Assembly: GCF_009914755.1 (NCBI RefSeq)
Contig: NC_060936.1
Length of the DNA stretch: 64,000 bases
Source: the human T2T-CHM13v2.0 reference genome, Homo sapiens
Direction: 5' to 3' (one strand)
Part shown: positions 1 through 64,000 of the stretch, one piece after another
Layout: every line of letters begins with the position of its first letter
How positions within the stretch are numbered: position 1 is the stretch's first letter
Notes under the pieces: generated by a model
Databases searched by the model: none
The model's input: only the letters and a program-made list of their open reading frames with translations
What the model was told of the DNA's origin: nothing
Made by a program: the position numbers and the translations under genes

Positions 1-2027
1 GCCCCAATGATTCAATTACCTCCACCTGAGCCTGCCCTTAACACATGGGGATTATTACAATTCGAAGTAAGATGTGGGTGGGGACACAGCCAAACCATAT
101 CATCCCGCCCCCTCCCAAATCTCATGTCCTCACATTTCAAAACCAGTCATACCTTCCCAGCAGTCCCCCAAAGTCTTAAGTCATTTCAGCATTCACTCAA
201 AAGTCAACAGTTTAAAATCTCATCTGAGACAAGGCAAGTCTCTTCCACCTAGGAACCTGTAAAATTAAAAGCAATTTAGTTACTTTCCAGATACAGTGGC
301 AGTACAGGCATTGGGTAAATACACCCATTCCAAATGGGAGAAATTGCCCACAGCATGGGGCTACAGGCCCCATGCAGGTCCAAAATCCAATGGGGCAGTC
401 AAATCTTAAAGCTCCAAAATGATCTCTTTTGATTCCATGTCTCACATCTAGGTTATGCTGATGCAAAAGGTGGGCTGCCACAGCCCTGGGCAGCTCCGCC
501 TCTGTGGGTTTGCAAGGTACAACCTCCCTCTTGACTGCTTTCACAGGCTGGTGTTGAGTGTCTGCAGTTTTTCCAGGTACATGGTGCAAGTTGTTGGTGG
601 ATCCACCATTTTGGGGTGTAGAGGATGGTGACCCTCTTCTCACAGCTCCACTAGGCAGTGCCCAAGTGGGGACTCTGTGTGAGGTCTCCAACCCCACATT
701 TCCCTTCCACACTGCCTTAGCAGAAGTTCTCCATGAGGGCCCAGCCCCTGCAGCACACCTCTGCCTGGACATCCACGCATTTCCACACATTCTCTGAAAT
801 CTAGGTGGAGGTTCCCAAACCTCAATTATTGACTTCTGTGCACCTGCAGACTCAACACCACATGGAAGCTGCCAAAACTTGGGGCTTGTACCCCCTGAAG
901 CCATGACCTGAGCTGTACCTTGGCCCCTTTTAGCCATGGCTGGAGCAGCTGGGATGCAGGGCACTAAGTCCCTAGGCTGCACACAACAGGGCGGCCCTGG
1001 GGCCAGCCCCTGAAACCATTTTTTTCCTCCTAGGCCTCTGGGCCTGAGATGGGAGGGGCTGCTGCAAAGGTCTCTGACATGCCCCGAAGACGTTTTCCCC
1101 ATTGTCTTGGTGATTAACATTGGGCTTCTCATTACTTACGCAAATTTCTGTAGCAGGCTTGAATTTCTTCCCAGAAAATGGGTTTTTCTTTTTTACTGCA
1201 TTGTCAGGCTACAAATTTCCCAAACTTTTATTTTCTGCTTCCTCTTGAACCATTTTGCCACTTAAAAATTTCTTCTTCCAGATACCCTTAATCATCTCTC
1301 TCAAAGTTCCACAGAACTCTATTGCAGAGGCAAAATGCCACCAGTCTCTTCGCATAGCAAGAGTGACCTTTACTTCAGTTCCCAAAAGTTCCTCATCTTC
1401 ATCTGAGACCACCTCAACCCGGACCTTATTGTTCATATCGCTATCAGCATTTTGGTCAAAGCCATTCAACCAGTCTCTAGGAAGTTCCAAACTCTCCCAC
1501 ATCTTTTTGTCTTCTGAGTACTCCAAACCTCTAGGAAGTTCCAAACTTTGTCACATTTTCCTGTCTTCTTCTGAGCCCTCCAAACTGTTCCAACCTCTGC
1601 CTGTTACCCATTTCCAAAGTTGCTTCCACATTTTCGGTATCTTTACAGCAGTGCCCCACGACCTGGTACCAATTTATTATATTAGTCTGTTCTCACGTTG
1701 CTAATAGACATGCCTGTGACTGGGTAATTTATAAGGAAAAAGAAGTTTAATGGACTCACAGTTTCAGGTGGCTGAAGAGGCCTCACAGTTATGATGGAAG
1801 GTGAAGGAAGAACAAAGGCACATCTTACATGGTGGCGGGCAAGAGAAGTGTTGAGCAAAAGGGGGCAAAGTCCTTTATAAAACCATCAGATCTCGTGCGA
1901 ACTCACTCACTATTACAAGAACAACATGAAGGTAACCACCCCCACGATTCAATTACCTCTACCTGGACCTGCCCTTGACACATGGGGATTATTACAATTC
2001 AAGGTGAGATTTGGGTGGGGACACGGC
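1..2027 (-). mobile_element. THE1-type MaLR LTR retroelement (partial LTR 1-102, internal ~103-1678, LTR ~1679-2027)
   Basis: Both ends are the reverse complement of the THE1 LTR start (..gggacacagccaaaccatatca). The internal region translates to the MaLR ORF motifs WESLELPRD..GFDQNADSD and KKWF..PGPP. Subfamily not resolved. Confidence 0.85.
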
Positions 2028-2029
2028 CT

Positions 2030-3014
2030 TTCCATGAATGGAGAACTTACCATCAAGAACTTACCATGAATGAAGCTTGCAGGACTGGAAGTTGCTCTGG
2101 GTGAGTCAATGTGTGAGTGGTGAGTGAATGTGAAGGCCTAGGATATTACCGTACATTACAGTAGACTTTATAGACACTGTATGCTTAGGTTACATTAAGC
2201 TTATTTAAAAAATTATCTTTTCTCAGTAATCAATCGACCTTAGCCTACTATGAATTTTTTTATTGATCATTTTTTAAACTTTTTGACTCTTTTGTAGTAA
2301 CACTTAGGCTAAAACACAAACACATTGTACAGCTGTCCAAAAATATTTTCTTTCTTGATATCCTTACTCTATAAGTTTTTCTTTTATAAAAATTTTTATT
2401 GTTTAATTTTTTTTATTTTTTAAACTTTTTTGTTAAGAACTAAGACACAAGCACACGCATTAGCCTAGGTCTACACAGTGTCAGGGTCACAAATATCACT
2501 GTCTTCCACCTCCACATCTTGTCCCACTGCAAGGTCTTTGGGGGCAATTACAAGCATGGAACTGCCATCTCCTAGGATAACTGCGCTCTTCTGGAATACC
2601 TCTTGAAAGACCTGCCTGAGGTCTTTTTACAATGAATTTCTTTTTTTTAAATAAGCAGAAGTTACACTTAACTTTCTTTTTATAAGTAGAAGTATACTTT
2701 AAGATACTGATAAGAAGTATAGTAAATACATAGAAGTATAGTAAATACATATACCAGTAACAGTTGTTTGTTATTATCAAATATTATGTGTTATAAAAAA
2801 CTGTGTGCACTATAGTTTTATACAACTGATAATGCAGTAGGCTTGCTTCCACCAGCATCATCACAAACAGGTGAGTGATGCATTGTCCTATGATGTTAGG
2901 ATGGCTGCAATGTCACTAGGCAACAGGAATTTTCTGTTTCATTATAATCTTATGGGACCACTGTTGTGTATGCAATCTGTCATTTACAAAAATGTCATTA
3001 TGTGGCACATGACA
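2030..3014 (-). mobile_element. Tigger3-family DNA transposon fragment
   Basis: Internal motif agaacttaccatgaatgaagcttgcaggactggaagttgctctgggtgagt and terminal sequence attataatcttatgggaccac..gtggcacatgac resemble recalled Tigger3/MER7 consensus. Confidence 0.7.
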
Positions 3015-3264
3015 ATAATTATATTTGTAGTTTTAAATTTTTCATGAGATGTAACTAGTTTGGACTTTTATTTTTATTGATTTGCTCTTTCAGTCTTCAT
3101 GTGACTTTCTCAGCTAGGAAAATTTTTTTCTACTAATCTTTCATTTTTGCTTCTGTGCCAAATTGTCTGTATGTTGGCTGCCCATTCTCTGTTCCTTTCT
3201 GTTATTGCATTACAATTTTTATGCTATGTTCTTTCCCACTGCATTCTAGAAACATATTTATTAT

Positions 3265-3505
3265 AATAATAACTAGCATTAATTTTGAGCATTTACTAAA
3301 TGACCTTTTCATATTTTGATGCTGTCTTCATGAGAACCCAAAAAGTGAGCTCTATTACCATTTCTAATTTATACACGAGGAAACTGAGGCCAGATTAGAC
3401 TGAGTAATTTTCCCAGGTTTATGTGACTAGGAAGTGACACAGTCACGATTTTAACCCAAGCAGGCTGGCTTTGAATTGTTGACTTGTAATCAACATTCCA
3501 CTGCA
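3265..3505 (-). mobile_element. MIR SINE
   Basis: MIR core gaggaaactgaggc with flanking degenerate MIR sequence. Confidence 0.65.
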
Positions 3506-4759
3506 TACTGTCTGTCCTACATATTTACATAGTCCACAACACATGCTATTTGATTTTCTGGTGAATATTTTTTGCCTCTTTCTGCCTCTACTGTGGATTT
3601 CAGTTGTGCTTTTCTAGTTGTACTTTCCATAAAAGCTTTCTTGTTTGATCCAATTCTACTTTTATATCATAATGTTCTCTTCTGCAGACTTTGTGCTACT
3701 CATTCACAATGCCTGCTATTCATTCTTAATCTTAATTAACTTCTTCTTCTGTTGATGTCACTAAGTACTTTCTGATAGCATCCCCACCCTGGGCTCCTTG
3801 ATTTTTTCTGTATCTTAAACTTTGGTTTTCTCAGGGGAGTCTTTAACTGTCTTCTTCCTTTCTTGTCTAACTTACACACTGGGGTTTATTTCATTCACTG
3901 CTACGGCTTTAAGCACCTATACATTTGTGACTCAAAAGTAAATATTTCACCCCAAGCCGAATCCTGAGCTACACAGCAGTATATTTATTCCTGTAATGTT
4001 GGTTGAACACCTATTTTCCAGGTGCATGTGAGACACTAGAAAATTCCACATGACTGTTATCCAGCAACCTTAAGCTTTTCTCCAAATCTGCTTTTTTATT
4101 CTTTTGATTACCCATCTTGGTGAATTCTAATGTTGCTAGTTGTATAAACCAAAATATAAAATTAATCCCAGAAAACTCTATTTACTTGCCTTTTCATTCT
4201 GTCATCTTTATTCTACTTCTGGAATATCTCATTTAGTATTTCTCTTCATTTGAATTATCACTGTGTATTTCTTGGGGGAATTGCAGTAGTCTACTTTGTT
4301 CTCAACAGTCATAAAAGTCATCTTTCAAATGTGGCGCTCTAATGAGCTTACTCTTTGTGTGATATATGTTAATTATCTCCCATTCCATAAAGTATAATTA
4401 ATACCACCACCTTTGCATGGCACACACAACTTTTGTCATCTGGTTTTATCATTTGGTCCCTGCCTACATATCCAGTCTTTTCTCCTTTCACTTCAAATCT
4501 TTTCTAACTTAAGACACTGTAATTCAGAAATACTGAACTATATTCAAGGTCTCAAATATGATATGTCCTTTCACTCTTTTTGTTCCTTTACACATTTCCT
4601 GAAATACACTCATCATTCAGCTATCTACCTGATGTTTAACTGTTAATTTATTACTTCTTTGGAAATGCCATGTTCTTTATGAAATTTTCTCTGATTTCCA
4701 CAGGCAGACGTGAATGCTCCATTTACTGCTGATGATTTGAATTTGTATGTACTGGCCTA

Positions 4760-4987
4760 ATGGCACTAATCCCATTCAGGAGGACTCCACCTTTGTGATC
4801 TAATCACTTACCAAAGGTTTCACCTCCTAGTACCATCATATTGGGGTAGTATTTTAACATAAGAATTTTGAAAGGACAGCAACAGTGAGCCATGAACACA
4901 ATGCTGCACTTCAGTCGCCAGCCTCCTGGGCAACAGAGTGAGACCTTGTCTCAATAAATAAATAAATAAATAAATAAAATAAAAAAT
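4760..4987. mobile_element. MaLR LTR fragment followed by Alu 3' fragment with (TAAA)n tail
   Basis: ctaatcacttaccaaagg..taccatcatattgggg (MST/MLT1A-like), then cctgggcaacagagtgagaccttgtctc plus an A-rich tail. Confidence 0.6.
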
Positions 4988-7210
4988 AGTGACTAGTCCT
5001 ATAAAATAAGGAGTCATGAAAATAAGGAGTTGTGCTTCCCAGTCTTCTTGTTTTCTTAACCTCTAGTCATCTAAGCAGCACACATAAAGTTTTGCATTCC
5101 ATCCCAACAAGGAGTCTACTGCAAGAATGATTCCTGTAGATGTGACAGTTGAAATGATGAAAATGATTGATATCTATAAGGTCAAAGTTAGAAACTTGAA
5201 GGGTCAGCTGGAAATTGCATTCATTTTGTTGCATTTCTAACTACTGGCAACTTAACCAATTATTTTTGTCTAAGCAACAAGATGTCCCAAGCCAGGGCTG
5301 GTATGGAAGTTTAGTTATGCTATCAGGAATTAGGGATCTTTCTATCTTCATTTCTACCATACAAAACGTGTTGATATTCACCATCATCTTGTGGTCCCAT
5401 ATTGCAAGATGGCCGTTAAGATTTAAGATAGTGTGTCTGCATTTCAGACAGTGAGAAACAAAAATAAAAATGGTAAATGGTCAAATATTATGCCACAGGT
5501 ATCTGCTCTTCCTCCACTCCCCACCCGAATGTAAAGTGGCTCTCAGGAGCACCATCCAGTAGACTTCAACCAACATCTAGCTTTCTGGAATTACACCACA
5601 TTGTCACCCCCAGCAGCAAAAGAATCTGAAAATAAATATTTATAAACAGGAAATGTTGCCACCCTGATCAGTATTGGGTTTCTGCAAAGAAAATGGTAAA
5701 AATTAATACGGGGTAAGTAGACAGTGGTACCTGCCCCATCTTGTAGGTAATAATTTAAAAATGAATATTCAGTAAAGCAGACACAAAAAAGATGTAAAAA
5801 TAATCAAGAGATTTCAGTGTTACAGAAGTCAGAAGAAAAAAAACTGTAAGAGGGAAGAAATATATAGTAATATACAAAATTTTAAAGAGGTTAAGGACAA
5901 AAAGTCTAAGAAAATATTACTAAGTTTGATGATCAGAGACAAGCTGCGACCTCCAGGGAGAGTAATTTCAGGACACTCTTTTAAAAGTGAGCAATTGTTT
6001 TAGTAAGAGCAATGGGTAACTCAATAGGTTAGGAAAGTTAGAAAGTTTATGGAAGACTTTTTTTTAGGCTAACGGAAACTTGAGAATTTTTTGGCTATAG
6101 GTAGCAGAATTAGTGAAGATTGAAGATGTAAAGAAGGGAACACAAAATTGTAAAAACAAAATACGAAATTTTCATCCAGAGGAAAAAGAATCCTTTCTTT
6201 CATTACCTATATTTTAAAGAGATAGTTGGACACAGTGATTCTATTCCAATGAGTCTCAACTTATTTTTTTTTTAACATGCTAGTTATAGATCACTTAGTG
6301 CCTGAGCACATTCAGGGATAAGAAACTAATTATCCCCAGATAACTCAATCAATCGTTTCAAGTTTTAATAACTCTAAGAAATTTATTTTAATATTATTCT
6401 AAAGTAATTAAAATTATTTAAGATAAAAATAAATTTAAAATTCAAAATTATTTAAGATAAATAATTATACAAATTATTTTATACTATCAACAAATTATCC
6501 TCCTTTTAAAATCAATTGCTCTTTTTGTATCTTCCAGAACTACACAAACAGGATTACTGTTTGTTCTATGTAACTAGGTAGAACTATCATGCTTACTCAC
6601 ATTCTTCTCTTTCCAAGCTGAACACTCTTAATTCACTCAGTGATTCTTGAATGATATTGTTTTCCAACCCACTGATTATTCTGATTATGTTTAGTGTTAA
6701 GATTGCACAGTCCATTCAAATCATGAACTCAAGCACATTCTGAATAGCTATAGTTTTCTGAGTCTGAAGTTGATTTTAGTCTCTTACTGGCAATTGCTTT
6801 CATTTATCCAAGCCATGTTACATAACTTATGCTAATCTTTCTCAAGGCCTTATTGTTCTTTCATCTTGTGATTACATTTCTGTCATTTTAGCCTTTGATT
6901 TCCTGATGATTCTGTTGGCTCATTCTATAGGAAAGGGACCAGAAGTAATTGATGTTTGGACAGCTTGAACCATGTTGAATATGGTAACAGAAAAGAGAAC
7001 CATAGTTCTGAGTGGAATGTTAATTAATGAAAGACAATTATTAATACGTATAAGTAATAGTTGAGGAGGATGAACAATTGTTTTCAGGAACCTTACTAAA
7101 TTTATGGTTTTCCTCTGAGGAGCTTGACCAGCCCTTTAAACCAACTCAGCAAGTCTGAATGATGTGCAAAGGGACAATTAGATATGGGTAAGAAGTCCCC
7201 AACCTCAACC

Positions 7211-7345
7211 CATAAAGGACTGTGTCTGAGGTTCTTACAGCATCAAGGGAGATGGATACCATGGCTTCCATCAAGGTGCTGCTAGTCCTGCTCTCAAAGG
7301 CTTTGGTGACCCTGAGCTCTGCTCAGAGCATAGATGATGGCAAGA
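7211..7345 (+). pseudogene. PRP/PRR4-family exon 1 homologue (signal-peptide exon) with degenerate TATA box; relic or unannotated gene
   Basis: 7276-7339 aligns ungapped to the PRR4 exon 1 CDS (58530-58467) at 50/64 nt and 14/21 aa (VLLVLLSKALVTLSSAQSIDD). Same 64-nt length and same phase-1 end. Donor is GC (7340), start codon GTG, CATAAA at 7211. In-frame ATGs at 7252 and 7261. Confidence 0.85.
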
Positions 7346-8284
7346 GGAGGAAATGGGGACAATACAATGGATAACGGGGTTAAAATGCATGGAAAGTACT
7401 AGAGTTAGATTGACCCTTTCAGAAATTAAGCACTTTATTTTCAGAGAGTAGGTCAATAAAAGAGGAGGAAACCTTAATTTCTATTTTTCACTGATTGCAG
7501 ATACTTCTCTGAAAATCTCGGCCTAAGTCTTAAGTCAACGTCTTCATGATGTAATTTTGCCGTTCTAATGTATATGGATTTTCAGTTGTTGATTCTGTTT
7601 GTGTGAATCAGGGCATCTAAATTGAACGGAAAATCTATATTTTTCATTTCTATAATCTATAATAGAATTCTATAATTCTATAATTCATCTAGATATCGCA
7701 TTTCCTTGACATCAAACTCTTGAACATTTAAAAATATTGATAATTTTGATTAAATTTGTACTTAATCAAAATTTTGATGCTAAGCAGGCACTATTAAATT
7801 CTTTCTATTCCATTCCTTAATCCTTTAAAATACAGGTCACCCCTCATTCAGAGTCAATGATTGGGACTAGGGTTCTACTTTGGGAAACTTTGGTTTATTG
7901 TATCCAAATCTTTATAATTTTTTTTCCCTAAAGCTCTCTTAGGCATTTTTAAATCTCTTGTGTCTAAACCTAAGTGTCTTTCTAGAAATTCACAGCTGGG
8001 GTTTTATCAAATCATGTTTTAAATTTGTCTTCTTTTTCATTTTTTTTTTTCTCTTAAAATCCTAAGTACTGTTGCTGAAGAGTTCTTTCAAGAGTAAGGT
8101 AAACCTTTATTCAGGGATGTGTTCTTTTCTTTGTTCTTCAGAAGCTACCATAGTTTTCTTTTTTGTTTAATAAACATTCTCAAAATTCTCAAACATTCTC
8201 AAAATTGAGTTTAGGGAGTCCCAAAGGGAAAAAGAGAATTACAAAATCTGAAAGTTTTAGTGGTTCTCAATAATAACATTGATT

Positions 8285-8568
<284 letters not shown>

Positions 8569-10694
8569 CAATAATGTTAAATATGGACCATCTCCTTCAT
8601 TTTCACATTAGAATCTCTTGTGTCAGAGTTGTAATTAGCATTTGAACATCAGCAGAATATAGACACAGTACTTATTTGTAAATGCTTTTCTCTAAATCTT
8701 TCTACAACCAATGGCTAATGATTGAATAACACAAATCTCCCATTTTTGCAAGAGCAATAACTCCCTTGACATATAACTAATTTGAAGCATAAAGATACAT
8801 AAAATTTGCCTACATTATTGTAGTCAATCAGTGAATGTATCATTGCACTTTCTTTTGCCACTCTGAATTAAAACACAAATGCTTCATTCTTTAGTTTTCA
8901 AGTCCTGATAACTGCTTAAACACTAATTTGTCACAGAGTAAGTGAAATTTAAAGCCACCATTAGTCACACACAGTTTACATGAAAAATTTGAAGTCCATT
9001 CTAATGGCCTGGGGAGAGACTCTGTGTAGGAGGAAGGATATAATACATGCCCAGAGTACATGAGAGAGCTAATGAATTATGCCACCAAAGAAGTGGCAGA
9101 ATTGAGTAAGTGAGTCAACCAACAATTTTGTTGTTCAAAGAAAACTTTTATGCTTAATGATTTTTTTCCCCTGTTTCTGACTTGTCAATGACCCTTCTAC
9201 TGAGTTTATGATGTCATTTCAAACTTCATTCTTTTTCTCTTCTTTCTTTGAAGGAGGCTTTCAAGAGGAAGATGAAAAGACCTAACTACCATGTGAGCTA
9301 TTTTGAGTTCAATTAAGTTATTAAGAATTGTTCTAAATGGATTCAACGAACCTCTGGGTTACTGTTCTAATAAAACATTTCTACAAGTTTTTACTGTAAT
9401 ACAAATAATCATGTTTAACCATGAAAACTTTTTTTCTCTCTTTATTTACAAATATTTTCTTTTTTGTACACAAAGTTCCTGGCTACTCTAGGCTGGTTAG
9501 TACAGGGTTGATCACCCTAAAATATCTTTGCCACAATATGAATGATGTGCTTTTGATGGTATGTCCCAGATACATATTTCCTTTTGTGGCCTGACATATG
9601 GCATTGTCTGGAGAATATTCAATATATGCTTGAAAAGAGAATGTGTTGTCTCTTCCTTTTATGGAATCTTTCATAAATATCAGATCAGGTTGCTTGATAG
9701 TGTTTGTTAATGTATTCTATATTCTTACAGATGTTCTGTTGTTCAACAAATTACTGAAATAGAATCATTGAACCCTTTAAAAAAAGATGTCTTATATACA
9801 ATCCAAACAATATTTCTCTGGGATGTAGAGATGATCTACATTGAGGCAATATATCCTTTGAGAGTTTTGACATTTTAGCATAACCATGTATTAGCTTTTG
9901 ATTGAATGTCTTGTCACAGCATCTTGATAATCATTGCCTGGTGCAGTCCGTGGACATACGTCTTTTGTGGAGAAATTTTCTTCAATAAATAATTAATAGT
10001 TCAATTTAGGCTTCTTATTTTATAGACATTTTCTACATAATTTTTCTCACTTTTACTTATAGATTGTCCTTCATTCATTGATCTGCAATTCTCAAATAAT
10101 CTTTGAACTTACTGTGACAATATATTTAGCCATAATATATACCTTTTCTGTGATTATAAGATTATTCATAGAATTCCACAGCATTTATTAAGAACTGTCA
10201 CTTTATTGAGTCTTTCCCAAAAGTAGAGCTTTGTTGGATGATCCAAGAGGAACCATCTAACGCGGACTATGAGAAGGAACTAGTTGCTTTTCATAAAGAT
10301 GCAAATAACAGCAAGATGCTGTTACAGTTGTTTTGAATTAGTCACACAACTTTGCATCTGGAAACACGGTTTAGAACTATGAAAATGCCCTCTACTCTTG
10401 ATAGTTGATATTAGGATATTAATTTCTATTTGCTCTGAAACATGTTTTAAAAAACAGCAACTCTAAAGAAAGGAAGAGTTACAGAAGAGAGAAACAGGGA
10501 TACACAGACAGAGTCAGAAACAGAGACAGAGATAAAGAGATCCAGCCAGCTGTACATAAGATTCCCTACATTACAATTACAGATACACTAATTAAGTTTT
10601 AGGAGTAATTAATCACATAAAACATTAATGCAAGAACTGAAGTTAATTTAGAAACATCTTATCTTTGTTTGTCCTAGAAAAGCATAGTTTCTCT

Positions 10695-11651
10695 TCAGAT
10701 TTGTTTATGTTGTTGGAATTTTCTTCCTTTTAGAATAGACATTACTTTCCAAATCACCTTTAGAGATGCATGTCTTAATTTATTGTTCCCCAGTATTAGG
10801 ATAAATGAATGACTTGAGGGGTAGATTAGAGCTATGGACTCACCAAAAATCACAGCTAATTCCGTCTCTGGCATAAAGTAGCTGGAGGTGGCAATGAGAA
10901 AGGACAAATAGTAGGCAATAAAGAGGAGAAGGAAGGAAATGACAGCTTTCAGGGCTCTCACATGGGCTTCTGTGCTGGGGTCTCTGCACCCTGTGGCACT
11001 GAGCTGCATTCGCCTGATATGTCTCCGCAGGGAGAGGATCAAGAGGAAAAAGGACATTAGGCACACACAAAAGGGGAGCAGCGTTGCCAGGTTGAGAAAT
11101 AACTTGGTAGAAGCATGTTGAGTTTTATTTACTCTGCAACTCCAAGTTAAGTTTGTTTTCCTCTTTGCCTTCACACAAAACCTGAAATCAGCGTTCAAAT
11201 TCTCAGTGGCTGGAAGGCTAATAAACACAGAGAGAACCACGCACCCCAGTAGAATCCAGGAAATCACCCTGTCAATTCTCCACTTCATCCAGAGGAAAAG
11301 TGGGTGAAAGAAATTACCTATCTTGAAGAAATAGTAAATGCTGAGGCAGGTTGCAAACCAGATACTTAAATGATTGGTTAGTGTCCAGAAGAAGTCAATG
11401 ATTCTCATTTCTTTACCAGTGGCATAGACATCTGGATATAGCACCAATATAAAACAATCTAATAGTATTACGCACAATAGACAAATTCTGGATATGGCCA
11501 GACTTGTGAGGATTAAATCAATGGAGGCAATTTTCCTCTTCTTGACCCAGTCCATGCAGTTTACCAATCCAATGAATGCATTCCCTAAGATCCCCACTGA
11601 AAACTCTCCAACTGCTAAGAACAATAAAGTAGTCTGCACTTTATCTGCCAT
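10695..11651 (-). CDS. TAS2R7: Taste receptor type 2 member 7 (bitter GPCR), 318 aa, intronless
   Basis: Intact [20 protein letters not shown].. with TAS2R motifs [50 protein letters not shown]. Confidence 0.98.
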
Positions 11652-11935
11652 GTTTAAATATGCAATTAGTTTCTAGTTGACCTGATGGAGTTTGACATCC
11701 ACACCTGCTTCTTAGATTTTGATGTAGTTTTCTTTACCTCTTTGTTGTAGTCTGTTTTGTGATGGAGACTGGAATGATAAATGAAGACTGGAGCTATCTT
11801 CATTAAATCCTAATTAGTCTTGACAAACAATGTGTTTGGCGATCCTTGGCCTGGCCACTGTATGCCCATTTACCTACTCAGCAGGTTGTAATTTTCCACA
11901 TACGGTTAATTTAGGCTGAGCTACTGTTTACTAAG

Positions 11936-11943
11936 ATGCAAAT
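11936..11943 (+). promoter_or_regulatory. POU octamer ATGCAAAT, 285 bp upstream of TAS2R7 ATG
   Basis: Exact octamer, positionally conserved upstream of all four intact TAS2Rs. Function inferred. Confidence 0.6.
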
Positions 11944-12039
11944 TGGGCCAATTCCCTTTCATGGTCCTGCATTGTCTTTCTGAGGCTAAGGTGTACGCAT
12001 TTTGGATTCATTAATTTGTGATGTATGCTAGTAACCTCA

Positions 12040-12207
12040 ATAGGGTTGCTAGATTTAGCGACTAAAAATTCAGGACACTCAGTTAAACTTGAATTACAGG
12101 TAAAAAAATCAATAATTTTTTAGTGTATGTCCCTGATTACTTAAGATCAGTGCTTTCAGGAAGTACTGAAGTTCAAATTAGATTGAGTGTTCCATTCTGG
12201 CAACCTG
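12040..12207. mobile_element. MER53-like palindromic MITE
   Basis: Inverted termini tagggttgctaga.. / ..tctggcaacctg, and an internal caggacactcagttaaacttgaatt arm; right arm degenerate. Confidence 0.7.
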
Positions 12208-13154
12208 AACATCAAGAATTTGGTAGCAAGTATAAAACTGGTAAAATTGGAAAGTTCTTGAAGAATTTTTATTTTGCTGAATGTTAATATTGATAATTAG
12301 TAAAGAATCCAAAGTTTGGTTCCATAGTGAGAGTTATATATTTTCAGGAACTTTAAAAAGTTAACACTAAATGTAGGTTATTTGATTCCAAAGAAACTTT
12401 AGGTCATTATTTTGGCTGTTCAGATGAACAATTACATGGCATAGTGTCTCTTAATACAACACATTGTCTTACTGACTAAATGACTTTTAATGGTTATTTA
12501 GCAATGTTATATATAATAAGGTAGAGGACCTGTAATAAAAAAAGACTATTGATTACCTTAAATTTTTCATTTTCACTTAAAATGTTCTCAAGGAAACTTT
12601 GAGAGGTATTAGATATGTCCATTACCTTGTTTGTGGTGAAGATATCATGGGTGTTTGAAATTTTATACATTAAATATATGCGGTTCTTTTTATACCAATT
12701 ATACTTTCATAAAGATTTCAAAAATTTAAAAAATGTTCTCAAGGGTAGTTGTATGCATGAGAGAGGAGATAGTAAAATTCTGTATTTCATTCTCTCCACT
12801 GTCCTCCATACAAATTGCATGAGTATCTAGATCCTCAACCCTTCTAGCAGGAGACTGAAGATTAAACTTTCCACATCTCTAGAGATGAATTTTTAGTTTG
12901 AAATAGCTTCTCTAATTTAGAGTTACTGAGAAGCGCTTTACTACATGGGGTTCCATAGAATAGTTCTTGGGTATTCACACCTTCCTGGGAATGCATGTCT
13001 TCTCTTATCCTTCCTTAAAGGACAAACCATCATTCCGGAGATGTAGCCTTAACTTTTGGACAATCTGTATGATTATGTAGCCATGTTCACAGGCAACTGG
13101 AACATCACCTATGATAGGACGATCTTGGATATGATCCCTGACCTAGACTTATCA

Positions 13155-13449
13155 TTTCTTTTGTTTTTTTTTTTGAGATGGAATTTCGTTCTTGTTGCTC
13201 AGGCTGGAGTGCTATTTTGGCTCACCGCAACCTCCATCTCCCAGGTTCAAGTGATTCTCCTGCCTGAGCCTGCCAAGTAGCTGGGATTACAGGCAGGTGC
13301 AACCATGCCTGGCTAATTTTGTATTTTTAGTAGATTCCGGGTTTCTCCATGTTGGTCAGGCTGGTCTTGAACTCCCGACCTCAGGCGATCCGTGTGCCTT
13401 GGCCTCCCAAAGTTCTGGGATTACAGGTGTGAGCCACTGTGCCTGGCCT
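13155..13449 (-). mobile_element. AluS SINE with target-site duplication
   Basis: Reverse Alu flanked by ctagacttatcattt / ctagactcatcattt. Confidence 0.9.
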
Positions 13450-15132
13450 AGACTCATCATTTTTACCCTACAGTTTATCCTGGTAAATGAAGTGCTCATG
13501 GGAACTATGATGATGTATTTTCTCAAATAATTTTTAGACTTGTTTTTGTTTAGTTTTGGAAATAAATGTAGATTTTATGAATACCAATGTTGTATAGCGT
13601 GAAGTTATGTGAATATATAGTTAAAAAAAAAGTTCTATGAGAGAGCATTTTGTCAAAAGCTTACTACTTTGAACCCCAGTCACTGTGGTCACTAGAGATG
13701 CTTGAAACATTAGAGAGGCAGGAAACAAAATATGGAAGAAAAAAACTTAACCCTAATGGGGTAAAACCTTCCCAAAAGTACTAATTCAATAAAACGTTTA
13801 TTTCACTTAAACCTTAGGAAAAATATAAAGTTCATCCTAGTATAAAATCTACCTGTATTTTGTAGAATACATTAATATATTTCATCAAGAGAACATGAAT
13901 TCTTGTGTCTTGTAAAACAAAGAGTAACATATACAGCTAGCATATTAGAAATATAGTTCATAAAATTTATATACTTGGGGCTATAAATATTAGTACTTTA
14001 CAGAGTGAGTTTTACATAATAATAAGACAAACAACTGATAATTTTCCGGTAATTAGTATTTTAGTTATAATAAAAGGAAATTAGTAGATTGAAATACATC
14101 AGAATTAAACAGAAAGTAATGGGAGTAAAAGCAATAATGTACAGCCATATTAGTACATACACAACCTGAGATATGCCAGACCAAACGTTTCAATAATATT
14201 ATAGTGAGGATGGATTTCATGTTCACAGAAAAATTAAAAATTTTAGTGACTTATTTTCCTTTTTTTTTTAATAAAAATTTATCTGTATTTTTTGTAAACA
14301 TTCGTTTCTTCTTCCAGGGACAGTATGTGCTTATTCCATGGTATACGCTATTTTCTTCCCAATTTATTTCTTTTGTTAAGTCCTGAGTGAAAACCTTTGC
14401 AGGGTCTGGTTAGAGAAAAGAACCTGATTGAGCAGTCTGACTAATATTTGTTATCCCCATTCTTTTATCCAGATTGTGAAGAGGGCTTAGGAACACCCCT
14501 TGGTGGGTGGCACTTGAATGGGTTCGATTCCCACCTAGGTGCTGCATGAAAAGCAAGTTGTTTGAGAGGAAATTTAATTCCAAGGAAAATCAATAGAAAT
14601 CATCAGAATAAGGTCAACCAGAAAATATTACCTAGGAGACCATGGAAATCATCATTCGGGAAAACCAAAGACAGACCAGAGAACATCTGAGTTCCTAATC
14701 AATAAGCCAAATGGGGGTGACTCAGCAGAGCCATGAAAGGAGCACAATTAAGGAGCGGCAATAAAAATGTATGACAAAGAAAAATGAGAAACCAGTTACT
14801 GTAGCTCAGGTCCACTTTACCATGAGCCAAAGTAAAATCTAAAAAGACTTTAACTAGGCAATACAGGCCTAACACTTGCGTTGAGGAGACAAGAAGAGAA
14901 GCATGAGCTCTGAAATTCTTCGAGGAAAGGGAGTGTAAAGATGAGCATTTCTGAGTTGTAAAGGGATAGAAAAGATGTATTCAGTAGTTTGCTACTAGGT
15001 CCTAATAATATTTAAAGATATGCATCCAAAATAAATGAGATAACTGGGGAAAAATGAGAATAGACTATTAAGAAAACTATATTTTTTGTTAGAGAAGATT
15101 TGGTTTTAAATTCCATTTATACAGCTAAGATT

Positions 15133-16062
15133 TCATATCACGCAGGCAATTTTTCTACATGTCAGCATTCTGACAAATGTCTGCCTCAGTTTATTATTTA
15201 AAACAATTAAAATAAGTGAGTGACCCAAGGGGTAGAGAATTGCTGCAATCTCTCCAAACTCCACAGCTAACTTGTATTTTGTCATAAGATAGCTAAAGGT
15301 CATCAAAATAGAAGAAATATAGTATAGGAAAAAAAAGAAGATAAATGAAGTCATAGTTTTAATGGCTCTCACATGAACTTCTGTGCTGGGGTCTCTACTG
15401 CCGGTAGCATAGAGTTTTATTTGCTTGGTATGTCTCCATAAAGATCTTACTAAAAGGAAAAATGATATCAGTGACACAATAAATGGGACAATTGCAAACA
15501 GGTTAAAGAGAGTCAAGGGTTCAAAGTATGGTATTTTACTCACATGGAACATTTCAGTAATGTTTCTTTTATGTTTGGCAATTGCATGAAACCTATAATC
15601 ACAACTCAGTACTATTGCTGCTATAAGGCTGACCAACAAGGAAATGGCAAAGCATCCCAGCAGGATCCAGTGCACCACCATATCAATTTTCCACTTCAGC
15701 CAGAGAAAAAGTGGATGAGAGGAACTGGCTATCTTCAGAAAATAGAAGACATTAAGGCAGGTGGTAATCCACATATTTAAGTAGTTGGCAAATGTCCAGA
15801 AGGTAAAAATGACTATCTGTTGTTTATTTTTTGTATAAACATCTGGGTTCAGTACTATTACAATGCCATTTACAACCATTACACTGATCAAACAAATTCT
15901 GGCGATAACTAAATTGGTAAGGATGTAGTCAACTGTGGAAATCTTTTTCTTCTTAATCCAGTCAATCCAGTTGACTAGTGCAATGTATCCATTCCCCAAT
16001 ATTCCTAGTATGAATTCTCCAGTTATTAGGATTATAAAGATGTTATCTGCAGGACTGAACAT
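15133..16062 (-). CDS. TAS2R8: Taste receptor type 2 member 8, 309 aa
   Basis: Intact ORF MFSPADNIFIILITGEF.. with all TAS2R motifs; ECL2 sequon NIT. Confidence 0.98.
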   Translation of the reverse strand: MFSPADNIFIILITGEFILGILGNGYIALVNWIDWIKKKKISTVDYILTNLVIARICLISVMVVNGIVIVLNPDVYTKNKQQIVIFTFWTFANYLNMWITTCLNVFYFLKIASSSHPLFLWLKWKIDMVVHWILLGCFAISLLVSLIAAIVLSCDYRFHAIAKHKRNITEMFHVSKIPYFEPLTLFNLFAIVPFIVSLISFFLLVRSLWRHTKQIKLYATGSRDPSTEVHVRAIKTMTSFIFFFFLYYISSILMTFSYLMTKYKLAVEFGEIAAILYPLGHSLILIVLNNKLRQTFVRMLTCRKIACVI

Positions 16063-16361
16063 GTTTGTAGAGAGAACAATCTGATTTCAAATATCACTGT
16101 AGATGAGCTAATTTACAGGTGACCTGTTAAAGCATGATAGATCAATTCTTCGAATCATGCAATAATGTTTTCATCTGCTGTTATTTCGACGTTGTTATTC
16201 TTCCGGAAGTGTTCAGCTCTCCTCTGAAATAGGATTGTCTCTACACTCCTGAAGATGAAACCAACTAATGAGCAGCTTGACTAGTTATTTATAGCCTGGA
16301 AAAATTATAATTATTATCCTTTAGTGAGTGATACCTGAAATGTTTGGCTGAAATTGCTCCC

Positions 16362-16369
16362 ATGCAAAT
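16362..16369 (+). promoter_or_regulatory. POU octamer ATGCAAAT, 300 bp upstream of TAS2R8 ATG
   Basis: Exact octamer at the conserved position. Confidence 0.6.
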
Positions 16370-17004
16370 TCAAAGAGATTTTATATCATGAATTTGCAAC
16401 AGGCTTCTTGCTGTAGCTCTATATTTGGATCTTCAAATTGAGTTTTGAATAGGGAGTCACAAAAAAAGAGATAAATGTTTAATAAAAACCCAACTGTGTA
16501 AATAAAACTTCATTTTCATCATGTAAGTTATAAATAAGCCACAAATCAGTTCTCCCAGATGCAAAGAAATTTTCACTTTGGAAGTAATTAGTACAATTAG
16601 ATTGTAGATATTTAACATTTAGTCAGAGGATAATAATTCTTGTCTTCATTTAAACGGCTAATTAGGGAAGGATATAATACAAATCTAATTAGAAATGACT
16701 TTTTTTTAGGCAGGCACATGATAATATTTACTAAGAATTTGCTTTCTTTTCAATTGTTCCTCAGAAGTGAAATATGCCAGGTGAAGATTTGTTATCTTTA
16801 GTTTTTTTTTAATGTGACAAATACCCTTGAAGACAATTCATTTCCTGAATCACTGTCTCTTGTATAATAAGCATTGTAATCTAAAATTAAGAAAATTTAA
16901 ATTTTACATTATTCTAGTTCCAATCAACTCCTTTTATAAGATTTGTAATCTCACAGTGCATATTATAGTCATATTTCTAGATAGGGCAAACACATAAAAA
17001 AGTA

Positions 17005-17135
17005 ACTACTTGGGAGACTGAGGCAGGGGGATCATTTGAACCGGGAGGCAGAGGTTGCAGTGAGCCAAGATCGTGCCACTGCACTCCAACCTGGGCGATA
17101 CAGTGAGACTCTGTCTCAAAATAATAATAATAATT
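17005..17135 (+). mobile_element. Alu right monomer
   Basis: tacttgggagactgaggcagg..gcactccaacctgggcgatacagtgagactctgtctc plus (AAT)n tail. Confidence 0.85.
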
Positions 17136-18218
17136 TTTTTTTTTTACATACCAGTATTTCCAAGGAATAGGACTAATTCTACTATTAAATTAGATTTATT
17201 TGTTTTGGGGTAAGGGAAAGTACAACTTAGCCCAAAATACATTTGAATGTAGGTAATACGAATCACAATACCCTAGGGCTTCTTGTATTTAAATAGTTCT
17301 ACAATGTATACAACACATGCAGGATTTTTTCTATTTCTTACATGTGTGTAATGTGTAACAGGAAAGCATAAACTTAATAACTTAAAGAAACCTAGTTATC
17401 TATAAACTACTGCTGGAAACAAAATAGAAAAGAAAATGATGCAGAGGGAAAAAAATATGTCAGAGATTTCTGAGTTAGAAGGCTAGAGAGAACATTCCAG
17501 GGAATCTTTGGGAAATGACTTCTAAAATTGCCATCACCAGCTAGAGTACTCATGAACACGCTGACTACTGGGACCCTCAACCTTCTTTCTCAAGGTGGTT
17601 CTGCTATACATAACTGTGCCTCCTCTCTCTGTCAAACTTTCATTCTTGAGATTATACTCCTTTTCCCACATCATATATCATCTTAGATAGAATCTCATTA
17701 AAGATTGTTTTTCTCCCTTCTTGATCAAGACAAACCCTTCCAGAAATGGAGAGGAAAGGGCGGTGAAGATAAGGACCGGCCTTCATTTCAAAGTAGAGAG
17801 TTGTTTTGCATGATTGATTTTATAGCAAGGGTTGATGAGTTCTAAAATCTTTTCCCCAAAGCCTGTTTGCCTGACATTCTTCTACTCATTGAGTTCAAGG
17901 CCTTTGCCAGTATTTGTCAGAAAAGAAGTAGAACCTCTTTGTATTTAGTCAATGACATAAAATGATGAAATGTTAGTGTGGGATTTAGATGCATTTTTTT
18001 TTTCTGCAACGACAAAGAATATACGGTGCAATGATAACATTAGATTATCCATTAAACAAGACAAAAGTGTGAAGGAACACAAAACAAATCTTCAGAATCA
18101 TGACAGATATTAATGACTTCCAATAGCATATAAGAGAAAATGAATGCAAACAAGAGAAGGGAGAATGCCTTTTGTTGATTTCTTTCATCCTTGTAGTCAG
18201 GATACTCTTTAGGGGTCT

Positions 18219-19157
18219 CTATGGAACAAAAGGCTTTCTTCTTCTAAGGAAACACTTCACAAATCTTAACATCTTCAGAAAAGCTTCCCTCAACTTGCTA
18301 TTTCCCATAATTAGAATGAATGAATGGCTTGATGGGAAAATGACAGTTACTATGTCACCAATCATCAACACTAATTTTCCCTGAGGAATCAGAGCGCTAG
18401 AGGTCATAACAAGAAAGACTGGGTAGTACACGATGAGGAGGAGCAGAAAGATGATCACTGCCTTTATGGCCCTCATGTGGGCCTCTGTACTGGGGTCTCT
18501 GAACCCTGTAGCATGCAGTCGAATCTGCTTGGTGTGTCTAACTAGGGAGAAAAGTAACAAGAAAAATGAGATCAGGCAAAGGATAAAGGGAACCATCACC
18601 CCCAGGTTCAGGGTTAACTGTTTGAAAGTACCTGGAATTTTACTCACTTTGAATTTCCAAGTAATGTTTTCTTCATGACTGACTTTGAAAAGGTGATACC
18701 ACATATCATCATTCTTTGGAACACTAATAATTAAAGAGATAAGAAAGGACCCCAGAAGAATCGCAAGCATGACCTTGTTGATCTTTAGCTTCAGCCAGAA
18801 GAAAAATGGGTGCGATATATTGGCTATCTTGAGTAAATAGAAGATACTGAGGCAAGAAGTAAACCAGAGACTTGAATTATTGGCAAATGTCCAGACAACA
18901 TTCACAATGCTTACTAGCACGCTATTGCCATATGTACCTGGAAAGAGCAGCATAAAGAAGCCATCTAATGATATTACACACAGCAGACAGATTCTGGAGA
19001 TGGCCAAGCTGATCAGGATGATGTCAATCAAGGAAATATCTCTTCTTTTGAGCCAGTCAATGCAGTTAACTAGTACAATGAATCCATTTCCCCAAATCCC
19101 TATGGTCAATTCACCAGCAATTAAAATAATATATATTGCCTCTATTGCACTTGGCAT
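18219..19157 (-). CDS. TAS2R9: Taste receptor type 2 member 9, 312 aa
   Basis: Intact ORF MPSAIEAIYIILIAGEL.. with all TAS2R motifs; codon 187 is GTG (Val). Confidence 0.98.
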   Translation of the reverse strand: MPSAIEAIYIILIAGELTIGIWGNGFIVLVNCIDWLKRRDISLIDIILISLAISRICLLCVISLDGFFMLLFPGTYGNSVLVSIVNVVWTFANNSSLWFTSCLSIFYLLKIANISHPFFFWLKLKINKVMLAILLGSFLISLIISVPKNDDMWYHLFKVSHEENITWKFKVSKIPGTFKQLTLNLGVMVPFILCLISFFLLLFSLVRHTKQIRLHATGFRDPSTEAHMRAIKAVIIFLLLLIVYYPVFLVMTSSALIPQGKLVLMIGDIVTVIFPSSHSFILIMGNSKLREAFLKMLRFVKCFLRRRKPFVP

Positions 19158-19401
19158 GCCAGCAAAGACTTGTGATTTTTGAATATCACTGATGATGAAT
19201 TGACTTTCAGCTGACCAGTGAAGAACAATGTATCTGTCTGCCTCTTAGACCATGATATAGTTGTCTTTATCTCTCCTTTTTGTTAGCTGTGATGCAGATG
19301 AAGAAGATAGCCAGTCCTGCTCTGGGCTAGAGCTGCCTAAAGACTTCAATGATTGGGGCCAGTAATTTCCTTTGGTGCAGTGATGACTGAAAGCCTCTAG
19401 G

Positions 19402-19409
19402 ATGCAAAT
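19402..19409 (+). promoter_or_regulatory. POU octamer ATGCAAAT, 245 bp upstream of TAS2R9 ATG
   Basis: Exact octamer at the conserved position. Confidence 0.6.
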
Positions 19410-19574
19410 GGGAATGGATCTGATTTCTTAAATTTGCACACTCTTTCTTATTTTAAGCTCTGTATATTTTGGATTTATCAATCTGAGCTGTTGACCAGGA
19501 ACTTCAAGAAGGTATCAATTACTTGGAAAATATGGCTAGAATTTAATTTGCTGGATGACTATCCATCCTTGTTA

Positions 19575-19930
19575 GTATATTGACATAGTTATTGCTATTA
19601 CAGATTCTAGGTTTACTGTGTTAGCTTGTGTGGCCAGTTTGCTTGCTTGGTTGACTAAAGCTTTAAACAAATTATTATTAACATTAAATGAGGCTTAAAT
19701 GGCATAACTGGTGGAATGTAGAGGAAAGAATCTAAAGGTGTAGGAAGATAGGAGTATTAAGGTGAATTTATCATATGCGAACTTCACCTTCTCCCCATTA
19801 TATGACTTAAGAGGGCCAAAAGGACACTCCATTCACTAGGGCATTGAGAAATACATTAATTAGGTAATTCCCAATATCCTCAAAAAGCTCTGCAGTGTTT
19901 GTCTTCTCAACTGAAGATACAATGAGGGAA
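19575..19930 (+). mobile_element. ERV-L internal (gag) fragment
   Basis: Conceptual translation WNVEERI*RCRKIGVLR*IYH and EGQKDTPFTRALRNTLIR resembles ERV-L Gag (W.NVEEGIQRLREIGMLEWI..PEDTPFT.ALRN). Confidence 0.75.
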
Positions 19931-22400
19931 ATAAACATGACATTGTAGTGTTGTCAGCAAATGAGACACGGAAAATTCTGGTTTAGATGTTAGGGTTTCT
20001 TAGAGTGTTCTTGCTTTGTACCTGAATGTAGCTTCCATACATAGAAAAAATAGTCAAAATACTGGTCACTTATCTTTAGAATGGAAACAGATCAGCCTGA
20101 ACAGTGAGGAGGACAAAGAGCAAGAAAGTGATATTTTTGGAACTAAAAAGCGTGATAGATATACAAGACTCTTCAGTCTGAACTGAGTGATAAGAATACA
20201 TGCTCTGAATTTTCTTAGCTCTATTTTTTGGCAGCAGGTGTATTATAAATATTAGTATGCTAATTATACACACATTGGAAACACACTGTTTCATTGGGAC
20301 ATATTGAAACATGTCATTGGGCATAGTAGAACATATTTGAAATAATAGAAAAAGGCACACAGCAATACACAGTTCCCAGAAATATTATTTTGAAACTAAT
20401 ATTAAATTTTAAGGCAATATTAAATATTGCTTATCAAACAAACACAACAATACAAAGTATTTAATGAGATAATGTGTCATATGTTCAGGGTTTTAGACAA
20501 AATAAAGAGATAAAAATTAATCTTGCAGATTTTTATGAGAAAGTAAATAGCTATTGTTATTCTATTCAGTGAAATTTGGGGTTTCTTTCATGCTTCTCTG
20601 TGAATTTTGTTTCTGAAGAAATATCAGATTATACAACTCAAAAATACACACTGTGCTTGTCATGACCAAAGCCATAAAACAGGTAATATTCTGAGAAGGA
20701 CTTCACTAGAGTAAAGAAATTGATTTGCATGCAACTGACAGACAAGGTCGCACCATGTTCACATCTCAGGGAATGCAATATTTCATTATTTTAATTAAAC
20801 TTTTTGAATGATAAAATTTTGTGGAGGGGAATAAAGTAGGTTCAAGGTTATTATTTGGAAATGGAACTACTCTGGGATCAATTTGTAATGTCCAGAAAAG
20901 ATGAAGATGAAAATATATCATGTAGGAGGGTGATTAATAACTGACATATTAAAAATTCCTGGTAAATCCAGATATAGAATCCAAGCTTGCCTTCTGAATC
21001 ATGGTCTTTCCCACTACCTCACTTCTTTTCCTTAGCCGTGTGGAATACTGATCAATTTAAGAAAGTTATGCCTATATTCAAATGTAAACGAAAATATGCT
21101 ATAGGATATGACCAGAGTTACCTAAGGGCCTATACTTACTAAAATGCCACCCTCTTTTATCTTTCCTTGCTATAAATAAAACCCAAATGATCTCAATTTA
21201 TTTGACACCGTTGAATATGTTTTTTTTGTGTGTATTGTGTGTGTGTGTGAGTTTATGTGTTATTTGCCCTTTGGATTTTATCTTAGCATTGAGAAGTTAA
21301 AGAGGGATCCTAGCTGACAGACTTTAACATCTATTTTCATTGCAGAAACACTTTAATCTAGAATGTTAGTTTATTGATTATTTCTGTCTCTACTAGAAAA
21401 CAGATGAAATACTGGGAAACTTATGACATCATTTCCTGTATGTCTTTCTATGAGAAGTGAGCAAACACAAACCTACTTAGGCAGATATTTCTTAAATTTC
21501 ATTTTCTTTCCTTTGTTTAAATACTTTTTACCATTCTTTAGAACCTTACATCTTTTACAGGCATTTGTCCTTGAGTTATGCCACTGATTATTACTGATCA
21601 AGAGAAATGACTATACTCTTCAGATTTATAAATCAAGAACAGGATACTGCGATACTGTCCTATTTTCTGACAACTTATATTTTGAATAGTTGCTGACTTT
21701 ATCTCCTACCCCATTCTAAACTCTTCACTATATCCATTGGGATCCCTAGTAAACCATTAGCAGAAGCCATATATTCTCATTTGTTTCTCTAACAGTTCAC
21801 TTTATTTTCTTCATTTGAACTCGAGGTTCTGGAACTTTTTTGTTCAATGGACTACTTTGCCAGTCTGGTGCATGCTATAATTTCAGAATAATGTTTTTAA
21901 GTGCATGAAATAAAAATATTTGAAATGTATAAGGAATCCATATATATATGCCTTTTTCTTGCAGTATGAAATATATTGTTAATATAATATAGGAATTTAT
22001 TTGCTTTTTAATTGACATAACAAAAATATCTGGCAGATAAAGACTAGTGGTGAAAGTAAATGACAATAGGAGGTACCTGTAACGACAAAAATTTTTGGCT
22101 TCCTGAAGTGAAAAAATTACAGATACTGCTGGTATGGTATGTGCTTGTTACTTACATTCAAGACAGAAGAAATACTAGACTTAAGCTAAGGATTAATAAA
22201 AATAAGTATATAATTTGGTGCCCCTCCCAGTTCATTCATCACTCATGTCCATGAATCTTTTCATTTTAATACTCTACAATTAAATCCTGTGGCAGCTGTT
22301 TTCTCTCTCACACCCTCATAGAAGTGGGTCTAAAGCTGGGATGGGTGTTTTTCTTTCCCTCTCGTAACTTTCAGATTACTCTACTCTCTTTCCTTTTTCC

Positions 22401-22537
22401 TTTTTTTTTTTTTTTTTTTTGAGACAAAGTTTCACTGTGTTGCTTAGGCTGTTCTTGAACTCCTGGCCTCTAGTGATCCTCCTGCCTTGGCCTCCCAAAA
22501 TGTTAAGATTACAAGTGTGAGTCACTGTGCCTGGCCA
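22401..22537 (-). mobile_element. FLAM / Alu left monomer
   Basis: Poly(T) followed by a single reverse Alu monomer. Confidence 0.85.
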
Positions 22538-23139
22538 GATTATTCTCCGTCTAATTCCTCACAAGACATACAGCAGTTCATTATCTCCTGTCATCACTCT
22601 ATACAAAATATTACCTTTCCTTGTCACAATCATAAGCCAGTCTTCCTTCCTTGATTTTTGCTTTCTACCTGAAATTAAGTAGTTAAATATACTAAATTTC
22701 ACCACCATTCTTTTTGCTAAAGTTCCCCTATCTTTTTGTTGGATGAAATAATCTTCTATTTTTTAAAAAAATTCATTCAGTAATCTTGTTTGTTGTATTT
22801 TTCTTTTTTTAAAATTTAATTATGGACATATAATAGTTGTACAGATGTATGGGGGTACATGTGAACCTCATGAAAACAGAGCAATATAAAGACCCCTGTT
22901 GAGAAGGGATAACATGAATGAGAAATATGCATGTCTCTTTAAGAAGAGGAACAGTCTTAATTAATGGATAACTATATAGAGGCAATAATTCAAGCATAAA
23001 ACACTTTATTATAATAGCATATTGGGAATAGTCTTGTCTATTTGTATAAAAATGGTGAAGAAATAGAATATTTGGGATCCATGGAGACAAATAATTTATT
23101 TGCTAAATAACAAAATTTGGACAAGGCTTGAAATATATA

Positions 23140-23370
23140 TAACAGTTAAGAGCTTCAGCTCTGGTGCCAGACAGCTGGAGTTGAAGCTTATTCTCAGTTT
23201 TAATGATTGTGTGATTTAAATTGTGCTGAATCTTTTCTTTCTCCAATGTGTAAAACATTGATCATAGTGCTATCTATCTCATAGAAATATTATACTTAAA
23301 TAAAGTCTTGCATTTAAAATACTTAGAATAGTTCTTACCATATATACTCAAAAAATTTTAGGTACTATTA
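23140..23370 (+). mobile_element. MIR SINE
   Basis: gttaagagcttcagctctggtgccagacagctgg.. and aaaatacttagaatagttc motifs. Confidence 0.6.
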
Positions 23371-23505
23371 TTATTGAATTTTTTGGCATTCCATTCAATA
23401 AATCACGATTCTCTTATCTAGTTGTTTTGCTATAGAGCCTTTATTAATGTGTCTTAATTACAATTTCCTATCCATAATATTTGGCCAAATTTCACATTTT
23501 ATGAT

Positions 23506-23868
23506 TGCCATAGTTTGAATGTTTGTATTTTCTTCAAAATTCATGTGGAAATGTAATCCCTAATGCAACAATATTAAGAGGTGGGGCCTTTTAGGAGATG
23601 ATTATGATGGGTTTGCCATTATGATGGGATTAAAAGGCCTGAAGGGAACTAAATAGGTCTTTTAACCTTTCCCCTCTTCTGCCATGAAAAGATACAGCAT
23701 TCAAGGTTCCATGTTGGAAGCAGTGACGAAGCCCTCACCAGACACCAAACCTGCCACTGCCTTAGTCTTGGACTTTCTAGCCTTCAGCACTATGAAAAAA
23801 TAAATTTCTGTTATTTATAAACTACCTCATCTCAGATACTTTTTATAGCAGCAAAATGGACTAAGACA
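23506..23868 (+). mobile_element. MST-type MaLR solo LTR
   Basis: Starts tgccatagtttgaatg, ends gcagcaaaatggactaagaca; internal gccctcaccagacacc..ttggacttt. Confidence 0.8.
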
Positions 23869-24834
23869 ATGCCAGTCACATGAAATCATAAAATATGGCA
23901 ACATAATAGTTATGGTTTAACAATTTGTTTTGTTTTCCATTACTCACTGAAAATGTAAACAAACTTAAATGGACTTAGTTGTTTTTTTCCTTCATATGTA
24001 GTTCTTTTCTTTATTCAATATTAATGCCCAGTGCATCTCATAATATTAATGGACAGGTGACTATTTTGTTTCTCTCTGCAATGGCATAAATAAAATGATT
24101 TTAACAGCATTTCAACTTAAACACAATAAATTATTTATTTATATTTGACAACACATCTAAATGTTCAGGTTAAGTAAAAATATTCTCAGATATATAGGTT
24201 TCAGACGTTTACTAAACATAGAACTTTTTTCAACATTTTGGAGGCTACATTAACAAAAACTATAATGGGGTGAGGAGATACCTATATGAATATGTGGAGT
24301 AAAGTTTATAAGAAATTTTGTAAGGCTTAGGATGTCAAAAAATTTTTTAAAAATAAGAAAAGAACATTTGTATACTATAAAAATCTTAAAACTCCAGTTG
24401 TAGGTAGAAGATCAACACATAAAACTCTGTTGTGTTTCTACACACCAGCAATCTGAACAGTGAATATAAAAGGTAAATTAAGAAAACAATTCCAAAATAA
24501 TGAAATAACTAGGAATAAATTTCACCAAAGAAGCAAAATACTTATATACAAAAATTGATGAAACATTGCTGAAAGACATTAAGGAAGACACAAGTAAGTA
24601 GAAAGACATCCCATGTTCATGGATAAGATGACTTGATACTGTTAAGATATCAATACTACCCAAAGCAATCTAAAGATTCATTAAAATTCCTATCAAAAAT
24701 TTCTACAGACTTCGTTTCAGAAAGAGGAAAACTAATGCTCAAATTCAGGTGAAATTACAAGGGAATCCGAATACCCAAAACAATCTTTAAAAAGGAGAAC
24801 AAAGTTGGAAAACTCACATTTAATATTTTTATTT

Positions 24835-24896
24835 TATATATATATATATACATATATATATACATATATATATACATATATATATATATACACATA

Positions 24897-24936
<40 letters not shown>

Positions 24937-24942
24937 TTTTTT
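24835..24942. repeat. (TA)n/(TATACA) microsatellite followed by T24
   Basis: Read directly. Confidence 0.95.
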
Positions 24943-26423
24943 CCCTGTATGCCTCATTAAGGCTTCCCTGAGCCCTGGGCTGGCTTCTTCCATGGAAGAT
25001 AGCAGAAGAAGCAAGGCTTGTCCCTGTTCACAGAAGATGCTAGCCAGATCAGGAGCTGAAGATAGCAAAAGAGGGAGAAGTCCAACCCACAGTCCCAGGC
25101 CCTGGTGAGTAAGGTCTGGTGCGAGGAGAAGGCTGATGATATGGAAGGGTGCTCCAGTCCTGCTTCTTCTGCTTGGAAATGGAGAATCCGGAGAACCTGG
25201 GGGATGCAAGATGGACAGGCTGCTCCTTGAGAACATCCAGTCTCCTAGAAAAAATGGGTGCTCTCAAGGTGACTGAATGAACTCAACTATGCCTTGTTAT
25301 TTTAAAACCCACTGTCTGCTTTCTGAATTGACAATCAAGAATCCATGTGTGTCTTAAACAACAATTGTTCATTGTAGTAGAACCCACTGGGAGAAGCCTT
25401 TTGGCTCAGGAACTCCATCTAGCCACAGCTGATTGAATTAGGGGTGGATACCTAACCCAAGTGGAGCCAATCTTATTCTGTGCCCACTGCAATGTAAGAT
25501 GTAAAATAGGTATTTTTGTCTCCTTGGATCAGTGCTGTATCTTTAGTGTCTAGAATTCTGCCTACCACACAGTAGGGGCTACATGAATATTTAATGAACA
25601 AATGAATGAATAAATAAGTCTCTGTGAGGAATTTGGAATTTTGACCTTGGAAACACAGAGAATGGCAGTTGTGGAAACTGAGTCACATTGGCTGCATAAG
25701 CTAGAAAGAACACCCACTCCTTCCCATGTCTGAGGTCTTCGGGTCTATCTCAGTCATGACTGAGTCCTGACTCTTTCTAAAGATGATTGGACTCCTCTTA
25801 ACTTTAGGACAGATGGCTCAACATCCTAACTATAAAACTCCTTCCTCCTTTCCTGCTTACATTCATTTCTGTTGCAACCAAAAACCTTTAATGACATGCT
25901 GAGAAATTTTGCACCTTGACATATTCTGTTCCCCACCTTAGGAGCTTCTCTAGGAGTCATAATCACTCCTGGCTGTACCTTGGGCTGCATCCAGATCTGC
26001 CCCAATGCCACCACCCCCAGCTCTGTGGGCTCTGGCTCTAAGACTACAGGGACCCAGAAGCAGGAAAGAGTGGCATCATGGAATTCCATGTCCTTTAGGG
26101 CAGGTGGGAGGTACTATGCCTCTTCTCCATCCAAGACCGCTCACTACATCCTGTCCTCAGATATGGCTCTTGGGACCCTCAAGTCAGATACTCCTAATTT
26201 TTCATCTGCTTTTGCTCTACAGACAGAAAGAGGAGGTGCCAAAGAAATCTACAGATTCATTCAAATCCTTATTAAAAATTCTCACAGACTTTTTTTTTCA
26301 GAAACAGAAAAATTGATCCTCAAATCCATAAGAAATTACAAGAAACCTTGAATTTCCAAAACAATCTTAAAAATGGAGAACAAAGTTGGAAGGCTCACAC
26401 TTAATATTTTAAAAATTCACTAC

Positions 26424-26458
26424 ATTACTTCTCAGCCTTTTGGCTAAGATCAAGTATA
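26424..26458 (+). pseudogene. 3'-truncated U2 snRNA retropseudogene (about nt 1-35)
   Basis: attacttctcagccttttggctaagatcaagtata matches the U2 5' end ATCGCTTCTCGGCCTTTTGGCTAAGATCAAGTGTA at 31/35. Flanked by aaaattcactac / aaaacttactac. Confidence 0.85.
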
Positions 26459-29084
26459 AAACTTACTACAAAGCTATGGTAATCAAGACTGTGTTTTATT
26501 GGCATAAGGATAGACATATAGATCAATGTAATGGAATTGAGAGTCTTGAAGTAAGCCCATATATCTATGACTAATTGATTTTGACAAGTGTGTAAAAATT
26601 CATTAGGGCATAAAGAGTCTTTTTGACAAATGATGCTAGGACAATTAGATATCCACATGCAAGAGAATGAAGTTGGACCCCTAACTCACGTCATATACAA
26701 AACTTAGCTCAATATGGATCAATGACCTAAATATAACAACTAAAACTAAATACACCTAGAAGAAAATTTAGTGGTAATCTTTATGACCTTGGATTTGGCA
26801 ATGGATTCTTACATATGACATGAAAAAAGTAAGCCACAAAAGAAAAAATACTTAAATTGGACTTCACGCAAAATAAAACTTTTGTGTATCACAAGCCACT
26901 CCAAGAAAGTGAAAAGACGATGTATAGACTGGGAGAAAATATTTGCAGATCATATATCTGCGAAGGGCTTAAAATTCAGAATATGTAAAGAACCTCTACA
27001 ACCCAACAAAAAATCCAATTTTAAATTGGGCAAAAGATCTCAACGGACATTTCTCCATTGATTTACAAATGTCTAGTAAACACATAAAAAGACGCTAAGC
27101 ATCATTAGTCATTGGGGAAATGCAAACCAAAACCACAGTCACGTATTACTTCACATCCACTAGAATGGCTATAGTAAAAATCCTGGAAAATAACAAGGGT
27201 GGGCAAGGATGTGGAAAATTTGGAACTCTCGTACATTCTTGGTGGGAATGTACAACGATAAATCTACTGTGGAAAACAGTTTGGTGACTCCACAAGAAGC
27301 TAAGCATAGGAATTGCTGTATTATCCAGTAATTTCACTCCTAGTATACATTGAAAACAGGAACTCAAACAGATACTTATGTGCCAGTGTATATTGCAGCA
27401 TAATTCACAATAGCCCAAAGGTAGAAATCACCCAAGTGTTTTTCAACTGATGAATATCTAAACAAATTGTGGTGTATACATACAATAAAATATTATTCAG
27501 TCATACAAAAGAATGATGGTCTGATACATGTTAAAATATTGGTGAGCCTTAAAAACATGCTTAGTAAACTAAACCAGACATAAAATGAGAAAATCTGTGT
27601 GATTCTACTCATATGAATTGCCTAGACTAGGCCAATTCATAAAGCCAAAGAGGAGATCAGAGGTCACCAGGAACTGTGGGAAAGGAAAAATAGGGAGTTA
27701 CTGCCTAATGAGTCCAGAGTTTCTATCTGTGGTAATGTAAAAGTTTTGGACACAGAGGTGATGCTTGCACAACATTGTGAATGTAGTTAGTGCCACAGAA
27801 TTGTACACTTAAAATGGTTAAAATGACAAATTTGTTATATAAATGTTATCACAATAAAATTAAAACAAAATAAATGTGTAAATTAAAAAATTAATATTCC
27901 AGACCATAAAAACATGCAGCATGGAAATGACTGTCATTAGATAAGAACAGGTTAAACTTTTAATTTTATATGAAATGAACATAAAGATACCAATTTTAAA
28001 CCCAGCACATGAAAATTTGATATCAATAGAAACAGGAAAGGAAAAAGATCTGCAATAAAGCATTAAAATAGAGTAAAAAGAAGAAATGAGAAGATAGAAA
28101 ACAATGCAATCACAATTGTATTGAGTGTAAAAATGTTTCTCAATAGTAATTTTGAGATTACATTATTAAATAAAGTGTCAAAAATGAAATATTTGTTTTC
28201 TACAAGAGACATTTAAAAATAAAATGCAGAAGTGTTGAAAATGCAGAGGTGGAAAACACACAATTTAGAAATGATAAATGCTTGAAGTGATGGATCCTAA
28301 ATATCTTGACTTTTATTACACATTATATACATGAAACAAAATATCACATATACCTTACAAAGTTGAACAAATATTATGTATCAAAATAAAATAAAATAAA
28401 ATGTAACAAAATTAGGGAATTTACCAAGGGTGAAATAAAATTTAAAGCAAAAATTTTCATGGCAAACTTTTTTAATATCAGTAAAAATAACCATAAAAAA
28501 GTAATGACCATGAATAAAAATGCAATTATCAACATTGCTTCAAATTAAATGCAACTACAAATAAAATAATTATGAGCATAAAGAAATAAATCAGTAATTG
28601 TAAGTGTAGGTTTACTAATTTAACTATTGGAAATTGTCATATATTAAAGACGTAAACAAGTAATATCATTAATATTGTTCATCTAATGCATATACATTTA
28701 ACTTTAACACATCAAACTCATTTAAAGAAAATCATTCACAAAAATGGATCATGTATTGGGCCAAATGAATCTTATCCTAGGCCAAATATCATACACATAT
28801 GCTGTCTGACTCAAATAAAATAAGATATCAATACAAAAGTTACCTTTAAAAATCTCATTATTGTTAAATATCTCTTGCATTAAAAGGAAAGTGTAAAGAA
28901 TATTTTGAAATTATTTGAATTGAATACAATATAAGAACCATGTGCCAACATTTGTGGAATACATATAAGTTGATATTTGGGCAGAAAACATACAATTTTG
29001 AATACCTTTACTAAAAAAAAAAAGAAAGATTGGACAAAGCTAGTGAAACAAACAACTTTTGCCTTCAAAAGTATGGCAAACCAT

Positions 29085-29400
29085 TATCCTAAGCAAATTA
29101 ACACAGAAACCGAAAACCAACTATCACATGCTCTTGCTTATAAGCGGGAGCTAAACATTGGTTCACACAGACGTAAAAATGGGAACAATAGACACTGGCG
29201 ACTAAGTGGAGAGGGAGGGATGGCAGGGGTCAGGGGGCAAGGACTGTCAAACTACCTATTGAGTACCATGCTCACTACCTGGGTGATGGGTTCAATTATA
29301 CCCCAAACCTCAGCATCAAGGAATATAACCTACTAACAAACCTGCACCTGTACCCCTTAATCTAAAATAGAAGTTAAAATTATTTTTATAAATTAAAAAA
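29085..29400 (+). mobile_element. L1PB/PA-type 3' end
   Basis: aactacctattgagtaccatgctcactacctgggtgatggg..aaacctgcacctgtacccc 3' UTR motifs. Confidence 0.8.
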
Positions 29401-29689
29401 ATCTGTATAAAAATATATGAAAAACCAGATGTCTGGAAAAATCCTTCCAGTCAGGAAAACATAAAGATACTGAAAAAGAAGCCTTCAGAAATATTTTTAA
29501 AGTGTATGGTCCAGCTGTCAAGAGAGTTAAAAAAGAATCCTCAGATGCCAAAAATAGTAGGAAAGTGCAAATCATGAGAGGAAACAGTGCTGAAGATAGA
29601 GTTAGTCCCTAACTAACTATCTTGGAGTTGGATAGAGGAGTTTATCGAGGAGACGGCATTGTCACTCTCCTTTAAACCAGTGTGTAAGT

Positions 29690-31120
29690 ATTTTTTAATT
29701 TTGTTATGTTTTTAAATTGATGTTCCGCAGTGAAAAGGTATATGCAAAACTATCCCTAAAGGCTGAGGGAGCTGAGAGGCCAAAGAAAGAGTCTAACAAT
29801 TCCAGTTTCTCAAAAAGAAATATTTATTGATTTATTTATAATTTTTACTTCAACAACTTTTTGGGTACAAGTGTTTTTTTGTCACGTGGATGAGTTATAT
29901 AGTGGTGAATTCTGAGATTTTAGTGCACCCATCACCTGAGTAGTGTAAATTGTACCTAATATGTAGCTTTTTTATCCCTATCCTCCCTTCCAGCCTCCCC
30001 TTTTTGAGTCTCTAAAGACCATGATATCACTCTGTATGTCTTTGTACACTCATAGCTTAGCTCCCGCTTATAACTGAAACATACAGTTTTGGTTTTCCAG
30101 CCATGTGTGTTACTTCACTTAGAATAATGGCCTCCAGGTCTATCCAAGTTGCTGCAAAAGATATATATATCTTATACATATATATATCTATCTTATACAT
30201 ATATATATCTTATACATATATATATCTTATACATATATATCTTATACATATATATACACACACAATCTTTTTTAAAAGAAAGCAATATTTAATAGGAACT
30301 TATAAACAGAGGCAATGTCTTGGGTGGCCGCAAGATATTGGATCCCCACAGCCGCCCTCCAGAAAATATCCTTTATATATTAAGCTTTTTGGGTAAAACA
30401 TGTGCAGCTCTTCATACCTCAGGCTCTCTTGCTAAAACTTATGACCATTAAGAAGGTTAGATAAGCATCTTTATGAGGGGCTCTCTATGTCACAGGAATT
30501 ATTTAAAGAACTTGCTGCAGAACACATTGGCATGCAGGAGTTAAACATCAGTCGTTGTGGTAGTTTCGCTTCAGGATGGCATCACTCTTTCTACGCAATA
30601 GGCTATTTTCCTACGTTATATAATAATTACTGTACACATTTATCAGGTACATAGTGATGTTTTGAAACATACAATGTATAGTGATTCAATAGGTTAATAA
30701 GAAGATCTATCATCTTAAACGTTTATCATTTCTTTGTTGGGAATATTAAAATCCTCCTTCCTGGTATTTAAAACTATGTATTATTGTTAGCTATAGTCAT
30801 CCTATAGTCCTATAAAACACTAGAACGTATTCCTCCTATCTAGCTGTATTTTGTATACTTTTACAAACCCCTATCCTTCCCAGCCTCTGGTATACTCTGC
30901 TCTTCTTTTTACTTCTATGAGATCTTCTTTTTTTAGTTTCCTTATATGAGCGAGAATATGTGGCGCTTAACTTTTTGTTTCTGGCTTATTTCAGGTACCA
31001 TAATGTCTTCCTTTCCATCCATGTTGTAGCAAATGACATTTCATTCTTTAAAAAAAACTGTTATGGCTAAACAGTATTCCATTGTGTACATATACAGCAT
31101 TTTCTTCATCCATTCATAAA
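29690..31120 (-). mobile_element. Nested stack: L1MA-like 3' end > LTR (LTR32-like, 29721-30615) > L1PB-like 3' end (~29830-30160) + minisatellite
   Basis: The outer L1 3' UTR is split at 29720/30616. The LTR has TG..CA-like termini on the - strand and an internal TATA box (30371-30380), and is itself split by a second L1 3' end. Confidence 0.65.
30160..30264. repeat. AT-rich minisatellite, unit ~TCTTATACATATATATA
   Basis: About 5 imperfect copies read directly. Confidence 0.9.
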
Positions 31121-34100
31121 CCAGTGCTTATGTTTTAAAAGACCATATGCATGTTGGATAAGATACCTGGTTTGGACTTCTCCAAAGTTAGAAGTGAGAT
31201 TGGATACTATCAACAAGCCAAGATCCCTGAAAGGCAAAACCTTAATAGGCAAATGAGAAAATAATATACGTCCAACAAAAGGCTAAAGTAGGAATACTTA
31301 ACACTCAGCCAGGGCAGTGAATTGAAAGGGGAATGTAAAGGGGAATGAAAGAGGAATGTTGCTCTAAGAATTTGTTATAATAGCCTTTCACTCATGTATA
31401 TTTGGGGCTAGAAGTTGAATTCTACATAGCCTAAATCATTACAAACTGAAAAGTTTAGCTTAAAGAAGTTGATACTGGAAGTGATCCCAGTCAGCCTTTA
31501 CAAAGTCAAACTTTTTCTGGCAGACGTCACTGTAAACCTGATCTCAAAGAATTCCCACAGATAATATTCTAATAAAACTGAGTTCAAAATAAAATCATAA
31601 AACATGTGAGGACCAAACCAATATAATTGAAAGTTAGTACAAACAACAAAGTTAGTAATCAGAGCTACAAAGGCAGCAGATATCAGAATTAGAGCTTCTG
31701 CAGTCTGTGCAAATGCTAAGGAAGGTTCTTTCTCTTTCCCTTGTTTCTCAAAGCAAGTATGACTAAACAGATATTTTTTCACAGGCCTCATCTTTTATTT
31801 AATTATATTTTTCATATGACATAAATTATTGCATAGAAAATTACATAATACTACAAGAAAATAAAAATTATCTATAATCCCAATATCTACAGGTAAAGAA
31901 CCTAGACATCCAGTTTATGTATAAATCTAATCAAAACAGATTTTTTAAGTAACATGCTTATTATCTGTCATCTATCTATGTTGAGATCTATTTTACAACG
32001 TATGTAGAAACATGTTAACAATGGTTAGTTGAGTACTGCAAATGTGCATAATCAATTTCTTCTTTATATATTTTTGTGTTTGCTAATTTTAGATGAAACT
32101 GTATTTTATAGTACAAAATGGAGCTTTTGATGAAAGGAACAGGTATCAGTAAAAATAAGCTAATATTGGCAAAAATAGCAGAAGAAAACATAAATCAATA
32201 TGAGATCATGTAAATTACCCACCTATTGCCCCAAACATTACAAACTAGTTACTTACTAAACAGCAAATTAAGAAAAAATCATAACACATATATGGCATAG
32301 TGTTAATGTATAAACTAGTCACAAAATTGGTAAGAAAAACTATAAGACATGAAAAAATAAGGAGAAAACAAATGAACAATTCCCAAAAAGTATATGCTAT
32401 TGGTTAATCCCGTAGTAATGCTTAACTTCACTAGTAATCAAATATATGTGAAGTAAAGATATTTTTGCAATCAAAGTAGTGACATTAAAAATAATAACCT
32501 GTTTGATTTTGAGACTGCAACAGGACGGATATTTTTTCACTATTAACATATAGGTTTATTATATCTACAGAGCAATTTATCAATTCTGCAAGGAATTTAT
32601 CAAGTTTCTCCCCATTGGAATTTTCCTTAAAAATAATTTACATACTGCTGTCTCTATATATTAGTCACACTGGACCTTTAGTTTCTGGACTACCCTCTAC
32701 TCCTTCTTGCTTCAAGGCCTTGACATGATGGTTTCCCACCCCAAATTTCTCCTCTTTTGTCCACCATACTCCTACACATTATTAAGATATCAAATTAAAC
32801 CATCTTAACCACAGTGACATCTTGTCCATTCTCATGACCAGGTCAGGTCAGCATCCTATAGTTTTTCTCTCCCAATATCATAAATATCATTGTTTAAGTT
32901 AGCTAGCTATTCATTTGTTTTCTATTAGAATATATTATCCATTATATTGGTATGTTGTTCACTACTATATCCTCAATACCTAGCCAAGTTAGCATTCAAA
33001 TAGTATTCATATGAATGAATAGTATTCACTCTCTATAATACTCATATTATGTTTATTTCTAAAAGTGGAAAACTGAAGACAACTTAAACGTAAACGATAT
33101 GATAAACACTAAGTATATTATTGTATATTTGCAAGGGGAGTTATTATGTACCCCTTAAAAAGATTATTACAAATAATTTTTGAAAACATGGGAAAATGAA
33201 TAAATTCTACATAATCAACATAATCTATACAGAGAACATAGTTCTTTATACAATATAATTTCAAATGAGCCAACCTGGTATATTTGGTTGAAATAGGCAG
33301 CAGCATTAGGTTTTTTTTTCTGTTATCTCTTAACTATCTGTACATTCTAAACACAATAGTTTAAAAATATAAAAATATTGATTTGGAAACCTGACATAGA
33401 AAATTAATTAAGTCCTTATATTTGGAAATATTCCACTCATTAGGCCATAAGTATGAGATCAAGGCACTTTCGGAAGTTGCCAAAATAAGTCACTGAGTTT
33501 ATAACCTGGGTTGGACATAAAAGTTAACTTTAAAACTCAAAATTTGAAACGTTTCTGTGAGTGCAAGTTTGTGTATATGAATGTGTGTGTGTGCATGTTC
33601 ATGTGTGTGTGTGTATGAAGCCTGAAGACAGAACATTTCATATTTCACCCAGATTCTATCCTGTGTTCATCTTGTGTCCTTTGGTCAGGGACTGTGTTGA
33701 ATCTTGCAGCCTTTGGATCGATGCTTCTAGAAAAATCTTTACTCAACTTTAATTGGTTCATAACCTGCCTTATCTCAAATCACTGATTTTGAAGAGCATA
33801 TTTATTTCATCAGTGTTTTGATCCCATATCCCTCAACTAGACCCTTGTTTCCCTAACTATATTTCACAGAACTACATCTACTCCTCTGACTACTTGCTAC
33901 ACATCGTACACCAGTAAAAAAGGATGTTAGATTCTAAAAAATGAAAAAAAAACCTTTAAATAATTAAAATAGCATTCTGTAAAGAAGTACCACCATCTAT
34001 CCTCACTTCCATGTTCTAAATGTCAAGATTGATCTAATTTTCTTTCTTTCTTTTTTTTCCTTTGGGTTTTCTGGGAGAATGGGTGTCCTTGCTTCAGAAA

Positions 34101-34442
34101 AGTCAGGTAAAGCACAACAAGAAGTTTTATTTTAGAGCTTATTCTCACCGTTATAATCTTTACAGCGAATAGTCTCCAGGCTGATGGTCTTCCTCTAGGA
34201 AGTTTGTAGGAAGAAGTTGCAGGGTGGGGAAGCTGACTAAGCCACTGAATTTGCATGTGAGATTAAAATCTCCTCAAAGACTGAGATTCCCTGAAACATA
34301 GTCAAAACAATTATGGAAGATTTCAGTGATCTTTAATGACACAGTTAAAAAGACAATGCAAGAATGCAGTGCAATGAAACAGATCTTCAAGGATTTATTC
34401 ACTGGATTCCTTTCGTGGAACATCCATCTCTTCCCAAGGTGT

Positions 34443-35366
34443 CTATGTGACTCTGAGATTTTTCCTTTTCTCACAGCACTTCAATTGCTGCAGTACCCTC
34501 AAAGAGGCTTGCTTTAGCTTGCTGTTTCCTAGAATTAAGATAAATGAGTGACCCCAGGGATAGATGGCTGTGGTTGTCATTCCAAACATAAGCAGCAGTT
34601 TGTTTTCTCGCACAGTAAAACATGATATTTCTATGGCCATGCCTATAAAATACAAGATAAAGAGGATGATGAAAGATATCAAAACTTTCATTGCCTTCAC
34701 ATGAGCTTCTGTGTTGGAGTCTCTCAATCCTGTCACATTCGATTGCATCTGCCTGTTGTGTCTCCAAAGGGAAATGATTAAAAAAATACATGTAATTAGG
34801 GATAGTGTAAAGAAGAAAATGACTCCCAGATTTAGCAAAATCTGTTTAATAAAGTATTCACTTTTATACATGTTGAGATCCCAGACTGTGTCATTCTTCA
34901 TTTTATAATCATTAAGAATCTTCGCAATGTATGCAAAATTAAGTAACGATGAAATAAGTAAGAATACTATCATGAAGGGAAGAACCATATTTGTTCTGCT
35001 CTTCAACCAGAGAAATATGTAGTTGGAAAAATTTGCTATCTTCAGGAAATAGAAGATGCTGAGGCTGGTGGCAAACCACATACTTGATTGATTACCAATT
35101 ACCCAAAAGTAACTAATATATTCAATTAGGTTACCGGAGGCATATATATTTGGAGAGAATATCTGTATAAATCCATCTGTAATTATTATCCATATCAGAA
35201 AAATTCTTGAAATAGCTAAGCCGGTGAGAATAAAGCCAATCGTAGATAACTTATTCTTGGCACAGTCAATGCAGTTTACAAGTCCAATAAATCCATTCCC
35301 CAAAACCCCAAACACTGACTCACTAACTACAACAAAAATGAAGATGCCTTCCACTACACGTAGCAT
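34443..35366 (-). CDS. TAS2R10: Taste receptor type 2 member 10, 307 aa
   Basis: Intact ORF MLRVVEGIFIFVVVSESVFG.. with TAS2R motifs; ECL2 sequon NDT; candidate AATAAA on the - strand at 34394-34399. Confidence 0.98.
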   Translation of the reverse strand: MLRVVEGIFIFVVVSESVFGVLGNGFIGLVNCIDCAKNKLSTIGFILTGLAISRIFLIWIIITDGFIQIFSPNIYASGNLIEYISYFWVIGNQSSMWFATSLSIFYFLKIANFSNYIFLWLKSRTNMVLPFMIVFLLISSLLNFAYIAKILNDYKMKNDTVWDLNMYKSEYFIKQILLNLGVIFFFTLSLITCIFLIISLWRHNRQMQSNVTGLRDSNTEAHVKAMKVLISFIILFILYFIGMAIEISCFTVRENKLLLMFGMTTTAIYPWGHSFILILGNSKLKQASLRVLQQLKCCEKRKNLRVT

Positions 35367-35619
35367 ATCTGCTAATTCTTAATATTGCTTCTGTTACATC
35401 TATCTTAGATTACCTGCTGCAGAATGAGGCATATATTGGCTGCTCGACGGAAGTGTGACTTTCTTCTCTTTCATTATATAAAGACTTGAAATTGCCCCAG
35501 TAATGGCTTGAGATGGAATCAGAAATTTCTTAATGAAGACCTTTCCAAATATGTCTACAAAACATAGCTAGTCTGGAGAATGTATGTTCAGACTGAATGC
35601 CTATCTATAATTTGTTAAA

Positions 35620-35627
35620 ATGCAAAT
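35620..35627 (+). promoter_or_regulatory. POU octamer ATGCAAAT, 254 bp upstream of TAS2R10 ATG
   Basis: Exact octamer at the conserved position. Confidence 0.6.
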
Positions 35628-37454
35628 GAAAGTTTCTGTTTCATGGATTTTACATGTCCTCCTGAGACTATTTTGCATTTAATAAATTGAATTGTGGAGG
35701 AGGAGTGCCAAACATATACCTATAGAATGTAATGCAAAACAGAAACAAAAATTTTGACTTTATCTTTTAAAATATCAAATCATTATTTATGTCATTTATA
35801 ATCAATTTATATATGTACAGAAAATACTATATAGAAATGAAAAACAAATTTAGCCACTGTAGATACTTACTCTAAATGATCGATTTAATTTTTAATTAAA
35901 ATTTAAGCTCAACTCTAGGTATGACAAGTTTCACAAATATGTCACAAATCTGTTGCTGTTGTTTTATACTTATGGTTATTACACCCTTGAATGCAGAAGA
36001 TTATGTTGACTACCCTTGACATGAAAGGCTCTTAGGAATAATCTCTTCATTTAACACATTACTGTTTGCTGGCACCCATTCATTTATCCAACAAGTATTT
36101 ACTGAATGTCTAGATACAACAAGCTCTCTTTTGATCTTTGAGGGAATATAGTGGTAGACAGAATTTCAAAACTTGTGTGATTTATGGAGTGTATATTCTA
36201 ATGAGGGAGGTGGGAAACAATTAAGTAAATCAACATACTGATCTAAGAATTAAAAGTGAAATTAAAAGTGAAATCTAACATTTATTGAGCTTTTATTATA
36301 TTCCTAGCGCTATGTTAAGTATCTTTTTCTCATCTTAATTTCACAAGCCTTCAATCCTTTAAAAGAGGGGCTATTTTTGTATTTACATTAAATATGAATA
36401 AACTAAGCTTTGGAGAAAAGAAGACCTTCTCTCACTTATCCTGGCATGACTACCATAAATAAAATTGCACAATGATTTCAAAATGAAGTTAAATTAAGCT
36501 TAGGAATAGACTACAAATGATAGCAAAACAAAACAAACCAACCAAAAGCAAGTAGAAAACTTAAATTCTCATGGGCTGCACATACTGAAATTGACAGATA
36601 AGAATATGTATAGATAAATTAGCTAATGTATACACTGTTTACAAAAAACAAGATGCAATTTCAGAGAAGAGCAGCAAGAGACTGTTAGAAAGAAATTGGA
36701 ACATTTGGGGAAAAAACTTCTAGAAATGGAGAATATAATTATATAAAATGTAAATGAACTAAATACTCCAAGTAAAAAATTAATAGTAACAAAGAAGAAT
36801 TTAAAACTCTGACCGTATACTGCTTACAAGAAACACAATTTAAATATAGAAAAGGAAAACTTTAAAGTAAAATTATGGAAAAATAAGCCATGCAAACATC
36901 ATCCAAAAGAAATCTGGCATAATTATAACAATATTCTATAAAGCAGACTTTAAGGTAAGAAGCAGCATTAGAGAAGAAATGGGGAGTGTACTTTATAGTG
37001 ATAAAAATGCTCAAATCTACAGAAAGGTAGGGTAATCCCAAAAATTTATGAACCAAATAATCTACCAAACATTTACAGAAAAGGAAAAATAAGACAAATC
37101 TACAATCACAATGAAAGACTGTAAAATACATAACTCAATAACTCATCTTAGAAACACCAAAAATCAATAGATGGAAAATACATGAAAAAACAATTGACAA
37201 ACTTGTGTTCAACGGTAAAATAATTCATATTCTTTTCAAGTGCACATAGACTATTTTTACCAAGACTGATCATGAATCCAAAAGAATATCTCACAAGTGT
37301 TGAATGTTCTCTGAATTCAAAGGAATAAAATGAAGTTCAATAATAAAAAGATAACTAGAGAAAGAAACAATTTACTAAGACAAAAAACCTGTAAATACTC
37401 TTGAGTCAAAGAAGAAATAACAAAAATTAGAAAAATATTTTTAAGTAAATAATA

Positions 37455-37697
37455 CAGGTTGTGTATCCCTTATCTGAAATGTGTGAGACCAGAGAGCTTT
37501 GGATTTCGGATTTTTTTTTCTTTTTTTTTAAGTTTTGGAACATTTGCATCATACTGATTAAGCATCTCGAATTCAAAAATTTGAAATCCAAAATGTTCCA
37601 ATGAGCATATCCTTTGAGCGTAATGTCAGCGCTCAAAGAGTTTCAGATTTTGGAGCATTTCAAATTTCAGATTTTTGGATTAGGGATACTCAACGTG
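37455..37697 (+). mobile_element. Tigger4a/MER46-type MITE
   Basis: Terminal inverted repeats caggttgtgtatccct / agggatactcaacgtg flanked by TA. Confidence 0.8.
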
Positions 37698-37978
37698 TAA
37701 TAAAGAAATGACCTATTAAAATTTACATAATCCAATTAAAGCCATTCTTTGAAGGAAATTTGTAGCCTTGAATGCATCTTTTAGAAAGGCAGGGTAAAAA
37801 CAGATGAATTTTGTTTTCATCTCAAGAAGCTAGAAAGCTAAGAGTGAAAGAAAATAGAAGTCAAGAAATTATAGTTACAGCAGAAATCACCGATAGAAAA
37901 GAATTAGGTACAGTAATATACTAATGTTGGTCAAAAGAAAATACAAATTACTACAGTCCTTAGAGATATCAGAAATAT

Positions 37979-38380
37979 GGCCTGGGTGTGGTAGCTAATG
38001 CCTGTCATTTCAGCACTTTGGGAGGCCCAGGTGTGAGAATCACTTGAGTCCAGGAGTTTGAGACCAGCCTGGGAAACATAGCAAGACCTTATCTCTACTA
38101 AAAAAAATAAATAAATAAAAATAATTTAGCAGGGCATGGTGGTGTGCACCTGTAGTCCCAGCTACTTGGGAGGCCGAGCAGGAGGATTGCCTGAGCCCAG
38201 GAGTTTGAACTTGCAGTGAGCTATAATTGGGCCACTGCACTCCAGCCTGGGTGACAGAGTGAGACCTCATCTCTCTCTCTCTCTTTCTCTGTCTCTCTCT
38301 CTCTCTCTCTCTATACATACATATATATACATATATATATACATATACATATATATATAATACTATATAATATAGTTACA
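37979..38380 (+). mobile_element. AluJ whose tail is replaced by a (CT)n(AT/AC)n microsatellite
   Basis: Full dimeric Alu 37979-~38272 followed directly by CT then AT repeats. Confidence 0.9.
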
Positions 38381-39623
38381 TATCCTTGTATATAATCTTT
38401 TATTATAAGACAATACTGTGAACAACTTTATACAAAATTTCATCAAGAATACTTATAAGACTATTACAGGCTAATATAGCCTGAACATAGATGCAAAAAT
38501 TCCAAACAAAATAGAGTCCAGCGATATATAAAAGAATAATTCATTATAACAAACGGAGTTTTAAAAGCCAATTGTGAGATTAAAATGAAATAATTGAAGA
38601 TACAGTCAATTAACACAAAAGAAAGCCAGAAAAAGGACAGAGGGACAAAAATAAGTGAGATAAATGAAAAACATTGAGCAAAATGCAAGACTTACAGCCA
38701 ACCATACTGATAATTACATTAAACATGATTTGACTAAACACTCTGATGAAAAGATAGAGATCATCAGAATGAATAAATGAAAGCACAATTAAATGTTATG
38801 CCTAGAAGATAAAACATTAAACATAAAGGCACAGATAGATTGAATGTAAAGGAAAGAAAAAGCTATACTATGGAATTTGTAACCATAGAAAGCAGGACTG
38901 GTTCTATTCTCAAAGTGGCTATATTATCAAGACAAGTAGTAGAAAAATAGAGGGAAGTTGTATAATGATAAAATATTCAATTTATCAAAAATACTTAACA
39001 ATCCTGAAGGTGTATCAGACTAATAATTGTGACTCAAAATAAATAAAGCAAAATTAACAGAACTAAAGCAAGTGATAGGCATAGCAAAGATTTAAAAACC
39101 CCTTTGCTGTGATCTGCATGTGTCTCCTCCAAAGTCTATATGTTGAAACTTAATTGCCAGTGTGCCAGTATTAAGAGATGGTTCCTTTAGGAGGTAATGA
39201 GGGCAGACCTCTCATGAATGAGATTAATGACCATTTTGATGTGCATTCTAGGTATGTTAACTCTACATGCCTTAGATTGTGCAATAGTAACTGGGCTCTT
39301 ATGAAAGGGTTTTAACAAATTCCACAAGTTCTAGACTAATTTCTGCAGTTACATCAGCAGCAAAAATATTCACAAAAACAATGGTGCCACTGCATTTCAG
39401 CCTGGGCGACAGAGTGAGACTCCATCTCAAAACAAACAAACAACAAACAAAAAACATAAAGTAACTGGCTAAATCCATATTATTACAGAGACAAGATTGT
39501 TACCTAGAGGAAATAAGTGGTTTTCATTCTATTTTGCTTACTTCTGTTAAATTTCTAACATCCACCTTCTGTAGATCTAAATGAGTGGATTACAACTTAT
39601 TCACACCTCTTTTTTATATATAG

Positions 39624-40043
<420 letters not shown>

Positions 40044-40072
40044 GGCCCAGGAAGAATTTAAATGGTACTTAC

Positions 40073-41058
40073 TCAGTGACACAGGACATATACAAAAAAA
40101 GAGTACGATGAAGCAAGAAAGATTACACCAAGACTTCTTGTTGACTTCTCTCTGAGGCCTACCTGTGTAGCTAAGAGTGCCCGTCCTTTCAGGCCACATT
40201 TCAGGTGCCAGAGAATCCCCAAGAAAGTTTTCTTCATTTGGCCGTATCCAAAAATCACAACATATGAGTGACCCAAAGAATACTGACTTCATATCATAAA
40301 CCAGATATCACAACCAGTTTGTTCTGTAGCAAAAAATACCCCTGTAAATGTCAAGAAAAGGGCAAATTTTTATAGAGCAACAAGACAAAAAAGGAAAACC
40401 GTTTTCTTGGCTCTGAAATGGGCCCGTATACTGGGGTTCTGCAATCCCTGAAATTGAACCTAATGTGTTTCATGTGTCTTCACGAAGAAAGGAGTAACAA
40501 CAAAAAGAAAATCGAAGAAATAGAGAAAGAAGAGAGAGATCCAATAAAGAAGATTATTATATTATTAACATTTTTATTATTACTTACATTGAGTAATCCA
40601 GTCATATGTCTTTCATATTTTTTTGGACACGATACCAGAAGACATCAAAAGTGTACGTCAAAGGAAAGTTGGTAAACAGAAAAGGCAGATACCAGTGGAA
40701 GTATGAAAGCTACCTTGTTAATTCTCCATTTTAGCCAAAAGTAAAAGAGATAGGAGAAATTGACGATCTTTAGGAAATAAAAGACAGCAAGACAAGTAGC
40801 AAATCAAGTGCACAAGTGGTTGGCCAGTCTCCGGACAATGGTAAGGATATGGTTTCTTTCCCTAGCATCAGGGATTTTCTAATAGAAGAATATTGATTCT
40901 GGCTAAGGCCAAACTAGTAAGAATGAAGCCAACCATGCATAACTTCTGATTTCTCATCCAGGCAATGCAATCTGTGAGTCCAATGAATTAATTTCCTACA
41001 TTCCTTTTATAAATCCCCTACCTATTACAGTCATGAAAACCTCCAATATATTCAACAT
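40073..41058 (-). pseudogene. Near-full-length TAS2R pseudogene (TAS2R11-like)
   Basis: GCC-ATG at 41058. Frames read MLNILEVFMTVIG../GN*FIGLTDCIAWMRNQKL..FILTSLALARI/..NHLCT*FATCLAVFYFLKIVNFSYLFYFWLKWRINKV..LSS*RHMKH../GHSYVVIFG..MKKTFL. Multiple stops and frameshifts. Confidence 0.9.
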
Positions 41059-41331
41059 GGCTACAAAGCGAAAATTCTGATCTGCAGTTTGTTGTGTGAC
41101 TAATTTTCAGATGACTTACTGGATAATAACATAGATCTTATGTTTGATTGTGCAGTGTTTTTATTTTATCATGGCTTTTCTTTTTAGCTATAAAGTTTAG
41201 CAAACTGCAGTAAGACAGTGAAATCACTCTCTGTAACATTCATTGAAAATTTCTAACTACCTCTGCTAAGAATTTCCAGTCTTGGTCCAGCTGTCAGCTA
41301 CAAACTGTAAATTTCTTTATAGAAAGATGAT

Positions 41332-41548
41332 CACACTCTGGGGACTGTTGTGGGGTGGGGGGAGGGGGAGGGATAGCATCGGGAGATATACCTAATGCTA
41401 GATGACGAGTTAGTGGGTGCAGTGCACCAGCATGGCACATGTATACATATGTAACTAACCTGCACAATGTGCACATGTACCCTAAAACTTAAAGTATAAT
41501 TTAAAAAATTAAATAAAAATAAAAAAATAAAAACAAAATTAAAAAAAA
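41332..41548 (+). mobile_element. Young 5'-truncated L1PA (L1PA2-like) with 11-bp TSD
   Basis: Near-consensus L1 3' UTR (gatatacctaatgctagatgacgagttagtggg), A-rich tail, TSD agaaagatgat at 41321-41331 and 41549-41559. Confidence 0.9.
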
Positions 41549-42044
41549 AGAAAGATGATTGACAAACCAAATTATCATTTGCTAACATGTAAATAAAGAC
41601 ACAGACTAATTTTCATTGTTTTGAATAAAATTAGTTCTCCTCTTCCAATGAAGTGTTTCATTTGATTTACAAATCTGAAGTTTGAAACAGAAACCTTTCA
41701 CCACATTAAAATTATTCAACATGTAGGGAAAACCAGCAATCCTTATGCTAATTAATTATAATGCAGTCACAGTGTAGATTGCTACATTACAAAGTAAAAT
41801 ACAGAGCTTGAAATTTTCAAGAAACTTGGTGGGCAATATATGAATCTAATATGAGTATCATAATTATCAGGAAAACTTCCCCCACCGCTCCCCACCCCCC
41901 ACTATAAAGATGCAGGCCTTTCAAATAATCTGTCAGTAGCATTTTAAACACATTTTTAAAAATGATGTCTTTCAGTGAAACATAAGCACCCCAAACTAAA
42001 CATGGAAAAAGTGAACTTCTTTTGTTTCCTCAAAAACAAGATTC

Positions 42045-42262
42045 TAGCACTTTGGGAGGCTGAGGCAGGCGGATTGCTTGGGCCCAGGAGTTTGAGACCA
42101 GCTTGGGCAACGTAGCAAAACCCCGACTCTACCAAAAATACAAAAATTAGCTAGGTTAGGTGTGTTGGCACACGCCTCTGATCCCAGATACACAGGAGGT
42201 GGAGGTGGGAGGATCACCTGAGCCCAGGGAGGTTGAGGCTGTAGTGAGCCACGAAAAAAAAA
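42045..42262 (+). mobile_element. Truncated AluJ
   Basis: Alu body lacking the 5' start and the 3' end, followed by an A run. Confidence 0.8.
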
Positions 42263-42569
42263 ATGTTTTTTTTGAGATAAAAGAGTCTTCAAATATTTCC
42301 ACAGAACTTTGTTAAGGTTACATTGTCTTGAGGGGAAAATGCTTAAAAAGTCATGAATATACTTAGGATGATCTGTTATGTGTATATCCATATACACAGA
42401 TATAGGTACATATATGGCTACATATACATAAACATATACATGTATACAAATACACACAGACACATCTATTTATACACACATTGTACTGTGATTTGTCCTC
42501 TACTTCTCTGTATTTTAGCTTGTCTGGTTTTTGTTACTTGGATTGCTTCTTTTTTTGCATTATTTTATT

Positions 42570-43680
42570 ATTTTTAATAAACGCAATAATTGTACATATT
42601 TATGTGATACAGTGTGATATGTGAATACATTTATACAATGTGTAATGATCAAATCAAGGCAATTAGCATATCCGTTTCTCAAATATTTAACATTTCTTCG
42701 TGTTGGGCACATTCAAAATTTGTTTTTCTAGCTCTTGTAAAATATACAATAAATTGTTGTAATTGTAGTCACCCTACTGTGCTATAGAACACTAGAACTT
42801 GTTCCTTCTATCTGGCTATACTTTTGTATTCATTAACCAACCTTTGGCTATCTCCCTCTCCCTTCTCCCCTATCACATCTCTAGGAACCATTATTCTGCT
42901 TCCTACTTCTACGGAATCAACTTTATTAGCTTCCACATATGTGTGAACATGTCATGTTTGTCTTTCTGTATCTGGCTTATTTCACTTAACAGATGTTCTC
43001 CAGTCTCATGGATGCTTCCATAAATGACCAAATTTCCTTCTTTTAATGGCTAAATAGTATTCCATTCATTATGTGTATATATCATGTTTTCTAATCCATT
43101 CAAATGTTAATGGACACTTAGGTTGATTTCATGTCTCGGCTATTATGAATGGTGTTGCAAAACACATGGGAGTGCAGATATCACTTCGACATATTGATTT
43201 CCTTTCCTTTGGATACATACCCAGTGGTGGGATTGCTGAATCATATGGTAGTTATATTTTTAGTTTTTAAGAACTTCCATTCTGTTCTCCATAATGACTA
43301 AACTAATTTATATTTGTACCAACAGTGTGTAAAACTTCCTCCTCCACATCCTCACAAGCATTTGTGTTTTTTTGTCTTTTTGAAAATAGCCATTATAACT
43401 AGAATAAAATAATATCTCATTGAGGTTTTTATTTGCATTTCTCTGATGATTAGTTATATTGAGCACCTTTTTATATACCTATTGGCCATTTGTATGTCTT
43501 CTTTTGAGAGATATCTATACAGTTAATTTGCCCATGTTTTAATCTAATTATTTGTGTTTTTGACTGAGTTCCTTCTATAGTCTGGATATGAATTCCTTGA
43601 TAAATGAATAGTTTTCAAATATTTTCTCTTATTCTAGAGGTTGTATCGTCAGTCTGTCGATTGTATATTTGTGTATGCTT
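42570..43680 (-). mobile_element. L1MA-type 3' end
   Basis: Reverse L1 3' UTR/ORF2 end (cccagtggtgggattgctgaatcatatggtag, atttgcatttctctgatgattag). Confidence 0.85.
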
Positions 43681-44007
43681 TTATCAAATCAACATAATGT
43701 AAACTAAATGAGATAAAGCTAAAATGGTCATCGCTTGCTTAACATAAAATGCATTATTCATCTAATTTTATTGTTACTATTATATAATACTATAATTTTA
43801 ATTTTGCCATTGATTATATAGTTGCAATTCTGATGGAAACAGTGAAATCACTTTCTTTTAACTTATTTCAGGCAGATAATTTCATCAATGAGGCTCAATG
43901 ATCTATCACCAAACATAATAAAAGAAGTTGGATTAAATGAAAGGGATGTGTGCTGAGTTATTTGTTGTCTTCATTTTTGAGAGAATTACCAATCAATTCA
44001 GGTGTGT

Positions 44008-44509
44008 TTATGAGGATTTAGATTTCCTTATATTCATGTAACACCGAAGGTTCCTCAGCACACAGAGAGAAGCCTGTTTCAGTTTGCTGTTCCATAAAAT
44101 CAGAAAAAAATGAATGACTGAATAGATAGAAAAATGCTAACTCAAGAGCAAAAATCTGTGCCACAATGCTATCTAGATTAAAATAATTTCGCTTTATAAT
44201 CGTATTGCTCAAATAGTATATAATAAAGAGGAGCAGGAATGAAATTATAGATATTAGGGGATGTCAAACTTATCCTTGCATTCTTATTGTACAAAATTTC
44301 CTCAGTTTACATTTAAGCCCACATGTAAAATTACAGCAGAATATTCTGGAAATTGCCCAACAGGTGAGAATAAAATCTATCAGGGAGAGTTTCCAGCGCC
44401 TGATCCAATCAATGCAGTGAACCAGCACCATAACTCTACTTCTCTGAATCCCCATTATGAAATCTATAGCAGAAATCATTGTAAGCATATTCTTCAACAT
44501 GTTTGCCAT
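44008..44509 (-). pseudogene. Internally deleted TAS2R pseudogene (TM1-TM2 fused to TM6-TM7; TAS2R12-clade-like)
   Basis: N-terminus MANMLKNML..VLVHCIDWIRRWKLSLIDFILTCWAISRIF, then after about 44256 [42 protein letters not shown] (stop at 44008-44010). TM3-TM5 absent. Confidence 0.88.
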
Positions 44510-45286
44510 GCTTGATTATGGGATCTCTGCTTTCTGTACACCACTGATTTATAAATAAGATGTTATAAATTTGTGTATCCAAAGCTTTAGTGTTCAATAT
44601 GTTTCTTTATCCTGTGCTATTGATTGACACTGGAAAAGAATGGAATGCCTCCAGTGTGCTCCCAGACAAAGTCCTAGTTGTCTTTGAAAAACGAAAACTA
44701 CCTTTATTTTTCTCAGAATTTCAGCTAGTGATTTTCAAGGCAGATATTATATTACCTGCTGTTGTGACACTGTTTATAATTTCCTTGTAAAGCTATCAAC
44801 TAGGATTTGAATTCTGATTTGTTAAAATACAAAATAGAGATTTTAAAATATTTTTTGCATCTTTTTTTCCTTAAGATTTAAATGTTTTTTATTCATTCAC
44901 CTTAGTTATAAGCTAGAAACATTAAAATATGGTGTCTTCATGGATCTCCTGAGAAGCAAGGCAGTCATTGGGATAAATGCCTATATGAGAAAGCAAGGAG
45001 AGAGCGAAAGGTGAACAGAGCTATTGTACTAGGATATAACTTTGACCCCTGTGAAGGAGAGAGAGAGGGAAAGAAGGAAGGTCTTAGGCAGCAGTGCAGT
45101 CCTGAGAACATTTCAAGATGTCCAGTAGGGAGTTATCAAGCCCAAGGTGCAAATTAGAGGAGTCCTGAGTCTCCCAGGAGCAGGCCTGACCATTGAATCT
45201 GCCCCCTTCTCTGTCTTTGGCTGAAAGCGGCTCATGGAAGTGAATGGGGTGATAGATTTCATAGCATAGGTGCCATGCTTGTTAGC

Positions 45287-45750
45287 TGTTGGGGAAATAC
45301 GATTAAAAACAAAGTCTCCTCCCAACCCAGAAAGTCTCTCCACAAATGTAATAGAGAAAGAAAATAGTTTTCTTATTAAATAAATATTAAACCAGAATCT
45401 GATATACATTACAGGCAACCTACTAAGAGACTGCAAAGACAGAAAGAGATCTCACCCGTTTTTATATAGCCAATATATGCATATGACCCAATATATACAT
45501 TTTCTCAAGTTAAGTGATAACTAATCCCCAAGAGAGAGGACTTGGCAGCATTATTTATTACGCATAGTTTATCTTAAATTTACCTGGAAATTGGGGTGGC
45601 CATCTGTGTTAGTTAACAGACTTTAAACAAAGGACAAATAAACACAGATCTTTATGTAGGAGATAGTCTTGCCATTTGGAGCCTGGTGGCCATTGAAGTT
45701 AGGCTCCTGCTCCCAGCAGAAACTGAGAGATAAGGGTGCTTATTTGTAAA
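45287..45750 (-). mobile_element. ERV-class solo LTR (MER4-group-like) within MLT1-like sequence
   Basis: tgttggggaaatacgattaaaaacaaagtctcctcccaacccag.. terminus and a - strand TATA box (ttttatatagcc). Family recalled, not verified. Confidence 0.55.
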
Positions 45751-45979
45751 AGAGATGATTAAGCTTCTTTATTTTTAGTGTGTATTTGCCCTTCTGCAGC
45801 TAATTGTGCTCCCTCAAGACAGAGATTTCAGAGGCACATTCCTATCACATGCCACAAATGTCTAAAATGACAGTTTATCTTCTTACTCACCTCGCCAATA
45901 CATATTATGTATAAAGTACCCAAGGTTTAAGTAAATACACAAAATCTGCTTTCTGATACTATATCAGGATCGCTTAGAG

Positions 45980-46790
45980 TCTGTGGCAGTTTTGAAACAT
46001 GGCTGCAAACTCTTTGATCCTCTTCCTTTTGAGGCCTAGGGTCTGCAGACCTTCCTCTTAAAACTGAGTGGGCTTGTAACTGCTTTAAACAATGACGTGT
46101 GGTGGAAACGACATCATATACTTTCTAAGGCTATCAAGAAAAACTGTATGGCTTTTCCGTTACTCACTGGAAAGTTTCCTCTTACAATCCTGAACCACTT
46201 CATAAGAAGTCTGACAAAGTTGAGACCAGCATGCTGTGAGGAAGCTCAAGCCACACGAGGAGGCCACATGTAGGCAATATAGTCAACCATTTCAAATGAG
46301 CCCGTACTTCTGATCATCCAAGTCCAGTGATAGACATGAGAGTAAAGGTCTGCTTGGTTATTGCAGCCCCTGCCACTTGAGTCATAGTCCGCTGTCTACA
46401 TATTCTAAGGTGAAGGTCTAGACATTTTGAAGAAGAGACAAGCCTTCTCATAGTGCCCTGTCTGAATTACTGACCCACAGAATCTGGAAGCATAATAAAG
46501 TACTGTTGTTTTACACCCACTAGGGCCTATTGGGGTGGGGGTTGGGGGAGGAGGAACATCAGGAAGAATAGCTAGTAGATGTTGGGCTTAATACCTAGGT
46601 GATGGGCTGATCTGTGCATCAGACCACCATGGCACATGTTTACCAATGTAACCGCACATTCTGCACATGTACTTCAGAACTTAAAAGTTGAAGAAAAAAT
46701 ACACAAAATAAAATAAAATAAAATATTGTTGTTTTGTATCTCTGAGTTTTGGACTCAGGGTGTTTTAAAGATCAATGCATAACTAAAATA
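45980..46790 (+). mobile_element. MLT1 LTR interrupted by an L1PB/PA 3' end (~46520-46725)
   Basis: tgtggcagttttgaaacatggctgcaaactcttt..ctgacccacagaatc..; L1 3' end gggcttaatacctaggtgatggg. Confidence 0.7.
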
Positions 46791-46844
46791 GAATTATTTA
46801 GCACATACATAAGGAAAGTCTTTTACTAGCTTAGTTTTTATTTT

Positions 46845-47335
46845 CTTAGCATCATTATTTATAGTAGCCAAAAGATAGAAAAAAACCCAAATGTTCATCA
46901 ATGAATAAATAAATAGACAAAAGGTGGTTTAGTCATGTAATCAAATATTATTTAACTATTAAAGGGAATAAAGTACTGATACGTACAACATGTATGAGTC
47001 TTGAAATTATGCTAAGTAAAAGAAACCAATCACAAAAGATCCCATATTATATAATGCCATTCAGTCGAAAGTCCAGAATAGGAAAATATACAGATGCAGG
47101 AAGAAGATTAATAGATGCTTAGGCTGGGGTGGGGAGAAAGGTGGGATGATGGGGGAATAGGGAGGTGATATCTAATGGATATGGGGTTTCTTTTTGAAGT
47201 GATAAAATGTTCTACAATTGACAGTGGTGATGGTTGCACATGTCTGTGGAATATATTAAAAATCATTTAATTGAACACTAAATGAGTGAATTGTATATTA
47301 TGTGAACTATATCTCAATTAAAGCATTTAAGGCAA
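46845..47335 (+). mobile_element. L1MB/ME 3' end
   Basis: ggtgatggttgcaca..tgaattgtatattatgtgaactatatctcaattaaagc. Confidence 0.75.
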
Positions 47336-47865
47336 AAACAAGTTACATATGACATTTTTCCTTATAGAATATGTAACATCTGTGTATATTTTTCATAATT
47401 TTATTATACCTTGTAGTAACACTATTAGCTCAGTCATCTTTAATTCTGGTGAGGTATAAATAAAATACCAAAAGCTTTACATCATTTCACTTTTGTTGAC
47501 TATTACTTATTGAGAAACTTTTTACTCTTTGGATGAGACATGATAGGATAGGCTATGCTGTAGCATCTACAATGTAAGTTTCATGAAAGGTTCATTTCTC
47601 GGTTCACATTACATGACTAATTGAATTTAAAAATGCAGAGTGAGGTGAGGATAGTTTTCATGTAGTCTCTCAGGAATACAAGCTAGTGGAGTATCTAACA
47701 CTAAACATGTGTCTTTCAAGTCCCTCACTTAGGAAGAAAAGAGACACGAAGAGCCTTCTTTTACATATGAATATTCAACTGTTCCAAAATGATTAGTTGA
47801 AAAGATAATCCTAATCTTTTTTTTTCAGTCTTTAAGTGCTCTTTTCTTTTATTCTCAGCCCCCTT

Positions 47866-47992
47866 TATTGTTATTATTATTTTCATTTCATTATTATTAT
47901 ACTTTAAGTTCTAGGGTACATGTGCACAACGTGCAGGTTTGTTACATATGTATACATGTGCCATGTTGGTGTGCTGCACCCATTAACTCGTC
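47866..47992 (-). mobile_element. L1PA 3' terminal fragment
   Basis: tatactttaagttctagggtacatgtgcacaacgtgcagg..cccattaactcgtca. Confidence 0.85.
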
Positions 47993-48920
47993 AGATTTTA
48001 TGTTTCTTTATCCTGGCTTGATAAAACCCATTGTCTCAGGACTTTTCTTCTAAATAGAAAAGTAGTCTGAAGGCTCGTCCTGATTCATTTTAAGACTGTA
48101 GTATTTCTCTTCTGCCAGTTAATATGTTTTCACTTTTTCTATTTTCTTTTTATATCCAATACATTTCAGTATGAAATTTTGTGATGGTCCACTAGTCTGA
48201 TGTGCACAATTTAGCCAGGAATAAATATTAGTGGATTCAAAATAGGCACTCAAACTATCTGTCCAGATTTTTTAAGTGTTGTTGGTTTTTTTCTTTCTTT
48301 TTTTTTTTTTTTCAAATTTCAACTGATGAATGAAAGTAGCTGCCTAGAGAATAATGAGGTGGGTGCCAAACCTGGGTTCATTGAAGGCGTTATAGCACCT
48401 GTGCCATGCTATAACTTAGATAAGTGACCTTATCTAAGCCCATGGCTTCAAATGCCACTGAAACTGGTGAATTTATCTTTTAGGAATGGAAGGGCTATAG
48501 AGATATTTGATGAAAGAAAACTAAGAGGATTTGTCACCAGAACATCTACCTTTTAAAAGGGGGCTAAAGAAAATTCTCTAGCCAAGAAAAATAAATTAAA
48601 AAAGAAAGTTTCAAACAAAAAGATTAAAGAAAACACAATGGAAAGGAAGAATGAATAAATTCATCTTCCTTTTCTTCTTCAGTTTGGTAAATGTATTTGA
48701 CAGTTGAAGTTACAATTATGACATTATCAGCTGTGATTGTAAACTTGATTTCAGTAACATTTGAAGCCATGGGCTTAGACAAGGTCACTTAGGAATAGTG
48801 TAGATATCAGGACAAGTAAGACCTCTGAGACAGCCATGTGGGAACTCGACATAGCAAGCAAGCGATGGGGAGCCCCACCCAGTGACTGTCTTCACTCTAG
48901 CAGCTCTCAGTGAAGGCTTC

Positions 48921-49851
<931 letters not shown>

Positions 49852-50099
49852 GCTTCCCTGTGCCAAGCATGGATGGAGCTGAGAGCTTTATATGGGTTAC
49901 TTACAAAATATACATGTTTTATACAATAATATTAATAGTACAAAATAATTACTTTGTACCAAAAATTAATTGTACAAAATATTAATTAAAATATTTAACA
50001 TAACATTTGTACAATGTATATAAAAATATAAATATCCCATAAAATTTGATAATAGCATATGCTATTTTATTTCTATAATATAGACACTCTTCAATACTC

Positions 50100-52790
50100 A
50101 GCAACTTTGTTCACATTAGACCACTTTTATTTGTAATTATTGATATGTTGGGTCACAAACCTGCCATTTTACTTTATGATTTCTGCTTATCCGTTTTTTT
50201 TTCTTTTTTTGTAATTGTTGTTTTGTACGCCTTGCTTTCATGTGTGTTACTTTAATTTTCTTTTTTTAGAATTCCATTGAGGTTTATCTGTGGTATTTTT
50301 GAGTATATCTCTGTGTGCAGACATCTTAGTGGATGCTGTAGGTTTTACAGCACATGTAATAACTTATCATGGTTTAATAGGGTCAAAATTTTAGTACTTT
50401 GAAAGATGTACGGAAACCTTATTCCTTGATTCCCTATATGTCTCTTTACCCTCCTCTGTTCCTTATATAGTTGTCTTAAATATTTACCTATATACACTTA
50501 AAATCGCATCTGATAATGTCATAATTTTAACTTCAGCTGTCAAATAAATTTACCAAACTGAAGAGGAAAAGGAAGATGAAGTTATTCATTTTTTCCCTTT
50601 CCATTGTGTTTTCTTTAATTTTGGTGTTTTAAAGTTTCTTTTTTAATCTTTTTTCTTTTTTTTTTTCCTGGATAGAGAATTTTCTTGAGCCCCTTTTTAA
50701 AAGGTAGACCTTCTGGTGACAAATCCTCTCAGCTTTCTTTCATCAAATGTCTTTATAGCCCTTCCATTCCTAAAAGACAAATATACCAGATATAAAAACC
50801 AGAATTGAAAGTTATTTTATTTCATCACATAGACAGTGTTGTGCCACTTTTCTATGGCTTTCATCTATTTCTGATGTTTCCTGCTTCCATTTGTATTGTT
50901 TTCTCTCCTATAGATGAGCTATTTCCTCTAGCTGCTTTCAAAATTTGTTCTTTCTTTTAATTTTCAGATATTTTACCATGGTATACCTTAGTTTGGATTC
51001 TTTGTGTTTGTCTTGGTTAGTTTTATGCACTGAAAGTTTGTGTCCCCTCAAAATTCATATGTAGACATCCTAAATTCAATGTGATGTTATTTGGAGGTTA
51101 GGCCTTTGGGAGGTAATTAGGGTTAGATTAAGTCATGAGGGTGGGGCCCTCATGTTGAGATCAGAGGCCTTATAAAAAAAAAAAAGAGAGAGAGAGAGGG
51201 AGAAGGAGACAAGAGATATCTTTTTCTTTTCTCCAACATGTGAGGATACAATGAGATGATGTCCATCTATAGCCAAAAAATGTCTTCAGCAGAACTCATC
51301 TGTGCTGGCATTCTGATCACGGTCTTCCAGCCTCCAGTATTGTGAGCAACACATTTTTGTTTTTATAAACCACCCATTCTATGGTATTCTGATACAGTGC
51401 TAAGAGATTTTGGGTTTGCTTGAATTTAGGAATCTGTGGGTTTTTGCCTATTGCCAAATTAAGGAAGTTTTCAGTCTTTGAGACCTTTCTCAAAGTTGCC
51501 CATTTCTTCTCTCCTTCTGGGACTCTGATAACACAAAAATTAGGCCTTCAGTTATAATACTACAGGTCCCTGAGGCTGTGTTTATAGTTTTTTCCTGCTT
51601 ACCTTCATGAATTTTTTATGTGGTTATTGTAAGTTTCAGTTCTAAAATGTCCATTCAGTTCTTTCATATATTTTAATTTTTTGGCTGAGATAATTTTTAA
51701 ATTTGTTTCATATATGTTTGTAAGCAATATACTGGAAGCATTTTTATGATGACTGCTTTAAAATATTTTCTGAATAATTCCAACATCTTTGTCATTTTTG
51801 TTCTGGAATCTTCTAATTACCTTTTACATTCAAGTTGAGATTTTTCCTGGTTCTTTGTATACCAAATGATTTCTAAATGAACCAGGACATTTTAGGCATT
51901 ATGAGACTCTAGAACTTATTTACCTTTTCTGTCTTAGCTAGCTTCCTCAGACACTACTCCAGCAAGGCAAGGGAGTGAGGGAGGGACACTGCATTACTGC
52001 CAGGTGATGATAGAAATAAAGGTTTCCTCTCAATCTCTGTTGACACCTAGGCAGGCGGAGGTTCCTCATTACTGCTGGCTGGAGGGTGGATTCTGGGTCA
52101 CCACTGGGCCTCCACTGATAGCCTGTCTCGGAGGAAGAAGTGACTTGTTACTGTTTCCCACATGGCCTCCACAAGCACCACCTGGTATGGAAAGGAGGGT
52201 GCTTCTTCATTGCTGCTTTTAGAGTAGATCCAGCTCCCCATTTGCTCTCCAGTCATATCAAGGTGTGGAAGGAGAGTGAGGGGCTTATTACCACAAGTTG
52301 GGGATGAAAGTTCCAACTTCTGCTATTCTGAGATACTATTCTGGAGGAGGGTTGGGACACCTTGTCACAGCCTGGCTGGTATGAAGATCTAAAGATCTAA
52401 GCTCTTCACTTGAGGTAATAGTGTTTTCTGTGGTACTTGACTACAGTAGAGTGGTTATTGTCGAAATGTTTTCTGCCTTGGTAGACTATTTCCTTGACCT
52501 TTGCCTAAAATAATAGGCTTTTGTTGGGAAATTCTCATATGTGCCTGTTAGTATTTCTATGTTGATGGCATTTTCAGCTAAAAGTCTGCAAATTATAAAG
52601 CAGAAAAGAAAACTTAGAGGATTCATCACTATACAATTTATTAAGTCCCTACCACATCTGCCTTGGTCTCTCCAGGTCTGAGTTTTCATATATTTTATAT
52701 ATAATGTTCAGGGTTTATAGTTTTTCTTAGTAGAAGGAATAGGGCAAAATACATTTACTCCATTTTTCTGGAAGCAGAAATTGGTTTACT
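50100..52790 (-). mobile_element. Ancient L1M fragment with an inserted MST/MLT1A LTR (~51025-51405, +)
   Basis: Degenerate reverse L1 (tacaggtccctgaggctgtg; tactccatttttctggaagcagaa). LTR gtgtcccctcaaaattcatatg..ggtggggccctcatg. Confidence 0.55.
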
Positions 52791-53130
52791 TTCTGTAAGA
52801 AAGCAGTTGGTGAATTTCTGTCTAAATTCTCTGCCTTTTCAAGAGGAACTGGGCTTTACTTCTCAGATAACAACTGAGCAACGATAGACCTACAGGTGGC
52901 ATTACTCTCTGTATAGGTAGAGAATAGGCTGAATATTAAATGTTAAGGAGCAGAATCATTGGAATTTAAATGAGGAAGGAGACTTAGTTTTTATTCACGT
53001 TAACCAGCCACCTGATGACATGCAACAGTGCGTTTGTTCATCAACATACCTTTTAGATGGCCTTTCTGCTTCTTTTTTGAATGGCTTTAATGCTAAAGAA
53101 AGCAAGTGTTTATCAAATAATCTATTTTTT

Positions 53131-53206
53131 AGATAATTCATTATTAGAAGTTAATTCATTATTAGAAAGATAATTTATTATTAGAAGGTAATTCATTATT
53201 AGAAAG
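53131..53206. repeat. Tandem repeat, 4 x ~18-19 bp (TAATTCATTATTAGAA core)
   Basis: Read directly. Confidence 0.9.
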
Positions 53207-53419
53207 AACAAAACGAGTCTTTTTTAATAAAAGAATAAATAAATTTAAATGTATTGAACTTTTATTGTTGTATGTCATGTAGGGTAATTTTGTATACATG
53301 TTGCATTTTACAAGACTTAAATCGTGTAATTTTATATACATCTTGTAGGGTAATTTTATATACATTTTATAAGGTAATTTTATATATATTATGCATTTAA
53401 TTCTTGTAAGTAGCCCTCT

Positions 53420-53990
53420 GCCTTAGCCAGTTCGAGCTGCTATTAACAAAATATCTTATCTTGGGTAATTTATAAATAATATAAATGGATTTGTCATAGC
53501 TCTGGAGGCTGGAAAGTTGAAGATTGAGATGGTACCAGATTTGGGGTTGAGTGAGAGCCCATTCCAAACAGACAATTTCTCCTGGCTTCTCTCTCATGAG
53601 GCAGAAGTATGAAAGAAAGATGAACATTGAGTCCCTACATGTCAAAAGAGATGGAACAGCTCAGCAGCCTTTGGGAGCTTCTTTTTGTAGGGAAATTGAT
53701 CCCATTCATGAAAGCAGAGTCCACACGACTTAGTCACTTCCCCCAAAGACTCCATCTCTTAATACTATTGCATAGGGAATTAAGTTTCAACATAAATTTA
53801 TTTTGTAGAGACATAAACATTCAAACTATAGCATTCTGTCCCTGGTCATCCCCCGAAATATATGGTCTTCTCACATACTAAGTACATTTATTTCATCTCC
53901 CAAATCCCAAAGTCTTAACTCATTCCAGCATCCACTTTAAAATCTAAATCCAAAGTCTTATCTAAATATCATCAAAATCAGATATGGTGT
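53420..53990 (-). mobile_element. MST/MLT1A LTR plus adjacent internal sequence
   Basis: ctctggaggctggaaagt..ataaacattcaaactatagca, then aaagtcttaactcattccagcat. Confidence 0.7.
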
Positions 53991-54939
53991 GGCCAATTTT
54001 CTAATATTGAACCATCTTTAACATCCTCATCCTCTTTCAACGTGGTTTATTATTCTTTTAGCATACTGTTCGTTTGTTTATGTACTATTGAATAGTTTCC
54101 CTAACAGAGTATCCTTGCTGTCCTATATATTTTGTTTAATGAAACTCAGAATGAATTCAGAAACTTGTTGTTTCCTGTACTTAAAAAATCTAAAAAAGAA
54201 TTATGTGCTTTTTAATGATAAAGATTAGATATTAAAATTTTCTGTATTCAGCGACATTGGAGGTGATAATGAGAGGTAGCTGGAGACAGTTACATATCAA
54301 ATTCTTTTGCTTCTTAGGGTTATTTTCTATTCAACTTTGCCTCAGCAACTTGAGTTAAATTTGGTAGTCTATATTATCTGACAATAATACTGATATTGCT
54401 GGAATTTTTACAATCAGAACAGAGTTTTACTCAAATTTCTTGCCCTTTAAAGTACATTATGCTGCACCCTTTATGAAATCCACTCAAGTTTTTAAAAAGA
54501 ATGGTGAACGACTTAGGGAGGAAGAGAGCTGAGCAATGAAAAAAGAGGAGAAAAGAGCATAGTGAGTTTTATAGAGAAGAGATCTAGAACTACATTTATG
54601 TCCCTAGAAACCAGGATTAATAGTTTTGGAAATTTTAAGAATTCCCCAGCACTTGCAACTCCCTCTCATTTGTTATATATTCCTTGTTTTCCTAGAGTTA
54701 CAAGAATATCAATGAAAGATGTAAAAATAATTTTAAGAATTTGCATTTGTGCTATGCAATCTAGGACAGAAGGGGAACAATGGAACTCTTTCTCCTTGGC
54801 AGCTGGCTTTATTAAGATAAAGGAGGAGGGAAGCCTGCTGGAAGCATCAATGAGCAAGAGTCCCAGATATTCTTAGATTGTATTAATGGCCCTCAAATTC
54901 TAGACTCAGAAACACCCACAAAGAGAAGCAACAATCAGA

Positions 54940-55043
54940 AATTGCATGCTATTAATATTTTATTGGTATACTGAAGAAAGAGTTATGACCACATTATTTC
55001 AATGTCATGGCTTTCTGAAGGAAGTTATCTTCTTATTTATTTT
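54940..55043 (-). other. PRR4: PRR4 exon 4 (3' UTR); poly(A) signal AATAAA at 54959-54964
   Basis: Acceptor ttttttttttgtttcAG at 55045-55044; non-coding last exon as in PRP genes. 3' end approximate. Confidence 0.8.
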
Positions 55044-56155
55044 CTGAAACAAAAAAAAAAACCAAGGAAATTTATACACAACATACAACATGGCAAAACT
55101 TATCTAATTCCTTGATGATATTACTGAAGTAAATTATTGCTTTCAAGATTAAGAAAACAGATTTTTTTATGGTGTTTATGTTTTGGTTACTGTTCAAAAC
55201 ATTCAAGGTTATATTTATGAAAATGACTGCAACTTGAACCTGTAGTAGTGAAAAACTAATACAAGCCTACATATCAATTAACAGTGGTTGACTGAGGAAA
55301 TCATGGTACAGTCACACAAGAGAATAGTATACAATTGTAACAACAAAAGAAAAATGTACAAATAAATCACCAAGAAGATCTATAGGTCTCCGTGAAATGA
55401 TAAAGTTGTCTAAGACATGTATTATTTGAAATAAGCAAATACAGATCTGCATATAAAATAATATGTCATTTGTGGGAAAAATAATGACGTATGCTTATAT
55501 ACATATAAATATTTCCAGGAGGATGTTCAAAAAATTAAGGGTGGTGACTTTTGGTGAAGGGTGTGGGTAAGTAGGATAAGGCGTCACTTTAAGATTTAGC
55601 TTCATACCATTCTGTTCAGTTAGATTTTTTTTTCCTTGAGCATGTACTAATTTCAAAATAAGTATTTTAAAAATTAAATAAGATATAAGAGCATCAAGTT
55701 CAAGTATCATTTAGCAGGGACACTGGACCTGAGAGGCTAGTGTGAGGCAGGACTGAGCAAAGAGTCCTCTGGCGGAAACCTGAGAGAAACCTGAGATGGA
55801 GAGTCCTTGGGTTTGAGAAGGCAGACTCAAAGACAGGAGGCAGAGCACCAAAGGGAGAGCACACCCCACTTCCTCATTACCAACTCATTTTAATGAGACA
55901 AGTCATCTTAAGAAAAAAGTTGGGGAGGTCAGTATTTCAAAAGATAAGAATTCTTTGAACCACTTGTTAAAAATACAAGGACTTGCAACCTTATCCAAGA
56001 ATATCTGAATACAAATCTTTAGAAATGGGGTCCAGGATTATGTAATTTCAACATATTTCCAATTGATTTGTGAACACGATAAAGTTTGGGAATGGTAGCA
56101 GTTTGGGCATTTAATGGAGAATGAACTGGAATCATACCTGCCACTGAATTCTAGA

Positions 56156-56460
56156 TTACCAGAGTGGTTGCTCCTGGGGATGTCTTGCTGGTCTGTCCCT
56201 CCGGAAGAATGATGATGCTTCCTGCAGGCTGACAGAAGGAAATCGGGGTAGAGAGAGTTGACGGTGTCCTCGTCGGGGTGGTCGTTGCTGATTTTGAAAA
56301 GGAGGTGGGGGAGGATGGCGGTGATGGCCTCCTGGTTTTGGTGGTCTCTGCTGAGGACCATCATCTTGGTTACCACTATCACCAGGGGGTCTAGGTAGGA
56401 GTCCTTCAGGAGGAGGTCTCTGGGGTCCCTGATCTGGTCTCTGACTTGAGTCCTCTACAT
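56156..56460 (-). CDS. PRR4: PRR4 exon 3 coding part (exon extends to 56138)
   Basis: Acceptor cacAG at 56462-56461; (D)VEDSSQRPDQGPQRPPP..PQEQPLW*; donor GTATGA at 56137. The spliced CDS is 64+36+305 = 405 nt = 134 aa. Confidence 0.96.
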
Positions 56461-57464
56461 CTGTGTGAGTAATTAATGGACAAGAATGCATGAGCTCAGT
56501 GAAGAAAAACTCTCCTCTCTTTATACTTCTCTCACCTTACCACACAGCCCTGTTCTCCCCAAACCTGCTGCTTGACTGTCAACTTCTTTTGTGCCCACTG
56601 TTTTTTTTTTCTTTTTATGCAGCTCTCAACTTAATCCATGTAAGAGTGATATGGAAAGTCTCATTTATTTGCTCCTGTGACAAGTATGTTTCCTTAAATG
56701 AAAAGAGGGGTTCTTGCATATCTTAGAGTTGCCAGAGGATGTCTCCAAGGACAGAAAAAAAAAAAAAAGCAAAAGCATTATAGCTTTCAGTTATGTTACT
56801 GGTTATTTTTTATTTTTATTTTTTGGTTGCTGTAATGACTTACAAACTGTGACTCCATCTCTGGGCACCTAAGCCCTATGTGGAAACTAGAGCTGATTTC
56901 CCAGGCTCCTGGAACCAAGTAGAGAAATACTAAGAGACAGAAGAGAAAGACAATGTGAAAGCCTGCACATGATCACTAAACAGCTGTGGCAACTATTTAT
57001 CATCTGTAGTGACACAGCTGAGTGGGTCAACACAGAGAAAAGACATTCATGCACTGATTTTTTTGTTTTGTTTTGTGTTACTCCCTGAAGCCACATAACC
57101 GTGCAAGGGAACACTGGGGGAAGAAAGAAGCAGTTAAGGATGGAGGAGTCAGAATGAGAACACTTCTCATTTGTTCATCATCTCTCAGCAGTCATTCCAG
57201 CCTGGGAAAAAAGCCTGCCCACTCCTATTGTCCTCAAAGCCAGGCATCTCTGTATTCAAGTTGGTGGCCTGGCTCATGGTCCCCAGAATCAAAGATGGGT
57301 AAGAATTGCCTATATATTTAGGGGCACTAATATTAATCAATGCCTGACCCCTCTTACCACCTCCTCCCAAAAAAATGATGAGAAGAAGACACTGAAGGAA
57401 ACTAAAAAGAAATTCTAGTGGAAAAAGGAAGAAAAGAATTGGATTGAGGATCATTGGGATTTAC

Positions 57465-57500
57465 CTGGTATGGTGAAAGTAAAGTCTTCATAGTTCACAT
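57465..57500 (-). CDS. PRR4: PRR4 exon 2 (36 nt; DVNYEDFTFTIP)
   Basis: cttttcctAG acceptor, GTAAAT donor; symmetric phase 1. Confidence 0.95.
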
Positions 57501-58466
57501 CTAGGAAAAGAAGCACAGGATGAAGTGAACATTACCTCATAAATCTTTCAGGGCTCATAGTGGTCTATAGGGAAAGGGGTCTTCTGGCCACACCCTGTGC
57601 ATCCCCTAAGTTACCTCATCAACCATGTTCTGTGAAGCTGCTGGAAGGGGAGGAAGATGTTAGGGGAGGCAGGATTGTTACTATCGCTGAGCATCAACCA
57701 CGAATTCAATAGAAGAGTCCCTTTTTGTCATCCTTAGGATCCCTCAAACCCTAATGCTAATTTAGGCACACTTCTCTGGGTATTTTCATGTCATATTTTA
57801 GATCTTTACCTTCTTCCTTCTTTAAATATTTTGATCATATTCACAAGCTTGCCCAAGAGGAGCAACCAGGAGTAAATATTTGGATATAATCTTACACATA
57901 CTGCCTGCAACATATTGAAATTTTAAATGTGATTGGAAGAAAAATGGGAATTTGGGGACCTGATATTTCTATACCACTATGTAGAAAGACACAAATGTAT
58001 TATCCAGTCCTCTATGTCTGACAGTACTCTGATGTTTGTTTATCTCTTTCATTGATTCTGCATCCCCTGTACAGCAAGGACACCATCATCGCTGTCCACT
58101 GAGATTACTGTAGCATCTTCATAGCTGGACTTCCCTGGATCAGTCTTGCATTCTCCACTGCATCCTTCACAGCACAGCCAGGTCTTTCTAAAAATACAAA
58201 TCTTACTTTGTCATTCCTCTAATTGAAATTCTCTATTGGGTTCCAAGTGTATATCAAATAAAGTATAAGGCCTTGGCATGGAATGAGGGCACAACAGATG
58301 TCATCCTTGGAATGAGAGCTCCAAAGCCCTACCCTTCTTCTCAACCTCCTTCCTCCCCTCCTGCTCTTCCGCTGCAGTGGTGTAGGGTGAACCCCTGAGG
58401 CCCTAGAAGAGTCATGGCCCCTCATCCCACTCCCCATCTCCTTTTTTAAAAAAATAATTTTTTTAC

Positions 58467-58530
58467 CATTATCTGTGCTCTGAGCTGAGCTCAGAGCCAG
58501 AAGGACCACTGAGAGCAGGACCAGCAGCAT
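58467..58530 (-). CDS. PRR4: PRR4 exon 1 coding part (signal peptide MLLVLLSVVLLALSSA-QSTDN)
   Basis: ATG at 58530, GT donor at 58466; joins in frame to exons 2-3 to give the lacrimal proline-rich protein. Confidence 0.96.
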
Positions 58531-58589
58531 CTTGAAGGAGGCTCTGGAGTTGCTCCCAACTCTGCGTTGAGAGAAACATGGCAGCTCCC

Positions 58590-58595
58590 TTTATA
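58590..58595 (-). promoter_or_regulatory. PRR4: PRR4 TATA box (TATAAAGGG)
   Basis: TATAAA about 60 bp upstream of the ATG, consistent with a short 5' UTR. Confidence 0.8.
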
Positions 58596-60944
58596 AACAT
58601 GAGCAGAACAATGGCACCTTTGAGCTCCATACTGGGTGGACCTCACCACCTGAAAGATTAGGTTTTGCTTTCCTCTCATAAAGTTGAATGCGTCTCTTAT
58701 TACTTTTTGGGATTTTAGCCCAGCAGGATGTGGTGGTAGGATGTGGTTAGGTACAAACTGTGACTTGAGCATAGTTTCTGAAGAAACAGTATCCAAGCAA
58801 TCAGCACAAATACTACAATTGAAGTTTGGTCATCATTTGATTTTCAATTGGGTTAGACAGTTAGTCTTTCCCCTTCATTGGTTGTCTGTGTGCACACGTG
58901 CTTACGTTTGTATATGTTTGTCAGCAGTGATCTTATAGCCAGAAGTGAAAATGATTAATATCTCTAGCTATTAGTGTAGCATAAATTCCATTTTTATAGC
59001 GTATATACCTATATGGATGATATGTAGCTTAATTTCATAATAATATAGAGATCATTTCTGTTTAATGTTGAGTTGTGTGAGGACAACACACACTTGGGCA
59101 CACGTGGATGACAGAAGTTTTACCCTCAGGCTACTCTGGCCCAAAGAGATTAAGATTCTCCTAATCTAGCATTAACCAGAGATACTTTATTGTTGTAGAA
59201 CACAGGTATTAAAACATTCTATCTTTATTAATATCCTGGAGGTTAGTAAGGCAAAATTGGCCACAGAAAGCACCATTAGATTTCTGCATCAGAACAGTGT
59301 GAATACACAGTTCCTTGAACAAGCCATGCTATTTTATGTCCCTAAGACTTCTTCCATGATCTTTCTCTTTTCTAGAATGTTCTATATGATTCAGTTTAGG
59401 TCTTACTTCTTGTACCAAATATTTTAATCACACTGGTTATTGAGTGGACACAATAATACAATCTAATTAGATAGTATGATAGCCTGTTGAAAGCCTCAAG
59501 TATTACATTGATTTTCTATTTTTTAATTAGTTTCCATTCTATTTGCTTCTCAGATTGCCTTTACCAAAGATTATTTTCTCTGCAATATTCTTATACTCAT
59601 TCTTCTTCACTCTTGTGCTGAACCTTACTTGTTGATATGTTATATTGTGAATCAATCCTCCCTATGTCTATGTTTTATATCTTACTGCTTTCTTCATGCG
59701 TTCTGGGAGAAATCTTTATTTGATTTTCTAAACAAGGTTCTGTACTTCTCTTTGCTTGCTTTCTTCTTTTTTGTTTTTAAAATTTGGCACCAAGGTTTTG
59801 TGTTTCTGAAAAGTTTGGTAGGGTCCTGAGTTGGTAGCTTAATCTTCACCTGCTGATTTTTCTGTCCTATCTAGTAGTTTTCTGCTTATATTTTCATGGA
59901 ACCCCTAGATCAATCAGTATCACCAGCTGCCACTTTTCATTACAGGCGTTGTATAGGTCTCGTATTATTGTTACATTTTTGTACAGGGCTGGTGATAATT
60001 TGAGGATAGCTTGGTTGGAAGTATGACAGGGTCGGGGGAATGTGACTGGAAATCTTAAAGACAGGCCTCTTGACCATTGTGGATAAGTGGATCCTGTGCT
60101 GTGCAGATGAAGGTCTGGTCTGGCAATTCTGAAGGGTTGGAGGTAATATTACAGGAAGATTTTCTAATCAATGGTGTTTGTTATGGATAACTTTACTTTG
60201 GCAAAGTGACCAAAAAATAAATATTTTCTCTGGCATAATTATGGACATATTTTGAAGGTGAAATATATTATGAGTTAGCAATTCTTCTCTATGTGGGAAG
60301 CAGAAGAGTTCTAGCTGTGCTTTAGGGTTTTATGGGTGAGAGAGAGTAGTTGTTTGGGCCTACAGACCCAGCTGTGTTACTAGGATTGCTGCCTCTGATT
60401 TCACCAGACACTGTTTAACATGGGAAGTGGAGATAAGTAGTTCTGCCTAGGTGGCTTATGGTAGACCATCAGGTAGGAAAGGAAGGTCAGCGAGAAGGAG
60501 CAGAGGGGCGTGCCATGCAGACATGATTCACTGTGTGGGTGGCTTAGGAAACTGCAGTCCTGGTGGAAGGCAGGCTTCTCCTTGGCTGGTGAGTGCAGGA
60601 AGACAACAGGTGATGCCTGCAAATATCACTCAGCTCAGACCCTTACCCTGACATTCTCCAGTGTAAGCAATGAGAGAAAGAGATTAATGTATCAGGAAAT
60701 AATAAACATCAGCTATGATCTCACCACACACAACCACAACAGAGGTGACGGAGGAGCTGAAGCAGACACTGTCAGTGAGTGAGGGTGGGGTCAAATCGAG
60801 AAGCAGGACTGCAGCAGGAGCTTAGGCACTTGTAGGTGAGTGGACACTCTCAGCAATCCACTTGCCTTTTACAACAGATGAAAACTTAACATACCCCTAA
60901 TATAATTCTTGATTTCTACTTCCTAAAACCTGCTCTCCTTCATA

Positions 60945-61350
60945 CTAATTTGTTATGGCTACCCTAAAAAAATGCCCCACAAGTGGCTTAAACAACAGAA
61001 ATTTACTTTCTCATAGTTCTGGAGCTTGAAGTACAAGATTAAGGTGTCAACAGGTTTGGTGTCTTCTGAGGCCCTGTCTCCTTCACTTCTAGATGGCCGG
61101 TTCTTGCTGTATCTTCACATGGGGTTTTATCTGTAGACGTGCATCCCTGGTACCCCTCTGTGGTCTGTGCTAATGTTCTTTTCTTATGAGGACAGGTGTC
61201 AGATGGGATTAGCACCAACCCTATCAGCTTCATTTTAACCTAATCACCTCTTTAAAGGCCATGCTGCAAATAGAGTCACATTCAGTGGTATCGGGGGTAA
61301 GGGATTCAACATGAGAGTTTGGAGGGAACACAATTTAGCTGATAACACCT
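60945..61350 (-). mobile_element. MLT1 (B/C-like) solo LTR
   Basis: ggcttaaacaacagaaatttactttctcatagttctggag..ggagggaacacaatt motifs. Confidence 0.75.
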
Positions 61351-61659
61351 CACAATCTTTTCTCAGTTCATGACATTTGTTTCACTCAACCATTCAAAAA
61401 CATAAGTGTCACTCTTGATTGTTTAGTCTCCTCCGTGTACTGCCCTTAGCAAATCCAATTGGTTCTACCTTCAAAAGATATCCCATATATGATCAGTTTC
61501 ATAATCTCTATCAGAAGGCCCTGAGTCAAGCCATGATTCTCCCTCCTGGAGGACTTTCAACAGTCTCCAGCTGATCTTGGTGACATTCCTGCCCCTCACC
61601 ACATCCCATGCAGTTCTCCTTACAACAGCCAGAGTGATCTTTTAAAAATAGAATTTAGA

Positions 61660-63965
61660 ACATCAGCAAGATGGCTGACTAGAGTTCCCTGGCACTCATT
61701 TCCCCACAAAAAGAAATCAAGAAAACAAACAATTTTATGTCAGCCAGTGTGATTTAAAAAGTATGCTGGAGACCACCAGGGGAACAGAAACACCTCTGTG
61801 AAGTACAGAAACTCAATATAGCATCCTGCCTCTGACATACTCTCTCTTCAGTCAAGGTTGGCTCAGGGTCATCAGTAACTCCATTCTACAGGAAAAAGTA
61901 AGCTGTAGTTCCCCAGTGGTCCACATTGCCATAAAAAATGTCAACAATCTTTGCCCCACTGTTCTCACTGGCACAAAAACCAGTCTGGAGAGCAGTTGGG
62001 ATTTCCAAACTGCATTGCCTTACATAGTAAGAGACCACCTTGAGCACCCTCTGCCCCTGCAATGTAAGGTGCTATGGCTCAGTGCCATCTCCAAACTGAA
62101 CCTACATAGAGAGTGTGTCTTGCTTTGAGCATCAGTAGCACCTGGCTCTCTATCACTTGAGGCCCCACCATCATTCCAACACATTCATACAGGTATCTGC
62201 AGCACCATGACCCTAGCTTCCCAGAGCCTAGCCAGATAAACTAATCAAGACCCCGGCATCCGAACCCATGTGGTGCACCACCAATCCAGGGAAGAAGTGA
62301 ACAGCAGGGAAGCCTCCCATCTGCCTACTAGCCACGACACCCACATGCACCCACACCTCACAACCAGCTAGTCTGCTGAGCCTGTGCATGCTGGTGCCCA
62401 GCCTGAAAACTGGTCCTGTGGTGGGCCCACCCCCAGGACTACAGCCTGCTTGGGCCACAACAACTCTGAGTTTGTGCATGGTCTAATAATTGGTCCTGCA
62501 GTGACCCTGCCTCCTCAGATGGGACTCTGCAGAGATGGATGGCCCTGCTACACCTGTGAGCACTGACAGCAACCCGCCCACCCAGCAGGAAGACCGCAGT
62601 GCATGTAAGTGCACACACCTTGAGAAAAGGCTCTTCCCACTGCTGCTGGTGGCACAGTTGCTGCTGTCACCACCGGGGGCTGCAGCAGTGAAATGCCAGT
62701 TGGACCCAGCAAAGTGGCAGGATCCTCAGCATTCTAGCATATGCAGTGTTCTGCACCTCAGGCACTGGAAAGGCTGTGAACCAGACATAGGGAGCCAAAG
62801 CACATGCTTTCCAGAACCAGAGAGCTGCCTCCCTGTGGCTGCTGACACAGACAGCAATGTCACCCCCGCAACACAGCAGCAGAGATGCTGCACACTTGCA
62901 TGCAACCTGGGGACAGGCCCTCTCCATCTGCTGCTGAGTCTGCTGATGCAGCTGGGGGCCAGAGCATGTGCCACTGGCAGTGACCTGACTTCCACCAGCA
63001 GCAGAGCCACTGTGAACTTGCACGTACCCTGAGGACTGGCTTATGCTGCTGCCAGAAGCCAAAGTGTGCTCCACATTGCCAGAGAGCTGCCTGCTAGTGG
63101 CTGCTGCCACTGACAATAACCACACCCTGCCCTAGCAGCACAGCTGCAGCAAATTTGCATGTGCCTCGAGGACAGGCTTTCTTCAGGTATTGCTCCTGCT
63201 ATTGGGAGATCCAAGGATTACCCCATCCAACTTACCACAGCCAACATCCATGTACATAACTAGGGGGACTGAGGACAGGCCTGCCAAGCCTGGTTCCATC
63301 ATCCCAGTGCCCAGGCACACTACCCAGGGGTGTGGCAATCATCCTGCTTTGTCCACCACCACTGGCATTTGCACATTCCTTTAGGAGGACTGAGAATGGG
63401 CCCAACCAGCCTGACAGTAGCACTGTAGCCAGAAACAATATGCATGCAACATCTGAAGGTCTGGAGACTGGCCCCCAGCCCATCACAACCACCTCTAACA
63501 CCAGAGCTTGCAACTTGAGAATCTGAGGGTTGTCCAACCAAGCTACAGAAATTGCCCATGGCAAGCACATTCCCAGAGGCCTAAAGGCCCACCCACCCTT
63601 TCAGCCTACCATTGCAACTGCTAGTACCCAGGTAAGCTACTTAAAGCCCCCAGAATTGTTCTGCTTAAAGCTGCTAAAACTGGTACAAACATATGTTGCC
63701 TAGGTGCCAAATATAGGCACTCTCAGCCCACTGTTACCCCTACTGGGGCCCAAGAACTGGCCCACCTAAAATCTCTGTCCCCAGGAAAACCTCACTACAG
63801 CCTCCAATCACAACTACAGCCTAAGCCACTGAGGAAGTCACAGACACCACTTATGCTGTTAATAGCTGAAGGAATAATATAAGACCACCTTACTGTACAC
63901 ACACAGAATCAAAGCCAAAGTGTCCTACTGAATCAACACCACAGATACATCTTCAGAAAGAAAAG
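61660..63965 (+). mobile_element. Old L1 5' UTR (GC-rich, internally repeated monomers)
   Basis: Starts with caagatggctgactag (L1 5'/YY1-like core), contains repeated ctgccactgacagca..ttgcatg..gaggacaggc units, and ends near acagatacatcttcag. An MST LTR start follows at ~63970. Confidence 0.7.
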
Positions 63966-64000
63966 TTAATGTTTTGGATCTATGTCACTGCCCAAATCTC

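What the first reader, a model, noticed from the sequence alone, without database searches (positions are those of the whole stretch)
7211..7375. Hidden proline-rich-protein (PRR4-like) first exon on the + strand, opposite to the rest of the cluster
Seen in sequence: 7276-7339 is an ungapped 50/64-nt match to PRR4 exon 1 in this same window, with identical length and a phase-1 end. Homology extends upstream (CATAAAGG vs TATAAAGG; ..TTCCATCAAG vs ..TCCTTCAAG) and into the intron (AGGAAATGGGGA vs AGGAGATGGGGA). Four changes suggest decay: TATA>CATA, ATG>GTG, donor GT>GC, and a Lys in the hydrophobic core. Three of them are potentially tolerated: there are two in-frame strong-Kozak ATGs upstream (7252 gagATGg, 7261 accATGg), GC donors are legal, and CATAAA can act as a TATA box. 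This gives MDTMASIKVLLVLLSKALVTLSSA|QSIDD. The unspliced ORF is only about 40 aa, so the ORF track misses it. Inference: an unannotated PRP-family secretory gene or unitary pseudogene at the TAS2R7 edge of the cluster. I recall a PRP-like secreted gene in the syntenic mouse interval (5430401F13Rik), but this is unverified.
Basis: partly seen in the sequence, partly recalled or inferred. Interest (0 to 1): 0.85.

Follow-up and report, generated by a model that had tools for sequence, protein, structure and literature searches.

The report
Leftover first exon of lost salivary-type gene
This is a real but isolated first exon (promoter box, leader and signal peptide) of the salivary and lacrimal proline-rich-protein gene family, most likely the remnant of a secreted-protein gene that rodents and horses still have and humans have lost.

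Summary
Window 7276-7339 (+) matches the coding part of PRR4 exon 1 at 50 of 64 bases with no gaps. Blastn gives 79% over 80 nt, E about 1e-13. RefSeq annotates nothing here and the stretch is not repeat-masked.

It is not a copy of PRR4. In exon 1 it is about as far from PRR4 (50/64) as PRR4 is from the PRB genes (50-51/64). It lacks the promoter similarity shared by all seven annotated genes.

Its 5' leader and upstream ATG (7261) match a separate branch of Pfam family PF15240. These are secreted proteins with an acidic part and a Gly/Arg/Gln/Lys-rich part, predicted in chinchilla, mole-rat, hamster, deer mouse and donkey. The 60 nt before the canonical start, translated in frame, match the hamster protein at 9 of 20 residues. 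The seven human paralogues match at 3-5 of 20; 0 of 100000 permutations reach the observed score.

No exon 2, no exon 3 and no Gly-rich stretch was found downstream, in 132 kb around, or genome-wide.

The best reading is the relic of a unitary pseudogene. Expression could not be tested, and neither could synteny or the link to mouse 5430401F13Rik.

The parts
7211..7218 (+). TATA-like box CATAAAGG, at the same 65-nt distance from the canonical start position as TATAAAGG in PRR4
   Evidence: Its function was not tested.
7238..7339 (+). Predicted 102-nt counterpart of family exon 1 (38-nt leader plus 64-nt coding part). The start at 7238 is inferred from the 102-nt exon 1 shared by all 7 annotated family genes.
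   Evidence: 75-79% identity to exon 1 of PRR4 and PRB1-4 over 65-82 nt. Pfam PF15240 E 6e-4.
7216..7275 (+). Leader whose in-frame translation matches the N-terminal extension of hamster protein P0034 (9 of 20 identical), unlike any human paralogue (3-5 of 20)
7261..7263 (+). In-frame ATG (accATGg) five codons before the canonical start. A Met sits at this position in 4 of 5 related rodent/equid proteins. The 7 human paralogues have AGA here.
7252..7254 (+). Second in-frame ATG (gagATGg), further upstream. The hamster sequence has Arg at this position.
7276..7278 (+). GTG at the position of the family's canonical ATG
7297..7299 (+). AAG (Lys) inside the hydrophobic core of the signal peptide. 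Relatives have Met (3 of 5 subfamily proteins) or Val (2 of 5, and all 7 human paralogues).
7340..7341 (+). GC where all 7 paralogues have the GT splice donor. The context G|GCAAGA is otherwise like PRH1's G|GTAAGA.
7348..7359 (+). Short stretch of intron-1 homology (11 of 12 to PRR4 58442-58431, offset by a 16-nt indel)
7372..7374 (+). TAA that ends the unspliced reading frame (40 aa from ATG 7252, 37 aa from ATG 7261)
7455..7460 (+). AATAAA about 115 nt after the exon. It could end an unspliced transcript, but this is seen in sequence only and there is no evidence of use.

Best explanation
Window 7211-7360 (+) is the surviving 5' end of an old, separate member of the PF15240 family of salivary, lacrimal and nasal secreted proteins. 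It keeps a TATA-like box, leader, signal-peptide exon, donor position and the first bases of intron 1. Its lineage is not PRR4, PRB or PRH. It is a branch whose living members are secreted proteins with an acidic stretch followed by a Gly/Arg/Gln/Lys-rich tail. These are gene models in chinchilla, Damaraland mole-rat, Chinese hamster, deer mouse and donkey, and most of them start translation five codons upstream of the family's canonical Met. In the human lineage the coding body is gone or unrecognisable. What remains is a single exon carrying a GT-to-GC donor change, a lost canonical ATG and a Lys in the hydrophobic core. I read it as a non-functional relic of a unitary pseudogene. Shown: the homology, the affinity to this lineage, and the lack of any detectable downstream exon. 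Inferred: that the gene was once complete here, that it is orthologous to (and syntenic with) the rodent and equid genes, and that it is now silent.
For: (1) The homology is real; Pfam PF15240 E 6e-4 to profile positions 2-24. (2) It is not a PRR4 copy. Exon-1 coding identity is 50/64 to PRR4, 45-48/64 to the PRBs and 43-45/64 to the PRHs, while PRR4 against the PRBs is 50-51/64. In the 100 nt before the start of transcription, PRR4 against PRB/PRH is 77-87 of 95-100, but the candidate is only 36-39 of 80-85. Apart from an Alu, the 7264-7345 patch is the only part of 6000-10612 similar to any PRP locus. (3) Affinity to another branch. Hamster P0034 residues 71-120 align to 7216-7362 at 48% over 50 aa, E 3.3e-6. 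This is P0034's best hit in the window; PRR4 exon 1 scores E 0.002. For the 20 codons upstream of the canonical start, the candidate against P0034 gives 9/20 identical with BLOSUM score 37. The 7 human paralogues give 3-5/20 and scores of -5 to 7. 0 of 100000 permutations reach the observed score. A Met five codons upstream is present in 4 of 5 subfamily proteins. A profile of the 5 proteins ranks the candidate exon first in 132 kb (E 5.3e-6), above PRR4 exon 1 at 1.1e-5. (4) No gene body was found. Blastp of the 7 human family proteins against + strand frames 7300-10650 hits only exon 1. An exon-2 scan scores 24 at best, against 20 on the control strand and 29 by chance near PRR4; the true PRR4 exon 2 scores 61. 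The subfamily profile on window 1-13000 and on chr12:10596001-10728000, both strands, finds only exon 1; the body-only profile's best hit (E 1.6) resembles, as I recall it, the start of LINE-1 ORF1. Whole-genome six-frame searches with the donkey and deer-mouse proteins give nothing better than E 2.2. The downstream DNA is 24-51% G+C with no G-rich stretch. (5) No primate protein of this branch appeared among the 93 and 109 named candidates scored.
Against: Taken alone, the exon does not look dead. It has 29 open codons from ATG 7252 with no frameshift, and an ATG in a good context at the position rodents appear to use. The hamster protein also lacks the canonical Met. The box reads CATAAA, GC donors do occur, and AATAAA lies at 7455. 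pN/pS against the paralogues is 0.45-0.72, the same range as PRR4 against PRB1 and PRH1 (0.56-0.70), though on only 21 codons. Failure to find a body is weak evidence: these bodies are low-complexity and fast-evolving, and the probes come from rodents and a donkey. The genome-wide searches are not very sensitive; the PF15240 scan and the PRR4 exon-1 DNA search both missed the candidate itself. The rodent and equid proteins are automatic gene models. The leader comparison rests on a single predicted hamster isoform. Synteny, other primates' DNA and human RNA data could not be examined.
Confidence: 0.7

Rival explanations
1. Live first exon. A promoter at about 7211 drives a + strand transcript. 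It is either spliced from the GC donor to exons not recognisable by homology (for example in frame to a distant phase-1 acceptor such as PRH2 exon 2, about 132 kb downstream on the same strand), or unspliced and ended after AATAAA 7455, encoding a 37-40 aa pre-peptide.
For: The frame is open, the ATG at 7261 is in a good context and conserved in position, a TATA-like box sits at the family spacing, and the donor context is otherwise intact. pN/pS is no worse than between functional paralogues. Very long read-through transcripts are annotated in this cluster, namely PRH1-PRR4 and PRH1-TAS2R14.
Against: RefSeq has no transcript, CAGE cluster, promoter or enhancer feature at 1-12500. No downstream exon was found. 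A Lys interrupts the hydrophobic core that is unbroken in all 12 relatives compared. The family promoter similarity is absent. No primate gene model of this branch was returned.
Confidence: 0.1
2. A fragment derived from PRR4. It would be a partial duplication of PRR4 exon 1, or a short gene-conversion patch copied from PRR4 onto older unrelated or decayed sequence, and so not an independent old gene.
For: PRR4 is the closest human paralogue in the coding part (50/64), and pS to PRR4 is only 0.28. That is low for paralogues that, by my inference, split before the placental radiation. The similar patch is only about 80 nt long.
Against: The margin over the PRBs is 2-5 bases. The leader immediately next to the patch matches the hamster protein and not PRR4: 9/20 against 3/20. 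The upstream ATG is shared with the rodent proteins, where PRR4 has AGA. Position 9 is Ala, as in the subfamily and the PRB/PRH genes, not Val as in PRR4.
Confidence: 0.08
3. Chance resemblance between Leu-rich signal-peptide-like sequences.
For: Signal peptides are compositionally simple, and the Pfam score of 20.6 bits is below the 30-bit cut-off.
Against: The DNA-level E is about 1e-13. 0 of 100 shuffles match the 24-mer. Length, phase, TATA spacing and donor position are identical. It lies in the same gene cluster. The match to the hamster leader is an independent line of evidence.
Confidence: 0.01

Closest known systems
Human PRR4 (lacrimal proline-rich protein 4), exon 1, window 58467-58568 (-)
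   Same: The 64-nt coding part ends in phase 1. The TATA-type box is 65 nt before the start position. The signal peptide is 14 of 21 residues identical. PRR4 is the closest human paralogue in the coding part, at 50/64.
   Different: There is no promoter similarity (37/85, against 77-87 of 95-100 between PRR4 and PRB/PRH). The leader is different. It has an upstream ATG where PRR4 has AGA, GTG instead of ATG, and GC instead of GT. There is no exon 2, 3 or 4.
Rodent and equid Gly/Arg/Gln/Lys-rich branch of PF15240: P0024 (Chinchilla), P0026 (Fukomys), P0034 (Cricetulus), P0036 (Peromyscus), P0033 (Equus asinus). Their sources give them unrelated automatic names (GAR1-like, RsgI, IRS4-like, mesenchyme-specific glycoprotein-like).
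   Same: A Met five codons upstream of the canonical start (4 of 5). The leader matches P0034 at 9/20. The signal peptide is 48-59% identical over 22-27 aa (53-59% without P0026). The subfamily profile ranks this exon first in 132 kb.
   Different: Those are complete predicted proteins of 137-239 aa with an acidic region and a Gly/Arg-rich tail. The human locus has only exon 1, with a Lys where they have Met or Val. Synteny was not tested.
Mouse 5430401F13Rik
   Same: Its protein is listed among mouse salivary proteins (PMC4355469, passage seen). Its transcript is very abundant in young olfactory mucosa and falls to 0.031 of that level with age (PMC5880952, passage seen).
   Different: No tool showed me its sequence, and no Mus musculus protein of this branch appeared (length limits 76-241 aa). 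Identity with this branch is therefore unverified.
Rodent Glx-rich, SMR2 and androgen-repressed submandibular proteins (P0025, P0027-P0031)
   Same: They carry the same PF15240-type signal peptide on a body that is not proline-rich. This shows that the family's first exon is coupled to very different bodies.
   Different: Their N-terminus has no upstream Met and matches PRR4 exon 1 better than the candidate: 75% against 58% over 24 aa for P0025.

Membership tests
PF15240 (Pro-rich; salivary/lacrimal proline-rich protein family) | N-terminal signal peptide homologous to the family's exon 1 | tested here: met
   Pfam E 6e-4, residues 10-32 to profile positions 2-24. Blastn 75-79% to exon 1 of PRR4 and PRB1-4.
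PF15240 (Pro-rich; salivary/lacrimal proline-rich protein family) | Score above Pfam's gathering cut-off (30 bits) | tested here: not met
   20.6 bits. For comparison, PRR4 exon 1 alone gives 28.2 bits, and the exon 1 of PRH1, PRH2 and PRR4 give 26.8-28.1 bits. An exon 1 alone therefore often fails the cut-off (3 of 7).
PF15240 (Pro-rich; salivary/lacrimal proline-rich protein family) | Exon 1 architecture: 64 coding nt ending in phase 1, with a GT donor | tested here: inconclusive
   Length, phase and donor position are identical, but the donor dinucleotide is GC, against GT in 7 of 7 paralogues.
PF15240 (Pro-rich; salivary/lacrimal proline-rich protein family) | 36-nt acidic exon 2 and a long repetitive exon 3 | tested here: not met
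   Searches found nothing above background.
PF15240 (Pro-rich; salivary/lacrimal proline-rich protein family) | Location in the 12p13.2 TAS2R/PRP cluster | tested here: met
   chr12:10671211-10671375, 3.2 kb from TAS2R7 and 51 kb from PRR4.
Gly/Arg/Gln/Lys-rich rodent/equid branch of PF15240 | Start Met five codons upstream of the canonical Met, and a matching leader | tested here: met
   The leader comparison rests on one predicted hamster isoform.
Gly/Arg/Gln/Lys-rich rodent/equid branch of PF15240 | Acidic region followed by a Gly/Arg-rich tail | tested here: not met
Gly/Arg/Gln/Lys-rich rodent/equid branch of PF15240 | Conserved position between the YBX3 and TAS2R7 orthologues | not testable with these tools
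   No mammalian genomes other than this reference were available.
Unitary pseudogene | No intact copy elsewhere in the same genome | tested here: inconclusive
   Whole-genome six-frame searches with P0033 and P0036 gave nothing better than E 2.2. The sensitivity of these searches is limited (searches missed the candidate).
Unitary pseudogene | Intact orthologue in other species | tested here: inconclusive
   Complete predicted proteins exist in 5 species. Orthology is inferred from the leader and start codon only.
Unitary pseudogene | Disabling lesions | tested here: inconclusive
   The coding body was not found. Within exon 1, the changes GTG, GC and Lys each might be tolerated.
Recent duplicate of PRR4 | Homology extending into the flanks and other exons | tested here: not met

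The most novel reading that the evidence does not exclude
The exon is still in use. A gland-specific + strand transcript would start near 7238 and make a short secreted product from ATG 7261. This could happen through the GC donor spliced to unrecognised or distant in-phase exons, or as an unspliced roughly 240-nt RNA ended after AATAAA 7455. After signal-peptide cleavage the unspliced product would be a 16-residue peptide containing a Lys-Arg-Arg-Lys site. That would be a human-lineage rebuild of an old salivary/nasal secreted-protein gene, missing from current annotation.
Probability: 0.06. Interest if true: 0.6.

Novelty: new member of a known kind. Interest (0 to 1): 0.3.

Why it matters
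It adds an eighth, unannotated family element to the human TAS2R/PRP cluster. It also points to a whole branch of the PF15240 family that databases carry only under misleading automatic names: secreted proteins with an acidic part and a Gly/Arg-rich part. The human genome appears to have lost this branch. If synteny and primate comparisons confirm this, it is a datable loss of a secreted gland protein in the primate lineage. That is useful for studies of saliva, tear and nasal-secretion evolution, and for annotators. It does not change how the known genes are understood, and there is no evidence that it has a function today.

Tried and rejected
Whole-genome DNA search with 7100-7500 found only the region itself. 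PRR4 exon 1 as a DNA query found PRB1-4, but neither PRH1/2 nor the candidate. These searches are therefore too insensitive to count relics.

The PF15240 genome scan found exon 1 of the 7 annotated genes and missed the candidate.

A protein search with the PRR4 open frame, region 1-40, gave 19 of 19 candidates. All were PRR4-type, counting a pangolin SMIM10L1/PRR4-type fusion model.

The Atlas search with P0036 gave no usable hit.

Rfam on 5000-11000 gave only sub-threshold SRP-RNA and microRNA-family matches, all inside the masked repeat at 8264-8569 that I take for an Alu, and nothing at the exon.

Literature. The search '5430401F13Rik' found 4 papers with 3 listed; I read passages from two. 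'LOC102638913' found 1 paper. PRR4/PRH1/PRB1/pseudogene/TAS2R7 found 0 papers. 'unitary pseudogene' + salivary + proline-rich found 0 papers. Two further searches gave background listings only. I therefore found no paper describing this relic.

Rejected: chance similarity, and a recent PRR4 duplicate (see the rival explanations).

Considered but not tested: signal-peptide competence (no predictor available), donor strength (no splice model), and a cluster-wide scan for further relic exons.

Full report
**What is there.**
Window 7276-7339 on the + strand matches the coding part of PRR4 exon 1 (58530-58467, - strand) at 50 of 64 bases with no gaps. It has the same 64-nt length and ends in phase 1. 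Blastn extends the match to 7264-7343 at 78.75% over 80 nt. E is 1.2e-13 in a 5.6 x 6.5 kb comparison and 1.35e-12 against the PRB/PRH loci plus the rest of the window.

A 24-nt core with up to 3 mismatches finds only itself and PRR4 exon 1 in the window; 0 of 100 shuffles gave a match. Genome-wide it has 4 non-self matches, of which 2 are exon 1 of PRR4 and PRB3; the reversed control had 0.

- CATAAAGG at 7211, exactly 65 nt before position 7276, as in PRR4
- in-frame ATGs at 7252 and 7261
- GTG at the canonical start
- an AAG Lys codon at 7297-7299
- GC at the donor position (7340-7341)
- an 11-of-12 intron motif at 7348-7359
- a 40-aa unspliced frame ending at 7372-7374

RefSeq has no gene, transcript or regulatory feature here, and the stretch is not masked as a repeat.

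**Family membership.**
All seven annotated family genes (PRR4, PRH1, PRH2, PRB1-4) have a 102-nt exon 1 with a 38-nt leader and 64 coding nt. Their select transcripts have a 36-nt exon 2, and a few alternative PRB2/PRB3 models differ by a few bases. The candidate peptide matches the start of Pfam PF15240 (Pro-rich) at E 6e-4 and 20.6 bits. That is below the 30-bit cut-off, but PRR4 exon 1 alone reaches only 28.2 bits.

**It is not a copy of PRR4.**
Identities:

| Region | Candidate | Between annotated genes |
|---|---|---|
| 64 coding bases | 50 to PRR4, 45-48 to the PRBs, 43-45 to the PRHs | PRR4 to the PRBs 50-51; PRR4 to the PRHs 47-49 |
| 5' leader | 22-26 of 38 to the seven genes | PRR4 to the others 30-34 of 39 |
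| 100 nt before the transcription start | 36-39 of 80-85 to the seven genes | PRR4 to PRB/PRH 77-87 of 95-100 |

The candidate's promoter figure is about what an aligner gives for unrelated DNA. Apart from an Alu, the 80-nt patch is the only part of 6000-10612 similar to any PRP locus.

**The lineage it belongs to.**
Protein searches seeded with the candidate peptide (93 and 109 named candidates scored) returned a set of proteins I had not expected: P0024 (Chinchilla), P0026 (Fukomys), P0034 (Cricetulus), P0036 (Peromyscus) and P0033 (Equus asinus). All have a PRP-type signal peptide, then an acidic stretch, then a Gly/Arg/Gln/Lys-rich tail. All hit PF15240 at 16-43 bits, with the profile beginning at the canonical Met. 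Their database names are unrelated automatic labels.

Four lines of evidence tie the candidate to this set:
- Four of the five carry a Met five codons before the canonical Met, followed by Ala. This is exactly where the candidate has ATG 7261; the seven human genes have AGA there.
- The hamster protein, like the candidate, lacks the canonical Met.
- The hamster model is a long isoform that reads through its leader. Its residues 71-120 align to 7216-7362 at 48% over 50 aa, E 3.3e-6. This is its best hit in the window; PRR4 exon 1 reaches only E 0.002.
- For the 20 codons before the canonical start, the candidate matches the hamster at 9 of 20 (BLOSUM score 37). The seven human paralogues match at 3-5 of 20 (scores -5 to 7). 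0 of 100000 permutations reach the observed score.

A profile of the five proteins ranks the candidate exon first in 132 kb (E 5.3e-6), just above PRR4 exon 1 at 1.1e-5. The Lys codon AAG is one step from the ATG (Met) expected from 3 of the 5 proteins. This is an inference, since I could not see their DNA.

**No gene body.**
- Blastp of the seven human proteins against the + strand frames of 7300-10650 finds only exon 1.
- An exon-2 scan gave a top score of 24 with no splice sites. The control strand gave 20, the best chance hit in the PRR4 region gave 29, and the true PRR4 exon 2 gave 61.
- The subfamily profile on window 1-13000, and on chr12:10596001-10728000 (the interval from YBX3 to the window's end), both strands, finds only exon 1. 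The body-only profile's best hit (E 1.6) resembles, as I recall it, the start of LINE-1 ORF1.
- Whole-genome six-frame searches with the donkey and deer-mouse proteins gave nothing better than E 2.2.
- The DNA after the exon is 24-51% G+C with no G-rich stretch of the kind a Gly/Arg-rich exon would leave.

These negatives are limited. The probes are distant and low in complexity, and the genome-wide tools missed even the candidate exon.

**Interpretation.**
The most likely account (confidence about 0.7) is a relic. An old family member was once complete at this edge of the cluster. Its human remnant keeps the TATA-like box, leader, start codon, signal-peptide exon and the first bases of intron 1. 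Its body has been deleted or has decayed beyond recognition. No primate protein of this branch was returned, which fits a loss in primates but does not prove one.

**Evidence against a dead relic.**
The exon is intact as an open frame. It retains the start codon that rodents appear to use. Its pN/pS against the paralogues is 0.45-0.72, the same range as PRR4 against PRB1 and PRH1 (0.56-0.70), though on only 21 codons. AATAAA lies at 7455. A live first exon therefore keeps about 0.1.

**Other rivals.**
A short conversion patch from PRR4 keeps about 0.08. The low synonymous difference to PRR4 (pS 0.28) is otherwise hard to explain for such old paralogues. However, the neighbouring leader is like the hamster's, not like PRR4's. 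Chance is excluded.

**The mouse gene.**
I saw passages from two papers. One lists 5430401F13Rik (UniProt F7D4R8, a fragment) among mouse salivary proteins without annotation (PMC4355469). The other shows it as the transcript most reduced with age in olfactory mucosa, from 60835 to 1864 (PMC5880952). The remaining papers were seen only as search listings.

**Novelty and score.**
This is an unannotated remnant of a known family, and a pointer to a poorly named branch of that family. It is of modest interest to people who study secretions and gene loss, and there is no sign of present function. I rate it a new member of a known kind, interest 0.3.

Noticed in passing
window 58222-58530 (-): From the PRR4 start codon the frame stays open for 103 codons through exon 1 and into intron 1 (stop at 58219-58221). 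An unspliced PRR4 transcript would therefore encode a 103-aa protein with the normal signal peptide.
   Followed up: no
window 58569-58668 (-), and the same region of L001-L006: The 100 nt before the transcription start are more alike between PRR4 and PRB/PRH (77-87 of 95-100) than the exon-1 coding bases are (47-51 of 64). The promoter appears to be more constrained, or more homogenised, than the signal-peptide code.
   Followed up: partly
proteins P0024, P0026, P0033, P0034, P0036: Five predicted mammalian secreted proteins of one PF15240 branch carry unrelated automatic names: H/ACA ribonucleoprotein GAR1-like, anti-sigma-I factor RsgI, insulin receptor substrate 4-like, and mesenchyme-specific cell surface glycoprotein-like. 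My guess is that their Gly/Arg-rich tails cause this.
   Followed up: partly
protein P0017 (Manis pentadactyla); chr12:11040401-11040832, exons: A pangolin gene model fuses SMIM10L1 (PF15118) to a PRR4-type signal peptide and exon 2. In human, the long PRH1, PRH1-PRR4 and PRH1-TAS2R14 transcripts start next to SMIM10L1, but on the opposite strand.
   Followed up: no
window 8287-8567 (-): A masked repeat with similar copies elsewhere in the window and in the PRB loci. It matches SRP RNA below threshold (47 and 36 bits), and I take it for an Alu. It is the only masked repeat of 100 bases or more between the exon and TAS2R7.
   Followed up: yes
window 7640-7690 (+): A short run of imperfect TCTATAAT-like repeats about 300 nt after the exon.
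   Followed up: no
L009, chr12:10620335-10620538 (-), outside the window: An open frame that, as I recall it, resembles the start of LINE-1 ORF1. It was the best, and spurious, hit of the body-only profile.
   Followed up: partly
exon 1 coding bases of the candidate, PRR4, PRB1 and PRH1: Synonymous differences between these paralogues, which by inference are old, are low (pS 0.28-0.52). This could mean nucleotide-level constraint on exon 1 or gene conversion within the cluster. It remains unexplained.
   Followed up: partly
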